Source: Laetmonice hystrix
Taxonomy: Eukaryota
Length of the DNA stretch: 64,000 nucleotides
Direction: 5' to 3'
Assembly: GCA_965235115.1 (NCBI GenBank)
Contig: OZ249436.1
Location: 32,180,001 to 32,244,000, forward strand
Position numbers and translations under genes: made by a program
Notes under the pieces: model-generated
Told to the model about the DNA's origin: nothing
Seen by the model: the letters and a program-made list of their open reading frames with translations, nothing else
Database searches by the model: none
Shown: one piece after another, positions 1 to 64,000 of the stretch
Position numbering within the stretch: position 1 is the stretch's first letter
How the letters are laid out: the number at the start of each line of letters is the position of its first letter

Positions 1-1852
1 GGCAAGACTTGGCAAACTGGTGCTAAGATCAAATTGCAACTTTAATTGGTACCTGGTACTTTACTGACAATAAACGGCAATTAAAGGCGGAAATGACTAG
101 AAAGTAAAAACATGTTGAGCTTGTGAAAAAGTATCATTCATGAGAGAGGCTTACGCCAAACTTTGAATCTCTGTGGAAGTGCATTAAACGTAGAACATGC
201 AGGCCCTTTCGCAGACAGTGCTTGTTGGACGTCGAACCTTGCCTCACCCTTCCATTGGATAATTATGAGGGATGTTTGGGGTCTGCGTCCTACTTCCGAC
301 TTCGGTCCAAACAGGAAAGACATTTCCAAGCCTTGTCATGTCTTCCAGCTAACATGATTAGTGTCCTGTTAACGTGTCAGAGAGCACTGCCCTAATGTTT
401 GCATGGAATAAGGGAGTGACTTTCAATATGGGACTGCATAGTCCGAAATGTGGTCTAGTATAGAAGGATCCTGAATTAAAGACGCGTTGAAGCAACATGT
501 TGTTATTTTCTTTTACATGTTACTTTAACCCCTGATGAACCTTTCTAAAATCCAGGTTCGCAACACAAGGACTCTTTTCGAACGGATCTCGATGAGGATG
601 CCTTGTATCTGAAAGTAATCCTGTTAGTGAGAATTGGCGATGGGCAAAGTTTGGAATTCATTCGGCACGTCACATTTTATATCAAGGATCGAGGGATTTC
701 GAAGGACCAGACCCAATGGCAGAGCATGGCACTCTTGCGAGAAAGCTGATCTTCGAATTAATAACGCCAGGCTGGATCGAGGAGAACCTACTCGTAATTC
801 AGGAGAGGGCCATTTTCGGTCTTCGGTCGATGTTGCTTGATCGAGTGTCGGGCCTCGAAGTTTATGGCTGCACTTCCGCCCGGATTATACCCGCTCCTTT
901 TGAGATTAGGGGCCGGAATATGTATAGGTTGTGTGCGACAGGAAATGTCGCAGAGCCTTATACTGGAGTGTTATCGTAGGCCTGAAAGACACAAAGCCTG
1001 CTATTCCCAAATCTTTTTTCTCCTCCCGTTGATGAGCCCGTGAAAACCCGGATATTCCGTATGCGAGCTGGCGGCGGTAGCTTGAATCCTGCGGTCACAG
1101 GACTACAAGTACACGGGGGAAGTCTGGGGGATCAGCAACCTCTTGCGATTAAACAGAGAGGACGTGACCCAGGTGGAGCCGATGTGCTGACGCCCATGAC
1201 CACCCCAAGACCTCATTTATCTTCTGTGAGCCTCCATTCACTGGGCGCCTTTCTTTGAAAGCCCGAGGCTCGATGGCCAGTCACACTCGGGCGCCCACCT
1301 TTATAGGTCATCGGCTGGCCGGAACCCGTAATGCTCGTATAAATCCTTCATACATTCAGTTAGGGTTCAGATTCCGTGAGACTGGAGAGAAGGGGTCCCT
1401 GGAGGCAATTGGCAGATCGACTAACTCCGGAAGGCGGGTCCATTATTTAAAGGTACATAACGGTAGGGTCAGAACATGCAAATTGTATTGGGGTAATTTG
1501 AGATAGTGAGAAAGTGACCGAGTGTTGGTGGCTTTACGCCATGTCAATAACTAAGGCCATCTTCACGGCAAAAAGATGGTGGAGAGAGAGAGGGGGAGGG
1601 GAGAAAAACAGCGAAACAGAGACAGAGACAGAGAGCCCATAGACCAGCAGAATTTCGGATAGTCGGGTAGTGGGACCGTAGAGTCGGTATGTACGAATTT
1701 CAGATTGTTTCAGACTTCAGCCAGTTAGAAAGCGGGAGCATGTCACATGATGCCAGCTGAAAATGGCGTCCGAGGCATGGGTATGAAATTCCCGCCATGT
1801 TTTTCCGCCGGAAATCGTGCAGTGTGCACATACATCCCAGAAGGACGATCTG

Positions 1853-1991
1853 GGGCCCGTTTCACTAAACACTCGTATTTTACGAGCTCGTATTTTCTAT
1901 AAATCATAATAGCAAAATGTAAATGAGTTTTTTCTTGTTTACGAGCTATAAGGCCATAGACGAGTTCGTACAGTCTTAGTGAAACGAGCCC
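1853..1991. mobile_element. PIF/Harbinger-like hairpin MITE
   Basis: 16-bp TIR gggcccgtttcactaa / ttagtgaaacgagccc (1 mismatch), CTG on both flanks (1850-1852, 1992-1994) fitting a 3-bp CWG TSD; partly palindromic interior. Confidence 0.75.
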
Positions 1992-2400
1992 CTGGCCGAT
2001 TTTCTGAGACCCGGTTTTCCGAATTTCGGGAACGTCACTCGAATCAACCGAATTTCGTACAGTCTTCGGGGTTCAGTAGAAAAACACAAGCAGCCCGTTT
2101 TTATATAGGGGGCTTTTATTTATACGGGAACCGTATACTCTGCTTCCCCCGGCGTGTGCCAAGTTCTTGAACAACCTTGATAGTAATGTCTATCCTGCAT
2201 GATACGGCTGCTATCATTATTAGCCCTGTGATTGGCTCGCATCGTCTAGGATCGGCTTCACGTGAGGTTCATTGCCAACACATGACAAGGCACACTCGTC
2301 TGATGGCAGATCAAGTTCCGTTTATCTCCCTTTAGAGAGGTGAACTCCCAACCAGCGGATCTTCATTCATCAGAGGTGATGAGAACACCTGGACACCGGA

Positions 2401-3545
2401 TACCTATATACGAGTACAAGATCAGGGCGTTGTCTGCCACTTTCAACTGACCTAATACCTGTATACGAGTACAAGATCAGGGCATTGTCTGCCACTTTCA
2501 ACTGACCTAATACCTGTATATGAGTACAAGATCAGGGCATTGTCTACCACTTTCAACTGACCTAATACCTGTATACGAGTACAAGATCAGGGCATTGTCT
2601 GCCACTTTCAACTGACCTAATGCCTGTATATGAGTACAAGATCAGGGCATTGTCTGCCACTTTCAACTGACCTAATACCTGTATATGAGTACAAGATCAG
2701 GGCATTGTCTGCCACTTTCAACTGACCTAATGCCTGTATATGAGTACAAGATCAGGGCATTGTCTGCCACTTTCAACTGACCTAATACCTGTATACGAGT
2801 ACAAGATCAGGGCATTGTCTGCCACTTTCAACTGACCTAATACCTGTATACGAGTACAAGATCAGGGCATTGTCTGCCACTTTCAACTGACCTAATACCT
2901 GTATACGAGTACAAGATCAGGGCATTGTCTGCCACTTTCAACTGACCTAATGCCTGTATACGAGTACAAGATCAGGGCATTGTCTGCCACTTTCAACTGA
3001 CCTAATACCTGTATATGAGTACAAGATCAGGGCATTGTCTGCCACTTTCAACTGACCTAATACCTGTATATGAGTACAAGATCAGGGCATTGTCCACCAC
3101 TTTCAACTGACCTAATACCTGTATATATGAGTACAAGATCAGGGCATTGTCCACCACTTTCAACTGACCTAATACCTGTATATGAGTACAAGATCAGGGC
3201 ATTGTCTACCACTTTCAACTGACCTAATACCTGTATATGAGTACAAGATCATGACATTGTCTACCACTTTCAACTGACCTAATACATGAGTACAAGATCA
3301 GGGCATTGTCTGCCACTTTCAACTGACCTAATACCTGTATATGAGTACAAGATCAGGGCATTGTCTGCCACTTTCAACTGACCTAAAACATGAGTACAAG
3401 ATCAGGGCATTGTCTGCCACTTTCAACTGACCTAATACCTGTATATGAGTACAAGATCAGGGCATTGTCTGCCACTTTCAACTGACCTAATACTTGTATA
3501 TAAATACAAGATCATGACATTGTCTACCACTTTCAACTGACCTAA
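2401..3545. repeat. 55-bp minisatellite, ~21 copies
   Basis: unit tacctgtata(c/t)gagtacaagatcagggcattgtctgccactttcaactgacctaa head-to-tail, near-identical, no unique spacers. Confidence 0.97.
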
Positions 3546-4519
3546 AAATAAGTAGAAAAGGAGAATCTAAAATCAATATAAACTCCAACAGTCAAATAAT
3601 TTTTAAAACTGTATATTTACAACCAAAGATTGACCATAAGGCCCGCTCAGATCTGCTTGGGGTTGAATTTACTGATTAAAACTGATTTATGACGCCATTC
3701 TGAAGTGTTTCCTTAAGACTTCCTGATCCAGAATCACGTTTCTGTGATTAGGACTCGTGAGCCTAGCAGTAGCCAGCGGCTATCACATTAAACAAATTAG
3801 ATCCCGCGACATATGGCAGGAGATGGAATTCCTCTAAGTTGAGGGGACAACAACAGCGTTGGAAATCTTCTGTGGTCCCTGACGACAGCTGAAATGGCTT
3901 CCGACGTAAACATAGCTCTTTGTTTTTTACACCTTCAAGATGAGATGGTGATACTTGACCCATATTATACCACTGCATCTTCAGGATCCAAGAATATAGT
4001 TAGGAAGTGGTTGGTGATAGGCCTTTTGGAAATAGGCGGATATCTTTTGACCCTTCAATCAGATGTTTTAAAATTCCATTAATATCGTTCTTATCCTTAT
4101 TAGCCTGCTTGCCTGGCGTCCTGCCGCCTTTAGGGATCATGTTAGGTTTAGGCCTGCAGATGGACGCGGTAATCCCATTGGCGGGGGAGTCCTCGGCTGT
4201 CGTCTGCAATCAATCTGCTCGCCCTGAGCGCCAGAGATGACGATCCCGAAAAGGCAAAGATCGGTGACGCCTGCTTGGCGAGCGAAGGCATGACACGTAT
4301 AGCAGGGTGAAAGGGTGAAGTCCAGTTGTTCATAGGCCGGACACGAGTGTGTGACATGACTCCTATGACGAGTCTAGGCTCCCGTCAGGGGAAGTCGGGG
4401 GAAAGAGCTGAATGGTTCGAGTTGAAGTAGACAGATGTACATTCACGTATGGAGAATTCAAATCCAATCCCTGGTCCACTGGATCATTTTCCTTGCGGGA
4501 TGCTTCCCATTCTTTAATA

Positions 4520-4736
4520 CCTTAATCCCCCATTTACCTGTCCTATTCCCTAGCGCATAAAATTTCAAATTTCAAAAAGCTCAGTATGTCCTATTCAAAA
4601 CGTGGCGGATACATGACCTGGTTTTGATAGGACTGTTCCGTTATCGGTTGTTATCCCCCGACCAATGTAGTACCTTTTCGGACTTAGACAATTTTCGGCC
4701 ACTTCGGGAATAGGACAAGTAAGTGGGGGATTAAGG
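4520..4736. mobile_element. MITE with 31-bp TIRs
   Basis: ccttaatcccccatttacctgtcctattccc versus gggaataggacaagtaagtgggggattaagg (2 mismatches); TSD not clear. Confidence 0.65.
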
Positions 4737-5653
4737 AAGTTGCTTATGATAGGCTTAGAAGGAAAATAAATCTACCATTTAAACTGAAATTTGTAATAAA
4801 ATCACGTAATACCGTCACAATCGCGGGGAGATAAGGCAATTCATTCAACATGGTTTAAAATATCACACTTTGAATAAATCACTTTCTTATGTCTGGGTGG
4901 AAAATATAACATATCGGCACCGTCATATACATGTATACGTTATTTGGTCTCGACTCATACCAGACCTTATTGATGGAAAACTGGCCGAAATCGTATGCTA
5001 AATCATGATATCAACTGCGCTACGTAAAGGAGTAAGTCATGTCGTCCTTCGTTCTATGACAGAAAATCCATATCGTAGACCCCCACAATAAAGGCAGCAG
5101 CTGCTTTACGAGAAACCAGCCATATTATAACTCAAGGCAGGTCTATAAGGAGCGCCGAATCTTTCACATTTTGTCATAGGGAGCGCCAAGCTTATTTGCG
5201 CCCAACGCACGGGGATTTAACGAGAAATGTTCGTATTCATAGACAGAACGTGAACTGACCTTCGTTCATCTACTTGACAGTGACTAACGGGGCCCGAGCG
5301 ACCCCCACGGTATCCCACTGCGGGCTACTTTTTAAGGCGCTAATGGCCATTGTAGGGCATTCCCTTAAGAAGTATTGACGTGCAAGGAAGGCCAACCTCG
5401 TAAAGTAGCCTTCGTAAGATTAAGGAATTAGACGTTGTGGGGGATGAAAAGCCACTGCGGGGCCTTGAAGTGGGGAAATGGGGGAGGGGTGCCAAGTCCT
5501 GCACTATGCACCCTACAACTTTGTACGTTTATGTCATAATATCTAAACCACGGGTCACAGAGCTCTAAGTTACCGCTGTTATATTGCTACAGGAGGGCTA
5601 TACTTCATCTTCCAGTATGTTAATCGTCACGACCTCCATGAACCGCGGAGTGT

Positions 5654-5708
5654 GGATGAGTGGGTGGATGGGTGGGTGAGTGAGTGAGTGAGTGAGTGAG
5701 TGAGTGTG
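5654..5708. repeat. (TGGR)/(GTGA)n microsatellite
   Basis: direct reading. Confidence 0.85.
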
Positions 5709-6092
5709 AGATCGGTGAATTTTACCTCGATTTTACGTTTCGTTGTTGGTAATTATTGGCCATATTCAAGTCGGGGACAAGTCTTTTCATTTAGTTCGTC
5801 CATTTGGGGTGTTGATGGCGTTGATGATACGAGAACATGCTGGGGAAAGGATAAGTAGATAAGGGAGGTTAAAGTGCAACACTGGATAGACGCAGTAGTA
5901 CGTACACGCCCGGTCTTAACCTAGTCGGGTTCACTGGGTGGGTATATATAGAGGAAGGATTCGTACGGTACCTACGACAATGCCGCTCAAGAAGGTGGAA
6001 TTATGTTTTATATTTCTTTCTCGGCAGAATTTCTGCCAGCTCTCTCGACAAAATGCTGATTTCTAAGTGGGATTCTGTGCTATAGTCTGCAA

Positions 6093-6156
6093 TGTGTGTA
6101 TCCACCTTGTGTGTATCCACCTTGTGTTTATCCACCTTGTGTGTATCCACCTTGTG
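6093..6156. repeat. 15-bp tandem repeat x4
   Basis: tgtgtgtatccacct repeated. Confidence 0.9.
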
Positions 6157-6370
6157 ACATTATAACAGTCGCCGGTATATCGCATGAAAAGTAAAGATAA
6201 CAAAATCATGACGTTGAGTAATCGTTGGTGCAGTGTTTCTAATTGGAAACATGCCCAAAGCAAATATGTCGAAGTTGAAAGGATTATGGCGCAGGTTTTG
6301 CATTCATATTCGCTGGATCCGGCTGCGTAGGGCCTATAGTCAGAGACAAAGAACGTTCACATAGACAGCT

Positions 6371-6473
6371 GTGCGTTTCTCATCTATCGTTATCCTGTCG
6401 TGCGTTAAAATCCCCATTGAAAATGCATTGGAGTTAACGATACGACAAGCTAACGACATGATGAGAAACGCAC
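6371..6473. mobile_element. short hairpin MITE
   Basis: gtgcgtttctcatc...gatgagaaacgcac perfect 14-bp inverted ends; imperfect pairing continues for ~38 bp. Confidence 0.6.
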
Positions 6474-9400
6474 CTGGTAACACAAGATGTAGTATAGCTT
6501 CATTCGAAGACCTGCTAATAGAACAATTGTCACAGTAGCAGGTTGTTCTATCCGAGTGTTCGTATATGCTATGCCGACGTACCCCCGTCTTCGTTGTTAC
6601 AGCATAATGAATACAGGTAGAAATTATGAAGTAAGCGTGTACTTTGTAGATAGACTATAGTGGACGAGTCCGTATACTTAAGATATCCAATTTCAATACC
6701 GGAAACCTCGTACAGAGTGCCGTCCAAACAAATGCCTTTCAGCAGCAACATGGACCACTCTATATGAAAAAGGCTGACTACAATTCATGGCTTCTAATTT
6801 TCCGATAAAAGCTCACGATATAATATGAAAGCCCATTGTAATGAAACTTGATAAACCATATCCTAGATGCGTCTACAGAAAACCAGTTTTAACATAAATT
6901 CACTGCAGCAGTTTTTCCTGATTCTGTGATAAACCTACGCCAACAGCCGCTCAAAAGAAAGCAATGTCGAGACAAATTTTCGCTGGCGCTGTTCCCCCGA
7001 CGTCTTAAGTAAAACGGACGAGTATATCGGACAGGTGCGAGTATCAATGATCATCCACGCAAAATTATCATAATAACACATGATCCATAGATATGATGGA
7101 AAATCAAGTAGCATTGGCGGCATGTACTTGAGTGGGCTCTATGGGCGCTGATGGCTTCAGGCTCGATGTTGATAAAGTATCACAAATTAATCTCAGCTGA
7201 GGCGGTAAGCACATGCACCGGGCCAGATGAATCGAGATGTGGCTTCCTCTGCGAGGTTTATGTGACGAGGGGCCTGATATCGGCTGTATATGTTGGGCGT
7301 TCCGCTTTCAGCAACGTGTACACGTCACAAAACATTATGCAACGTTACGAAACGTTTTAATATTAAGCCTCTAAATTTCCATGCAACATACCCCACCCCC
7401 CTCCCAAAAAATTAAGGAATTTAAAAGAATTTATTTTTACAAAAAAAAATAAAGGAATTTAAAGGACTTTACGTCGATTTCTGAGAAAAATGAAGGAATT
7501 TTAAACGAATATTCCCAGACCTTACATAAGGTTTAAACATGAAAAAAGCCACTATCCATATTTATATGACTATAAGTTGTAATATATCCACTGGTTTTGG
7601 TTCAACTCACTTCTGTATGGATTATTTACCATACTTAAAAGAGAAAAAGTGTGTATGGAATCCGGATCTTTGCTGGGGTATTCGGTGGCTATACACAATA
7701 TTTGGTGCAAAAGGAAGCTGCATGCGTGAGCCCAGAAATGTAATTTGCTTTCAAATACTTATGAGCTTACTAGACGCAGACTCAGCCGGTCAAATTTAGA
7801 AAGAACATGTAAAAATGAATCCAGAATAAAGCAATATAGAATAGGCCTACTGAACGAAGAGACCCTGTTCCAGATCAGATTTGAAATATTTTGCAAGTGC
7901 AGCTGCTGGAGAGTTTCATTTTGGAATTCTGTGCATTTTAGGATATGATGGGTTATGTTACGAGGTTCAAAAATTGTTCCTACCCAAAAAGAAATTAAGG
8001 AATTTAAAGGATTTTTTTCACAAAAATAAAGGAAAATAAAGGAATTTCCAAGATTTTTTTAAAAAAATAAAGGACTTTAAAGGAAATTTCCTTAAAATAA
8101 AGGAAATGTATGATGCCTGAAATTCGGCAATGTTTGGTAGAATAATGTGTTTCTGAAAGCACGTCAGGTGTTAATTCCACACTTGATGGTAAACCTTGGT
8201 CCACTTGGTACAGCATCCGGCGATGACATTCCTCTTGTGCGGTCCGTTACCTCTTCCTGCCTCTGACAGCAAGACGGTGTACGACCGTCTGATCACACAG
8301 CCGTTAGAGGTGGGCCGTGTCCAGTCCAGTGGCGGATTCAGCAGGGTTGGGGGTGGGGGGGGGGGGGGGGGATGCAGGTGTATTTTCAATGATAGTTATG
8401 TTGCTACGGTATCTGTTCAACTTAAAAGGGTTCATTGTCATTTAGAAATACGTTACTCAATCTGTTAGAATATGGAAGACAAAATACGGGTATATAGGGC
8501 CTAATGAGATCGTGTCTGTCGAAAGGAATATTAAATAGAATGGCAAACTTTGATATCTTTTTATGTAAATTTGTATCTTTTTATGTAAATATGTATGGAG
8601 CTTCTGTGAATGATGGCAATGGCCTTATCGTCGTATATTTAGCTCTTTCCGTAGATTTATGTACGCTCCCAAGTCGAGTAGTCTGCCGAAAAATGTAATA
8701 GTTCAGAGAGCTCGCAGGGTTTATAGCGCGGCAGGGAAATGGCATAAAACAAGCATGATTGTCATATATAAGTACATTGTACATCGCCCACAGCTGCCCC
8801 TTGACGCTCGCCAGCCTATCAGTAAATTGGTCTTTCAAATTCCACTGCCTGATAGTTTCATTCACGCTGCAGTAGCCATCACGCAAGTAATTTTGCATCG
8901 CTCACAGAAATCTAAGCTCGAGGCACGCAACATAGTCAGTACATTCAATCCATCTGTTATGATGAATAATGGTAGTCTTCACTTGATGAGCTACTATGAC
9001 GCCTCTTATAGAACAATCCGCATCACGTCAAACGACAGTGTTCATTGTATTTTTAGAGCGAGCCATTACTTTCTGGGATTGGGCTCCTCTTATTGGACGT
9101 TACGCTTATATGTAAAGGCCTGTGTCTACAGGCATAGTATATTGTATGGAAATCTAAAATGGCTTTTGGTTCACACTCTCGAAATCCTTTAAAACCTGAT
9201 AAATCAGTCCTTTAATCATAGAAAGACATTGAAACACACACCATACCGACTCGACCTGTAAAAATACACGGGTCTAATGCCTCGAATGATAGACCAAACG
9301 ACGCCTACATCAGAGACAAAACCTTTTTGACTTTCCAACATACGGCAAGGTGTAAAATGAGACATTTATAGATGCCCATTCGATCGACTCAACAGAGAAA

Positions 9401-12400
9401 GGGGATGCCCACTCCCATGACCAATATTAACAAAAGACACCTCTTTCCCTATACACAGCAACTACCATTTAACTGTTAAGACCCCAAGAAGAAAGTTCAT
9501 CAAACAAGCTGCTTTGGTGAAGAGCCACTCGCCTAAAATAAAAGACAAGAAAGAAAAGAGGGAAAGAAAAAGAAAGAAAGCATATTTTTCTCCATAAAAG
9601 TTTGCTAAACTTTATAGCCACAGTGTCTCAAAGATTTGCTGAGTTTCTTTTGTATCTCGATGCTAACTCACCCGTAATTAGAAAACCATCCTTTAATAAT
9701 TACCGACTAATTAAAATAAATTAAACGTGGCGTGGAACTGAAACAAAGGGGAAGACATCATGCATGCTTGGGCCTTATTAAAAGGTAAGTCGACCCCAAA
9801 TGATGATGGCACACTCTCCCAATCTGAAGAACAAAAGATGATTTCAATCAACGCAGAGTTGATTGATTTGTGCATGTTATCAGCAATCACAGCGCCCGTA
9901 CCGTGCGAATCCCAAACGAAGCCACGCGCTCTCGTAGACTAAACTTTGATTACATCGACAAGGTATACCTACGCCACTCTGGTAACCGTTTATCGGCATG
10001 AATTAAGCTGAATGCATGGTTAATCCGATTTTCCTGATCCAAGAAATCCCCCGGTATTATTAGCTGACCCCTCCTTGCCTTGTTTCTAGCAACGAACCGC
10101 TGATTGCCAAGCGTTGTCACTGATCCGCTCGTGTACAGTAGGCATATAGCCGCTGAGGAACCGGCGGGCCGCGCGCTTACCGACTTAAGAGTCTCGTCGT
10201 AATACCTACACGCAACTGCTAATTAGCAGATTATGACTCGGTGAATAACGCGGCACAGGACGGTAATCAGGTATCAGTTAGTTGCGCCGGCCGAGGCAGA
10301 GCCGCCACTCGTCATAGAGGCGGCACAGCCGGTTAATCAGGTATTACGACGGCGGGAGAAAGCCGAGAAACAGAGTGCTGTGGGTTGTACGGCAACTGCT
10401 GGCGGTAACAATGCCGCGCCGAAAAGGCCATCTTGACAGAAGCCGTCGGTCTGGCTTAATGACCGTTTGTTGCCAATATATCAAAAAACACCCCCCGCCA
10501 TCAATAATGCATAATGGTTCCATCCCCCAACCTGCCGTCGAGCTCGGCTCGATCGGGGCCCAATCATCGCAGTGGATTTCAGGGCCTTGCCTAATCAAGC
10601 AGTGCTCAGAGGAAGCCAGCAGCGACCCAATTCTATCAGCTGGTCCGGAATGTTTTAGTCTAGGGACCGCGGTACGGTCATAGCGCGTCCCGGACCGTCT
10701 ATTATAGGCCATTGAAAAACAAGACGGCCATCAACTTCACTAGAGAAAGCATAGCATTCTATATAAAATCAAATAAACACAAATCAATGGCCAAATGGGG
10801 TATGGTAAGCGTTTATATTTCACATGAATTTAATTCATGCGGTGAAAAGATGACCATAGGGATTGCAGAAGTAGTCGGGCTTTATGGAAATATTAGGTTT
10901 CCATAACTTTGAATAAATAGTGTCTTCCTTCAAATTTACGAGCAAATAATGAGCCACGGAGCAAATTTTCCAAGGTTATTCAGAGAAGTCACTTCCAAAT
11001 CTTCAAAAAAGTTCATTTCGAAAAGCCGACCTCCATGGCGTAGGATTGGCCCACACGCCTGCTTATTATGGCCGTTGATTGGGCAATATTTTCGTCGTCA
11101 ATCACCTTGGAAAATGGCGGCCAGCTCCTCAGTCATGGCGACGGTTTTGTCACATGCCCTCCGCCTCCTCCCGTTCTCCACCTCCACACATCATGATGGA
11201 GCCGCGCCTGGGGCCTACGTCTATTGGAGAACAGCGAGGTCTCGTTTCCCAGGCGAAGCGCTAAGTTAGCTGTCGCCTGCCTGGTACCTTGGCTCCATAA
11301 AGCCTTCCTGCCCGATCTGTAACTCAGTATTTGCTCAGTCTACCGTAATCATGCGATTTCTGACAAGCATCAGAATATAGACCGCATAGGCCTATACCAA
11401 GGTGACTGCCTCTTTTAATATGTAGATAATCTATGTGTACTTTTCGAATAAATCGAGGGTGCATGGCCTAGATTATACGTTATCAACCGATGTTACGAGA
11501 TGTCGCTGGTTGTCGCGAGCCCGGAGGGGGTTATGCAATCAGGACACTGGTGAAGGTTACGGTGGGGGCTCCGTATGCTCATTAGTATTTAGGATGATCT
11601 CTATATAACCACCGTATACACCTGGCTAGCCGAACCTTACCACTCGCCCAACATAACCTTGATTCCATGACACGGAGAAAGCCAAGGATCAAGGCAAAGT
11701 TAACGACCTTGATTGATCTTTGGCATGCTCATCGCAGCGCTGTGACAGTGAAACTGTAGGTTTTGAAAGCATTTGGACTCGTATGCACGTTTGACTTTAA
11801 AATAAAATTAACATGTTTTTCCAAAGACTGTTTTAGATCTGTATTGTCATGTGAAGCTTCTTCAATTGATTTCATTATTCAAGAGATACAACATTTGTCG
11901 CCCGAGAGAGATCCGAACTTATTGGCATACTGTAGCTCCAGTGGTAACGCCTGGCATTTCAGCAGGAGCTTTTTATCGGTCTTTCTTAAACATTACGAAA
12001 GCGACTGCCACGAAATCTACCTACCTTTTCCAGCTCCCGCCTCTAATGATACGACTTCAGCCGAAGTTTGAAAGCAATCCTTCCTGCAGCGACCAATATG
12101 CGTCGTCATAGAGAAATGACATGTACAGGCTCACATCCTCACCCACTGATGTGCAGCTCGTCTTGGACCCCGTGCATCACATCTTGGCCTGCCATCGTGA
12201 CCGTTAACCATGAGGGTTGTGTCCATGCGCCCGCAACCTGTACTCAAGATGACGTGTGATTCCGCCGAGTCCTCTACCCGTTATGTCGCGCCCGGTCCTG
12301 GCAACCTCCCAGCATCCAATCCGCCGCCGAACGGCTGCAGGCCCGTCTCTGGGAGTTGTCCCGGGAAACGGCTGATCAAAACAAGTGCATGTGGTATGCA

Positions 12401-13608
12401 CTACAGTAACGTCTGATCGACCCCCCCCCCCATTTTATTGATTAGCGTCGCCTTGCTTCGTGACCGCAGCATTCTTAAATACACTTCTCACTCGTTGTGC
12501 CCCCACCTCCCCACTCACCCGGCCAGAGGGAATCATGAAACTCTTCCCCGTCCCCTTGAAAAAAGTCTTGGACGCCATTAGAGAATGGCCGGCTGGCGGA
12601 GGTTGCAGTGGGATGGTTGCGTCAATGGTAAATGTACCTGGATAATCTTTTAAGATCGGTTCTCCCCAGTGTACCTAACCGACGGATAGTAATATTTGTT
12701 TGGGTGATTACGGACGAGACCCTTGAGTACAGCTGTAGTCTGTCTGGGTTTGAGCTATGTGTGATTGGATTAGGATCAGGGGACCAGTACTTTGAGAAGA
12801 AAGAACAAATAGAATTTCCTACGCAGGGCGTTGAAGGAGTACATGTAGGACATATCAAACCAATCTTTACCTTACCTAGGGTAAAGCACCTTTAGAAAAA
12901 TAATCGCTGTGGACCTGACAATAAGTACGCACTGATTTAAACGGAACCCAAACAAATATTGTTTTTCTTTTTTATCGATTGGGCTTTAATGTGGCATTTA
13001 ATGAAGTTGTGATTGCATGTGTCATTATTATCTTAAACATTCCATACAGTGCTCGTAGTACACCTTCACTTACATGGAATTGCATGATCTACAATTACAT
13101 TTTTAAGATACGAAGATGAAGAAAATGATCAGCAACTATCATTATTTACATTAACGTTCTCGAAAGCTTGTCACCCCAGACAGTGGAAGGGTACATTAGT
13201 GCTGACACCAATTTAGATCCCTGGCTAAGTCGTGCAAACAAATATCGCGAATTCTGTAGGGAATAGCACTAACTATACACTGCATGAGTAACGATTGTAA
13301 AGATCTCCTGCTGCCCCATGGGCGATCCAACACGTTCTCATGTTGGTTTTGTGACTACAGACATGCATGCTAAAGTTACTCGGTACGAAATCATTCGCCA
13401 GCTCTGTATCGTACATCACCTCTCTGAGGTTGCACGTCATGTCAGCGGCGCACTAAACCATGCCTTACGTGACAACAAGGCAACGGGTATGAGCTAAAGT
13501 AGAGAGAAAAGTTGTACAAGTCACTGACGTCGATCGACATATGGAAAGTTGACCTTGCTTATATAGCCTAATATGGATGCAACTGTCGCCTGATTCTCCT
13601 CATCTCCC

Positions 13609-13678
13609 AGACAGAGAGAGAGAGAGAGAGACAGAGAGAGACAGAGACAGAGAGAGAGAGAGAGACAGAGAGAGAGAC

Positions 13679-13745
<67 letters not shown>
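13609..13745. repeat. (GA)n microsatellite
   Basis: direct reading; source of the spurious ER/LS-repeat ORFs. Confidence 0.97.
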
Positions 13746-13750
<5 letters not shown>

Positions 13751-15451
13751 GGGAGGGAGGGAGGCTTACAACGGCGGGTAGCTGTTCAGGCAATCGGTCA
13801 TCGATCTATCTTGCGATGTTTCACCCTCAGGGTACATGTTGAGCCTACCGGTTTGCCCAGTGAGCTAATTCATCTCTAAAGGTAGGACGTCGAACAATTA
13901 GAAGCTCTCCCCCACTTAACAAATAGTAATTTAAATGATCTATCATTTACACTGACGAATTTATCATTTAGCGTTTGGGATCAGGCACGGAGTCCATGCC
14001 GCCAGTTGCTGCCTCAAACCGTGAAATACCTTTATCTGGATGACGTATTACCCGCGCCCGAGGTAGCTCCCCATTAATTCGCCACAAATCGTCTGGCTCT
14101 ATCTTACCGCCGATGACGCCGCTGATTACATGACGCCGTCAAGTGGCTTCGACACCTCGCGTCCCGAGTCCTAAGTCACTTTGTCGACGTCTTGTGATGT
14201 AGTTTTGGGATGAGGAAGACGTTAGTGACCCTACCACGCCATGCATTCACACGCCCTCTCTCGGCGTCGATATGCACGTTCGAGTCCTTTCGGCAGTCCG
14301 TAGAAAGGACTCTCACAGATTACATATCACTCACGGCCCAAATAGGAACATGCGCGCCACCTCACTCGTTAGATTACTATACCGGTGACATAAAGTAGGC
14401 CTAGGCCTATCGAAGAAGGACCACACTCTCTGGAGGGGCGTCAAGCAGTGATAGGCCTATTTCTTTTTTAGAACTTACGCTGGGTGTTTGTCTTTGGATT
14501 CGGCACCGGTTCGGCTGGTGTCACTGGGAAATCCGCCATAGCTTTTCAAAAGTAATAGGCCTAGTTCGGCAAGCGGTGTCCTCATTACCCACACGCCCCT
14601 GCCCGTTACCCAGGTTCCCGTACGGTATCTGTGAGCGTTCATTTCAGCAAATGGGCGCGATCGTGTGCGTTGTCGATATGACCGCCCCATTTGCTACTTC
14701 CGGTTCAAAGGATGTGGGTTTCCGGCAGGTGCCTTCTCGGTAGAGCGATTTAAGTGGCACTCAAATACAGGTTTGTTCTGATAGGCCTATAAAGGCATAT
14801 TGATGTGTTGTGTTCATGTGTTGCTGAAATACATGTATGTATTCAGAATGGCGTTCCTCCCCACTGCCACCATGGTTTTTGTTTTGGGAGCTTTAAAATT
14901 GCTCAGAGCGGCATCAGACCCAGACAGATATTTATCACTGTCTCAAATATTACTATACAACACGTCAGGTTTTACGATCATTAAGACGGTAATTTGGTCT
15001 ACTACCTGACTCGTAAGACTGTCCACATAAACAATGCGTCCAAATATAGGCTTAAAAATGTTTCAAGACAATGCTACCATCAGTACCTGTTTAATTTACC
15101 CATACAGAACTTCACTTCGCTAAAATAATGTTTTTCCTTTTTTTCATCATACAGACTTAATTAACACCCACGTGTAGAAGGCTCGCTGCACGGCATCAAA
15201 CAGAACGACATCCTTCAGTTGTCGGTACCACATCTCCGAATTCCCAGGGCTTGCTTTGTTCCCTGTGGATCGGTAGTGCCAGACAATGTTTGTTGTCTCT
15301 GGATTCCGTAGCGAGTCTGATCCAACATATAGATAAGATAGATGTATATCATCCGAACACCGCACAGTAGGGCTCTATACGATAAGCAGCTTCATTGCTA
15401 CTTCCATAATATTCTAGATGCTTGGTACGTTTTCAGCTATTTTCACATATA

Positions 15452-15672
15452 CAGAGATGTCGGAAGCAAATTTTAGGTCGGGGGGGGGGGGGGGGCAACT
15501 AGTCCCTGTCCCAAGAGCAGTTTAGGTTGTGTGCGTGGCAGTCGTAAGAGAGACAGAACTCAGCCCTCTCTAGGCCCATTGGGACATGATTTGGGGGGGG
15601 GGGGACAGTCTGCCCCCCCCCCCCAGTTTCTTTGGTGGGGGGATCGCCCCTCCCCCCGCTTCCGACATGACT
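15452..15672. mobile_element. hAT-like MITE with G/C runs
   Basis: atgtcggaagc ... gcttccgacat inverted ends; poly-G and poly-C subterminal tracts. Confidence 0.5.
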
Positions 15673-16778
15673 TCCTTAATTTACACGTAAGATAGAGCGA
15701 ATAAGTTTTAGGAAATACATAGAGAAACTTTACTAGGAGAAATATGCAGTAAAATCCCCTCGTTAAAACCTCATTAAATGATTTCTTGAAGGCAATTTAT
15801 CTTCAGGTGAAATTCGAAATAAGCGCGGATTTAGAACGAACACCACAGTCACATGCAGACAGTTACGTCATTATCCTAATTGTTTCAATTCTGATAAAAC
15901 GTCATTATAGATGTATGGGAAGTTTTTATATAAATCCTCTACTGCTCTTTTTTCTCATTCTCTCTCATATGTGATTTAGTAGCTCTTATCAAGTTCTCTG
16001 TTCAAACATCAGGACCTAATATAGGGAGATGAAGAATGATGTAGAACATGTAGGTTATCTTGCCTTCACATCTATATCAGCTTTGGTATCACATCCATAC
16101 CATTTAAACTAGCAATCTATGTAACCCTCCCTATACCACATCATCTATAATACATGAAGGCTCAAATACTGGACTACAAGTGTCACGATGAGCGAGCGAA
16201 TCTGGCCAAAGCCTCACATCCCTTACATCGCAGAACGGAAGTAAAGGGTGCCCTCAACGTTCTAGGCATCCAGGGGATATCTTGTGTGCATGGACAGCTA
16301 TACGGATTAGATGCCTAGTGGATTGCTAGAAAATAATACACGAATCAGGCTTAAGCCGGCGCTCGTCACTGGGCATGGCCTGGGGTGAGTGTAAGGCCTC
16401 GGGGTGTCATTCATCGCCCTATTGCTGGCCATCGTTAAGCCACCGTCTGAAGTGTGCAAGGCTTGACAGCTGCAGACTAGGATCCGATCATCATCGAGAA
16501 CAGAAAGGCCGATTGCCTTCTTTAACAGGACTCCCTGTACCACAGCAGGGTGGCCGGGTGAAGTATCTCCTCAAGGGGGCCGTGTCCTGGACACGTAGAT
16601 GGACGGCAGGGAGGGGGTGGGGTCGGCTGGGGGCTTTAACCAAGGACGCGCCTGGGGAAAAAACACGGCAATGTTGAAAACAGTAATGTGATTTACGAAT
16701 AGAAAACGCCCTGAATTTTAGGATAACATAAATTCTTAACACGCTTCGTCAAATATGGTTATGTAATGTCGCCCTGTG

Positions 16779-16892
16779 GTGTCTGAATGTGCCTCAATGC
16801 GGACCAGTGTCTGAATGTGCCTTAATGCGGACCAGTGTCTGAATGTGCCTCAATGCGGACCAGTGTCTGCATGTGCCTCAATGCGGACCAGT
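16779..16892. repeat. 28-bp tandem repeat x4
   Basis: gtgtctgaatgtgcctcaatgcggacca. Confidence 0.92.
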
Positions 16893-17319
16893 ATGATGTC
16901 GGGCCGTTCAGATTCCCGCAATTTCTGTGAACTTTCGCCCTTTTGTCCCAATTTCTCGCGGACAGGCGGAATGGTGTGTCGATCATCGGTCAGCGGCCCG
17001 GTCGCCTTGGAATCGTTTTCGCGCACAAAGATGTACGAAGCCAACTGGGGATAATGCGACTAGCGCAGTCTTTTGACCAAATCGTCGGCGCTCGTATACC
17101 GCACACACTTTACGCTGATGAGGTTAATTTGATAGGAGGGTTCCGTTTTGACTGTCCACTCACGTCCTAGTCGTTTCAAGATGCATGCCTCTGCCTCGGG
17201 GTCAGCACGTCCAGACGGTTATGTGCGGGAAGGGACGGGCATCAACCTGCCAAATGCCAATCTGTCAATAAACCTCCCCTACAGTACGTCAACATGATCA
17301 CTCCCACACAACCACAGCA

Positions 17320-17389
17320 AAACAACAACAGTAGCATAAACAACAACAGCAGCATAAACAACAACAGCAGCATAAACAACAACAGCAGC
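17320..17389. repeat. 18-bp (AAC/AGC-based) tandem repeat
   Basis: agcataaacaacaacagc x3-4. Confidence 0.85.
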
Positions 17390-20300
17390 GCCATATTCTA
17401 TGTAAATGTCAGGGGGTCTCCGCAAATCCGTTTAACGTCCTTCGTTGCTGTTTAAAAGGGACAAAGGGTCAACCATGGTGGGCGAGCCATCTATCGTCAT
17501 CATTTCGGTTTTGGTTGACGGGATTCATGTTTTACGAATCGACATACATATTACGAGTACCACATGACACAGAGTAGACAAGCACAGTGGCAGCGAGATA
17601 TAGAGTACAAATTGATTTCAAGTGATTGCTTATCATGGTCGAGAAAGTAGATAATTCTAGTCCTACACTCCATGGCTCCGTTCTAGACAGTCTCCTTGTT
17701 TTCTTCATTCAAAACACAAACCCTTTCTGTAAGTCAGTACTCAAGGGTAGACAACCGTGGCTTCCATAAATATAATTTAGTATTGGAATATCAATGCGAT
17801 AGAAGAGCATTGACTCGAGCAGCTCTCCCAGTTTAGTATTGGAATATCAATGCGATGTAAGAACATTGGCTAGAGCGGTCCAACCCTCCAACCCCCAGAT
17901 CTATCACGAATCCAGTAACCAGATTTCAAGATCTACACGCCATTCCTGGCATGTTCTGTAATCAGGCAGTCGTGTCAAGGACAGGCAGCGCTGCTACAAT
18001 CACGTCGGCAGTGCCATAACATTAACATTTCTTGAACGTCGAGCTTAATCTAAAAACCATCATTTACATCGCGATCTCAATCCATTACCCTAATTAAAAA
18101 ATCCCATATGTATCTCTATAGTTTGAACATTTGTGATGTTTAGACTTTCATTCTTTTGTAATCCATGTAAATGGGGGTTGTCAGGTTTTTGAAGATTTAC
18201 AGCAGCCAGTAGAAATAAAGCGTGGTCAACTCCCTTTCAGTATCGAGACCATTACATTACCAGTTTATAGTTTCGGTGCATGTTTGAAAACTGTGCTATT
18301 ATATAGGCCCCTACATGTACAGATTACGCCCAATAAAGAATGCGCGGATGAAATAGCAAATTTAAAACTCACAAACACTAACCGTTCTATCTGTCAGTTC
18401 TATTGTTTTTATCTTTAGGTAGGATTTACGATTTGTAAGTGCATGTCTCAGTACAGTTGAGCCCTGTTTTGCCGTTTCAGAAATAGCTCTTTGCCCTCCA
18501 GCATTCACATCCGTTGTGATCCAGATTCCTTGGAGGTAAGAGTGAATGGGCCGTATGGACCATTCCCGTGGAGTATAATTGCCAGGACATCCAGATCTGG
18601 AAATGTTTGGAGTTGGTGAGGTTCCAGGAGTAGATGGTTAGATATAAGAGTTACTTTCATCTTTGCATAGTTAAAATTAGGATTGAAGAAGAGGTTTGGC
18701 GCTATTGTTCCGCCTCGGTGCTTTTGCAGATGAAATAATTGAAGATCAAAGTTGATTACATCCTTCCCGATATTTTCCCTCGGGGTAGCCTATTTAAGAA
18801 TCATCCTCTGAGGAGGTGAGGATGGGATTATGTTCTGCCGTGGACTTTGCGGCAGGGACAAACAGGCCGATCCCTCGAATGGAATCATGTCGTAACACAA
18901 TCTCAATCTACTTCGTATCGTGCTCAGGGAACTTTTCATGGCAGATTTCAGTTGAGACTGAGAGAAACAGACCTGTGTTAAATTCATGGAATCATACCCC
19001 ATACAATTAATACAATCAATCAATACAGTCAATTAATACAAGCAAGCTCGTGCTGGATGGAAGTTAAAAAAAAATTCTGGTAGGGGTGTCAGAACAGGGG
19101 GCAGGGGGCCATACCCCCAATACCTAGATCCGCCCCCGTCAAGGCATAGGCTGTCCAGAGATAAACGGCTCCTGGCTTCAGCCACCTCAACAACTATAAA
19201 TAGCTTCCGACACCCCCGTCTGGTGCACATTTTTTTCGATCTAATTTAGATTATTGTTTCTATCCAGCCTGACGCCAATGACCTTTTTAAAAACAACATA
19301 TGGCTTCCCAGGCCTATAATCCTCTTCTCTTTACAATTTCTGCGTCAACATTTCACCTCACAACGTTAACTTCTAGTGCCTCAACTTCCTTTTTTGGTGT
19401 TCTCCTATAACTGAGCAAACGTGAGTCAACGTGAAAAGGAAGCGACCAATAAAGCAGGGTGAACCAAAATCGTAAAATCTGAATCTTAAAACAACAACTC
19501 CAACGACAATGTCAGCCTCAAGCTAATAAATTTAGCAGCAATTGGATTGCTTTAGGTCATTCCATGCCTGCTTACAAATTAACACCATATCACTATAGAA
19601 GAAATGTTGATATACACGAGTAGAGTAAAAGAATATAAACACACCGCCGTAAGACAAACAAAAAGTGCGTTTAGATTGTATAGGGCAATGGAAGCAGAAA
19701 CTTCCATTGTTGTAGAGACAATACGTAAGTCCACCAACGATAGACGCTCCCAAGCCTTGTGCACAATCCCTCCACTGGCCAGCGACAACATCAGGTGACC
19801 AGGCTGAAACCTTTGGCCACATCTGATGGCGGCTCTCAGAAAGGAACGCTTGTTGACACGCTGATGAGGTCAATTCTCTGGAAGACCTTTATGGTGAATG
19901 TCTTTTCAGCTTTCGCCATCAGGGAACCTTTCGTCTGAAGTGTGGGAGGCAGCTTGTCAATGGCTCTCAGAAATAGTCTGAACCCTATGCAATGCTGCAC
20001 TTCACACTTTTTAAAGACCAAATCGATCTCTACTTAAGCCACAAGAAATAAATATAAATGAATGAATGGATGAAAAAATAAATGAATGCACGAACAAACG
20101 AATGAGTGCCGGAGTCAAAGGATAAGCGGGGTCCCTCTATAAAAGGCAGAATCGTAAGAAAATGACAAGGTTGAGCTAGCGTGCAGTCTGAGCTAAATCA
20201 CATTTAAAAGTAATCTCATGAGATGCCCAGATGAGACCGAGCACCCTCTGCGTGTCCACACTTACTACGTTTACATTATGATTCCCCGGATGTACGTCTG

Positions 20301-22155
20301 ACCGACACATTCTGCCTTAGCCTCTAATGGCCTGTAGATGTCGCTTCGTTCGCCGGCAGACAGTTTCCGGAAGAAGCCGGCAATTAGAGCAGTGATGGAT
20401 GCAGGAAGGTTGTCAACCCTTGCGGCGCGGCGTTTTCCCACATTGAGCCCTTCTTATATTATAGCTTGATCCAACAAAGGCAGGGCATAACAGCCGAACA
20501 GAGATCACTCTTTAATGGCATTAGGATGGCTGTTCAAAATCGGCAGCTCGAGGAAAGCGAAATTTGGCATCGGCCGTGAAACCTTTTAACGGGCGATGGT
20601 GTTCGTAAGGCTACTGGTCACGTGATCATTTATAACAGTAACGAGCCATTAGACTGGAGTACACTTGCCGTACGGAATCGTTGGCATCCTTATAGAGCGA
20701 GGCTTTCATCAGTAAATTCACTTAATACGATTATACTTTTTTAATTCAACATTCTTTCTAATTGGTAGGATATGGCGCTTCGCTACATTATATTTCATGA
20801 TAATGCAGTAGCTCCACATATCACAAAATAAATCTAGACATCAATAATCCTTGCAGCTGTCTCGCTGTATGAATTATACGATTTAATGTAATAATATAAT
20901 CACCCTCATACTATAGCTTTTTAAGGTAACGTGTCTTATAAATCTTCACCAGATTCCGCTTGCTGCAGGTAAGATCAAAATATTGCTCCATGTCCGAAAA
21001 TAGGGTATAGAGACTAGCGCATGTCTACAGGAGCAAGGCGCTTGACCAGTAAGAAAAATGACGAATCTGAAGATGAATGAGTCGGAGCGCAGGAAAATAT
21101 AGCCGCAATGTTTCCGCTAATCGAGACATATATCTAAGGCAAAGCCGATCGGCTTGGGAACGACCATTCATCGACCAATCAATAAGTAGCCAAGAAATAC
21201 GTCTTCCTGGACCCTCCGAGACCTTGAACCTTTCCGGAAGAGAGCTGACGTTGTGGTAATTTTGCTACACACCAAACAACGCTTGGAGCTTTGCAGCAAA
21301 GCGGGCGTAATTATTTGTTGGGGATTGTGACCTTACCTCGGTCAGTATCGGTCATGTAATAGGCAAGAGTGATAGGCGTGTGAATCAGTGTATACTGTAC
21401 ACGATAGAGGGCATGTAGATGTAGTAATTTATGTGGTGGTAAAGTACTTTTCATACAGCATCGAGATAAGAATTTATCCTTACACGCATTTATTTTGAGC
21501 AGGCTAATAGAGTAGACTCTATGCTTACCTCACATCATTCCCGCCGTGTTTATTATACGGACCTCGATATTTTAGTCTCGAGACGACCATCTACAGACAG
21601 GCTTGAACTGTCTGCCTAAGAGCAGCTTGAACAGTTGATTGGGCGTGGGTTAATTTTATACTCCGCCCCCCCCCCCCCCATGTTTGGAGGAACTTCTGCA
21701 GTGGGAACCCGACCTTAGTTTCTCTCACCGAAACACGCCCTTTCACAGTCCCCTGAGCCTACAGTATACGTTTGCTGCATGCCCAAACAGGTTCTGTGTG
21801 CTCACAGGAGGCAGTAGTCATGCACTACAACCATTGTCAGGGCGATATTTTCTGTTTGATCCCTCGACTGGGGACTCAGGTGAACTGTCGGTCAGTCAGC
21901 CGCCATGTGTGTTTGACGGCACATCAGTAACGGGTCGGACGGTCAGAGGGGGCTGGCCGTAATCTCTCCGGACCAAATACGTCCGTTCACGTTATGGTGT
22001 AACTGGCCGGTGCATGTCCTAATGACTAGCCACATGTTTGGTATTGTTAGCAGCAATATTGAATAAGCTTTCACCCCGCTGCTATACCAATAATAACTAT
22101 TATTACGTCTCCCCCCAGCTGGGGGAGACGTTTTGTTTTGCACGCTGTTTCTGAC

Positions 22156-22246
<91 letters not shown>

Positions 22247-23300
22247 TTATTTCCTTCTTTTTGGAATAACTCGGCCACTGTTAGAGAGGGACAAATTTGA
22301 AATGCCCCGACAGAACCTTCTGAAAAATCTTTGTTTCTAATTATAGTGCCATTTGACCTTTGACCTCTTCCGTGGCACGAATGTGCCAACTTGTGCTGTG
22401 ATCACGATAACGCGAGAAAAATAGCCTGAATCGATCCAAAATTGGCATGTTGGCCTTCTTTCATCCGGGGCTTGGACAAGTTCGAAAACCAGTTTGGTTG
22501 ACCTAGAACTTTCAAGATGGCGGCTGATTTAAAAAAATGGCACGTGTCATTTTCTTGCCAAAGCCATAACTCGGAAAATACTGGCTGGAATAACATCAAA
22601 TTTGGTCAGCAGGGTCATCTAAGTGCCAAATTTAGATTTCCCGGAGGATACGTTCGTGTGACCCCAGATGACCTCTGTGTGACCTTCAACATTTTCGAAG
22701 TGGTTGGGCGCTTACTTGACATCAGCCCAAAAACTACCGGGGCTAGAAAGTCCTAATTTGGGGAAAAGACAACTGTGGATATTTTCTCCGGATTTTGCTA
22801 TCTTTAGCACTTCATGACCTTTGACCTCAGTACCGTGCCAACCTTAGAGAAGCCTTTTATATCCCCCAAACCCCTTACCGTATCTTTATGAAACTTGGGG
22901 GAGAAGAATCTCCAGGTCTTTGCTTACAACCGCTACACTAAGTGTTGTTCTCTACAGTTAATAGTTTCCGACTTATGAGGCCTAGAAGTGGACCATCTTT
23001 CTGACACACAGCCACACAGCGTACAAGGTCGCGTAAACAACTCCCCAGCGGGCCCGCTCCCACGGCCTCAGCCGTTGTCCCTGGCAACCCCCGCCAACCC
23101 CCAGTCAGGCGTCCTTCTCGTGGTAACTCCCCGCCAAACCCCTACACGGACCGGCGGGGTCGTTCAGTGTTCTCAGTGCCCGGCAACCCCCGCCATACTC
23201 CTGGCCACCTGACTGAGTTACATAACACTTCCACGCTCCACCAACAACCACCAACTCCTTTAGCACAGCTGGCACATCGCACACACACACACACACACAC

Positions 23301-25006
23301 TCTTACAAAAGAACAACGTATTGTATGACAGTCAGTACGGTTTTAGACCCTCACACTCAACAAATGATGCTATAACAGAATTTGTATCCAAAGTTTTAAA
23401 TTCTCTTGACAATAAGGAAAGCTGTATTGCCGTATATTTAGATCTTTCCAAGGCTTTTGATACCATTAATCACTCAATATTACTCTCTAAATTAAATCAT
23501 TATGGTATAAGAGGTAAAGCACTGGAATGGTTTGAAAGTTATTTAAATAATAGGAGGCAGTATGTTGTGTTTAATGGAACACAATCAGTTGAGAAACCAA
23601 TTGATCATGGAGTCCCACAGGGTTCTGTTCTTGGCCCACTCCTCTTCATAACTTATATAAATGACCTACCTAGGGCCCTGACCTATAGTCACCCGACTAT
23701 ATTTGCTGACGATACCACATTACTGTGTAAAGGCACTAACACTATCCACCTGTTTGAATATATGAATGATGACTTAAATAACTTATCTGAATGGTTCAAA
23801 GCAAATCGTCTCGCAGTCAATACTGCAAAAACTAAATATATGATCTTCACTAAACAACCCCTCGCATATCAGATTTTAAATCTAAATCTTATTATTAACG
23901 ATGACGTCTTAGAACAAGTGCAATATACTAAATTCCTAGGTGTTATTATAGATGATAAACTAAGTTGGGATAAACATATTAATCACGTTTCGAGTAAGGT
24001 GGCTAGTGGAATTTATGCTATGAACATGGCTAAACAACTACTCTCATCCAATCTTTTGAAACTAATTTATTACAGTCTAGTTCATCCATATCTGATCTAT
24101 GGTAACATTATGTGGGGAAACACCTATAAAAAATACACTAAAAGATTGGAGGTCTTACAAAAGAAGGCCATACGTGTTATTAGTAACTCTAAATATAACG
24201 AACCATCTTCACCGCTCTTTAAACGGACAAATATACCCAAGCTGATTGATATCCACCGTGAACAAATTGCTATGTTTATGTATCGATACATACATGCTAA
24301 TCTCCCGTGTCCACTTCTGCTCTTGTTTGACTATCAGCATGATATACACGACCATAACACAAGGCACAGCCGTGATTTAAGACCCCCCAAATTTAATACA
24401 GAAACTGTCAAAAGAAGCTTCCTCTATGAAGGTCCTGAACTCTGGATGAATCTTGATCAGACCATTAAAACTGCTAGGACAAGAAATATTTTCAAACTTT
24501 CCCTAAGAAACAAATTTATGGCTGTATATTGATGAATTTATATATATATCTATATATATATATTATATTTGAATGAATTTAAGGATTTTATAAATGACTA
24601 TAGATAAACATGGCTACACATATGACTAGTTACTCTGGAGTTTGGTATAGCTTCCTGTAGGAAGTTATGTTATTTATTATTTATTTGTGACTATACTTGA
24701 GTTTTGTATATTATCAATATGTTCTTTCGGTTGCCCATCTACCCCTAGTAATATCTGTCATCTAAACAATTATTGTCATACACAGGGTTACAGATTTTTA
24801 AATCTCTGATGGGTTTCCTTGAAAGCATACTGTTTTGTTTTTTTTGGTAATAGTACTCCCTGTACCCATAATCCACTACATGAATATGCTATAATTATGT
24901 ATCATCAATATTATTGTACAGTGTATTGTACCACATGTACTCATAATACTACAATGTATATCATTATGCTTTCAAAAATAAACTACCTACCTACCTACCT
25001 ACCTAC
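23301..25006 (+). mobile_element. 5'-truncated CR1-group (CR1/L2/Crack-like) non-LTR retrotransposon
   Basis: RT ORF followed by ~450-bp 3' UTR, AATAAA and (CTAC)6 tail; absent from the homologous site of Helentron copy B. Confidence 0.92.
23321..24532 (+). CDS. non-LTR ORF2 fragment (reverse transcriptase and C-terminus; frame intact but N-terminally truncated)
   Basis: motifs QYGFR, LDLSKAFDTINH, GVPQGSVLGPLLF, FADDT, KFLGVIID. Confidence 0.9.
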   Translation: MYDSQYGFRPSHSTNDAITEFVSKVLNSLDNKESCIAVYLDLSKAFDTINHSILLSKLNHYGIRGKALEWFESYLNNRRQYVVFNGTQSVEKPIDHGVPQGSVLGPLLFITYINDLPRALTYSHPTIFADDTTLLCKGTNTIHLFEYMNDDLNNLSEWFKANRLAVNTAKTKYMIFTKQPLAYQILNLNLIINDDVLEQVQYTKFLGVIIDDKLSWDKHINHVSSKVASGIYAMNMAKQLLSSNLLKLIYYSLVHPYLIYGNIMWGNTYKKYTKRLEVLQKKAIRVISNSKYNEPSSPLFKRTNIPKLIDIHREQIAMFMYRYIHANLPCPLLLLFDYQHDIHDHNTRHSRDLRPPKFNTETVKRSFLYEGPELWMNLDQTIKTARTRNIFKLSLRNKFMAVY

Positions 25007-25620
25007 CCACACACATACATACCTTCCTTCATACATACCGCTACTACTATTATTATATCTTTTCTTTCGCATAGAAAATCTGCCATAGCCATATCATTGC
25101 TTTTGCAACACACTAGGGCCTACTTTCATACTAATTGGTCCTCTCTCAAAAATTATATGATGTCATTACTTTAAAAAAGGGGAGACGTCCTGTTCGGACT
25201 GAACAATTTCTAGTTGTTGTCTATAATCAATGTCGGTCACATTGCAGTGAATTTTGGTACTCTCCTTACTCCTCAAGTACAGGTATCTTGGAGGTGCTAG
25301 TGTTCGTGGTTCACCTATGGCCTTGAGTATTCTTGATGTCGTAAAACTGACACGTAATATTGGACTGTTTTCTGGTTATTGGGGCCTAAGTCGTGATGAC
25401 GCCCTTTGTCGCTTGTATAAATTTCTCCTGGATTAATTTTGTTTTAGAACGTGTGGTTCACCAACCTGCCCTGGACATACATGCATGTGGATGTGCGTGG
25501 AATTCTATTCTTGCACTGGGCGGACATAAACAATAGCTGTAGCTGTTTGGACGAGAGAACTCGGGTATAATTTGACTCATTAGCAACAATCATGCTTCAA
25601 GCTCTGAAGATGCAAAGACG

Positions 25621-26036
25621 ACAGAAAGTAAACCCACCATGCACTGACCTAACTCTGCTTCACATACAGAAAGTAAACCCACCATGCAGTGACCTAACTC
25701 TGCTTCACATACAGAAAGTAAACCCACCATGCAGTGACCTAACTCTGCTTCACATACAGAAAGTAAACCCACCATGCAGTGACCTAACTCTGCTTCACAT
25801 ACAGAAAGTAAACCCACCATGCAGTGACCTAACTCTGCTTCACACACAGAAAGTAAACCCACCATGCAGTGACCTAACTCTGCTTCACACACAGAAAGTA
25901 AACCCACCATGCAGTGACCTAACTCTGCTTCACATACAGAAAGTAAACCCACCATGCAGTGACCTAACTCTGCTTCACATACGGAAAGTAAAGCCACCAT
26001 GCAGTGACCTAACTCTGCTTCACGTACAGAAAGTAA
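25621..26036. repeat. 45-bp minisatellite, ~9 copies
   Basis: acagaaagtaaacccaccatgcagtgacctaactctgcttcacat. Confidence 0.97.
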
Positions 26037-29000
26037 TCTACCCAAAAAGTTATCAGAGGAGAGAAATCAATCATTAACATAATACAATGATTTGAAGGGA
26101 GGCGGAAACTATCCTGTATGGTCCTTTTTGACAAGTTTGTGAGGATACACACTCAGCACAGGTCTGTATCAGTATTAGGCGGCCTATTTTGGTCACTGAT
26201 TGAAACTTGTCAGTCGAAGAGTTCTCCCTTACTCCTAGAGACGGTGAAGTGATCTTCGATTAATCAGAAGAACGGGCAGTACCAGCCTATCGATAACAGA
26301 ACCGGTGACATTGATGGTGTATTCCCAACGTAGAGTCCAATTAGTTTGCCTGATAACAGAATCGGGCGTGATGAAATTCATTCCTCCTTTTGCGGTAGTG
26401 TTTAAAGGTCATGAAAACAGCGCTTGTCAAACAGCAACGCCCTCTAATTGAGGATCCTCGGCTACTGGTAAGTGATACGTTTTGTTTTTGATGCTGTTTA
26501 CAATGTCGGAACTTTCGTTTCTTTTTTTCGTTTTATAACTCAAGAACCATAGAAGCTAATCAAATCAATTCTTAAAAGTATCCAAACAACCCCCCCCCCC
26601 CCCCCGGACGTCTTTAGGCGGTTTGACGTCAGATACAAAAACCAATCCGGCTAAAATACGCCGATTGTTCTCGTTAATCTGGTCAGTTCGATCCAAAAGA
26701 TACGTTCAATATTGCATTCATAATGTGGACATGCTGAGTATGAACCCAGTTTGTCACTATCATTACCCACAATAATTTTTTTTTACGAATAACGTGGAGT
26801 GGGTGTGAAATAAGAATTGTGGGGGTTCAAGAGGTGATAGCGCTGGATGTTGTGCGCTGTCTGAGAACGGCGATCTTCGAGTTGAGAAACAGATCATGAC
26901 TGGGGGTGTCAACTCCCAATTCGTATCTATCTTCCCTCATATAGTCATCTATAGATGTGTAGTAGGCCTATGTTGTATGATCCCAGTGGTGGTAATCATA
27001 TATTCGGAATACAATCGTGGCAAGTTTGATCTCAACGACCCGACCGTAGGGCCTATACTTCAGCGGTGCTGCCCGCTGCAGTCCACGGCAGGGCCGCGAA
27101 GCCTGGGGCGGAGGGAGAGCGCAAGTGTCGATGGGACAAGTTTTTGACAAGATGGCGGCAACACTTCATTAGCTATGCGTTGTGATCGATAGATCAAATG
27201 ATCGCTGTATACGCAGTGGATACGAATCGGATGGCTATAATTCTTTGTATGTGGACTTGCTGACATCCTTAGAACACATATAACTTTGAAAGTTGTATGA
27301 ATTCCACAAAAAAACGGCCCTCACGAAATGCCCCTTTAATAAATCATTATTCGGAAAGTGATAGCTGGGCCCCTTTTGTAACCTTATTACCAATCTGTTT
27401 ACATGCAAACCACCGCTTGAATAGCAAGGGCTAATCACTTTGGACAGATAATGACGGTAGGCTACAGGGTGTTACAACTCACAACCTCGGTTCAGAAAAT
27501 ATGTTCAAGATACTCTGAACTTTAGTAGAGCGAGGCCATTTCTTGGATTACTTGTCTTACTTGTCAGAATCCTAAAAGGGTGCTAGAAAGGCTACTGGAC
27601 GGAGACAGGTCAGTAAATAAACCCAGCACATTATAGTCGGAAATGTAGAACCGTCGGATGGGGTCAGGTCAGAGGCGGAGTCGGGTAGGAGGAGTGTATG
27701 GAAGTCTTTACATGTCTGCATGGTTTTAACAGGCCAGGCCATCATCAACAACTGGCGTGGTTGTCTAATGGGCGCACGTGTACAGCTGTCCCTTTGAGAC
27801 TGGACACGGACAGTGCGGTGAAGATGGCGTTGGGCCAGCCAGACATGCGTCGTTTCAATGTTCCTTCCCTTGAGGCCACAGCGGGGGCAGCCGATCCACA
27901 CGGCGCATGAAGGACAAATAGACCGGTTTCGATTAGGGATAGGTCTATAAAATAAACGACGAGGCTGTGGACCTGTCTGGCTGACAAAATCATTATAAGA
28001 CACACCACATGCGAAAGGCCACGTCAAGGTGAGATCGATGAAAGGTCTTACATCCACGGCTACGACAACATTGACTGCCTGGCGAGACAGCCCTTTTCGC
28101 CGTGCTCAACGAAGCAAGATACTGTGATAAGGTATCGATATGCAATCAATGGGATTCTGGTGAATCCGCTTTGCATTGTCAAGCGTTAGATTCTTCTCTG
28201 CCGGGGTATCTTGTCGGGTCTCCACCTCTCTATGCATTGGTACATGTTCTGCAGAGACCATCTAAAAAATTCTGGCGTGAGATTCCAAATGACAGAATAT
28301 CCTTTTTAGAAAAAGGTGCTTAAAATCCCAGGCCGGGATTCGGAGAGGGATGATCCCTCCTAGGTCTCTAGGTTTAATATACTTCAAGTATAGACGGTCT
28401 GTTGTGTGCATGATTCCCAAAGTAGAATGTTACGACTATTTACCCCAATTATTGCATAGGCCATGGATCCTTAACCTTATTTGGGTCAGGAACCCCTTGG
28501 AAGATCTGACAGTTCCGGGCCCCTTGCACGGCCGAATACCCATAAACACATGCACTCACGGACACAAGCCAATCTATCTGTTCAATGGGGTTCATCACAA
28601 AAGTTGTTACTGCAAGAAGACAGGTACATACCAGGACGCTGAACGAATTATCCATAATAATTCCACCGGCGTGGAACCAATCGTCTTAAGGAGCGTTCGC
28701 GACAGTGGCTTGACACGGCCACCGACGTAAACAAGTCTCTCCGTTCCCGGATCCAATCTCCAAACAAATTATTCCTAATCTAGTGTCACGGCGCTTCTCA
28801 AGACCTAACTCTATCTCACTGGAGACACGTTTGGAAACAAGCAGGTTGTTTTCTTCTAAAATGTTTTGCAATTGCTTTAAAGCATGTTGGCAGATTGCTC
28901 TGAAAATATGACTTTTCTCACATTTGCCTCTTATGAATTGCAGGGTCTCTCATTCGGGCAGTTTTGGCGTCCTTGGTCATACGGGGCGTACTTGACGCCC

Positions 29001-30700
29001 TTTGTCGTGGGCGACTGCTTAAGGGCATGGACTTGAAGTACTTTTGCCAATAGTTGGTACCACCAGACGAACTACACTGTTGTGTAATAGTTGTGTCCTT
29101 CCATCTACACCAATTCAAGGATAAAGTGGCCTATTGATCATGTTCCTGCTGTGAGAATGTGGAACGGCTTATAGCCTTGTGGGTGTGGCGGGGCTTGGGG
29201 TAAGACTTCCTGCAGAATGTTCATATATTAGCGCATAACCTCGAGTTTACGAAGCCTATGGCCACACGTGCACGAGTAAAACAAAACTTGCCGATTGCGT
29301 CTCGAGAAAACGTAGGCTGTACAATGGTCTGGGTCTATAAGAAAAGCATGTAAGCTTTGAAACTATTTTTAAAGTGTTATTATTTCATTTATTAACGGTT
29401 TCTCCGATGTCATCTAAAACCGAAGCTAGGATATCTGACCATGGAGGTGTCATGCTATGTCTATGCAGTGGTGCACGTCAATGAACTCTTGCCACTTACC
29501 AAAATGAATAGGATTGTTTTCTTCCAGTAACACGTCAGCATGATCATCACCGGACTGATAGACCTCGACTTGTAGATGGTCACCAGTTGCCGACAGGGCG
29601 CGAAAAGTTGACATTTCTAGCGCACGTTAAAATCACAATGTTCTAATTTGTATGACCAATCTACAAATTGAGTAAGACCTATTCCCATACGGTTCAGCAA
29701 CACAATTTCGGAACTTATGAAGTTGATTGTGCCGCAAGCTACACAGGAAGTCGCCACCATCGCTATCTCTAGTTCATGATGCCCCCCTTCCGTCTCGTAG
29801 TATAATATAAGCTGCGAACTAGAGCTCGGTAATTGAGGTTGCAGCACACAGGCTTCCTTCTGGCGAGCTCTCATCAAATCTGCTGGCGATGAAGATTGGG
29901 GTTTAGATTTATCGTCAAGTTCATTATTACCAGGCAGCTGCGTTCCCACTCAACTGTATACAGATAGCAATAAAGTGGCGGCAAGCCATCATCAGACAAG
30001 GGGACGGTAGCAAATAGAGGTCGTGGGCGTGTGACCGCCCGGCCTGGAACCTGGCTAGAACAATTCGTCCTACCTGAGTGCTCAGAGATGACCTTTTTCC
30101 ACAAGGTGGAGTGGATACTAAAGAGAGAAGAGTTGGGATAATCAGTGAAGATGACCAAGATCGACCCTATCTTAGAAATATGGATTCTGCTCACAGACAT
30201 AATCATTCATTCCGAGAGCGATTTGCAGCCCTCTCGTTTCGTAACCGCCTATCTTTGTATTCAGTGTATAGAAGGAAAAAAAACACCACAGTAACCACAT
30301 TTATATTCGAATAAAGGGCGCCAGGCTGAATTTGCCTTTGTGGGGAAGAAGAGTAATTATCACTTTACTCCGACAGCATCGGTCTTGGTTTTGACTGAAT
30401 GCCACAGGAAACTGAATTTAATGAATAAATGCATGGGCGCCTCACCCTTAGACTATCAACGACCCATTAGGAAGGGGGGGGGGGGCGCAATTTAAAGATA
30501 ATTCGGTCATTGAATTCATGTCATCGTGATAACAGAAGAGTATTGATGACGGACAAGTAAGCTTACGTCCTCATATTAACTTACAATCGTGATAAATTCC
30601 GTAAGACGAAGACTGCGTGGGTGACGACACAAGGAGACAGGGACCCGTGCTGATGGCGCCGAGAAGGGTCGTTTCGCCAGTCAGAGCCGCCATGATGATA

Positions 30701-31977
30701 TTTTTTTTTTATTTTTTTTTATTACAAATTCTCAGAAAACTATACAAATAGGTAGGTCTGGATTTACATTGAGCTATGACATCAAGAAGCCAACCATAGT
30801 GGCTTATTGTGATGTCAAATGTACTTTAACAAATAAGTGTAATCAAAACTTGTATCTAGGCAGGAAGAATCCAATTATACACTTTAACGAGGTAATATAT
30901 AAACATGTGTAATAAGAGAATATAATAGTCTCGAAAATATGACGAAAAAGGTTTAATTAATTTATTTCTGATAAAATTAAGTTCTTAACTGTTCCCTTAA
31001 AAGTTCCTATACTGCAGTGGTTTTCATAAAGAAATTTATACTTATAATTATTGAATAATTATTGTATTTTCTAAGTAGTTAGTTCTGTGGCGAGGTATAT
31101 GATATAAATACGTCTGTCGAGTATTTCTACAGGATACATCAAGATAGTTTGAAAAGATAGTAACAAAAGCCTCTGGTAATCGAGCATTCCTAACTTTGAA
31201 CATGAATAACAGCACATTGTAAGTATATAAGCATTTAACTGGAAGTATGTTCAAGTTGATGAAAAGGGGTTGGGTGTGTTCCCGCCAGGCGCTATGAGTA
31301 AGTATTCTTATCGTCTTTTTTTGTAATTTAACTAGCGGGTCTATAATACCTGTAGGCGCCGTTCCCCAAACCAGATTACCATTAAGTAAATAAGGATATA
31401 TAAGGCTATAGTACAGATTTATCTGTGTTTAAGACCTTAACTAATTTTCTTAAGACTGCAATATTTTTACTAATTTTTAATGAAATATGATTTATATGGG
31501 CTTTCCAAGATAATTTCTCATCTATAATAAAACCAAGATATTTTATTTGAGCAACACGCTCAAGTTCAGTATTATTAAGATATAATTTATCATTACATGC
31601 TGGAATTGTGCCTTTTCTAGAAAATAACATGTATTTTGATTTTTTAATATTTACTGATAGCCGATTTGAGTTAAGCCATTTAACTACTTTATCCAGTTCT
31701 TTGTTAGCTGTAACAATGAGATCTGTGGGCGAGTTCCCTTGTAAGAGTAAATTACTGTCATCTGCAAATAAATTCAGAGTGGATATTGAAGAGACACTGG
31801 CAAGATCGTTAATATAGATAAGAAAGAGCAGAGGTCCTAGTATGGATCCTTGTGGAACACCAGTAGTTATAAGTCTATTTTCCGAGGTAGTATTATTGAA
31901 TCTGACATGTTGTTGTCTGGTTGATAAGTAACTTTCAAACCACTTAAGCGCCACCCCTCTAACCCCATAATGTCTCA
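30701..31977 (-). mobile_element. 5'-truncated, frameshifted CR1-group non-LTR retrotransposon (second family)
   Basis: minus strand HYGVRGVALKWFESYL, GVPQGSILGPLLFLIYINDL, LFADD, KYLGFIID; A-rich tail (T-run 30701-30720); 3' stem-loop tgacatcaagaagcca...tggcttattgtgatgtca (30777-30817). Confidence 0.92.
30955..31977 (-). pseudogene. RT pseudogene of the above LINE
   Basis: frame breaks near 31415 (NTD|INLYYSLIYPYL continues in another frame) and near 31050. Confidence 0.85.
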
Positions 31978-33947
31978 TCTGTGGGAGAGCCGCCATGATG
32001 ATATCTGTGGGGTGACGCCACGATGATATCTGTGGGAGAGCCGCCATGATGATATCTGTGGAGGAGCCGCCAGGATGATATCTGTGGGGGAGCCGCCACG
32101 ATGATATCTGTGGAGGAGCCGCCATGATGATATCTGTGGAGGAGCCGCCAGGATGATATCTGTGGGAGAGCCGCCATGATGATATCTGTGGGAGAGCCGC
32201 CATGATGATATCTGTGGGAGAGCCGCCATTATGATATCTGTGGGGGAGCCGCCATGATGATATCTGTGGGGTGACACCAGGATGATATCTGTGGGGGAGC
32301 CGCCATGATGATATCTGTGGGGGAGCCGCCAGGATGATATCTGTGGAGGAGCCGCCATGATGATATCTGTGGGGGAGCCGCCATGATGATATCTGTGGGG
32401 GAGCCGCCATGATGATATCTGTGGAGGAGCCGCCATGATGATATCTGTGGGGGAGCCGCCAGGATGATATCTGTGGAGGAGCCGCCATGATGATACCTGT
32501 GGGGGAGCCGCCATGATGATATCTGTGGGGGAGCCGCCAGGATGATATCTGTGGGGGAGCCGCCATGATGATATCTGTTTGGGAGCCGCCATGATGCTGT
32601 GGGGGCGCCATGATGATATCTGGGGGGGGGCGCCATGATGATATCTGTGGGGGGGGGCGCCATGATGATATCTGTGGGGAGCCGCCAGGATGATATCTGT
32701 GGGAGAGCCGCCATGATGATATCTGTGGAGGAGCCACCATGATGATATCTGTGGGGGAGCCGCCAGGATGATATCTGTGGGGAGCCGCCATGATGATATC
32801 TGTGGTGGGGGGGGAGCCGCCATGATGATATCTGTGGGGGAGCCGTCATGATGATATCTGGGGGGGGGGGGGCGCCATGATGATATCTGTGGGGGAGCCG
32901 CCAGGATGATATCTGTGGGGAGCTGTCATGATGATATCTGTTTGGGAGCCGCCATGATGATATCTGTGGGGGAGCCGCCATGATGATATCTGTGGGGGAG
33001 CCGCCATGATGATATCTTGGGGGGGGGGAGCCGCCATGATGATATTTGTGGGGGAGCCGCCATGATAATATCTGTGGGGTGACGCCAGGATGATATCTGT
33101 GGGGTGACGCCAGGATGATATCTGTGGGGGAGCCGCCATGATGATATCTGTGGGGGGGGGGGGCCGCCATGATGATATCTGTGGAGGAGCCGTCATGATG
33201 ATATCTGTGGGGTGACGCCAGGATGATATCTGTGGGGTGACGCCAGGATGATATCTGTGGGGGAGCCGCCAGGATGATATCTGTGGGGGAGCCGCCATGA
33301 TAATATCTGGGGGGGGGCCGCCATGATGATATCTGTGGAGGAGCCGTCATGATGATATCTGTGGGGTGACGCCAGGATGATATCTGTGGGGTGACGCCAG
33401 GATGATATCTGGGGGGGGGGGAGCCGCCAGGATGATATCTGTGGGGAGCTGTCATGATGATATATGGGGGGGGGGGCGCCAGGATTGAGGGAGCCGCCAT
33501 GATGATATCTGTGGGGAGCCGCCATGATGATATCTGTGGAGGAGCCGTCATGATGATATCTGTGGGGGAGCCGCCAGGATTGAGGGAGCCGCCATGATGA
33601 TGTCTGTGGGGGAGCCGCCAGGATGATATCTGTGGGGAGCCGTCATGATGATATATGGGGGGGGGGGCGCCAGGATTGAGGGAGCCGCCATGATGATATC
33701 TGGGGGGGGCCGCCAGGATGATATCTGTGAGGGAGCCGCCATGATGATATCTGGGGGGGGGGGAGCCGCCATGATGATGTCTGTGGGGGAGCCGCCATGG
33801 TGATATCTGTGGGGGAGCCGCCATGATGATATCTGGGGGGGGGGGGGGGCGCCAGGATTGAGGGAGCCGCCATGATGATATCTGGGGGGGGGGGCCGCCA
33901 TGATGATATCTGTGGGGTGACGCCAGGATGATATCTGTGGGGAGCCG
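31978..33947. repeat. ~26-27-bp G-rich minisatellite, ~70-75 copies
   Basis: unit gagccgcca(t/g)gatgatatctgtgggg with variable G-run; one partial unit lies on the far side of the LINE at 30684-30701. Confidence 0.97.
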
Positions 33948-35496
33948 ACAGATGTAGTTGAGAGTGGTGAATACTCGGCGGAGTACAGCTGGCCCGGTTG
34001 ATTAATGACCACCCATGGTGTATAGACGTAATATGGTCGGACGTCAAACACCTGACAACTACAGTAGGGACTCTCAACTGTCAACAGCCGTCTAACAGTG
34101 GCCCAGCAATATGGCGAACACGATAAGAGACCCTACTTATCGATCATACTGTGGGCACCAAGTAACACGCGTCTGCTGTATCTGTGAAATGGCTGCTCTT
34201 TGACGCAAGTAGTAAAAGCAATACAAGAAATTGGATTAGAAATCTATATTGGACCTTGCATGAGGGTGGGCATTCGTTGCGTGGAAAACAGACAAAAAAT
34301 TACTTAAATGAATAAAAATATCGCCATCCCCCCCTTAATGATAAAGGTGAAAGGATCTGCCTTGTAAAACGGATTACCGTTAGTAGCCACGTAATTGTTT
34401 CATATTGTGCTAAATTACCGTTACACTCTCGGCTGAATTTATTCAGTCAATTGTCAAACTGAGACGTCTTGATAGCAAAACATATCATAGCTGTCCCGAT
34501 TTCAGCAAAACACAGGCCTTTGTCATGTTCGACCGACGACTTGCATTGGCCAGCCAGGAATCTTGTAGATAATATTGAAACCGCTTAATATGCTGATTTA
34601 TAAAGGGGACAAGTTGAGGGACGGGTGGAATCACACTACCATGAAAGAGACATCTCCCGCATCATCATCATTATCATCGCCATCATCGTCATCATCATCA
34701 TCACCAAACAGAACAAAAATTAAGGAATTGTTCCTATCCTGAAGATGGTCAAGACTTTGAAGGACATACAACCACCCATACACCACCGCTACAGTCTTAT
34801 TTACATTTAGTCGTTATTAATATAACTTATATGGCGTCTCCAAAACCGCAAACGGCATTTGAACTTGCTGATTTACGCAGCCTAGTTATCAATGTACTCA
34901 TGTCTCCGCAGCTCTTTAGCTCGTTTGCTGAAAAAACGGTCAGCGAGGAGTTGTGACAAAAATACACGTTCACTTTTCTGTGTGGCAGCTTGTCCCAGCC
35001 GTATGTAGCCTATACGCCAAGACACAATACGAAATGGACCAAAAATGGTTTACGGGATGTTGGAGGGCGCAAATGCGGGTAGTTGTCAGTGATGTAGCAA
35101 CCGGCGGATACACGATAAATACTATTTGGGCTATCGGCTGCAAAAACTATCATTAGATGACTGCCAGGAGATAAACAGCAATAAATACCATAAACATTTG
35201 AGATAAACCCACATAAAAGGAGCATAAATGGATTGTATCACAGTTAGATTATTAACATGTGTATTTTTTTGAAGGATCCAATTGCTGCCTCAGTTCGAAC
35301 CCCAGAGCGGACAATAATAAGACTAATGGTAATATCAAGGGGAGGGGGGGGGGGGGTGACATTTAATTTCTCCCTTTATTCCAAGTTGTTTTCTGAAGTT
35401 ACCGTTTTGCTTACATTTATACGGTGGCTGGGAATTGACATACAAAACAATACACATTTCCTGCTGACTTAGTCAAAGATCAAATAGATCATTCAC

Positions 35497-35740
35497 AGTG
35501 GCATCCATGATCCCAGCTTCACTATTGAAGGTGAAAAGTCGGGGAAACGGAAGTGAATAACCAGGAAAACGGAATTGAAAAGTCGGAAAAACGAAAGTCA
35601 AAAGTCGAAAAAACAGAGAAAAAATTTACCTGAAAAACATCAGGAAAATAAAAAAGTCGAGAAAATGAAAAAAAGAGCAGTTTTTGAACAAAAGTCAGAA
35701 AAACGGAAGTGAAAAGTCAGGAAAACGGAAGTGAAAACCA
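35497..35740 (+). mobile_element. DNA transposon end fragment with subterminal repeats
   Basis: starts cagtggc; repeated gaaaagtcgg(g/a)aaaacggaagt motifs; no partner TIR found. Confidence 0.35.
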
Positions 35741-36687
35741 CCCAACACGGTGGTCTGATCGCACATCAGAATATTTTTTTGTTGGTGACACAGAGTCATA
35801 TACATAGCACCATTGCGTGCTAGTTATGGCTATAGTTAACGTTTCTTTTAGATGCCATGTCGGAAAGAAATTTTTCTTTTACTGTTAAAGCTGTTAAAGG
35901 TTCTGTTAATGGTATCTATGGTAAAAAAAACTTTAGTTCCCCTAGAGCTTTAGTACTTTAGTTTCGGTAATATTGTTGTGTTTTTTTTCCAGCGTGTTAA
36001 CAAAACGGCCATAGCGCCTACATTGTACAATATCCTATCGCTGGATACGATAAAAAATCCAGCAGATATCTCTTATAGCGATGGATGAAGGAATGTGTCT
36101 TCCTATACGGCAACAAACTTCAGGTACAGGATACCAGGCCTCAGGCAAAGGTATGGTCGGCGCTCGGTTGACCTGTGGCTGGCTCAGTAGTAGTATGGAA
36201 GGCCAATTGTAGCCTCCGACCATGCCCTAGGAACGACGGATTAGGCCGTTACTTATCTCTGTTGTAACATTGTATGCACATTGCCTCTTCCTGTATGTCT
36301 GGTAAATGCCCAAAGAAAAAAGCGTTTCAACGAAATGCTCCTTTTAATGTTGAAAGCACGTTAGCTTTTACGTTCTAATTTGTCAATAACAAGCCAGAGC
36401 CGGTCTGTAATGAGGCCAGATTTGAGTTCTGATGCCGTTCTGTTTGCCTTACAACTGCCAGTAAATGAACTTGCAGAGTTCCCATAGGAACGGGCAGACA
36501 CCTGCAGAGCATTGGAGAGGGCTGGATGCCCTTTCTATGAACTCTATAAATAACCATGGGGATTACAGTCGCATTTGTCTCAGGATCGCCCCCGCGGATT
36601 AACATATTTGAAGCAAAGAAGATAACAGGCGGTGGCCCACATTGTTGGACGAGAGCGATTCGGAGGAATGATAACGGACGGGAAACT

Positions 36688-38329
36688 GTATGGCAAGAGT
36701 ATAGTGACAGTCGGCCCAACACGAGGTCTGTGTGTATAGGGGGGGGGGTCTGGCTAAGGTATGGTAGGAGTATAGTCGACCTAGCACGGGGTCTGTGTGT
36801 ATAGGGGGAGGGGGTCTGGCTAAGGTATGGTAGGAGTATAGTCGGCCTAGCACGCGGTCTGTGTGTGTAGGGGGGTTGGGGGTCTGGCTAAGGTATGGTA
36901 GGAGTATAGTCGACCCAACGCGTGGTCTGTGTGTATAGGGGAGTTGGGGGTTGGGGGTCTGGCTAAGGTATGGTAGGAGTATAGTCGACCTAGCACGCGG
37001 TCTGTGTGTATAGGGAGGAGGTTCTGGCTAAGCTATGGTAGGAGTATAGTCGGCCCAGCACGCGGTCTGTGTGTATAGAGAGGAGGTTCTGGCTAAGGTA
37101 TGGTAGGAGTATAGTCGGCCCAGCACGCGGTCTGTGTGTGTAGGGGGTTGGGGGTCTGGCTATAAGGTATGGTTGGAGTATAGTCAGCCTAGCACGCGGT
37201 CTGTGTGTAGGGGGGTTGGGGGTCTGGCTATAAGGTATGGTAGGAGTATAGTCGGCCCAGCACGCGGTCTGTGTGTATAGAGAGGAGGTTCTGGCTAAGG
37301 TATGGTAGGAGTATAGTCGGCCCAGCACGCGGTCTGTGTGTATAGAGAGGAGGTTCTAGCTAAGGTATTGTAGGAGTATAGTCGGCCCAGCACGCGGTCT
37401 GTGTGTATAGGGGGGTTGGGGGTCTGGCTAAGGTATGGTAGGAGTATAGTCGGCCCAGCACGCGGTCTGTGTGTATAGGGGGGTTGGGGGTCTGGCTAAG
37501 GTATGGTAGGAGTATAGTCGGTCCAGCACGCGGTCTGTGTGTATAGGGGGGTTGGGGGTCTGGCTAAGGTATGGTAGGAGTATAGTCGGTCCAGCACGCG
37601 GTCTGTGTGTATAGGGGGGTTGGGGGGTCTGGCTAAGGTATGGTAGGAGTATAGTCGGCCCAGCACGCGGTCTGTGTGTATAGGGGGGTTGGGGGTCTGG
37701 CTAAGGTATGGTAGGAGTATAGTCGGCCCAGCACGCGGTCTGTGTGTATAGGGGGGTTGGGGGTCTGGCTAAGGTATGGTAGGAGTATAGTCGGCCCAGC
37801 ACGCGGTCTGTGTGTATAGGGGGGTTGGGGGTCTGGCTAAGGTATCGTAAGAGTATAGTCGGCCCAGCACGCGGTCTGTGTGTATAGGGGGGTTAGGGGT
37901 CTGGCTAAGGTATGGTAGGAGTATAGTCGGTCCAGCACGCGGTCTGTGTGTATAGGGAGGAGGTTCTGGCTAAGGTATGGTAGGAGTATAGTCGGCCCAG
38001 CACGCGGTCTGTGTGTGTAGGGGGGTTGGGGGTCTGGCTAAGGTATGGTAGGAGTATAGTCGGCTCAGCACGCGGTCTGTGTGTATAGGGGGGTTGGGGG
38101 TCTGGCTAAGGTATGGTAGGAGTATAGTCGGCCCAGCACGCGGTCTGTGTGTATAGGGGGGTTGGGGGTCTGGCTAAGGTATGGTAGGAGTATAGTCGGC
38201 CTAGCACGCGGTCTGTGTGTATAGGGGGGTTGGGGGTCTGGCTAAGGTATGGTAGGAGTATAGTCGGTCCAGCACGCGGTCTGTGTGTATAGGGAGGAGG
38301 TTCTGGCTAAGGTATGGTATAGGAGTATA
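36688..38329. repeat. 63/68-bp minisatellite, ~24 copies
   Basis: ggctaaggtatggtaggagtatagtcggcccagcacgcggtctgtgtgtata + (ggggggttgggggtct | gggaggaggttct). Confidence 0.97.
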
Positions 38330-39010
38330 TATAGTCTTAGAATACGATAATCACGACTTACAACTTTTTGATAATCATGAATTACAATTTGTTGATAATC
38401 ATGAATTGCAACTTGTTGGGGCTTCTAAAGAATGGATGGTAATGCACCGTATGACCTTTGACTATTATGAGTATACAATAAAGTTAAGGCCCATGTTCAC
38501 ATAGGTCATTGTCCTTACATCGGCCATACGATTTTTGATTTAATGGTGGAATTTCACTCCGTAATTTTTGCTGACTGGCCTTCCCTGTTTCTGGAAATGT
38601 CTTCAATTCTTTAATCTCAGTAAAATAAAAGGGGGCTTGGGCGTCACAAGGACATGGGCCTTTAGAATGCATGTTTCTTTCTGATGAAGTGTTGCATACA
38701 TCTGCAGGCCTAAATACTGTTTGACATTCTTGCAATTTTTTTTCTGTCGCCTTATCCACAGATTGCAGTCTGGTATCGACTATATCCGGAGGAGTGCCTA
38801 TCACGTTGTAAAAGGCATCGCCTGCGCAGGAAGATACAAACTTGGAGATCTCAACATGAGAAACTTATTTCTGACGAGTATGGGGGTCGGGGAAATGTGT
38901 CAAGTCGATTTTCGTTTGATGCTCGTGATATCGGAAGAGCAGCGTTCAGAGTCGGGGGGGGGGGGGGGGGCAGTCACACAGGCATGGTCACATCCAGTAG
39001 GTAATAATAA

Positions 39011-41705
39011 CTAGAAATTGTTCAGTCCGAACAGGACGTCTCCCCTTTTTTAAAGTAATGACATCATATAATTTTTGAGAGAGGACTAATTAGTATGAAA
39101 TTAGTGTGTTGCAAAAGCAATGATATGGCTATGGCAGATTTTCTATGCGAAAGAAAAGATATAATAATACAATAGTAGTAGCGGTATGTATGAAGGAAGG
39201 TATGTATGTATGTGGGTAGGGGTGTGGGTGTGTGCGATGTGCCGGCTGTGGTAAAGGAGTTGGTGGCGTGGAAGTGTTATGTAACTCAGTCAGGTGGCCA
39301 GGAGTATGGCGGGGGTTGCCGGGCACTGAGAACACTGAACGACCCCTGAACGAGCCTTGACTGCGCGGCATTCGGAAACCCTCGGCCCAACTTCCGGTCG
39401 CTTGGCTGTAGTTGTGCTCGGACACCCCTCGACGCATTAATATACATGGATTCCATGTATCGCCCCAGTGCGCAATGACACAAGACTGGCACAGGTAGTG
39501 AGATGCCGGCAGAAATTGAGTCCCTTATATATATAGTGGTTAGAGCCTCTAATCATGGTGTTAGTAAACTCATATAGACCAGATATCATTATAAAGTTGT
39601 TGTTATGTTAACAACTTTGACCAAACATAGATCAATCGAATAAAATGACCCGGCCACTTCGCGACAGCTCTGCAGGGCCGCACGGGTGGCTCCCGGTGGG
39701 GACAGCTAGGGCGGCCCGGCGGTCCGCGGGCTGGGAGTCGCCCCAGGCTCATAATATTGAACCACTTTGAGTATGGATTTGCCGTATTATTTGCCTTGAT
39801 TTGACTCGATCCAGCACAAGGGTGTTCAACATAACGCTTAACATGAGAGTCAAGTCGTCAAAATGAACCGTCACAATCCCGTAAAATAAATGAAGTCAAA
39901 GTTCAAACCGTCACAGAAAAACGGGTGTGACGATTCAACGGGGGCGTGTAACGGTTTGACAGGCTACCTTGATTCGATCCTCTTATCGCACGGATGGATC
40001 ATACATGCTAAATAAGGAATAGTCCACGTTTTCATGGCTAAATGTCATTGTCAAGAAAGGCTACAATCCGTGACAAATTCGGTTTCAGTTTTTTGCCAAC
40101 TAACGAAGAAAGCCGTCTATTGACAGCACCACAGCCCAGACACTAGCGAGTCAATAGTGCGCTGACCCCATCTGACCCAATATGGCGACCTCCGATTGGT
40201 ATCCGAGTCTCTCTACATCGTAAAGGGCTCGGTGTTCCGAATGGACTGCGCGGTTCACTCGGCTCACCCACGATTGACTCCGTCATATCTCGGCTGTACG
40301 ACGAAGGTCGCCATGCTGGGGGGTGGGGTGGGTGGGTGGCTAGGTCGGGATCACTGACCCGGATGTAAACAACAAACTCGCGCGCTGCCGCCGTGCCGAA
40401 AATGTAGAACTCCCTAGTGTCGGACTTTATACAAAGTCAGAATATCTGGGTTTCCTCCCAGGTGAAGAAGAGGATGTTTTGTCTCCACGATAGAAAATTC
40501 GAGGTATATAGGTATGCTGAGAAATTATATTTGAACTAGGCCTATGTGCCTGTGCGTAGGGGTCGACTATTTACTCTCTGTGTTCATGTGCGACCGCTTT
40601 ACACTACTTTGCACGAAAAACGGGAAAATGGCCGCTTCATACATCCGAGGCCTGCTTCGCCTCCGGATATGACCTAGAAACAGCCAATCAGAAGCAGCGT
40701 CGGTGTTCCGAGTGTGCGCGGTTGTGGGATCTGCGGTGGTGGGGGACGGGCGGCCGGCCCGTGTAGGGGTTTGGCGGGGAGTTACCACGGCTGAGAAGGA
40801 CGCCTGACTGGGGATTGGCGGGGGTTGCCAGGGACAACGGGAGCGGGCCCGCTGGCAAGTTTTTTTTCCCACGCTAGTTCTGGATACCTATTAGCATACA
40901 GCCAATCAGAAACAAGTTGTTTACCCGCTGTGTGGCTGTGTGTCGGAAAGATGGTCCACTTCCAGCCTCATAAGTCGGAAACTATTAACTGTAGAGAAAA
41001 ACACTTAGTGTAGCGGTTGTGGGCAAAGACCTGGAGATTCTTCTCCACCAAGTTTCATAAAGATACGGTAAGGGGTTTGGGAGCTATAAAAGGCTTCTCT
41101 AAGGTTGGCATGGTACTGAGGTCAAAGGTCATGAAGTGCTAAAAATAGCCAAATCCGGAGAAAATATCCACAGTTGTCTTTTCCCCAAATTAGGAGTTTC
41201 TAGCCCCGGTAGTTTTTGGGCTGATGTCAAGTAAGCGCCCAACCACTTCGAAAATGTTGAAGGTCACACAAAGGTCATCTGGGGTCACACGAACGTGTCC
41301 TCCGGGAAATCTAAATTTGGCACATAGATGACCCTGCTGACCAAATTTGATGTTATTCCAGCCAGTATTTTCCGAGTTATGGCTTTGGCAAAAAAATGGC
41401 ACGTGCCATTTTTTTTAGATCAGCCGCCATCTTGAAAGTTCTAGGTCAACCAAACTGGTTTTCGAACTTGTCCAAGCCCCGGATGAAAGAAGGCCGACAT
41501 ACCAATTTTGGATCGATTCAGGCTATTTTTCTCGCGTTATCGTGATCACAGCACAAGTTGGCACATTGGGTGCCACGGAAGAGGTCAAAGGTCAAATGGC
41601 ACTATAAGTAGAAACAAAGATTTTTCAGAAGGTTCTGTCGGGGCATTTCAAATTTGATAACTCCCTCTCTAACAGTGGCCGAGTTATTCAAAAAAGAAGG
41701 AAAAA

Positions 41706-41756
<51 letters not shown>

Positions 41757-41911
41757 CGGTCAGAAACAGCGTGCAAAACAAAACGTCTCCCCCAGCTGGG
41801 GGAGACGTAAACAGCGTGCAAAACAAAACGTCTCCCCCAGCTGGGGGGAGACGTAAACGTAAACAGCGTGCAAAACAAAACGTCTCCCCCAGCTGGGGGG
41901 AGACGTCATAA
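39011..41911 (-). mobile_element. non-autonomous Helentron/HINE element, copy B (~2.9 kb)
   Basis: reverse complement of copy A with the same termini (aa|ctag...tgttcagtccgaaca...acgtctcccc); (GAAA)n; triplicated 5' hairpin module; extra internal 39347-40753. Confidence 0.8.
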
Positions 41912-44029
41912 TGCATTGATGCCATTGCTGACAGCCTTCTACCGTGCGTATTTCTGAGACCGAATCTTATACCCCCTGTACATGGCGACACCGGTATATC
42001 GGCCTATTCTACAGTGCATAGTGAAATGATTACACTGCGTTCTTCCGTTACTTTGCATGCAGCTGTGTTTCTCATAACAATGAGGCTCTAATCTATGTGG
42101 TATTCATTTCATTTCTAAAATGGCCGTTCACTCCACAAGACATTACGTTGATGAGACTGTAACACTGACATCTCTGTCATTCCGTGTAATATCGCCTTAT
42201 CACACATTATTCAACTGTAAGAACTATATTGTGCACAAGCAGCGGCTTATCAGTTTCCAGGCAATAAGAATATGAATACCGTCTGCAGACTACATTCCAA
42301 ACAACCGCTACAGGACGATTGATTGGTACGGCTATGAAATCCCCGCCGTGCCGTTACCTACTTTGTATATATAATAACGTCGATATTACTTATCACAACT
42401 CGTACACAACACAAATTCAAGATTGAGAGTATAGGCCTAGGAGGCGACGCCGCGTGATACCACCCGTGCGGCCTGCTTTGGCGGCCGACCGAACAAGACT
42501 CTGGAGAGAAGAGTCTTCGAGTTGTCGAATTCGGAGTTTTAATGATGGCGTACGAGATGGTCGCGAGGGTCTGGGACGACAAAGGGACCGTTATTGTTGG
42601 CTAGAAACCTGATACCCATTCAGGTAAGGCTATGTCACGTGACAATGCACGATTCACACATGCGCAGGCTCGCACTCTCCAGACCACGACCCTGCCATTC
42701 AGAAACCATCGGCCATTTCCGCTTGCTTCGGAACTCTCGGGTGCAGGCATAATGCACAATTTTCTGTGGGGTTGTGATGCGGTGCGAACGAATACTGAAG
42801 TAAACAGGCACGCGCAGACAAACTAATCCCTCGTGAGTGAATGGCGGAGGAGGACGTCATTTGACATCACTCGGCTCACCGTCGGCAGATTCCTTCCGTA
42901 AACACCCACTCAGCTCCCCATCAAAACTCCCGAATCATCTGACGGCTTAATGACAGCTGTGCCTGTGGAAAACACATGGGTTTGTTTTCGTTTGTGTGAC
43001 ATCAAATCACACTACTTTCAAAATGGCGACCCGACCATTACGCAGTCTTGATCATCCAGACCCTCAGCGGCCCGAGCAGAGGGTCTTGACAAGTCTGTAT
43101 CTCCAAGTTGTTCGCGAGCGTTGAGTAGGCCTACATAAGTGGCCCGTTCACAAGGTTTTAGTTTCCGGTTTTCTCGCAGCTGATTGGTCAATTAACCGAA
43201 AATCTAGCAAGAGGCGCCACGCGTAAGAAAAAATATATATTATCTAATGTGATACATGAGTACCAACATCCCTTATGTTAGACAACATACATTTCATTCA
43301 TAAGAAATATTTAATTATACCCCACCTTCCCTACACCCACTATAGCCGGCTTCATTCTCCAGTCTCAGGAAACAATGGCTTGTGTACAGGTAACCCTCAA
43401 AGCTAAAGAGCAGCAAACTATTGTTATGTCAGCAATTATGATACGATACCAATATGACATTTTATCTGAACACCAAAAGAATTGGTATAATTTTTGCAGG
43501 TGCAACTACGACATCCAATATTCTAAACATCTATGAGCATTTCTATACGGGAGAAGTAGACCTAACTTGTTCTGGCTACATCCACAATGCCACATGGCTG
43601 CTGTAATGTGAAGCGACAGCTAATCGTCACCGGTACTTCAGCGATTCTACGCCCCCGTGCGGGTTTTTCTCGGTTTATTCAAAGGTCGAAACTCCCTGTG
43701 CATTATTATGCCTTCAGTTTCACAAAACGGCCTGGACAATCCTTGCCAAAGATCATCATTTTTTTTTATAGGTGGAGCTACTTTTATTGAAGTTCGAACA
43801 AGAGGGAAATACAGCTTGAAGCATTTATATGGAAAACGGAAGCAGAGATGTTCACCTAAAAACTCCTCTTTTGGTGGTGTACATTCTCCAATCAACTTTC
43901 AGTCAGCCATTTCATACTGAGGTCTTTCAAGCTGTCTCAGCAAAAAATACCCTCGGCTGAGTTTTAGTGTATATTTCCCGAGTAATATAGCGATATAATA
44001 TAGCATATAGCGAGACCCTCTTTAGCTCC

Positions 44030-44143
44030 GCCACCTCCCCTCCCCGTCCCCGCCACCTCCCCTCCCCGTCCCCGCCCCCGTCCCCGCCCCCGCCCCCGCC
44101 CCCGTCCCCGCCCCCGTCCCCACCCCCGTCCCCGCCTCCGCCC
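44030..44143. repeat. (CCCCGT/CCCCGC)n hexamer repeat
   Basis: direct reading. Confidence 0.9.
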
Positions 44144-44428
44144 CATCGTGTCACTGCCCAGCTATAAGCAGACTGACTAGTGACGATTTCCGTTTCCCGT
44201 CACGTCGACGTCTTTTCACGCTACATCTGGAATGGTACGTTCTTGTAATCTTGATGCCCCTGATCCACCGGTGGCGACTGCTTCGCAACTGACTAGCCTA
44301 AAGAATCAAAGTTGCGAATCAGTCACAAACAAAACTTTGCAACTGATTCGCAACTTTGATGACAAGTTGCGAATCAGTCGCGAAAGCTGATCCACCGGAA
44401 AATACAGTTGCCAAGTTCCAGTCGCCAG

Positions 44429-45155
44429 TGTAGCAACCACTTTTGTCATTTTTACCACTTTTGTCACAGGTCACCACTTTTGTCGCACACAATGCCCACC
44501 TTTATCACAGGTCACCACTTTTGTCCCAAAATAGCCCACTTTTGTCGCTCTCGAGGGCACCACCTTATTCATAATTTTCGGACTGTCATGCACCATGCAC
44601 TGTGCCCACTTTTGTCACACCGAACATTTCTCCCTAATAACCTAGTTTTCGACTGAAAAATCTCCTCCCCCCCCTCCTGTGATATACCTGACTACTTGTA
44701 TGATTCCGGCGTACAATGTATGTAGTCTCGCCATGTCGGGATAGTTATTGATGTCTTTGTGTGAAATGTGTGCTTAACGTGCTGCTAATAATGCGTAGGC
44801 TCGCAAGGTATACAATTTGGCACCGGTAAAAGAAAAGGCCGGAGAAGGCGTGTAAATGTATTTTCAACTTTTTCATTTCATTTGAACAAAAGGGGATCCT
44901 CCCAGCCAGATCTGCTTCGGTGCGCCGTGCATAGTAGTGGTAGTATAGAATGTAAGTGAGAGAGAGATAGAGAGAGAGAGACAGCCAGACAGAGACAGAC
45001 AGAGACAGACAGAGACAGACAGAGGGGAAAGAGAGATGGGGAGGGCAATCGAGAGAGAGGGAGAAAAAGAGAGGGTGTGAGAGAGAGAGGGGAAAGGAGA
45101 GATATGGGGAGGGCGAGAGGGAGGGAGAAAGAGAGATATGGGGGAGAGGCAGAGG

Positions 45156-45217
<62 letters not shown>

Positions 45218-46594
45218 AAAAAAAAGTGAATTTGGTCTTAGTCGACTAGATTCGTTCATCCTACCGTTCGAAGATCTGGCGTCTGAGACAACACGTGATA
45301 ACCCAATGATAGCCGCCATACGGAACCGTGCCACAGATCGACCCACTGACGGGGAACGGGTTGTATTGCTACATCCCTTTAGAAGAGTCATGTGGCACTT
45401 TTCTCAGGCTTGCACCCTCCCGCCTCCAAGTGGACACTAAGTGACTCATCATACTGTCAGTGTTTGAACCATCAGCACGTGTTGCCAGACAACGACCGAA
45501 CGTGGACCCATGCGAGCTGCTTCCGACCCATCAGCCAGTTCATGGGAGACAGACCCGAGTCTATCTAAGCGATACTTTCAGACGTGACCGTTCACTGTAC
45601 ATTTGACCAGTGGTTTCCTGGCTTTATATAGTGGGGAGGTCAAGCTGGACCTCCAGAGTGGTGTCCCACACAACCACACTTTTTTACTAAGATAAAAAAC
45701 ATTTTACAGGCAACAACCAAAGCCTTGGAGGTGTAGATCCCGTCTGTAGCACTAAAAATAGGGGGACCATCCATAGTTTCTTCCTGCAAGTTGATTTCAT
45801 TAAAACATATTAATAAAAATGATAAAATCAGGGCACCATGGACAATGAGGCACGTGACACCGACGTTCTGCATACGAAGTCGTCACCCAACGTCAAGGTC
45901 ATTTATATACAAATTAGGATCTCACCTCCAAAACCAATTGCCTACATGGCTGTATTTTAGTGTGTTCTTTGCCACAAAGCAATATAAGTGAACACCGACT
46001 TAAACATCAGAAGGTTTTACAGGTAGAACATATTTAACATTAATCAAGACACCATTTTCACCGTCCTGTCTGTCCGAATGAAAACAAGGTGTACAACCAA
46101 GCATGTCTGGCGGTGATACTGTCGACAGGTAAAACTGTTGACTGTAACTGACTGACGTACAGAGTCGCCGGCGTGAGGTGTGACAAACAAACCTGGACAA
46201 TAGAAACCACTACCTGGTATTTATAGCACAAGACTTTATTAGAGGAGGGCGTATACTGGCATAGCTTTCACCTACTCTATTTACCACACAGATCTTGCTT
46301 ACTTGATTATTGTTTGTTCATGAAGGAGTAAAAGTTTTAATATCAACTAATGCAATATGTGCCCCTGACTTCATGGATCCGTAAACCATCTCATTTCTGC
46401 CACGCTGTATTTTTTGGCCTTGATAAGTTTAACAAAACCGGTCAAAAATTATGACTAAAGTGATGTCCTTAAGAACGACAAAAGTGGGCGACGTTGTGAC
46501 AAAAGTGGTGACCTGTGACAAAAGTGGGCATTTTGTGTGACAAAAGTGGTGACCTGTGACAAAAGTGGTAAAAATGACAAAAGTGGTTGCTACA
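44429..46594. mobile_element. 2.17-kb non-autonomous TIR element with TG...CA termini and 6-bp TSD
   Basis: tgtagcaaccacttttgtc ... gacaaaagtggttgctaca; ~155-bp imperfect TIRs built of ccacttttgtc repeats; CGCCAG duplicated at 44423-44428 and 46595-46600. Confidence 0.85.
44957..45213. repeat. purine-rich (GA)n tract
   Basis: direct reading. Confidence 0.9.
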
Positions 46595-46837
46595 CGCCAG
46601 TGGTCGAAATCAAACATGTTTGATTTCGCCAAGGGAGGTTGCGAACAGGTTGCAAAGCCAGGTGAATCGCAGAGCCAGTCGCGAACCCCTCATGACAGGT
46701 GATCCACCAAAATAGTGTTCGTGTCGTGTTCGCGACTGGGATGCGAACAGGTTGCCAATAGGTTGCCAACGAGTTGCAAGGCCAAGTTGCCACCGGTGGA
46801 TCAGGGGCATTACAAACAGAAGGGGTTAGCGTTTCCA

Positions 46838-47958
46838 CCGGCCGGCCTACCTCAAGCACCCGGCCGGCCTCCCTCCACCCCCGGCCGCCCCCTCCACCCT
46901 CGGCCGGCCTACCTCACGCAAACCCGCCCCCTCCACCCCCGGCTGGCCTACCTCACGCAAACCCCGCCCCCTCCACCCCCGGCCGGCCTACCTCACACAA
47001 CCTCTGCCCCTCCCTCCACCCCCAGCCGGCCTACCTCACACAACCCCTGCCCCTCCCTCCACCCCCAGCCGGCCTACCTCACACAACCCCTGCCCCCTGC
47101 CCCCTCCCTCCACCCCCGGCCGGCTTACCTCACGCAAACCCCGCCCCCTCCACCCTCGCCCCGTCCACCCACGGCCGGCCTACCTCACCCCTCCACCCCC
47201 GGCCAGCCTACCTCACACAACCCCCGCCCCTCCCTCCACCCCCGGCCGGCCCCCTCCGCCCCCCGGCCGGCTTACCTCATACAACCCCCGCCCTCCCTCC
47301 ACCCCCGGCCGGCCTACCTCACACAACCCCCGCCCCCTCCACCCCCGGCCGGCCCCCTCCCTCCACCCACAGCCGGCCTACCTCACACAACCCCTGCCCC
47401 CTCCCTCCACCCCCGGCCGGCCTACTTCACGCAAACCCCACCCCCTCCACCCCCGGCCGGCTTACCTCACACAACCCCCGCCCCTCCCTCCACCCCCGGC
47501 CGGCCTACCTCACACAACCCCCGCCCCCTCCACCCCCGGCCGGCCCCCTCCCTCCACCCACAGCCGGCCTACCTCACACAACCCCTGCCCCCTCCCTCCA
47601 CCCCCGGCCGGCCTACTTCACGCAAACCCCACCCCCTCCACCCCCGGCCGGCTTACCTCACACAACCCCCGCCCCACCCTCCACCCCCGGCCGGCCTACC
47701 TCACACAAACCCCGCCCCTCCCTCCACCCCCGGCCGGCCCTCCCTCAACCCCCGGCCGGCCCACCCTCCACCCCCGGCCGGCCCACCCTCCACCCCCGGC
47801 CGGCCCACCCTCCACCCCCGGCTGGCCCACCCTCCACCCCCGGCCGGCCCACACTCCACACCCGGCCGGCCCACACTCCACACCCGGCCGGCCCACACTC
47901 CACACCCGGCCGGCCTACCCTCCACGCCCGGCCGGCCCACCTCAAGCAAACCCCGGTC
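46838..47958. repeat. C-rich minisatellite (~42-bp units grading to ~22-bp units)
   Basis: ccctccacccccggccggcctacctcacacaaccccc...; source of the Pro-rich pseudo-ORFs. Confidence 0.93.
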
Positions 47959-50025
47959 GGCCGCCATGCCGCCTGACGAACGCTTATTTACTAATGTATC
48001 CGGCACGTGTCCCACGGGAGGGATCCTTGGTGTAGGTCAACTGACGGATCAGGATACAAACCCTATTTACAAACGAATTCCCCTCGGCTCTTGCTTCAAG
48101 AGACTTTACACGCCATTCATTCTTGATGAAGTCCTTATTGCGCAATGAAGGCATCTCTGGCAACTATTACTTTTGGTTTTACTCTGTGTGATTAGTTTGA
48201 AAGAGACAAAGTGATTCTTTGCTTTATGATATTGCACCCGAAAGGTAATGAACCTACCCTTTGAAATGGCGATGAAGATCTACACTTTAAGATGGATTTA
48301 TTAGAAATATACCCAGGATCAAAATTAATAAAATGATAATAAACATAATATCGACACATATAATCATTAGGATATCTTTAAGTGAAGCATCCTTTTCTTA
48401 AAGTTTCATGACCCATGAACGTAGATTTACAATGCTGGAAGAGCTCAAGATTACGAGGATATTATACTTCAATTTGCGATCATTTGAACGTTGTGTTATA
48501 ACAGTCCGCAACGAATGTAGTTCCAGAATTCGTGAAAAAAAGATCCCCGATTTTCCCGAGAATAATGCTGACAATATTGCGAATACTGACAGAAGAGCTT
48601 CATATGTGCACAGACCATGCATGCATAATTTGCATAGACGTATGCGTAGGTAGGCCTATAAGAAAAAAACTCCCGGGGTCTCGCAAGCCAAGTAGTTCAT
48701 TTTCAGCGACTGAAATAAGATTTGGCGACTTTTAAAATTTATTTGACATAATACCTGCCAATTCCAGATAGAAACCACAATGCAGGCATATTTTTGTGAA
48801 ACGTCACGTATAGGCCTATCTTTCAAAATTCGTGCTCTGCTATCTTTAACGTAACCTTTACAATCCAGCTATAGGCCTACCAGTAGCATGGCTGCACGAA
48901 GATACGAGGATATTTGATGGTACAGAAGCCAGAATTCATAACGGGGGCCACATTGGAGAGACGCGATTTATCATTATAATATAATATAATTGGTAGATTA
49001 TATAATTGCAATGGTCCTGTTAGAACACACCCATGCCCCGCGTTTCATATCCGGAAAGTAACACGTTAATTTTTCCGCTTTTTGTATTATTTTTTTTACC
49101 TGAACCATGCAAAGTTCATGGTGAACGCCGAGCAGTTTAATGACGCTAGTCTTCAGTAAGAGTGTGAACACGGGCTGGTTTTCCATGCTCGTTGGCGATC
49201 CATCAGGTGTGTTGCCATGGAAACGCCGATTTTACTGTATGAGGAACTATATATAACAACCATATGAGGCGGTAAATTTTCTTTCTGAGTGACACAAACC
49301 GCTCGTTTTCCTTCCATTCATCTCCTTGTTCGTTCTTTCTATTTCGAGCTGACCGGTTGAGATATTCGTAATAAGAAGACCCCGAATGTAAATAGATGTC
49401 CGAATTCCCTAGAGTCCGACGGCTTCAAAGGGAGTTGGGCGGGGTGTGGGTTGAAATACCTCGCTCAGTCATCACATCATTAAAAGACCAGTGGTTCTGC
49501 TTAACCCCGGTAGAAGTGGGGAAGATGTCAGGGCCAATAGCCGTGAACTGTGGTCAGTGGTTATCTGTGGGATTGATCTTCAACCACTTTGGTCGGGCGT
49601 GCCTTTATTCGCCGAGACGATCACCCGGGCCTTCTACTACTGAAGAACTTTCAGCCTAATAACATTTCATGAACGACCAGCAAGCTCCAAGAGGTCGACC
49701 TCGTCCCTACTGTTTTATGGTTTCAGCACGGGTTCACCGCCGAGCTCTGTCTCCAGGAGATTGGAAGTGTTGGTGAGCAGAGAAGTCCCTTACAAAGGGC
49801 GAGGACCACACAAGGGGATTTTTCTTTCTCTGCAATTTTTTCTTTTATTTCACAAAACAAACAAGAAAACACCACCATTGTGCAGTTTAATTTGTATTTG
49901 CATGTGTGGTGAAAATAGTTTACTATTTTTAATTATAAACTTGGTGGCAATTATTTCAACGCAAAATTACGACCGTGGAGAAAGTAAGAGCTAGGCCTAA
50001 ATAATCACTGTCGCAAAGGCTAGTG

Positions 50026-51605
50026 CCCTGTTCCGGCTAGATAGGTCCGAATGGCTAGTTATGTCTGATAGGAGATATGTCCGCAAATATCCGGTAACGG
50101 ACACATCTAGCTGACATTTGCAGACATATCCGGATTACCGAACACATTTAGCTGACATTTGCGGACATATCCGGATTACCGGATATATTTAGCTGACATT
50201 TGTGGACATATCCGCGGATTATCCTCTAGATTGCGCCTATATAAAACTGACCACCAGATGGCAGCATCCATCACAGATACCACCTTCGTGGCATGAGTCG
50301 TTGTTGCCTGGATGTATACAAGTTTCTTTGTTTTTCACTAAACCAAATGTTAAGAATCAAGACTAAATGCATTTTAAAAGTATGCTGAAATGTTTACCTA
50401 CAACGTGCACTACCTTAAGATTTGTGATTTCAATGAGATATAGTTTAATATCATGATCAACCCCTGTGCTGTGTCTGTCACACCTGTTCTGTGGTACCCG
50501 ACCAACAGGGTATGTATAGCAATTAGTAACAATGTATAACTCATTCGGGATTCCCTCGGGCATATGACGTCATATCTGCATATACCTTCGGGTGAAATGG
50601 GCGCCATTGGCAACCAGATACATGGCGAAATCGACCTGTGTAGCGAGGCACTGAGTGAACCGTCATATCCCATCGAGCCAAAAAGTAGTGCATTATTGAA
50701 ACCTGCTTCTTGGCATCGTATGTGCAAATATATATTTTGTGGTATGAAGGGGAACGTTTAAACTGAAAAAATCAATCACCTAATTTACCTAAATGGGCGT
50801 GATACGGTAATTTATCAAATTATGGGAAGCAATATGGCTGCGCCCATGAACGCCAGCACCACGACATATGGTACGACTACTTGTATCATGAACATGATAC
50901 TCTCGTAATATTGCCCACTGACTATGGGGAAAACACTGGAGGCCTATTTTAGTTGCTTCCATGCCTGATGCAGGCAAAATACTGCAAGCACTGCCATGCT
51001 GGCGAGAGTTCCAGCTAAATGTACCCGCGATGCAATGCTCAAAATGGCGCCTATTTCACCCGAGGCTACTTTCGAAGATATGGCCGAGGATTCCCGAATG
51101 TGTACAACTGTCTAGGAAAGGCGAGACCCTGGTCTCCACGTTCGGTCGTAGTCTAAAAACAGACGCTGTTGAAAACCTGAAAGTACGAAGAGGTCGGCTC
51201 GGTTGGTGTCCACGACGGAGAGGTGAGGGTGAAACTCGGAGATCTTCTAAAGGGTTCTATAAATAGAAACTGTACCCCGTCAGTGTGCTCAATCTGCGGC
51301 AAGGTTCCAAACAAGTTGACTCTCAATGGGCTATCGTGTGTCTCCAGACGCCAGATACGAACGTTAGGACTTGGACACTGAAGAGTCAGATGTTGTTCGA
51401 TGTTAAACGATGTTAACTTTCCAAATGTTCCAGTTTTTTTCTTCTAGTTTCAGCGATGTATTAAAAGAAATATTCCAAGGCTGAGCGAGACCGGCAGTTT
51501 ACATCTAGCTGATATTTGCAGACATATCAATTTCTCCGGACACATCTATCTCCTGTTTGCGGACATAACTAGCCGTTCGGACATAATTATCTAGCCGGAA
51601 CAGGC
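50026..51605. mobile_element. non-autonomous TIR element, CACTA/EnSpm-like architecture
   Basis: (c)cctgttccggctagat / atctagccggaacagg ends; inverted similarity extends to ccgaatggctagttatgtc; ~40-bp subterminal repeats tagctgacatttgcggacatatccgg; TSD not resolved. Confidence 0.65.
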
Positions 51606-53220
51606 CCTCTTGCATATTCTTTTGCATTAAAAGAGCCTGATTCACTGGCCTGGCTGGCCGGCCGATTTAGGCATTTCAACGATTTGCCGTAAAATCAAAT
51701 ATCAGGATGTATGATCTTATGTTTTCGGTAAGACCCTTTATATAACAACAAAGCACTTTACAACCAATATTTGTTAACGCCTATGATGAGGCTTAGCGAC
51801 TTTCTGTTACACTAGTGTTAACAACGTTCGATAAACAAGCCTATAGTGAATGGTTTAAATGACCTGTCCTATGTAACTGTCTGATTTTAGCGACTGTTGC
51901 ATCATCGACCCTCGGCGACGACTATTGGCGACCTTTTCTTTTAATCTTTATGCAGCGTTTTTAATTTAGCGACAATTGTATCCAGTCATATGCAACACTT
52001 TCAACAACGAGTTATTGCCTATTTAAGATTTTATGAATATTCAACGGGGCCGGTAAACGTGGATTTACGTTTGCAATATCTGTGACGGGGGGAAATCACA
52101 TTTCATTTCAGACGCAGCGTTCCAGAACTCATTCTGGGACGTCGCGAGGTGTGCGTCTCGGTTAATTACAAAAGTAAGGTGTATCAGTGGACCAGTTAAT
52201 GAATGTGCTTTGTATCTGGTGTGGCAGTCATTAACGACAGCCAGCCACAGTAACGAGATGTCCTATCCGGTCATCTAATGAAGGCAATAAAAAATAACCA
52301 TCGGTTCTCTCAAGCCTACCTCTGCCAGACAGAGTTATAGGAAAAGCGGAGGGCCCCTCTGGCCTCTTCCGCCCTGAACTCTTGGCTGTCATCGTAGAAA
52401 GACCTCGGCACGATAGTTGGGATCCGTGGTGTATCATACTTCAAAGGGGCCAGGAAACGGATATAACATTGAAGGTGACAACCTGCATGGACAGGCTAGG
52501 GAGACGCCTCTGATAATACGGCACTGAGGCGTTTTTTATCCTTACTTTCCTGCATGGTGAGCTGGAGGTTATATAGGTCCAACTCATTTTAAACGTAATT
52601 CTCGACGGTATACGGATGCAATTAGATCATTATCAATAATGATATTATTTATATATAAAAATATATCTGATTTTGACAGCCTATTTATAAGCAGTCTGTT
52701 ACGTTCTATGCACACCAAACTGTATAAGAACGGGCATTCATATTAATAATAAATAATATTGTTACTCACAGCAATATTCTCTTATTTCCCAACAAAAGGT
52801 CACATAATCATGTCCCTAACTGTGACAACGATGAACAGAGACACGTCAATAATTATACACTTAGACCTCATACCAATAATATATTTCTATGAAATAGAGA
52901 GGTGATAATAATCATTTTGAAACTGCTGGTAAAGATATCGATATCGGGGTGAACAGTGTAGTCCGATTACCATAATATGGGAGAGTAAAGTAATGTTACC
53001 TACAATGTTATCTTATACCTTTTGATCCCTTCATAAAAGGTCATTGCTTGCGTATAATGTTGATGCTTTAATAATGAAATCGAAAGTCGAGACCACATGC
53101 CATGAAGTTCCAATGCCCGATTCTGTAGGACAAAAGACGTATTGCTGAATATAATATTCCGCCTGCGATACACTGTGGAAAATGAAAGACGCCTACGTGG
53201 TGGCTGTGTGGGGGAGGAGG

Positions 53221-53396
53221 CGGTGGTGGTGGTGGGGGTGGAGGTGGGGGTGGTGGGGGTGGTGGTGGTGGGGGTGGTGGTGGGGGTGGTGGTGGTGGGG
53301 GTGGTGGTGGGGGTGGTGGTGGTGGGGGTGGTGGCGGCGGCGGTGGTGGCGGCGGTGGTGGTGGTAGGGGGGGTGGTGGTGGGGGGGGGGGGGGGA
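53221..53396. repeat. (GGT/GGG/GGC)n triplet tract
   Basis: direct reading. Confidence 0.93.
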
Positions 53397-54048
53397 CTGA
53401 AATCACCAGATGGTGGAGGTCCACGAGCATTCGGAGCCATTCCGATGACTCTGCCTGTGCACCCGTTATATCACCTCAGTGGGACTGGGTGGTCTTCAAC
53501 CACCAGACACCCTCGCCCACCGCAGACCAGTTTACAAAAGAGAAACTCGATTTCCTAGCCCTTGAAATTAGAAATGCTTCAGATACTTTGTTTTATTAGG
53601 GATTAAGTTTTCTTCCTTTTCAGTGCCATGTATTATTATTGATCATAATTTAGCGTCCACGACGAGATGAGATCATCGTACAATCCGTTAATCAAGGTAA
53701 TTATTGCAATTACATATAAACTGTCTGCCCTCAACCTGAATCACTGTTCGAGGAGACCATCATTAAGACATATAAGGGAAACGTTATGGATTCATAATTG
53801 TCATCATTAGATAAAATGTCTTGTAAATATTGATTTCTTATGCTACAAGCAATTGTATTTTGAAAGATTTCCACATGCAGAATCAACGCATCTCTACATG
53901 AAGATCGAAAAAGTTTAAAACTGAACTCTTCCAGTGAGTACTGATCTAATGTGTCACCTATCGTCAAATCGGTGCGAAAATGTTGTATAGGAAATAGGTA
54001 GTCAATATTTTATAGGTACTAGTGATTAGGCCCCTATGTACCCAACCT

Positions 54049-54406
54049 GACTGTATTTTTCTTTTGAAATGCACGGGCATCAGGGGTAACCCAATTACTT
54101 TGACAATGTCCCTAAAGAGAAAAGTTGTATAGTCCTCTCCAGGAATCGAACCCCGACCCCAAGATTACTGCACCCATTCGCATAGCATAAGGTGTCGACA
54201 TCCATGCCCACTAGGCCACCGCCACTCCCCTAAAAAAGGAGCTTTGGTGGTCGAGCAGGACAATGGACCCTCCCCCTACACACATCGTCCGAAATGAGAC
54301 GGAATCCATATTTTCCTAGATAGAGCTACACATGATTTCTACCGAACATTGACTGTTAAGGTAATCCTGGCACTGGCGTAGACTGTATTTTTCTTTTGAA
54401 ATGCAC
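54049..54406 (-). mobile_element. permuted tRNA-derived Pol III retroelement (332-bp unit plus 26-bp terminal redundancy)
   Basis: minus-strand A box TGGCCTAGTGG (54208-54218) and B box GGTTCGATTCC (54142-54152); T6 immediately upstream of the head; identical 26-bp direct repeats 54049-54074 and 54381-54406; 21-bp flanking duplication. Confidence 0.6.
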
Positions 54407-54436
54407 CTATATACCCCACCTGACTGGAGTGATTAG

Positions 54437-55638
54437 TTAGGGGTTCGATCCTGGCCGTTGGTGTCGCTCGAGGGTCTGGTGTCAGGTAACCCTTCTCGAG
54501 GGGCGAAGCCCCTCGGGAAGGGTTGCCTGACGCCAGACCCGAGGGCGACACCAACGACCAGGGTCTAATGCCTTTATAAACCAAATTTTATACTGAATAA
54601 AACACTTGACACTATATTTACTCGTACTTTTTCGCGTTTCTCGACGTGCACACCGCCCTTTGGCTTCGGGTCGTCCATTAAAATCCCAGTAAGGCTCAGT
54701 TCTAACGAGCCCTGAAGCATGTTCAGGCTTTGGTAAACGTCGGCAGACATCATAGACAGGTCACGTGATTGATAACCCTCCCTCCATGGAGGTAGGTATA
54801 TGGCAAGATAACCCCCTCCGGTGACGTCACAGCAGAGCGTCACATTATGCTTGTTCAGGGCCCAACGTTGTGTAGTCTATCGACTGCGTATGGATAACGA
54901 AGTGCGACGGATATACCACGGCTAAGCGGTTTATAAAAAACCTTTATAAACCGCTTAGCCGTGGTATATCCGTCGCAGTCGATGGACTACACAACGTTGG
55001 GCCCTTAACGAGCATACTGTGACACTCTGTGACGTCACCAGAGGGGATTATTTTGCCATATACCTCCCTATGGAGGGTTATCAATCGAACATGTGACCTG
55101 TCTATGACGTCTGCATAAATTAAAAGTTCACCAACTCCAGCTCCGCCGACGTTTACCAAAGCCTGAACATGCTTCTGGCTCTAACTGTCGAGTATAGATA
55201 AGGAGCTACGGCCTGGAACTGAAGATTGGCTGTATCTTGCCAACATTACGTTAGATTGTGTTTGTTTACATGTCGAAGCGAGCCTTGTCATCGCACCTGC
55301 GAGCTACTGTCAGCTCACAAGGTGGGTGGGGCATAAAGACGTCTCCACCAATAAGATTAGAGGTTTGAAAATTTGCATATGGGTCGAAAGCATTATGGGA
55401 TGTCGAAGGATGACACCACGGAATGGCCACGGGAAGGCGGAACAGGCATGCACAAACAAACGCCAAAAAATGCGAGTAAATGTAGTGTCAAGTGCTTTAT
55501 TTAATATAAAATTTGGTTTATAAAGTCATCAGACCTTGGCCTTTGGTGGTCACCCTCGGGTCTGGCTTCGCCCCTCGGGAAGGGTTTTCTGACACCAGAC
55601 CCTCGGGTGACCACCAAAGGCCAGGATCTAACCCCTAA
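54437..55638. mobile_element. 1.2-kb foldback element (resembles non-autonomous Crypton-type palindromic repeats)
   Basis: ttaggggttcgatcctggcc / ggccaggatctaacccctaa ends; arms are inverted copies around the centre cggtttataaa-aaacc-tttataaaccg (~54940); right arm carries extra sequence at ~55180-55420. Confidence 0.7.
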
Positions 55639-57651
55639 ATATATTATTGTAGGACCTAGATTGGTCAAATGGGGCCGAGACTGGTGTGGAGGGATTGTTT
55701 AGGGGGTTCAAAAGTGTTGCTATGTATGTTGCTTGAGGGTGGGGTGGGGTGGGGGTGGGGTTGGTTGGGGGGGGGGGGGGTTCCCGAGAAGAGATTGCCT
55801 CCAGATGGTATAGGTTTCTTTCTTATGACCTTCATCATCATCATCATCATCATCACTGCCTGCCTTGGCCTAGGGATCACAATAGATGTCATCCAGATTG
55901 TACAATTCATAAATTTTGTATGAATTCCTCTCCCTGAATATGACCTTGATCTACTGATATCACATAAAACAATGATTTCACTCAGTGAGGCCTGTTCTAG
56001 AGAGTGAACGCCCTCTAACAGTGTCTGGCAAGGTTTGGCCTTGCGGCATAATGTTTTATATGCATGGGTACATAATGTTTTATATGCATGGGTTAACTTG
56101 AACCCATCTATTGCATATTGATCTGACCACTCCGGTGCGTACGCTCCATCTCCTCCTCCCCTTTTCTCAAATCTTTTCATTTTTGAATTATGCACTCGGC
56201 TAGAGAAAGGAAACATCATTTATTCTATAGGTAGATTGCCTTCGGGCAGGTTTTGGATGTACTAGGTTCATCGGCTTACAACAGTCGACACGGCTGGGTC
56301 GATATACTGTCGTCGGTTCGTGGCAGTAGGAATCCTGTACTTGATAAATCTAAGTCTGTAGTGTTGAAATCCTTGACTACCATAACCTTAGCAACCGCAT
56401 CTCCCGTTTCCCATAAGACATCGTTTTAATGAAGTCATTGCTGCGACATAGTGAAGGAGAAAATACATTCCTCGGTACAGAGAATACTTGAGACAAATTC
56501 CATATTGTGTCTCGGGCGACTTAGAACCAAACATTCATTTAATGCTAACTTCGGACATTGCCAACGTACCCCCCCCCCCCTCCCCCTCCGTGCTTGGTGA
56601 AATCCGCTGCATCAAGGTTGTTTCAATCACGAAGTGGCAGTCAATAACTCGCTCAGATTCAGTTACAGCCGAGGACATTGCTTTCATCTTTCGCTGGAAG
56701 TCGTGCTGATCTCACGCGATCTCTTGGCCCCAGGGTCGGGCAGAAAGTCTTTATGTTAGCGTAGAAAGTGATGCTGGACGAATTGTGCTGGGTCCTGCTA
56801 CTATACTCACCGCATGCGATGTCCGGACTTCTGAGGAGAGGCCCGGACTAATGTCAGAAATACTATCCATGTGCCGGTCTAATCTTAACCCTAAGGGTCG
56901 ATACCATTGGTTTTAATGCCATTGCTGTGATATAATTGCTTATGCTTGTCTTCCTTGTCTTCCATTCTGCCAAAGGTATATAGGAGTTGTCGTTCCGAAC
57001 TGACTATACACGCGATGTGTTCACAAAAGGTCAATGGCATTCTTTTTCTAACAAAGAATGCAAAAATGTATTTAGAAAACAGAATGTTTCGCCTGTAATG
57101 ATGCGGGAGGGCACGGCCGTCTGCTATCATGCAACAGCTGCCACCTTTCCATACTTTCGTTGTTTGCTTTAAGTATGGACTCTTAATAAATCAGGCGTTT
57201 CGGTTCCCCTCCACCCTGTACAATGGCAGAATGATGGATGGAGGGATATCGGCGTCTACAACATGCAACCTCTGTCACACCTGTCTTGGGGACGAAGACG
57301 GCTGAGGCTTCCCTCCGGCCCAATGTAGGCTACACTCGTTTTACAAACATGAAGCTAGAGTCTAAATTTGGCATATAGCGATTAGGTTGGCTCACAAATC
57401 AGATGGTATTCATTGGTCTAGCCTTTCTCGATGATGGACGTTCTTATTTGCTGCTGGTTTATTTTTCTATTAATAATCACGAATGACGTTCCCAAGCCTC
57501 ATTCGATAAGAACACTATCATCACTTTTCTTTAGCATGGTAAAAGTGTTATCCTTTATGGCCGTGACGTCATGCAAATATAAGAATCGATATAAATCACT
57601 CATGAGGTCTTGTATAAAATATATATCTTTGGCGACCAGGACTCGGGAGTG

Positions 57652-57960
57652 TGACTGTTCCTCATCCTGGCTGTTTATAAGATGACTGTTCCTCAACCTG
57701 GCTGTTTATAAGTTGACTGTTCCTCAACCTGGCTGTTTATAAGATGACTGTTCCTCAACCTGGCTGTTTATAAGTTGACTGTTCCTCAACCTGGCTGTTT
57801 ATAAGATGACTGTTCCTCAACCTGGCTGTTTATAAGATGACTGTTCCTCATCCTGGATGTTTATAAGTTAACTGTTCCTCAACCTGGCTGTTTATAAGAT
57901 GACTGTTCCTCAACCTGGCTGTTTATAAGATGAATAGTCCTCATCCTGCCAGTTTATAAG
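57652..57960. repeat. 31-bp minisatellite, ~10 copies
   Basis: gactgttcctcaacctggctgtttataag(a/t)t. Confidence 0.96.
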
Positions 57961-59811
57961 AGGCGATGAATGGGGTCAAGGCTGATTGAGGGAAATGGTT
58001 CAATGTCGGTCTGCAGATGATCTGCGTGACACATTTGTCCAGTAGGCTACCAATTCCCTCGTTTGCCTTCCAATACTCAAAAACTTCATCATCATGGTCG
58101 CCCTCCTCCGACTCGGGAGTGCAATAGGTCCCATGACTGAACAAGCTTTAAACGTTTGAGTTTTATCCCAAATATGACTGAAATACTGCCGACAGACCGC
58201 AAACTCTCAATTCCCGAATTCACTTATAAATCATCATGTTTCCGGAGTAGAAAGTAACACCACTTGGTCTATTTACAGACTTTGTGGCGGTAAGTTTACC
58301 AGCCAGCTGCGACAATTGCCAGACACTTATTGCGAATTGCTTATTGCGCATTCCCATAGGTTGTACCCGGTGAACTTGTCATGTTGTGCACGGCACATGT
58401 GCCCTACTGACAGGGAACATAGAGAATAAACATGCTCATTCTTTTTCCGACGCCACAAGAGGGTAGAAGTCATTTTGACATTGACGCTATAAGTGAAGCC
58501 GATTTGATAGAGGAAGTGAGACATCATGAGCTACTGTGGGACCCTAAACATTATGATTTAATTAATTTATATAAATAATTTGTACATTGTGTATTTAATT
58601 AATTGATTAAATTATAATTAATAAATAAATTATATACATAATTTTTAGATAAATAATTTTTGCATTAAAAGTTGTATTCTTCATTTCCATTTTCATCCAC
58701 GTTTCTTAAACTAATCACGGGATGAATCACGGAAGTATCATAAATGCCTACCTTTTCTTCCTGCGCTTGCGACCGTACCAGGTAACATCCGCAAATGAAA
58801 TGAACATTTAATCAGTGCACACGCCACAAGGAAAATGCAATGGAGACAGAGGGCACAAGGCCAGGTCACAAGTTCACAAGGGAACAGCCTATATGGATAC
58901 GGGGCCTAATGATCCCGACATGATTACCAACGATCGGCTATTTCATATCACAATTTGGCATGGAAATGTAATCTTACTACTTTTTTAAAAATCTGCAGAG
59001 CATCGTTGATACATCACTGACTGAAAGCATCGTTATTTTCTCGAAGAACGAGGACCCGCCCCTAAGAAAGTCATTTGGTAACGTTCACATGTTTCGATGT
59101 AATAGCAATATTTTGCTTTGGGACGACAGCATAATGTCTACATGATACAGAGAAAAGGGTCGCCTTCGCAACGCCTGCGGAATGACATTCAGGTAATTGC
59201 GCAGTATTGGCTGTGCCATCCGTACACAAGAGTCGGTCCTTCAGTAGGTTGGGACAATAGGCTCATGTGTTTCATGTTTCTGTCAGCACAGACACGGTAT
59301 ACAGATTGTCATATGGAGACATCTGTGACCTCTTGCGGCTTCTGTTCCAGGCAGTTGTATGGTTTTGGTACATCTCAAGGTGACAGTGATGTTAACAGTC
59401 GTTAAGTAGGGTATTCGGCCAATGCTGTAAAATGTCATCGTGTAATTAGCTCTAAAGTAACACTTTATTATTTATTTAATAGCGTGCTAACTGTAATGTT
59501 GTAACATGCTTACTAACGTGGAACAAAATCGTTGCGCAATAAATTACTATACTTTAGTTTAAGCACGCAACATTATAAGTGTGACTTTCGCAATAACTCT
59601 GCTGAGATAGATTTTTGTTTCTTTGTGTTGTCCTTGTCCATCTCGTAAGTTTCCGAAATTAGCTGCAGACGAAGGTTTTTCAAAGAGGAAACGGACGTGA
59701 CGGCAATTATTTAACGGGTGTCGAACATATATTTTTTATGCCAGTTGACTGACATCTCTTCAACTATGGTGGCCAGTTCGGTTTCGATTCCGTTATATAG
59801 GCCTACGTTAA

Positions 59812-60340
59812 AGGGGCATATTATGAGGAAACGTAAAACATCGGCATTTCAAAGAACTTTTGCTGTTTTCATAAAGAGATCCTTCATTAAAATTGCTTGG
59901 TAAAACAAAGACAGACTTATCAGTTTCATTTTGCGTAAGAAATCGAAGTTTAGGAAGCTCCCTTGCCCGCTTCTCTGCCGATTTCGTAAAATATTTTTTG
60001 GGTGGCATTTTGATGCCGGACGATCGAGTGCAACTGCTGAATTGTTTACAACTAAGCAAAGCACGTGACTAAGCACATGCAGAGTGTGCACACGCAGGAT
60101 GTGACGCCGTACGCGATTACACGGGTTGATGGGAGGTTGTCTACCAAATTATGGCGGGAGATGTGCTATCGGGAGAAATCTATAGGTTTGGTCGTATAGA
60201 ACCTACTTGTGCTGCATACGCAGCGAAAACACGTCGGAGGACAAAATGCTGTGGTAGGATTATTTACTTGGATCCCTAGTACACGGTCATGTTGGATAAT
60301 TGCCGGAAATCCTCCAAAACGTGTTCCATAGCATGCCCCT
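59812..60340. mobile_element. Kolobok-like MITE
   Basis: TTAA on both sides (59808-59811, 60341-60344); TIR aggggcatattatg / catagcatgcccct; RR...YY termini. Confidence 0.75.
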
Positions 60341-60688
60341 TTAAAAACATAAATTGCATAATTTGTGCATAGTTTATATCAAATAGAAATAGGGCCTAAG
60401 ACAACTCAGAACCCAAATTATATCTACTGATGTATTGTCCCAGAACATCAAAATGAATTTTGAAAATACAGGTGCCTCCCGGGGGCTTAGAGAGGTTAAT
60501 TACAATGTACTTCTAAGAAACAAAGCTAGTAGGAATTAAACTGTTCAAGGTAACTGCTATTGTTACATTTTATCAATCGAGCCCTAGATCTATTTGCTCA
60601 AGTTATGATTCTCTTAGGTGGCCCTCGCTTGCTAGTGGAAGGGAAGCCACTTTGGCCCGTGGATACATCAATTGCTATGAACTTAGTG

Positions 60689-61068
60689 AATCCAGGACAA
60701 TTAGACACCGGACAATTAGACACCGGCCAGTTAGACACCGGACAATTAGACACTGGACAATTAGACACCCTAGAAAGTGGCAAAGTAGGACAACTAGACA
60801 CCTGCATATAATGTGACATAATATCGATCGAAATATTGAAACAGTCAAGATCACAGATAATTGAAGTATATGTGTGAGTAGGTATGTATGAGTATGTTAG
60901 CCCTAACCCAAACCCTAACCCTAACCCTAACCCAACCCTAACCCTAACCAGATACTGGTTTATCTTATTCCTTTACTTTTAGCAATATATTTTATAGAGG
61001 GTGTCTAATTGCCCGGGTGTCCAACTGTCAGGTGTCTAATTGTCCGGTGTCTAATTGTCCAGATACGG
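60689..61068. mobile_element. MITE with 15-bp subterminal repeats and an internal telomere-like tract
   Basis: ggacaattagacacc x5-6 on the left, ggtgtctaattgtcc x3 on the right, (CCCTAA)n at 60901-60948. Confidence 0.7.
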
Positions 61069-62351
61069 AACTCTAACCCTTTTTGAACAATTTGACTGCA
61101 AGCGTCATGGCAGACCTGTTTGGGGGGGGGGGGGGGGGGTCGCGGCCGGGTCACACGTCGTCAAGGCATTCGGCCAACCTCGGGACTGTCCGGGCCAGAT
61201 CCTCTCGGCCCTCGCACGGTCGTCACCATGTTGGATCTTCTTTTATCACGTGACACAACGTGGTCAAAATGGCGACGGCCGACACACCGACAAAGGTGAA
61301 AGACAAGCAGTGTCTGGCTTGTTTAAAAGCAGATCTCCGCTTGATACCTCTGACAAGTGGATTAGACGTCGAAGAAAATCTATTCATGTCTCTATAGATA
61401 CTTTTTTAGATGTTGACATTCCTATTGACATTGTTTGTCGTCAGACAGAGGTCAACGTTCGTCCCACAGACGCGCTGTCTCACTTGGGATTCCCTCGGGA
61501 TTCCGTCGGGCGTATGACGTCATTTCTTATGTTGATACAAGCTAGTAAAGTCGTATACTGCAAAACTGAATGTGTCGCGGCTGCTAAGAACGATCGGAAA
61601 TTATCCATCTTTACCGATGAACAATCCCGCGTTAGGCCGAATACCGACAATCTATGAACTACTTTGCGCACTACGCGAGTGGTGATGTGCCCAAATCTGT
61701 GGAATCACTGTCATATCTCTACGGCTTGCGAGGTCCGAGACCACAACTAGCGAAGCGACCGGAAGTTGGGCCGAGGTGTTCGGAATGGTCGTCAAGCCAG
61801 CCACTGGTCTGGTGTTGCGAAGTGTAGACTATCAAGAAGCAGCAAGAATGGGGGCTACCCGGGAGATGAGGCAATTCCTACAGAAGCCATCTCATTAAAT
61901 CCAACTTACTGTGGCTTCCGAGAATAGATTTCTACCACTGAAACTATTCTCAGAAACATCTTTTCATCTTGTTAAGGATGAGCCGTGAATCAGTCCATAA
62001 TTGAGGGAAACCTATCCACAGCTCTTCCTTTGATCAAAAGATTGAGACCCCATTCACATTCACACAATAATGTTAACTTCTGCAATTTTACTATTTAGAA
62101 TGTAAGGAATCAAATTGGTATAGGTTACATCAAGCTTAAGCAGGATGAAAGAATGGTAATGTAAAATTGATTTTAAAAAATAATAACACGACGTTGCCTT
62201 TCTAGGTTTATGGAAAGAAAGCTGAGAAAGTCCATAGATGACGAGATCCATTTGAGCATACGTGAGAATTTGAGCATCGCCACGGGGGGGGGGGGGGGGG
62301 GTAAAACAATTTCTCTTTTCCTGCGTAAATGTTTTAAGATATATAATTCTA

Positions 62352-62596
62352 CAGTGATCTGGAAAAACCTAGCAAGTCCACTTTGCCTCATTTTGAGAAA
62401 ACTGGGACAAACAAAGCATTCCTCCCATTGAGGTGCATGCAAACGCTAGGGCTTTCCAGGTCAATAACTATGAATTGCGTAGAGTTCTGATCACTTGTAT
62501 AGGACTATATGAAAAGGCAAAACTATAGTTAGTCCAAAAATGAATCTAACTCAAATTGGACAAAAACTCGACTTACTAGGTTTTTCCAAGTCACTG
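62352..62596. mobile_element. Tc1/mariner-like MITE
   Basis: TA|cagtgatctggaaaaacctagcaagtc ... gacttactaggtttttccaagtcactg|TA. Confidence 0.75.
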
Positions 62597-62725
62597 TAGT
62601 CTAACACTATACTTTTCTCACTTCCAATCCTCGCATACTTCTTCGAACAGAAAGACCGTTCAGTTCAGACCGTAATTGATAAGCCTGTCTAAAGAACCGG
62701 TTTCCCATGGTATTGCGATCTTTAA

Positions 62726-63160
62726 AGCAATCAGAGAGTATCTCTCATTTCGATGCCTCCAAAATGCAGACATGGGCTGCTAGGTTAGATAAGGCCTTAG
62801 ACCACATAAATCAATAAATGTTTACCCACAGAAATGGAGAAATCTAGTGAAATTCAACATTCCAGTTGTCACCATGAAGGGAACGACTCATGGTTGGTTG
62901 TTGACCCGGCATTGACTTGAACAGCCAATGAAATTCATCGGTTCATCGCCAAATGAATTTCATTGGCTTCAAGTCAATGCCAAGTCAAAGATTTTGTCAA
63001 CAACCTGCCATAAGACGATCGCTTCATAGCGACAACAGGCAATTGGAATGTTGAATTTCATTAGATTTCTACATTTCTGTGGGAAACACACATTTATTAA
63101 TTTATGTAGACTAAGAGTCATTTATGGAGTCATTTAACTGAGAGAAACTCTCTGATTGCT
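62726..63160. mobile_element. Kolobok-like foldback MITE
   Basis: TTAA|agcaatcagagag ... ctctctgattgct|TTAA; the whole 435 bp is an imperfect palindrome centred near 62945. Confidence 0.8.
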
Positions 63161-64000
63161 TTAATAGTCAACAACGCTTCACCCGCACTATTTTCAATGT
63201 TTAAAACTGTAAATAAAATACCTTACTTCTTATCTTTCGGTCTGCAAATGATGCAGAAAGAACGTAAAACCATTGAGCATCCATAAACTTAGCCCCCTAT
63301 CTTTGAAGACACCGGGCGACAATTGGGGCAGGAAAAGCCTGAAACCATTGAGTAATGATGCACGGGTTTTGCTAAGCCGGCGGTAAAGGGCCATGCCATT
63401 TCTCCTCGATTCTACTGTTTGAGGATCAACAGTAAAAGTCAACTCAGATTTGGTTGTTCCCTCAAGCCGGATACTTGAGAAAAGCTTATCAATAAACCCC
63501 ATCATTTCGTGCACAAAAGACAGAATAAGCCGCCGTCTTATAAGCGTCATCACAGAGCATTCTGACAAGGTTTGGCTCTCTGGGATTTTCCAAAATCGCT
63601 TGTCGTGGCAAAGTTTCAAATCCTCAGGATTGTTGTTGGAGGCTGCGCCGCGCTGGAGACAAGACTTTACTGAATTGTGTTCAATGTCAAGCGAAGTGAC
63701 CTGTGACCTTGACAGCGATTGATGGGACCCTTCCCGTCCGTGTAGGAAAGTATAGCGTTATGATTGATCCATGCGCCATTCGCTGCCAGTCGTTATTAGA
63801 CATCAACTAAAATGTTAATGGCACCAGCCGTAGGCACAGAAAAAAACGCCTTTCATCCTATTTTGTATCCACTGTCCGGAAGACCCGAACCATTTTGAAT
63901 AATAGCATGGGGAAAGTCCCTTTGCAAAAAGTGAAAAAGCAGAAAATATTTAATTAACTTCGTATCTATAAATCTGTGGACATATAAAGGCGAACAGTAT

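Follow-up and report, generated by a model that had tools for sequence, protein, structure and literature searches.

The window, the whole stretch of 64,000 nucleotides of Laetmonice hystrix DNA analysed here, carries on its minus strand an inserted element at positions 54049..54406, made up of 1.08 units of a repeat family with a unit length of 332–335 bp. With the unit numbered on the minus strand (u1 = 54380, u332 = 54049), the insertion reads u307–332 followed by u1–332, and the period of 332 given in the first-pass annotation is confirmed by identical 26-mers at 54049–54074 and 54381–54406. A Pol III head of the tRNA type begins at u150; its A box (TGGCCTAGTGG, 54208–54218) and B box (GGTTCGATTCC, 54142–54152), recognised from the sequence and by a pattern scan, both lie on the minus strand where they had first been placed. 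The putative Pol III start is the A at u150 (54231), 13 nt ahead of the A box, and it is adjoined by a T6 run (54232–54237) that would act as terminator and forms the end-to-start linker; the direct abutment of T6 on a purine start, AGGGGAG, is as originally described. The 3′ arm of a terminal stem of the linear RNA (54238..54259) pairs with 54208–54230 in folding, and transcription would have to continue past an internal T4 (54120–54123) for the priming site to be included in the RNA.

The fixed 3′ end of the insertion, TACAGTC at 54049..54055, is common to element and target and is the priming microhomology. By alignment, two stretches of the minus strand resemble a Penelope-like element (PLE) of the same genome, referred to here as the partner: 54056..54109, upstream of the priming site, matches the 3′ end of the partner, and 54345..54391, which includes the internal unit junction, matches it downstream of the priming site and lies outside what a first pass of reverse transcription (RT) copies. 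Also on the minus strand, a 34-bp unit of a target repeat, M, lies downstream of the insertion (54022..54055) and a partial M unit lies upstream (54406..54436). At 358 nt the window copy lacks the length for a source gene: the half that lies downstream of the priming site occurs in it only upstream of its promoter. Nested fold-back repeats stand beside the insertion, at window positions 54439–54573 (a 66-nt hairpin) and 54711–55178 (a long imperfect palindrome), matching 8 and 7, respectively, of the 138 regions sampled below, and they seem to represent a MITE-like fold-back family carrying the M repeat.

A DNA search of the organism's own genome (627 Mb, 35 contigs) gave at least 147 family matches with 91–100% identity among the best 40 of 1,361 candidates, which were the ones scored. 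Exact patterns recovered 2,194 internal unit-to-unit junctions genome-wide and, with a wider pattern, 3,919 unit ends, the difference giving a lower bound of roughly at least 1,700 insertions. From 138 merged regions (536 kb), 383 runs were parsed, and 265 insertions remained after removal of 100 same-junction duplicates and of 18 runs that the end of a locus had truncated. The loci were chosen by score, M pattern and end patterns, mostly on contigs C1 and C2, so that the sample is non-random; a near-complete subset of C1 up to 23.87 Mb (58 insertions) has the same shape as the full sample. The 3′ end falls at u329–332 in 226 of 265 insertions and at u324 or later in 235, reading ..AAAAA-TACAG, and the 5′ ends are scattered over the unit by 5′ truncation. 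The variable permutation points anticipated in the first-pass annotation are thus absent, variation being confined to the 5′ end; the opposite expectation, of fixed ends in every copy, fails as well, as only the 3′ end is fixed. The head and the upstream half form one family with linked markers, and the alternative of two independent families is not borne out.

Insertions range in size from less than one unit to 12 units, and copies longer than one unit with variable 5′ ends, which had been predicted, are common (95/235). A unit intact from start to terminator, for which at least 515 nt are needed, is present in 56 of 235 insertions and in 17 of 58 in the C1 subset. The arrays are star-like, with a median within-array divergence of 0; rare variants within them occur in single units (143), in all units (10) or in a subset of units (1), and the haplotype switches inside some arrays (L080, L083, L189). 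Two rare variants tested genome-wide gave 63 matches at 17 places and 20 matches at 4 places, and six further arrays of these lineages, 80A and 171C, were added. As both are also found at other loci, the use of private variants as a test was abandoned, and rare variants common to several loci are by themselves no proof of single-template synthesis. A pile-up of 5′ ends at u1–8 (22 cases), considered as a possible trace of the RT running into its own primer, should be read with the knowledge that short upstream pieces escape BLAST and that TAC is common to the target. Overall, the family is young and recently active. Arrays of internally deleted or altered units were also observed (L201:2477–4036 and L128), each array being uniform; the alterations are units of ~204 nt without an A box, and a variant unit junction, GATAC.

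The M repeat is 34 bp long, TACAG[T/G]CAGGTGGGGTATATAGGNNCCTAATCAC, gives 831 matches in the genome when ≤1 mismatch is allowed, and follows directly after the element 3′ end in at least 906 copies (exact pattern, whole genome). Out of 30 loci chosen by M alone, among which four pairs overlap, 27 carry the element and M stands alone in three. The possibility that M is a PLE-type tail or a part of the element was ruled out: it stands alone at those three loci, which identifies it as target rather than tail, and 68 of 235 ends were not scored as M and lie in other satellites or unique DNA, where the element likewise ends at (C)AC^TACAG. This target consensus is drawn from both joints: of 235 terminal 3′ joints, 199 have TACAG and another 11 have TACA, and in 71 of 235 insertions CAC is found directly at the 5′ joint or shifted one base ahead of it. 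Where the target reads TACAGGC in place of TACAGTC, the target letters are retained, which is expected if the primer is target DNA annealed to the RNA, and priming by microhomology in target-primed RT, as first proposed, is supported by the TACAG common to 3′ end and target. The 21-bp pair with two mismatches at 54033–54053 and 54406–54426, which lies in the downstream and upstream M units, respectively, does exist, but its interpretation as a target site duplication (TSD) does not hold, as the two copies are pieces of a minisatellite with hundreds of matches and flank duplications of ≥4 nt are lacking in 202 of the 234 insertions tested. The few long flank matches are probably copies inside repeat arrays. 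A tail of 30–40 bp from a second RT start, an optional feature of PLEs, was not found among the insertions, which have the single 3′ end described above. At several loci (L002, L007, L019, L026, L068, L086, L089), a larger dispersed repeat with the same flanks encloses M arrays that hold several nested insertions, and modules are reshuffled between copies.

With the consensus A-box/B-box pattern there is one match in the window and none in 100 shuffles, whilst Rfam and ARAGORN gave no tRNA or other match in the unit. The start at u150 leaves a trace in the insertions: 22 have 5′ ends at u150–159 vs 3 at u140–149 (p = 1.6e-4), six of them exactly at u150, and the first-pass stop rate is 0.057 per 10 nt over u210–150 vs 0.027 just beyond. 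This edge fits run-off on a linear RNA that would begin at u150, although the end of the terminal stem could contribute. In multi-unit copies the edge is weak (7 vs 1, p 0.07), and there it could reflect a free 5′ end on later passes or the terminal-stem end. Additionally, A-run expansions occur at the priming site in L049 and L209 and an inverted 5′ piece in L036, features that, with the u150 edge, support what would be an RNA template. The caveat that the T4 run could end transcription early stands, yet T4 is kept in 209 of 214 insertions and is spanned by every longer copy. A marine metatranscriptome gave 0 records, which has no bearing on expression.

The pairing of the RNA ends was recovered: when monomers from three arrays were folded in the Pol III frame, all three had the stem in their minimum free energy (MFE) structure, but with an unremarkable total energy that is no better than that of shuffles (z −0.68; about 0 for Pol III-framed monomers). 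The stem arms read TCC/GGGA in 110 insertions, TTCC/GGAA in 13 and TTCC/GGGA in 8, a covariation that is probably one compensatory event. A shared stem around the priming site lies 1–3 kcal/mol above the MFE when forced, and is not the MFE structure in the main young haplotype. The absence of a hammerhead from the element is confirmed, with the CTGANGA core in 1 of 265 insertions, and hammerheads with covariant cores were not found on either strand of the unit; nor did a search by eye and with Rfam for an HDV-like fold around the head give any Rfam match inside the unit, and a ribozyme of some other kind may yet be present.

The partner was identified through a GIY-YIG search of the genome, in which most of the 124 matches belong to one family with a 759-aa frame. 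This frame combines a reverse transcriptase domain (RVT_1, E 6.7e-10) with a C-terminal GIY-YIG domain (E 7.2e-8), and an upstream frame contains NADAR (E 2.5e-24) and a GDSL/SGNH-like match below the cut-off. The partner also has a TATA-like box and, 767 nt past the priming site, a type I hammerhead of minimal form, read by pattern; Rfam gave no match in the hammerhead region, and 5′ ends relative to the hammerhead are visible in three copies only. Units of 5.58 kb are arranged head-to-tail in uniform arrays of up to seven (~39 kb) with array-specific periods of 5569–5606 bp, examples being L242:810–5311 (contig C4) and L251:3854–9901 (contig C8). The RT, C-terminal GIY-YIG, linker motif, hammerhead and tandem layout are all features of EN+ PLEs. 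The linker motif, CGKRGCECC at residue 561, is of the CX2-5CxxC kind that fits Neptune/Nematis (PMC8557442) and points to a probable placement of the partner there. The protein is apparently intact and young, judging by the 759-aa frame in many copies; a PDB sequence search with the ORF returned nothing significant, and the homologues that a further search gave are proteins without names.

Exact partner 3′ ends number 120 genome-wide, and among 19 terminal ends 14 are at AAATAAAA-TACA and four lie in the M repeat. One satellite site has been hit by both the partner (L243) and the small element (L174). Partner and unit share 78% identity over u272–314, upstream of the end, and downstream of it, across the tandem junction of the partner, the local alignment score is 48, vs a mean of 22.7 and a maximum of 30 in 200 shuffles. 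A search for the shared motif beyond the two families gave 24 matches, whose listed letters resemble variants of the element or the partner. Because of the same end motif, the same targets, the same array layout and the sequence similarity to either side of the priming site, the partner is taken as the likely driver, and it is very probable on these grounds that the small element is a Pol III retroelement dependent on a PLE. A 3′ end in common with a PLE of the same genome, 5′ truncation, tandem copies and the target of the partner are features of a non-autonomous PLE, and the tests run agree with classifying the small element as such, with mobilisation by the PLE protein proposed.

A second PLE family was also noted, with a 789-aa frame of RT and GIY-YIG and an upstream Pro/Thr-rich frame (L253, C17:23500–33400); it clusters near contig ends, also on C2, C6, C15, C18 and C21, and gave no real match to the small element. 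At L255:1–984, upstream of a PLE copy, there is a 328-aa open frame whose product resembles a membrane transporter.

The model that we consider probable as a whole is a non-autonomous PLE with a tRNA-type Pol III promoter, the RNA of which would be ligated into a covalent circle and copied by rolling-circle RT. Pol III would transcribe a genomic copy of at least 1.55 units from u150, read through T4 and stop in the T-run, giving an RNA of ~334 nt with paired ends. The 3′ end of this RNA would be tailed with U and some A to 5–7 nt, and in part of the molecules a host ligase would then connect it with the 5′ end, steps that are suggested by the linker. The RT/GIY-YIG protein of the partner would then bind the motif spanning the internal site, nick DNA at (C)AC^TACAG and prime on the internal UACAG(UC) of the RNA through pairing of 4–7 nt. 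Copies made from a linear RNA would extend no further than u150 and so measure ≤183 nt, whereas on a circular RNA the RT would go round, giving 5′-truncated arrays of 1–12 identical units that would become new source copies. The Pol III start and stop and the ligation would replace the role that the hammerhead has in the partner and in retrozymes. The permuted appearance of the element follows from the partner RT starting inside the RNA, and since the first RT pass copies the 5′ side only, and the RNA needs both sides of the priming site, a source gene must be longer than one unit. The initial reading of a ribozyme-free Pol III retroposon with its head in mid-unit, copied by target-primed RT from a circular or end-joined RNA, is therefore supported, the circle being deduced from DNA.

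Several points weigh against the whole model. The Pol III 5′ end would need processing before RtcB-type ligation, since RtcB, which requires a cyclic phosphate and a 5′-OH, did not work on a 5′-triphosphate (PMC6789731); a 5′-p/3′-OH ligase would be the alternative. Not every array is homogeneous: 11 of the 82 pairs of adjacent linkers are unlike, and the haplotype changes within some arrays. Moreover, according to the available text of one study, the PLE examined in vitro needs no priming homology (PMC11167929), as opposed to the 4–7 nt of microhomology here.

The linker, defined as the stretch between the 3′ arm and AGG, was scored in 125 insertions and offers a view of the joint itself. It is 5–7 nt long, and non-T bases occur almost only from position 4 on: positions 1–3 have 2 in 375 bases, about the background of 0.6%, and positions 4 and beyond have 21 in 384, 17 of which are A. 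This is an enrichment of A of about 29-fold over background (T>A 0.16%, p 3e-17), and no such pattern was found in the other T-runs of the unit. Odd linkers occur on several haplotypes, the commonest being TTTATT. Of 82 pairs of neighbouring linkers within arrays, 71 have the same sequence, whereas identity between insertions of one 12-marker haplotype is 0.42, and six of eight arrays with a non-T linker repeat that linker at every junction. TTTATAT, which is no terminator sequence, is in all 11 junctions of one C3 array and otherwise in one array only, which has a different period, of 338; T6, T7 and TTTATAT linkers are found in different arrays of lineage 80A, and T6 and T7 linkers in lineage 171C. 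TA slippage could account for some of the linkers with A, TTTATT excepted, and some linker repeats may represent one lineage. The simplest reading would be that each template acquires its linker a single time, from templated U's and an untemplated U/A tail, and that the linker is then copied many times, as in rolling-circle RT of a ligated circle, and the idea that the junction carries an end-joining signature is supported by this pattern.

The best-surviving alternative, though an unlikely one, retains the same partner but keeps the RNA linear, with the RT jumping from the 5′ to the 3′ end and adding untemplated bases, either in repeated jumps or in one jump followed by amplification of DNA or cDNA. 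It makes an RNA ligase unnecessary, the stem would keep the RNA ends close, the u150 edge is weakly visible in multi-unit copies, and untemplated bases at jumps are known for the R2 RT. Repeated jumps should, however, reset the linker on each pass, and yet most neighbouring linkers are the same and an odd linker can occupy an entire array, as in the 11 of 11 junctions of the C3 array; the version with one jump requires a second, unseen amplification step, and the 5′ AGG, retained in nearly all junctions, also speaks against jumping.

Slightly less likely again is that the same partner copies long linear read-through transcripts of arrays, which lengthen by unequal crossing-over of DNA. Multi-copy PLE mRNAs have been proposed in the accessible part of PMC11167929, rare variants are common to several arrays, and arrays in the larger repeats are clearly reshuffled at the DNA level (L002, L068, L089). 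The restriction of A enrichment to linker positions 4 and beyond is left unexplained by this account, as are the differing linkers in sister arrays of one lineage. Stepwise DNA duplication also predicts variants shared by a subset of units, for which the count is 1 vs 143 in single units, and read-through alone could not sustain 12-mers, because internal priming and 5′ truncation would shorten every daughter. Lastly, whilst rolling-circle DNA transposition, as in Helitrons and Replitrons, gives tandem copies that lack a TSD and have one end fixed and the other variable, all of which fit here, an HUH-nuclease element of this kind carrying a Pol III gene by chance is highly improbable, as the fixed end and target match those of the RT/GIY-YIG element, the 5′-end edge lies at the Pol III start and the linker has the pattern of an RNA tail.

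Set beside known systems, the small element under the circular-RNA model has parts in common with several. Ordinary tRNA-derived SINEs have the head at the 5′ end, a simple-repeat tail, a TSD and a LINE driver. The small element shares with them the internal A/B-box promoter and a 3′ part in common with its driver, but its head is internal to the unit, it has its own terminator, no A-rich tail and no TSD, its driver would be a PLE, and its source gene needs copies longer than one unit. Schistosoma's Sm-alpha and Sj-alpha repeats are of about this size and also have a tandem layout. They are SINE-like, tandem and dispersed, with a tRNA-related part, as here, but contain a hammerhead (PMC2770079), and neither a partner element nor a terminator-to-start junction was found described for them in the available text.

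Metazoan non-LTR retrozymes have a type I hammerhead in each unit (PMC7761336; bioRxiv 10.64898/2026.07.22.740005), and are likewise non-coding tandem units of similar size, from monomers to multimers, for which a circular RNA, rolling-circle RT and a PLE driver have been proposed in the portions of these papers at hand. The small element likewise consists of non-coding units, a few hundred nt long and in tandem, but is not a retrozyme by the defining type I hammerhead, its RNA ends being set, as proposed, by Pol III start and stop. Retrozyme repeats carry no conserved motif pointing to a driver, as far as the accessible text goes (PMC7761336), whereas here the driver is identified via shared priming-site sequence and shared targets.

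Among PLEs, the non-autonomous Chlamys elements such as MRC1 are algal, members of the clade with an N-terminal EN and mostly without hammerhead (PMC8557442). MRC1 resembles the small element in being non-autonomous, with a 3′ end similar to that of an autonomous PLE and multicopy head-to-tail insertions; the available text mentions for Chlamys PLEs neither a Pol III promoter nor joined Pol III ends. In the autonomous Poseidon PAc of Anolis, an A/C-rich loop within the RNA is where RT begins, sequence 3′ of this point is required, the target is AT-rich, and two RT start sites give an optional 30–40-bp tail, according to the part of the report available (PMC11167929). The internal RT start and tandem layout are alike, whereas the small element has one start site, 4–7 nt of microhomology and a (C)AC^TACAG target. 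Circles have been proposed before as PLE templates (PMC4209133, in the text available), and U6/L1 chimeras show that a U-tailed Pol III RNA can be ligated before retrotransposition, with a T-run at the junction (PMC6789731, likewise), although two different RNAs are joined there, whereas here the joint would link the head and tail of a single RNA and belong to the life cycle. Helenus and Ajax are LTR elements derived from small RNAs, with no mention of Penelope in the available text of PMC10886601. A ribozyme-free, PLE-driven Pol III element was not found in the literature covered, nor was any SINE-type element with a PLE as driver or any formation of circular RNA from Pol III ends; outside of this coverage lay Repbase, Dfam and most subscription journals; a prior description could exist in Repbase, Dfam or the supplementary lists of PMC8557442 or the bioRxiv paper.

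How PLEs and animal retrozymes make tandem copies of more than one unit is an open question, and the driver of retrozymes has so far been inferred from co-occurrence and pLTR trees. With an RNA of 334 nt, an apparently intact partner, a defined target and a linker that would tag the template, the rolling-circle model is directly testable. There is a reasonable, if not strong, likelihood that the family represents a self-sustaining class of small circular RNAs, in which a Pol III transcript is tailed and ligated by host enzymes, without ribozyme or splicing, and amplified by Penelope rolling-circle RT, each array recording the tail of one RNA molecule; the same logic, with ribozyme-cut circles of 5.6 kb and arrays to ~39 kb, would apply to the autonomous partner. 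If true, this would be a SINE-type element driven by a PLE instead of a LINE, and the ends of Pol III transcripts would provide a route to circular RNA.
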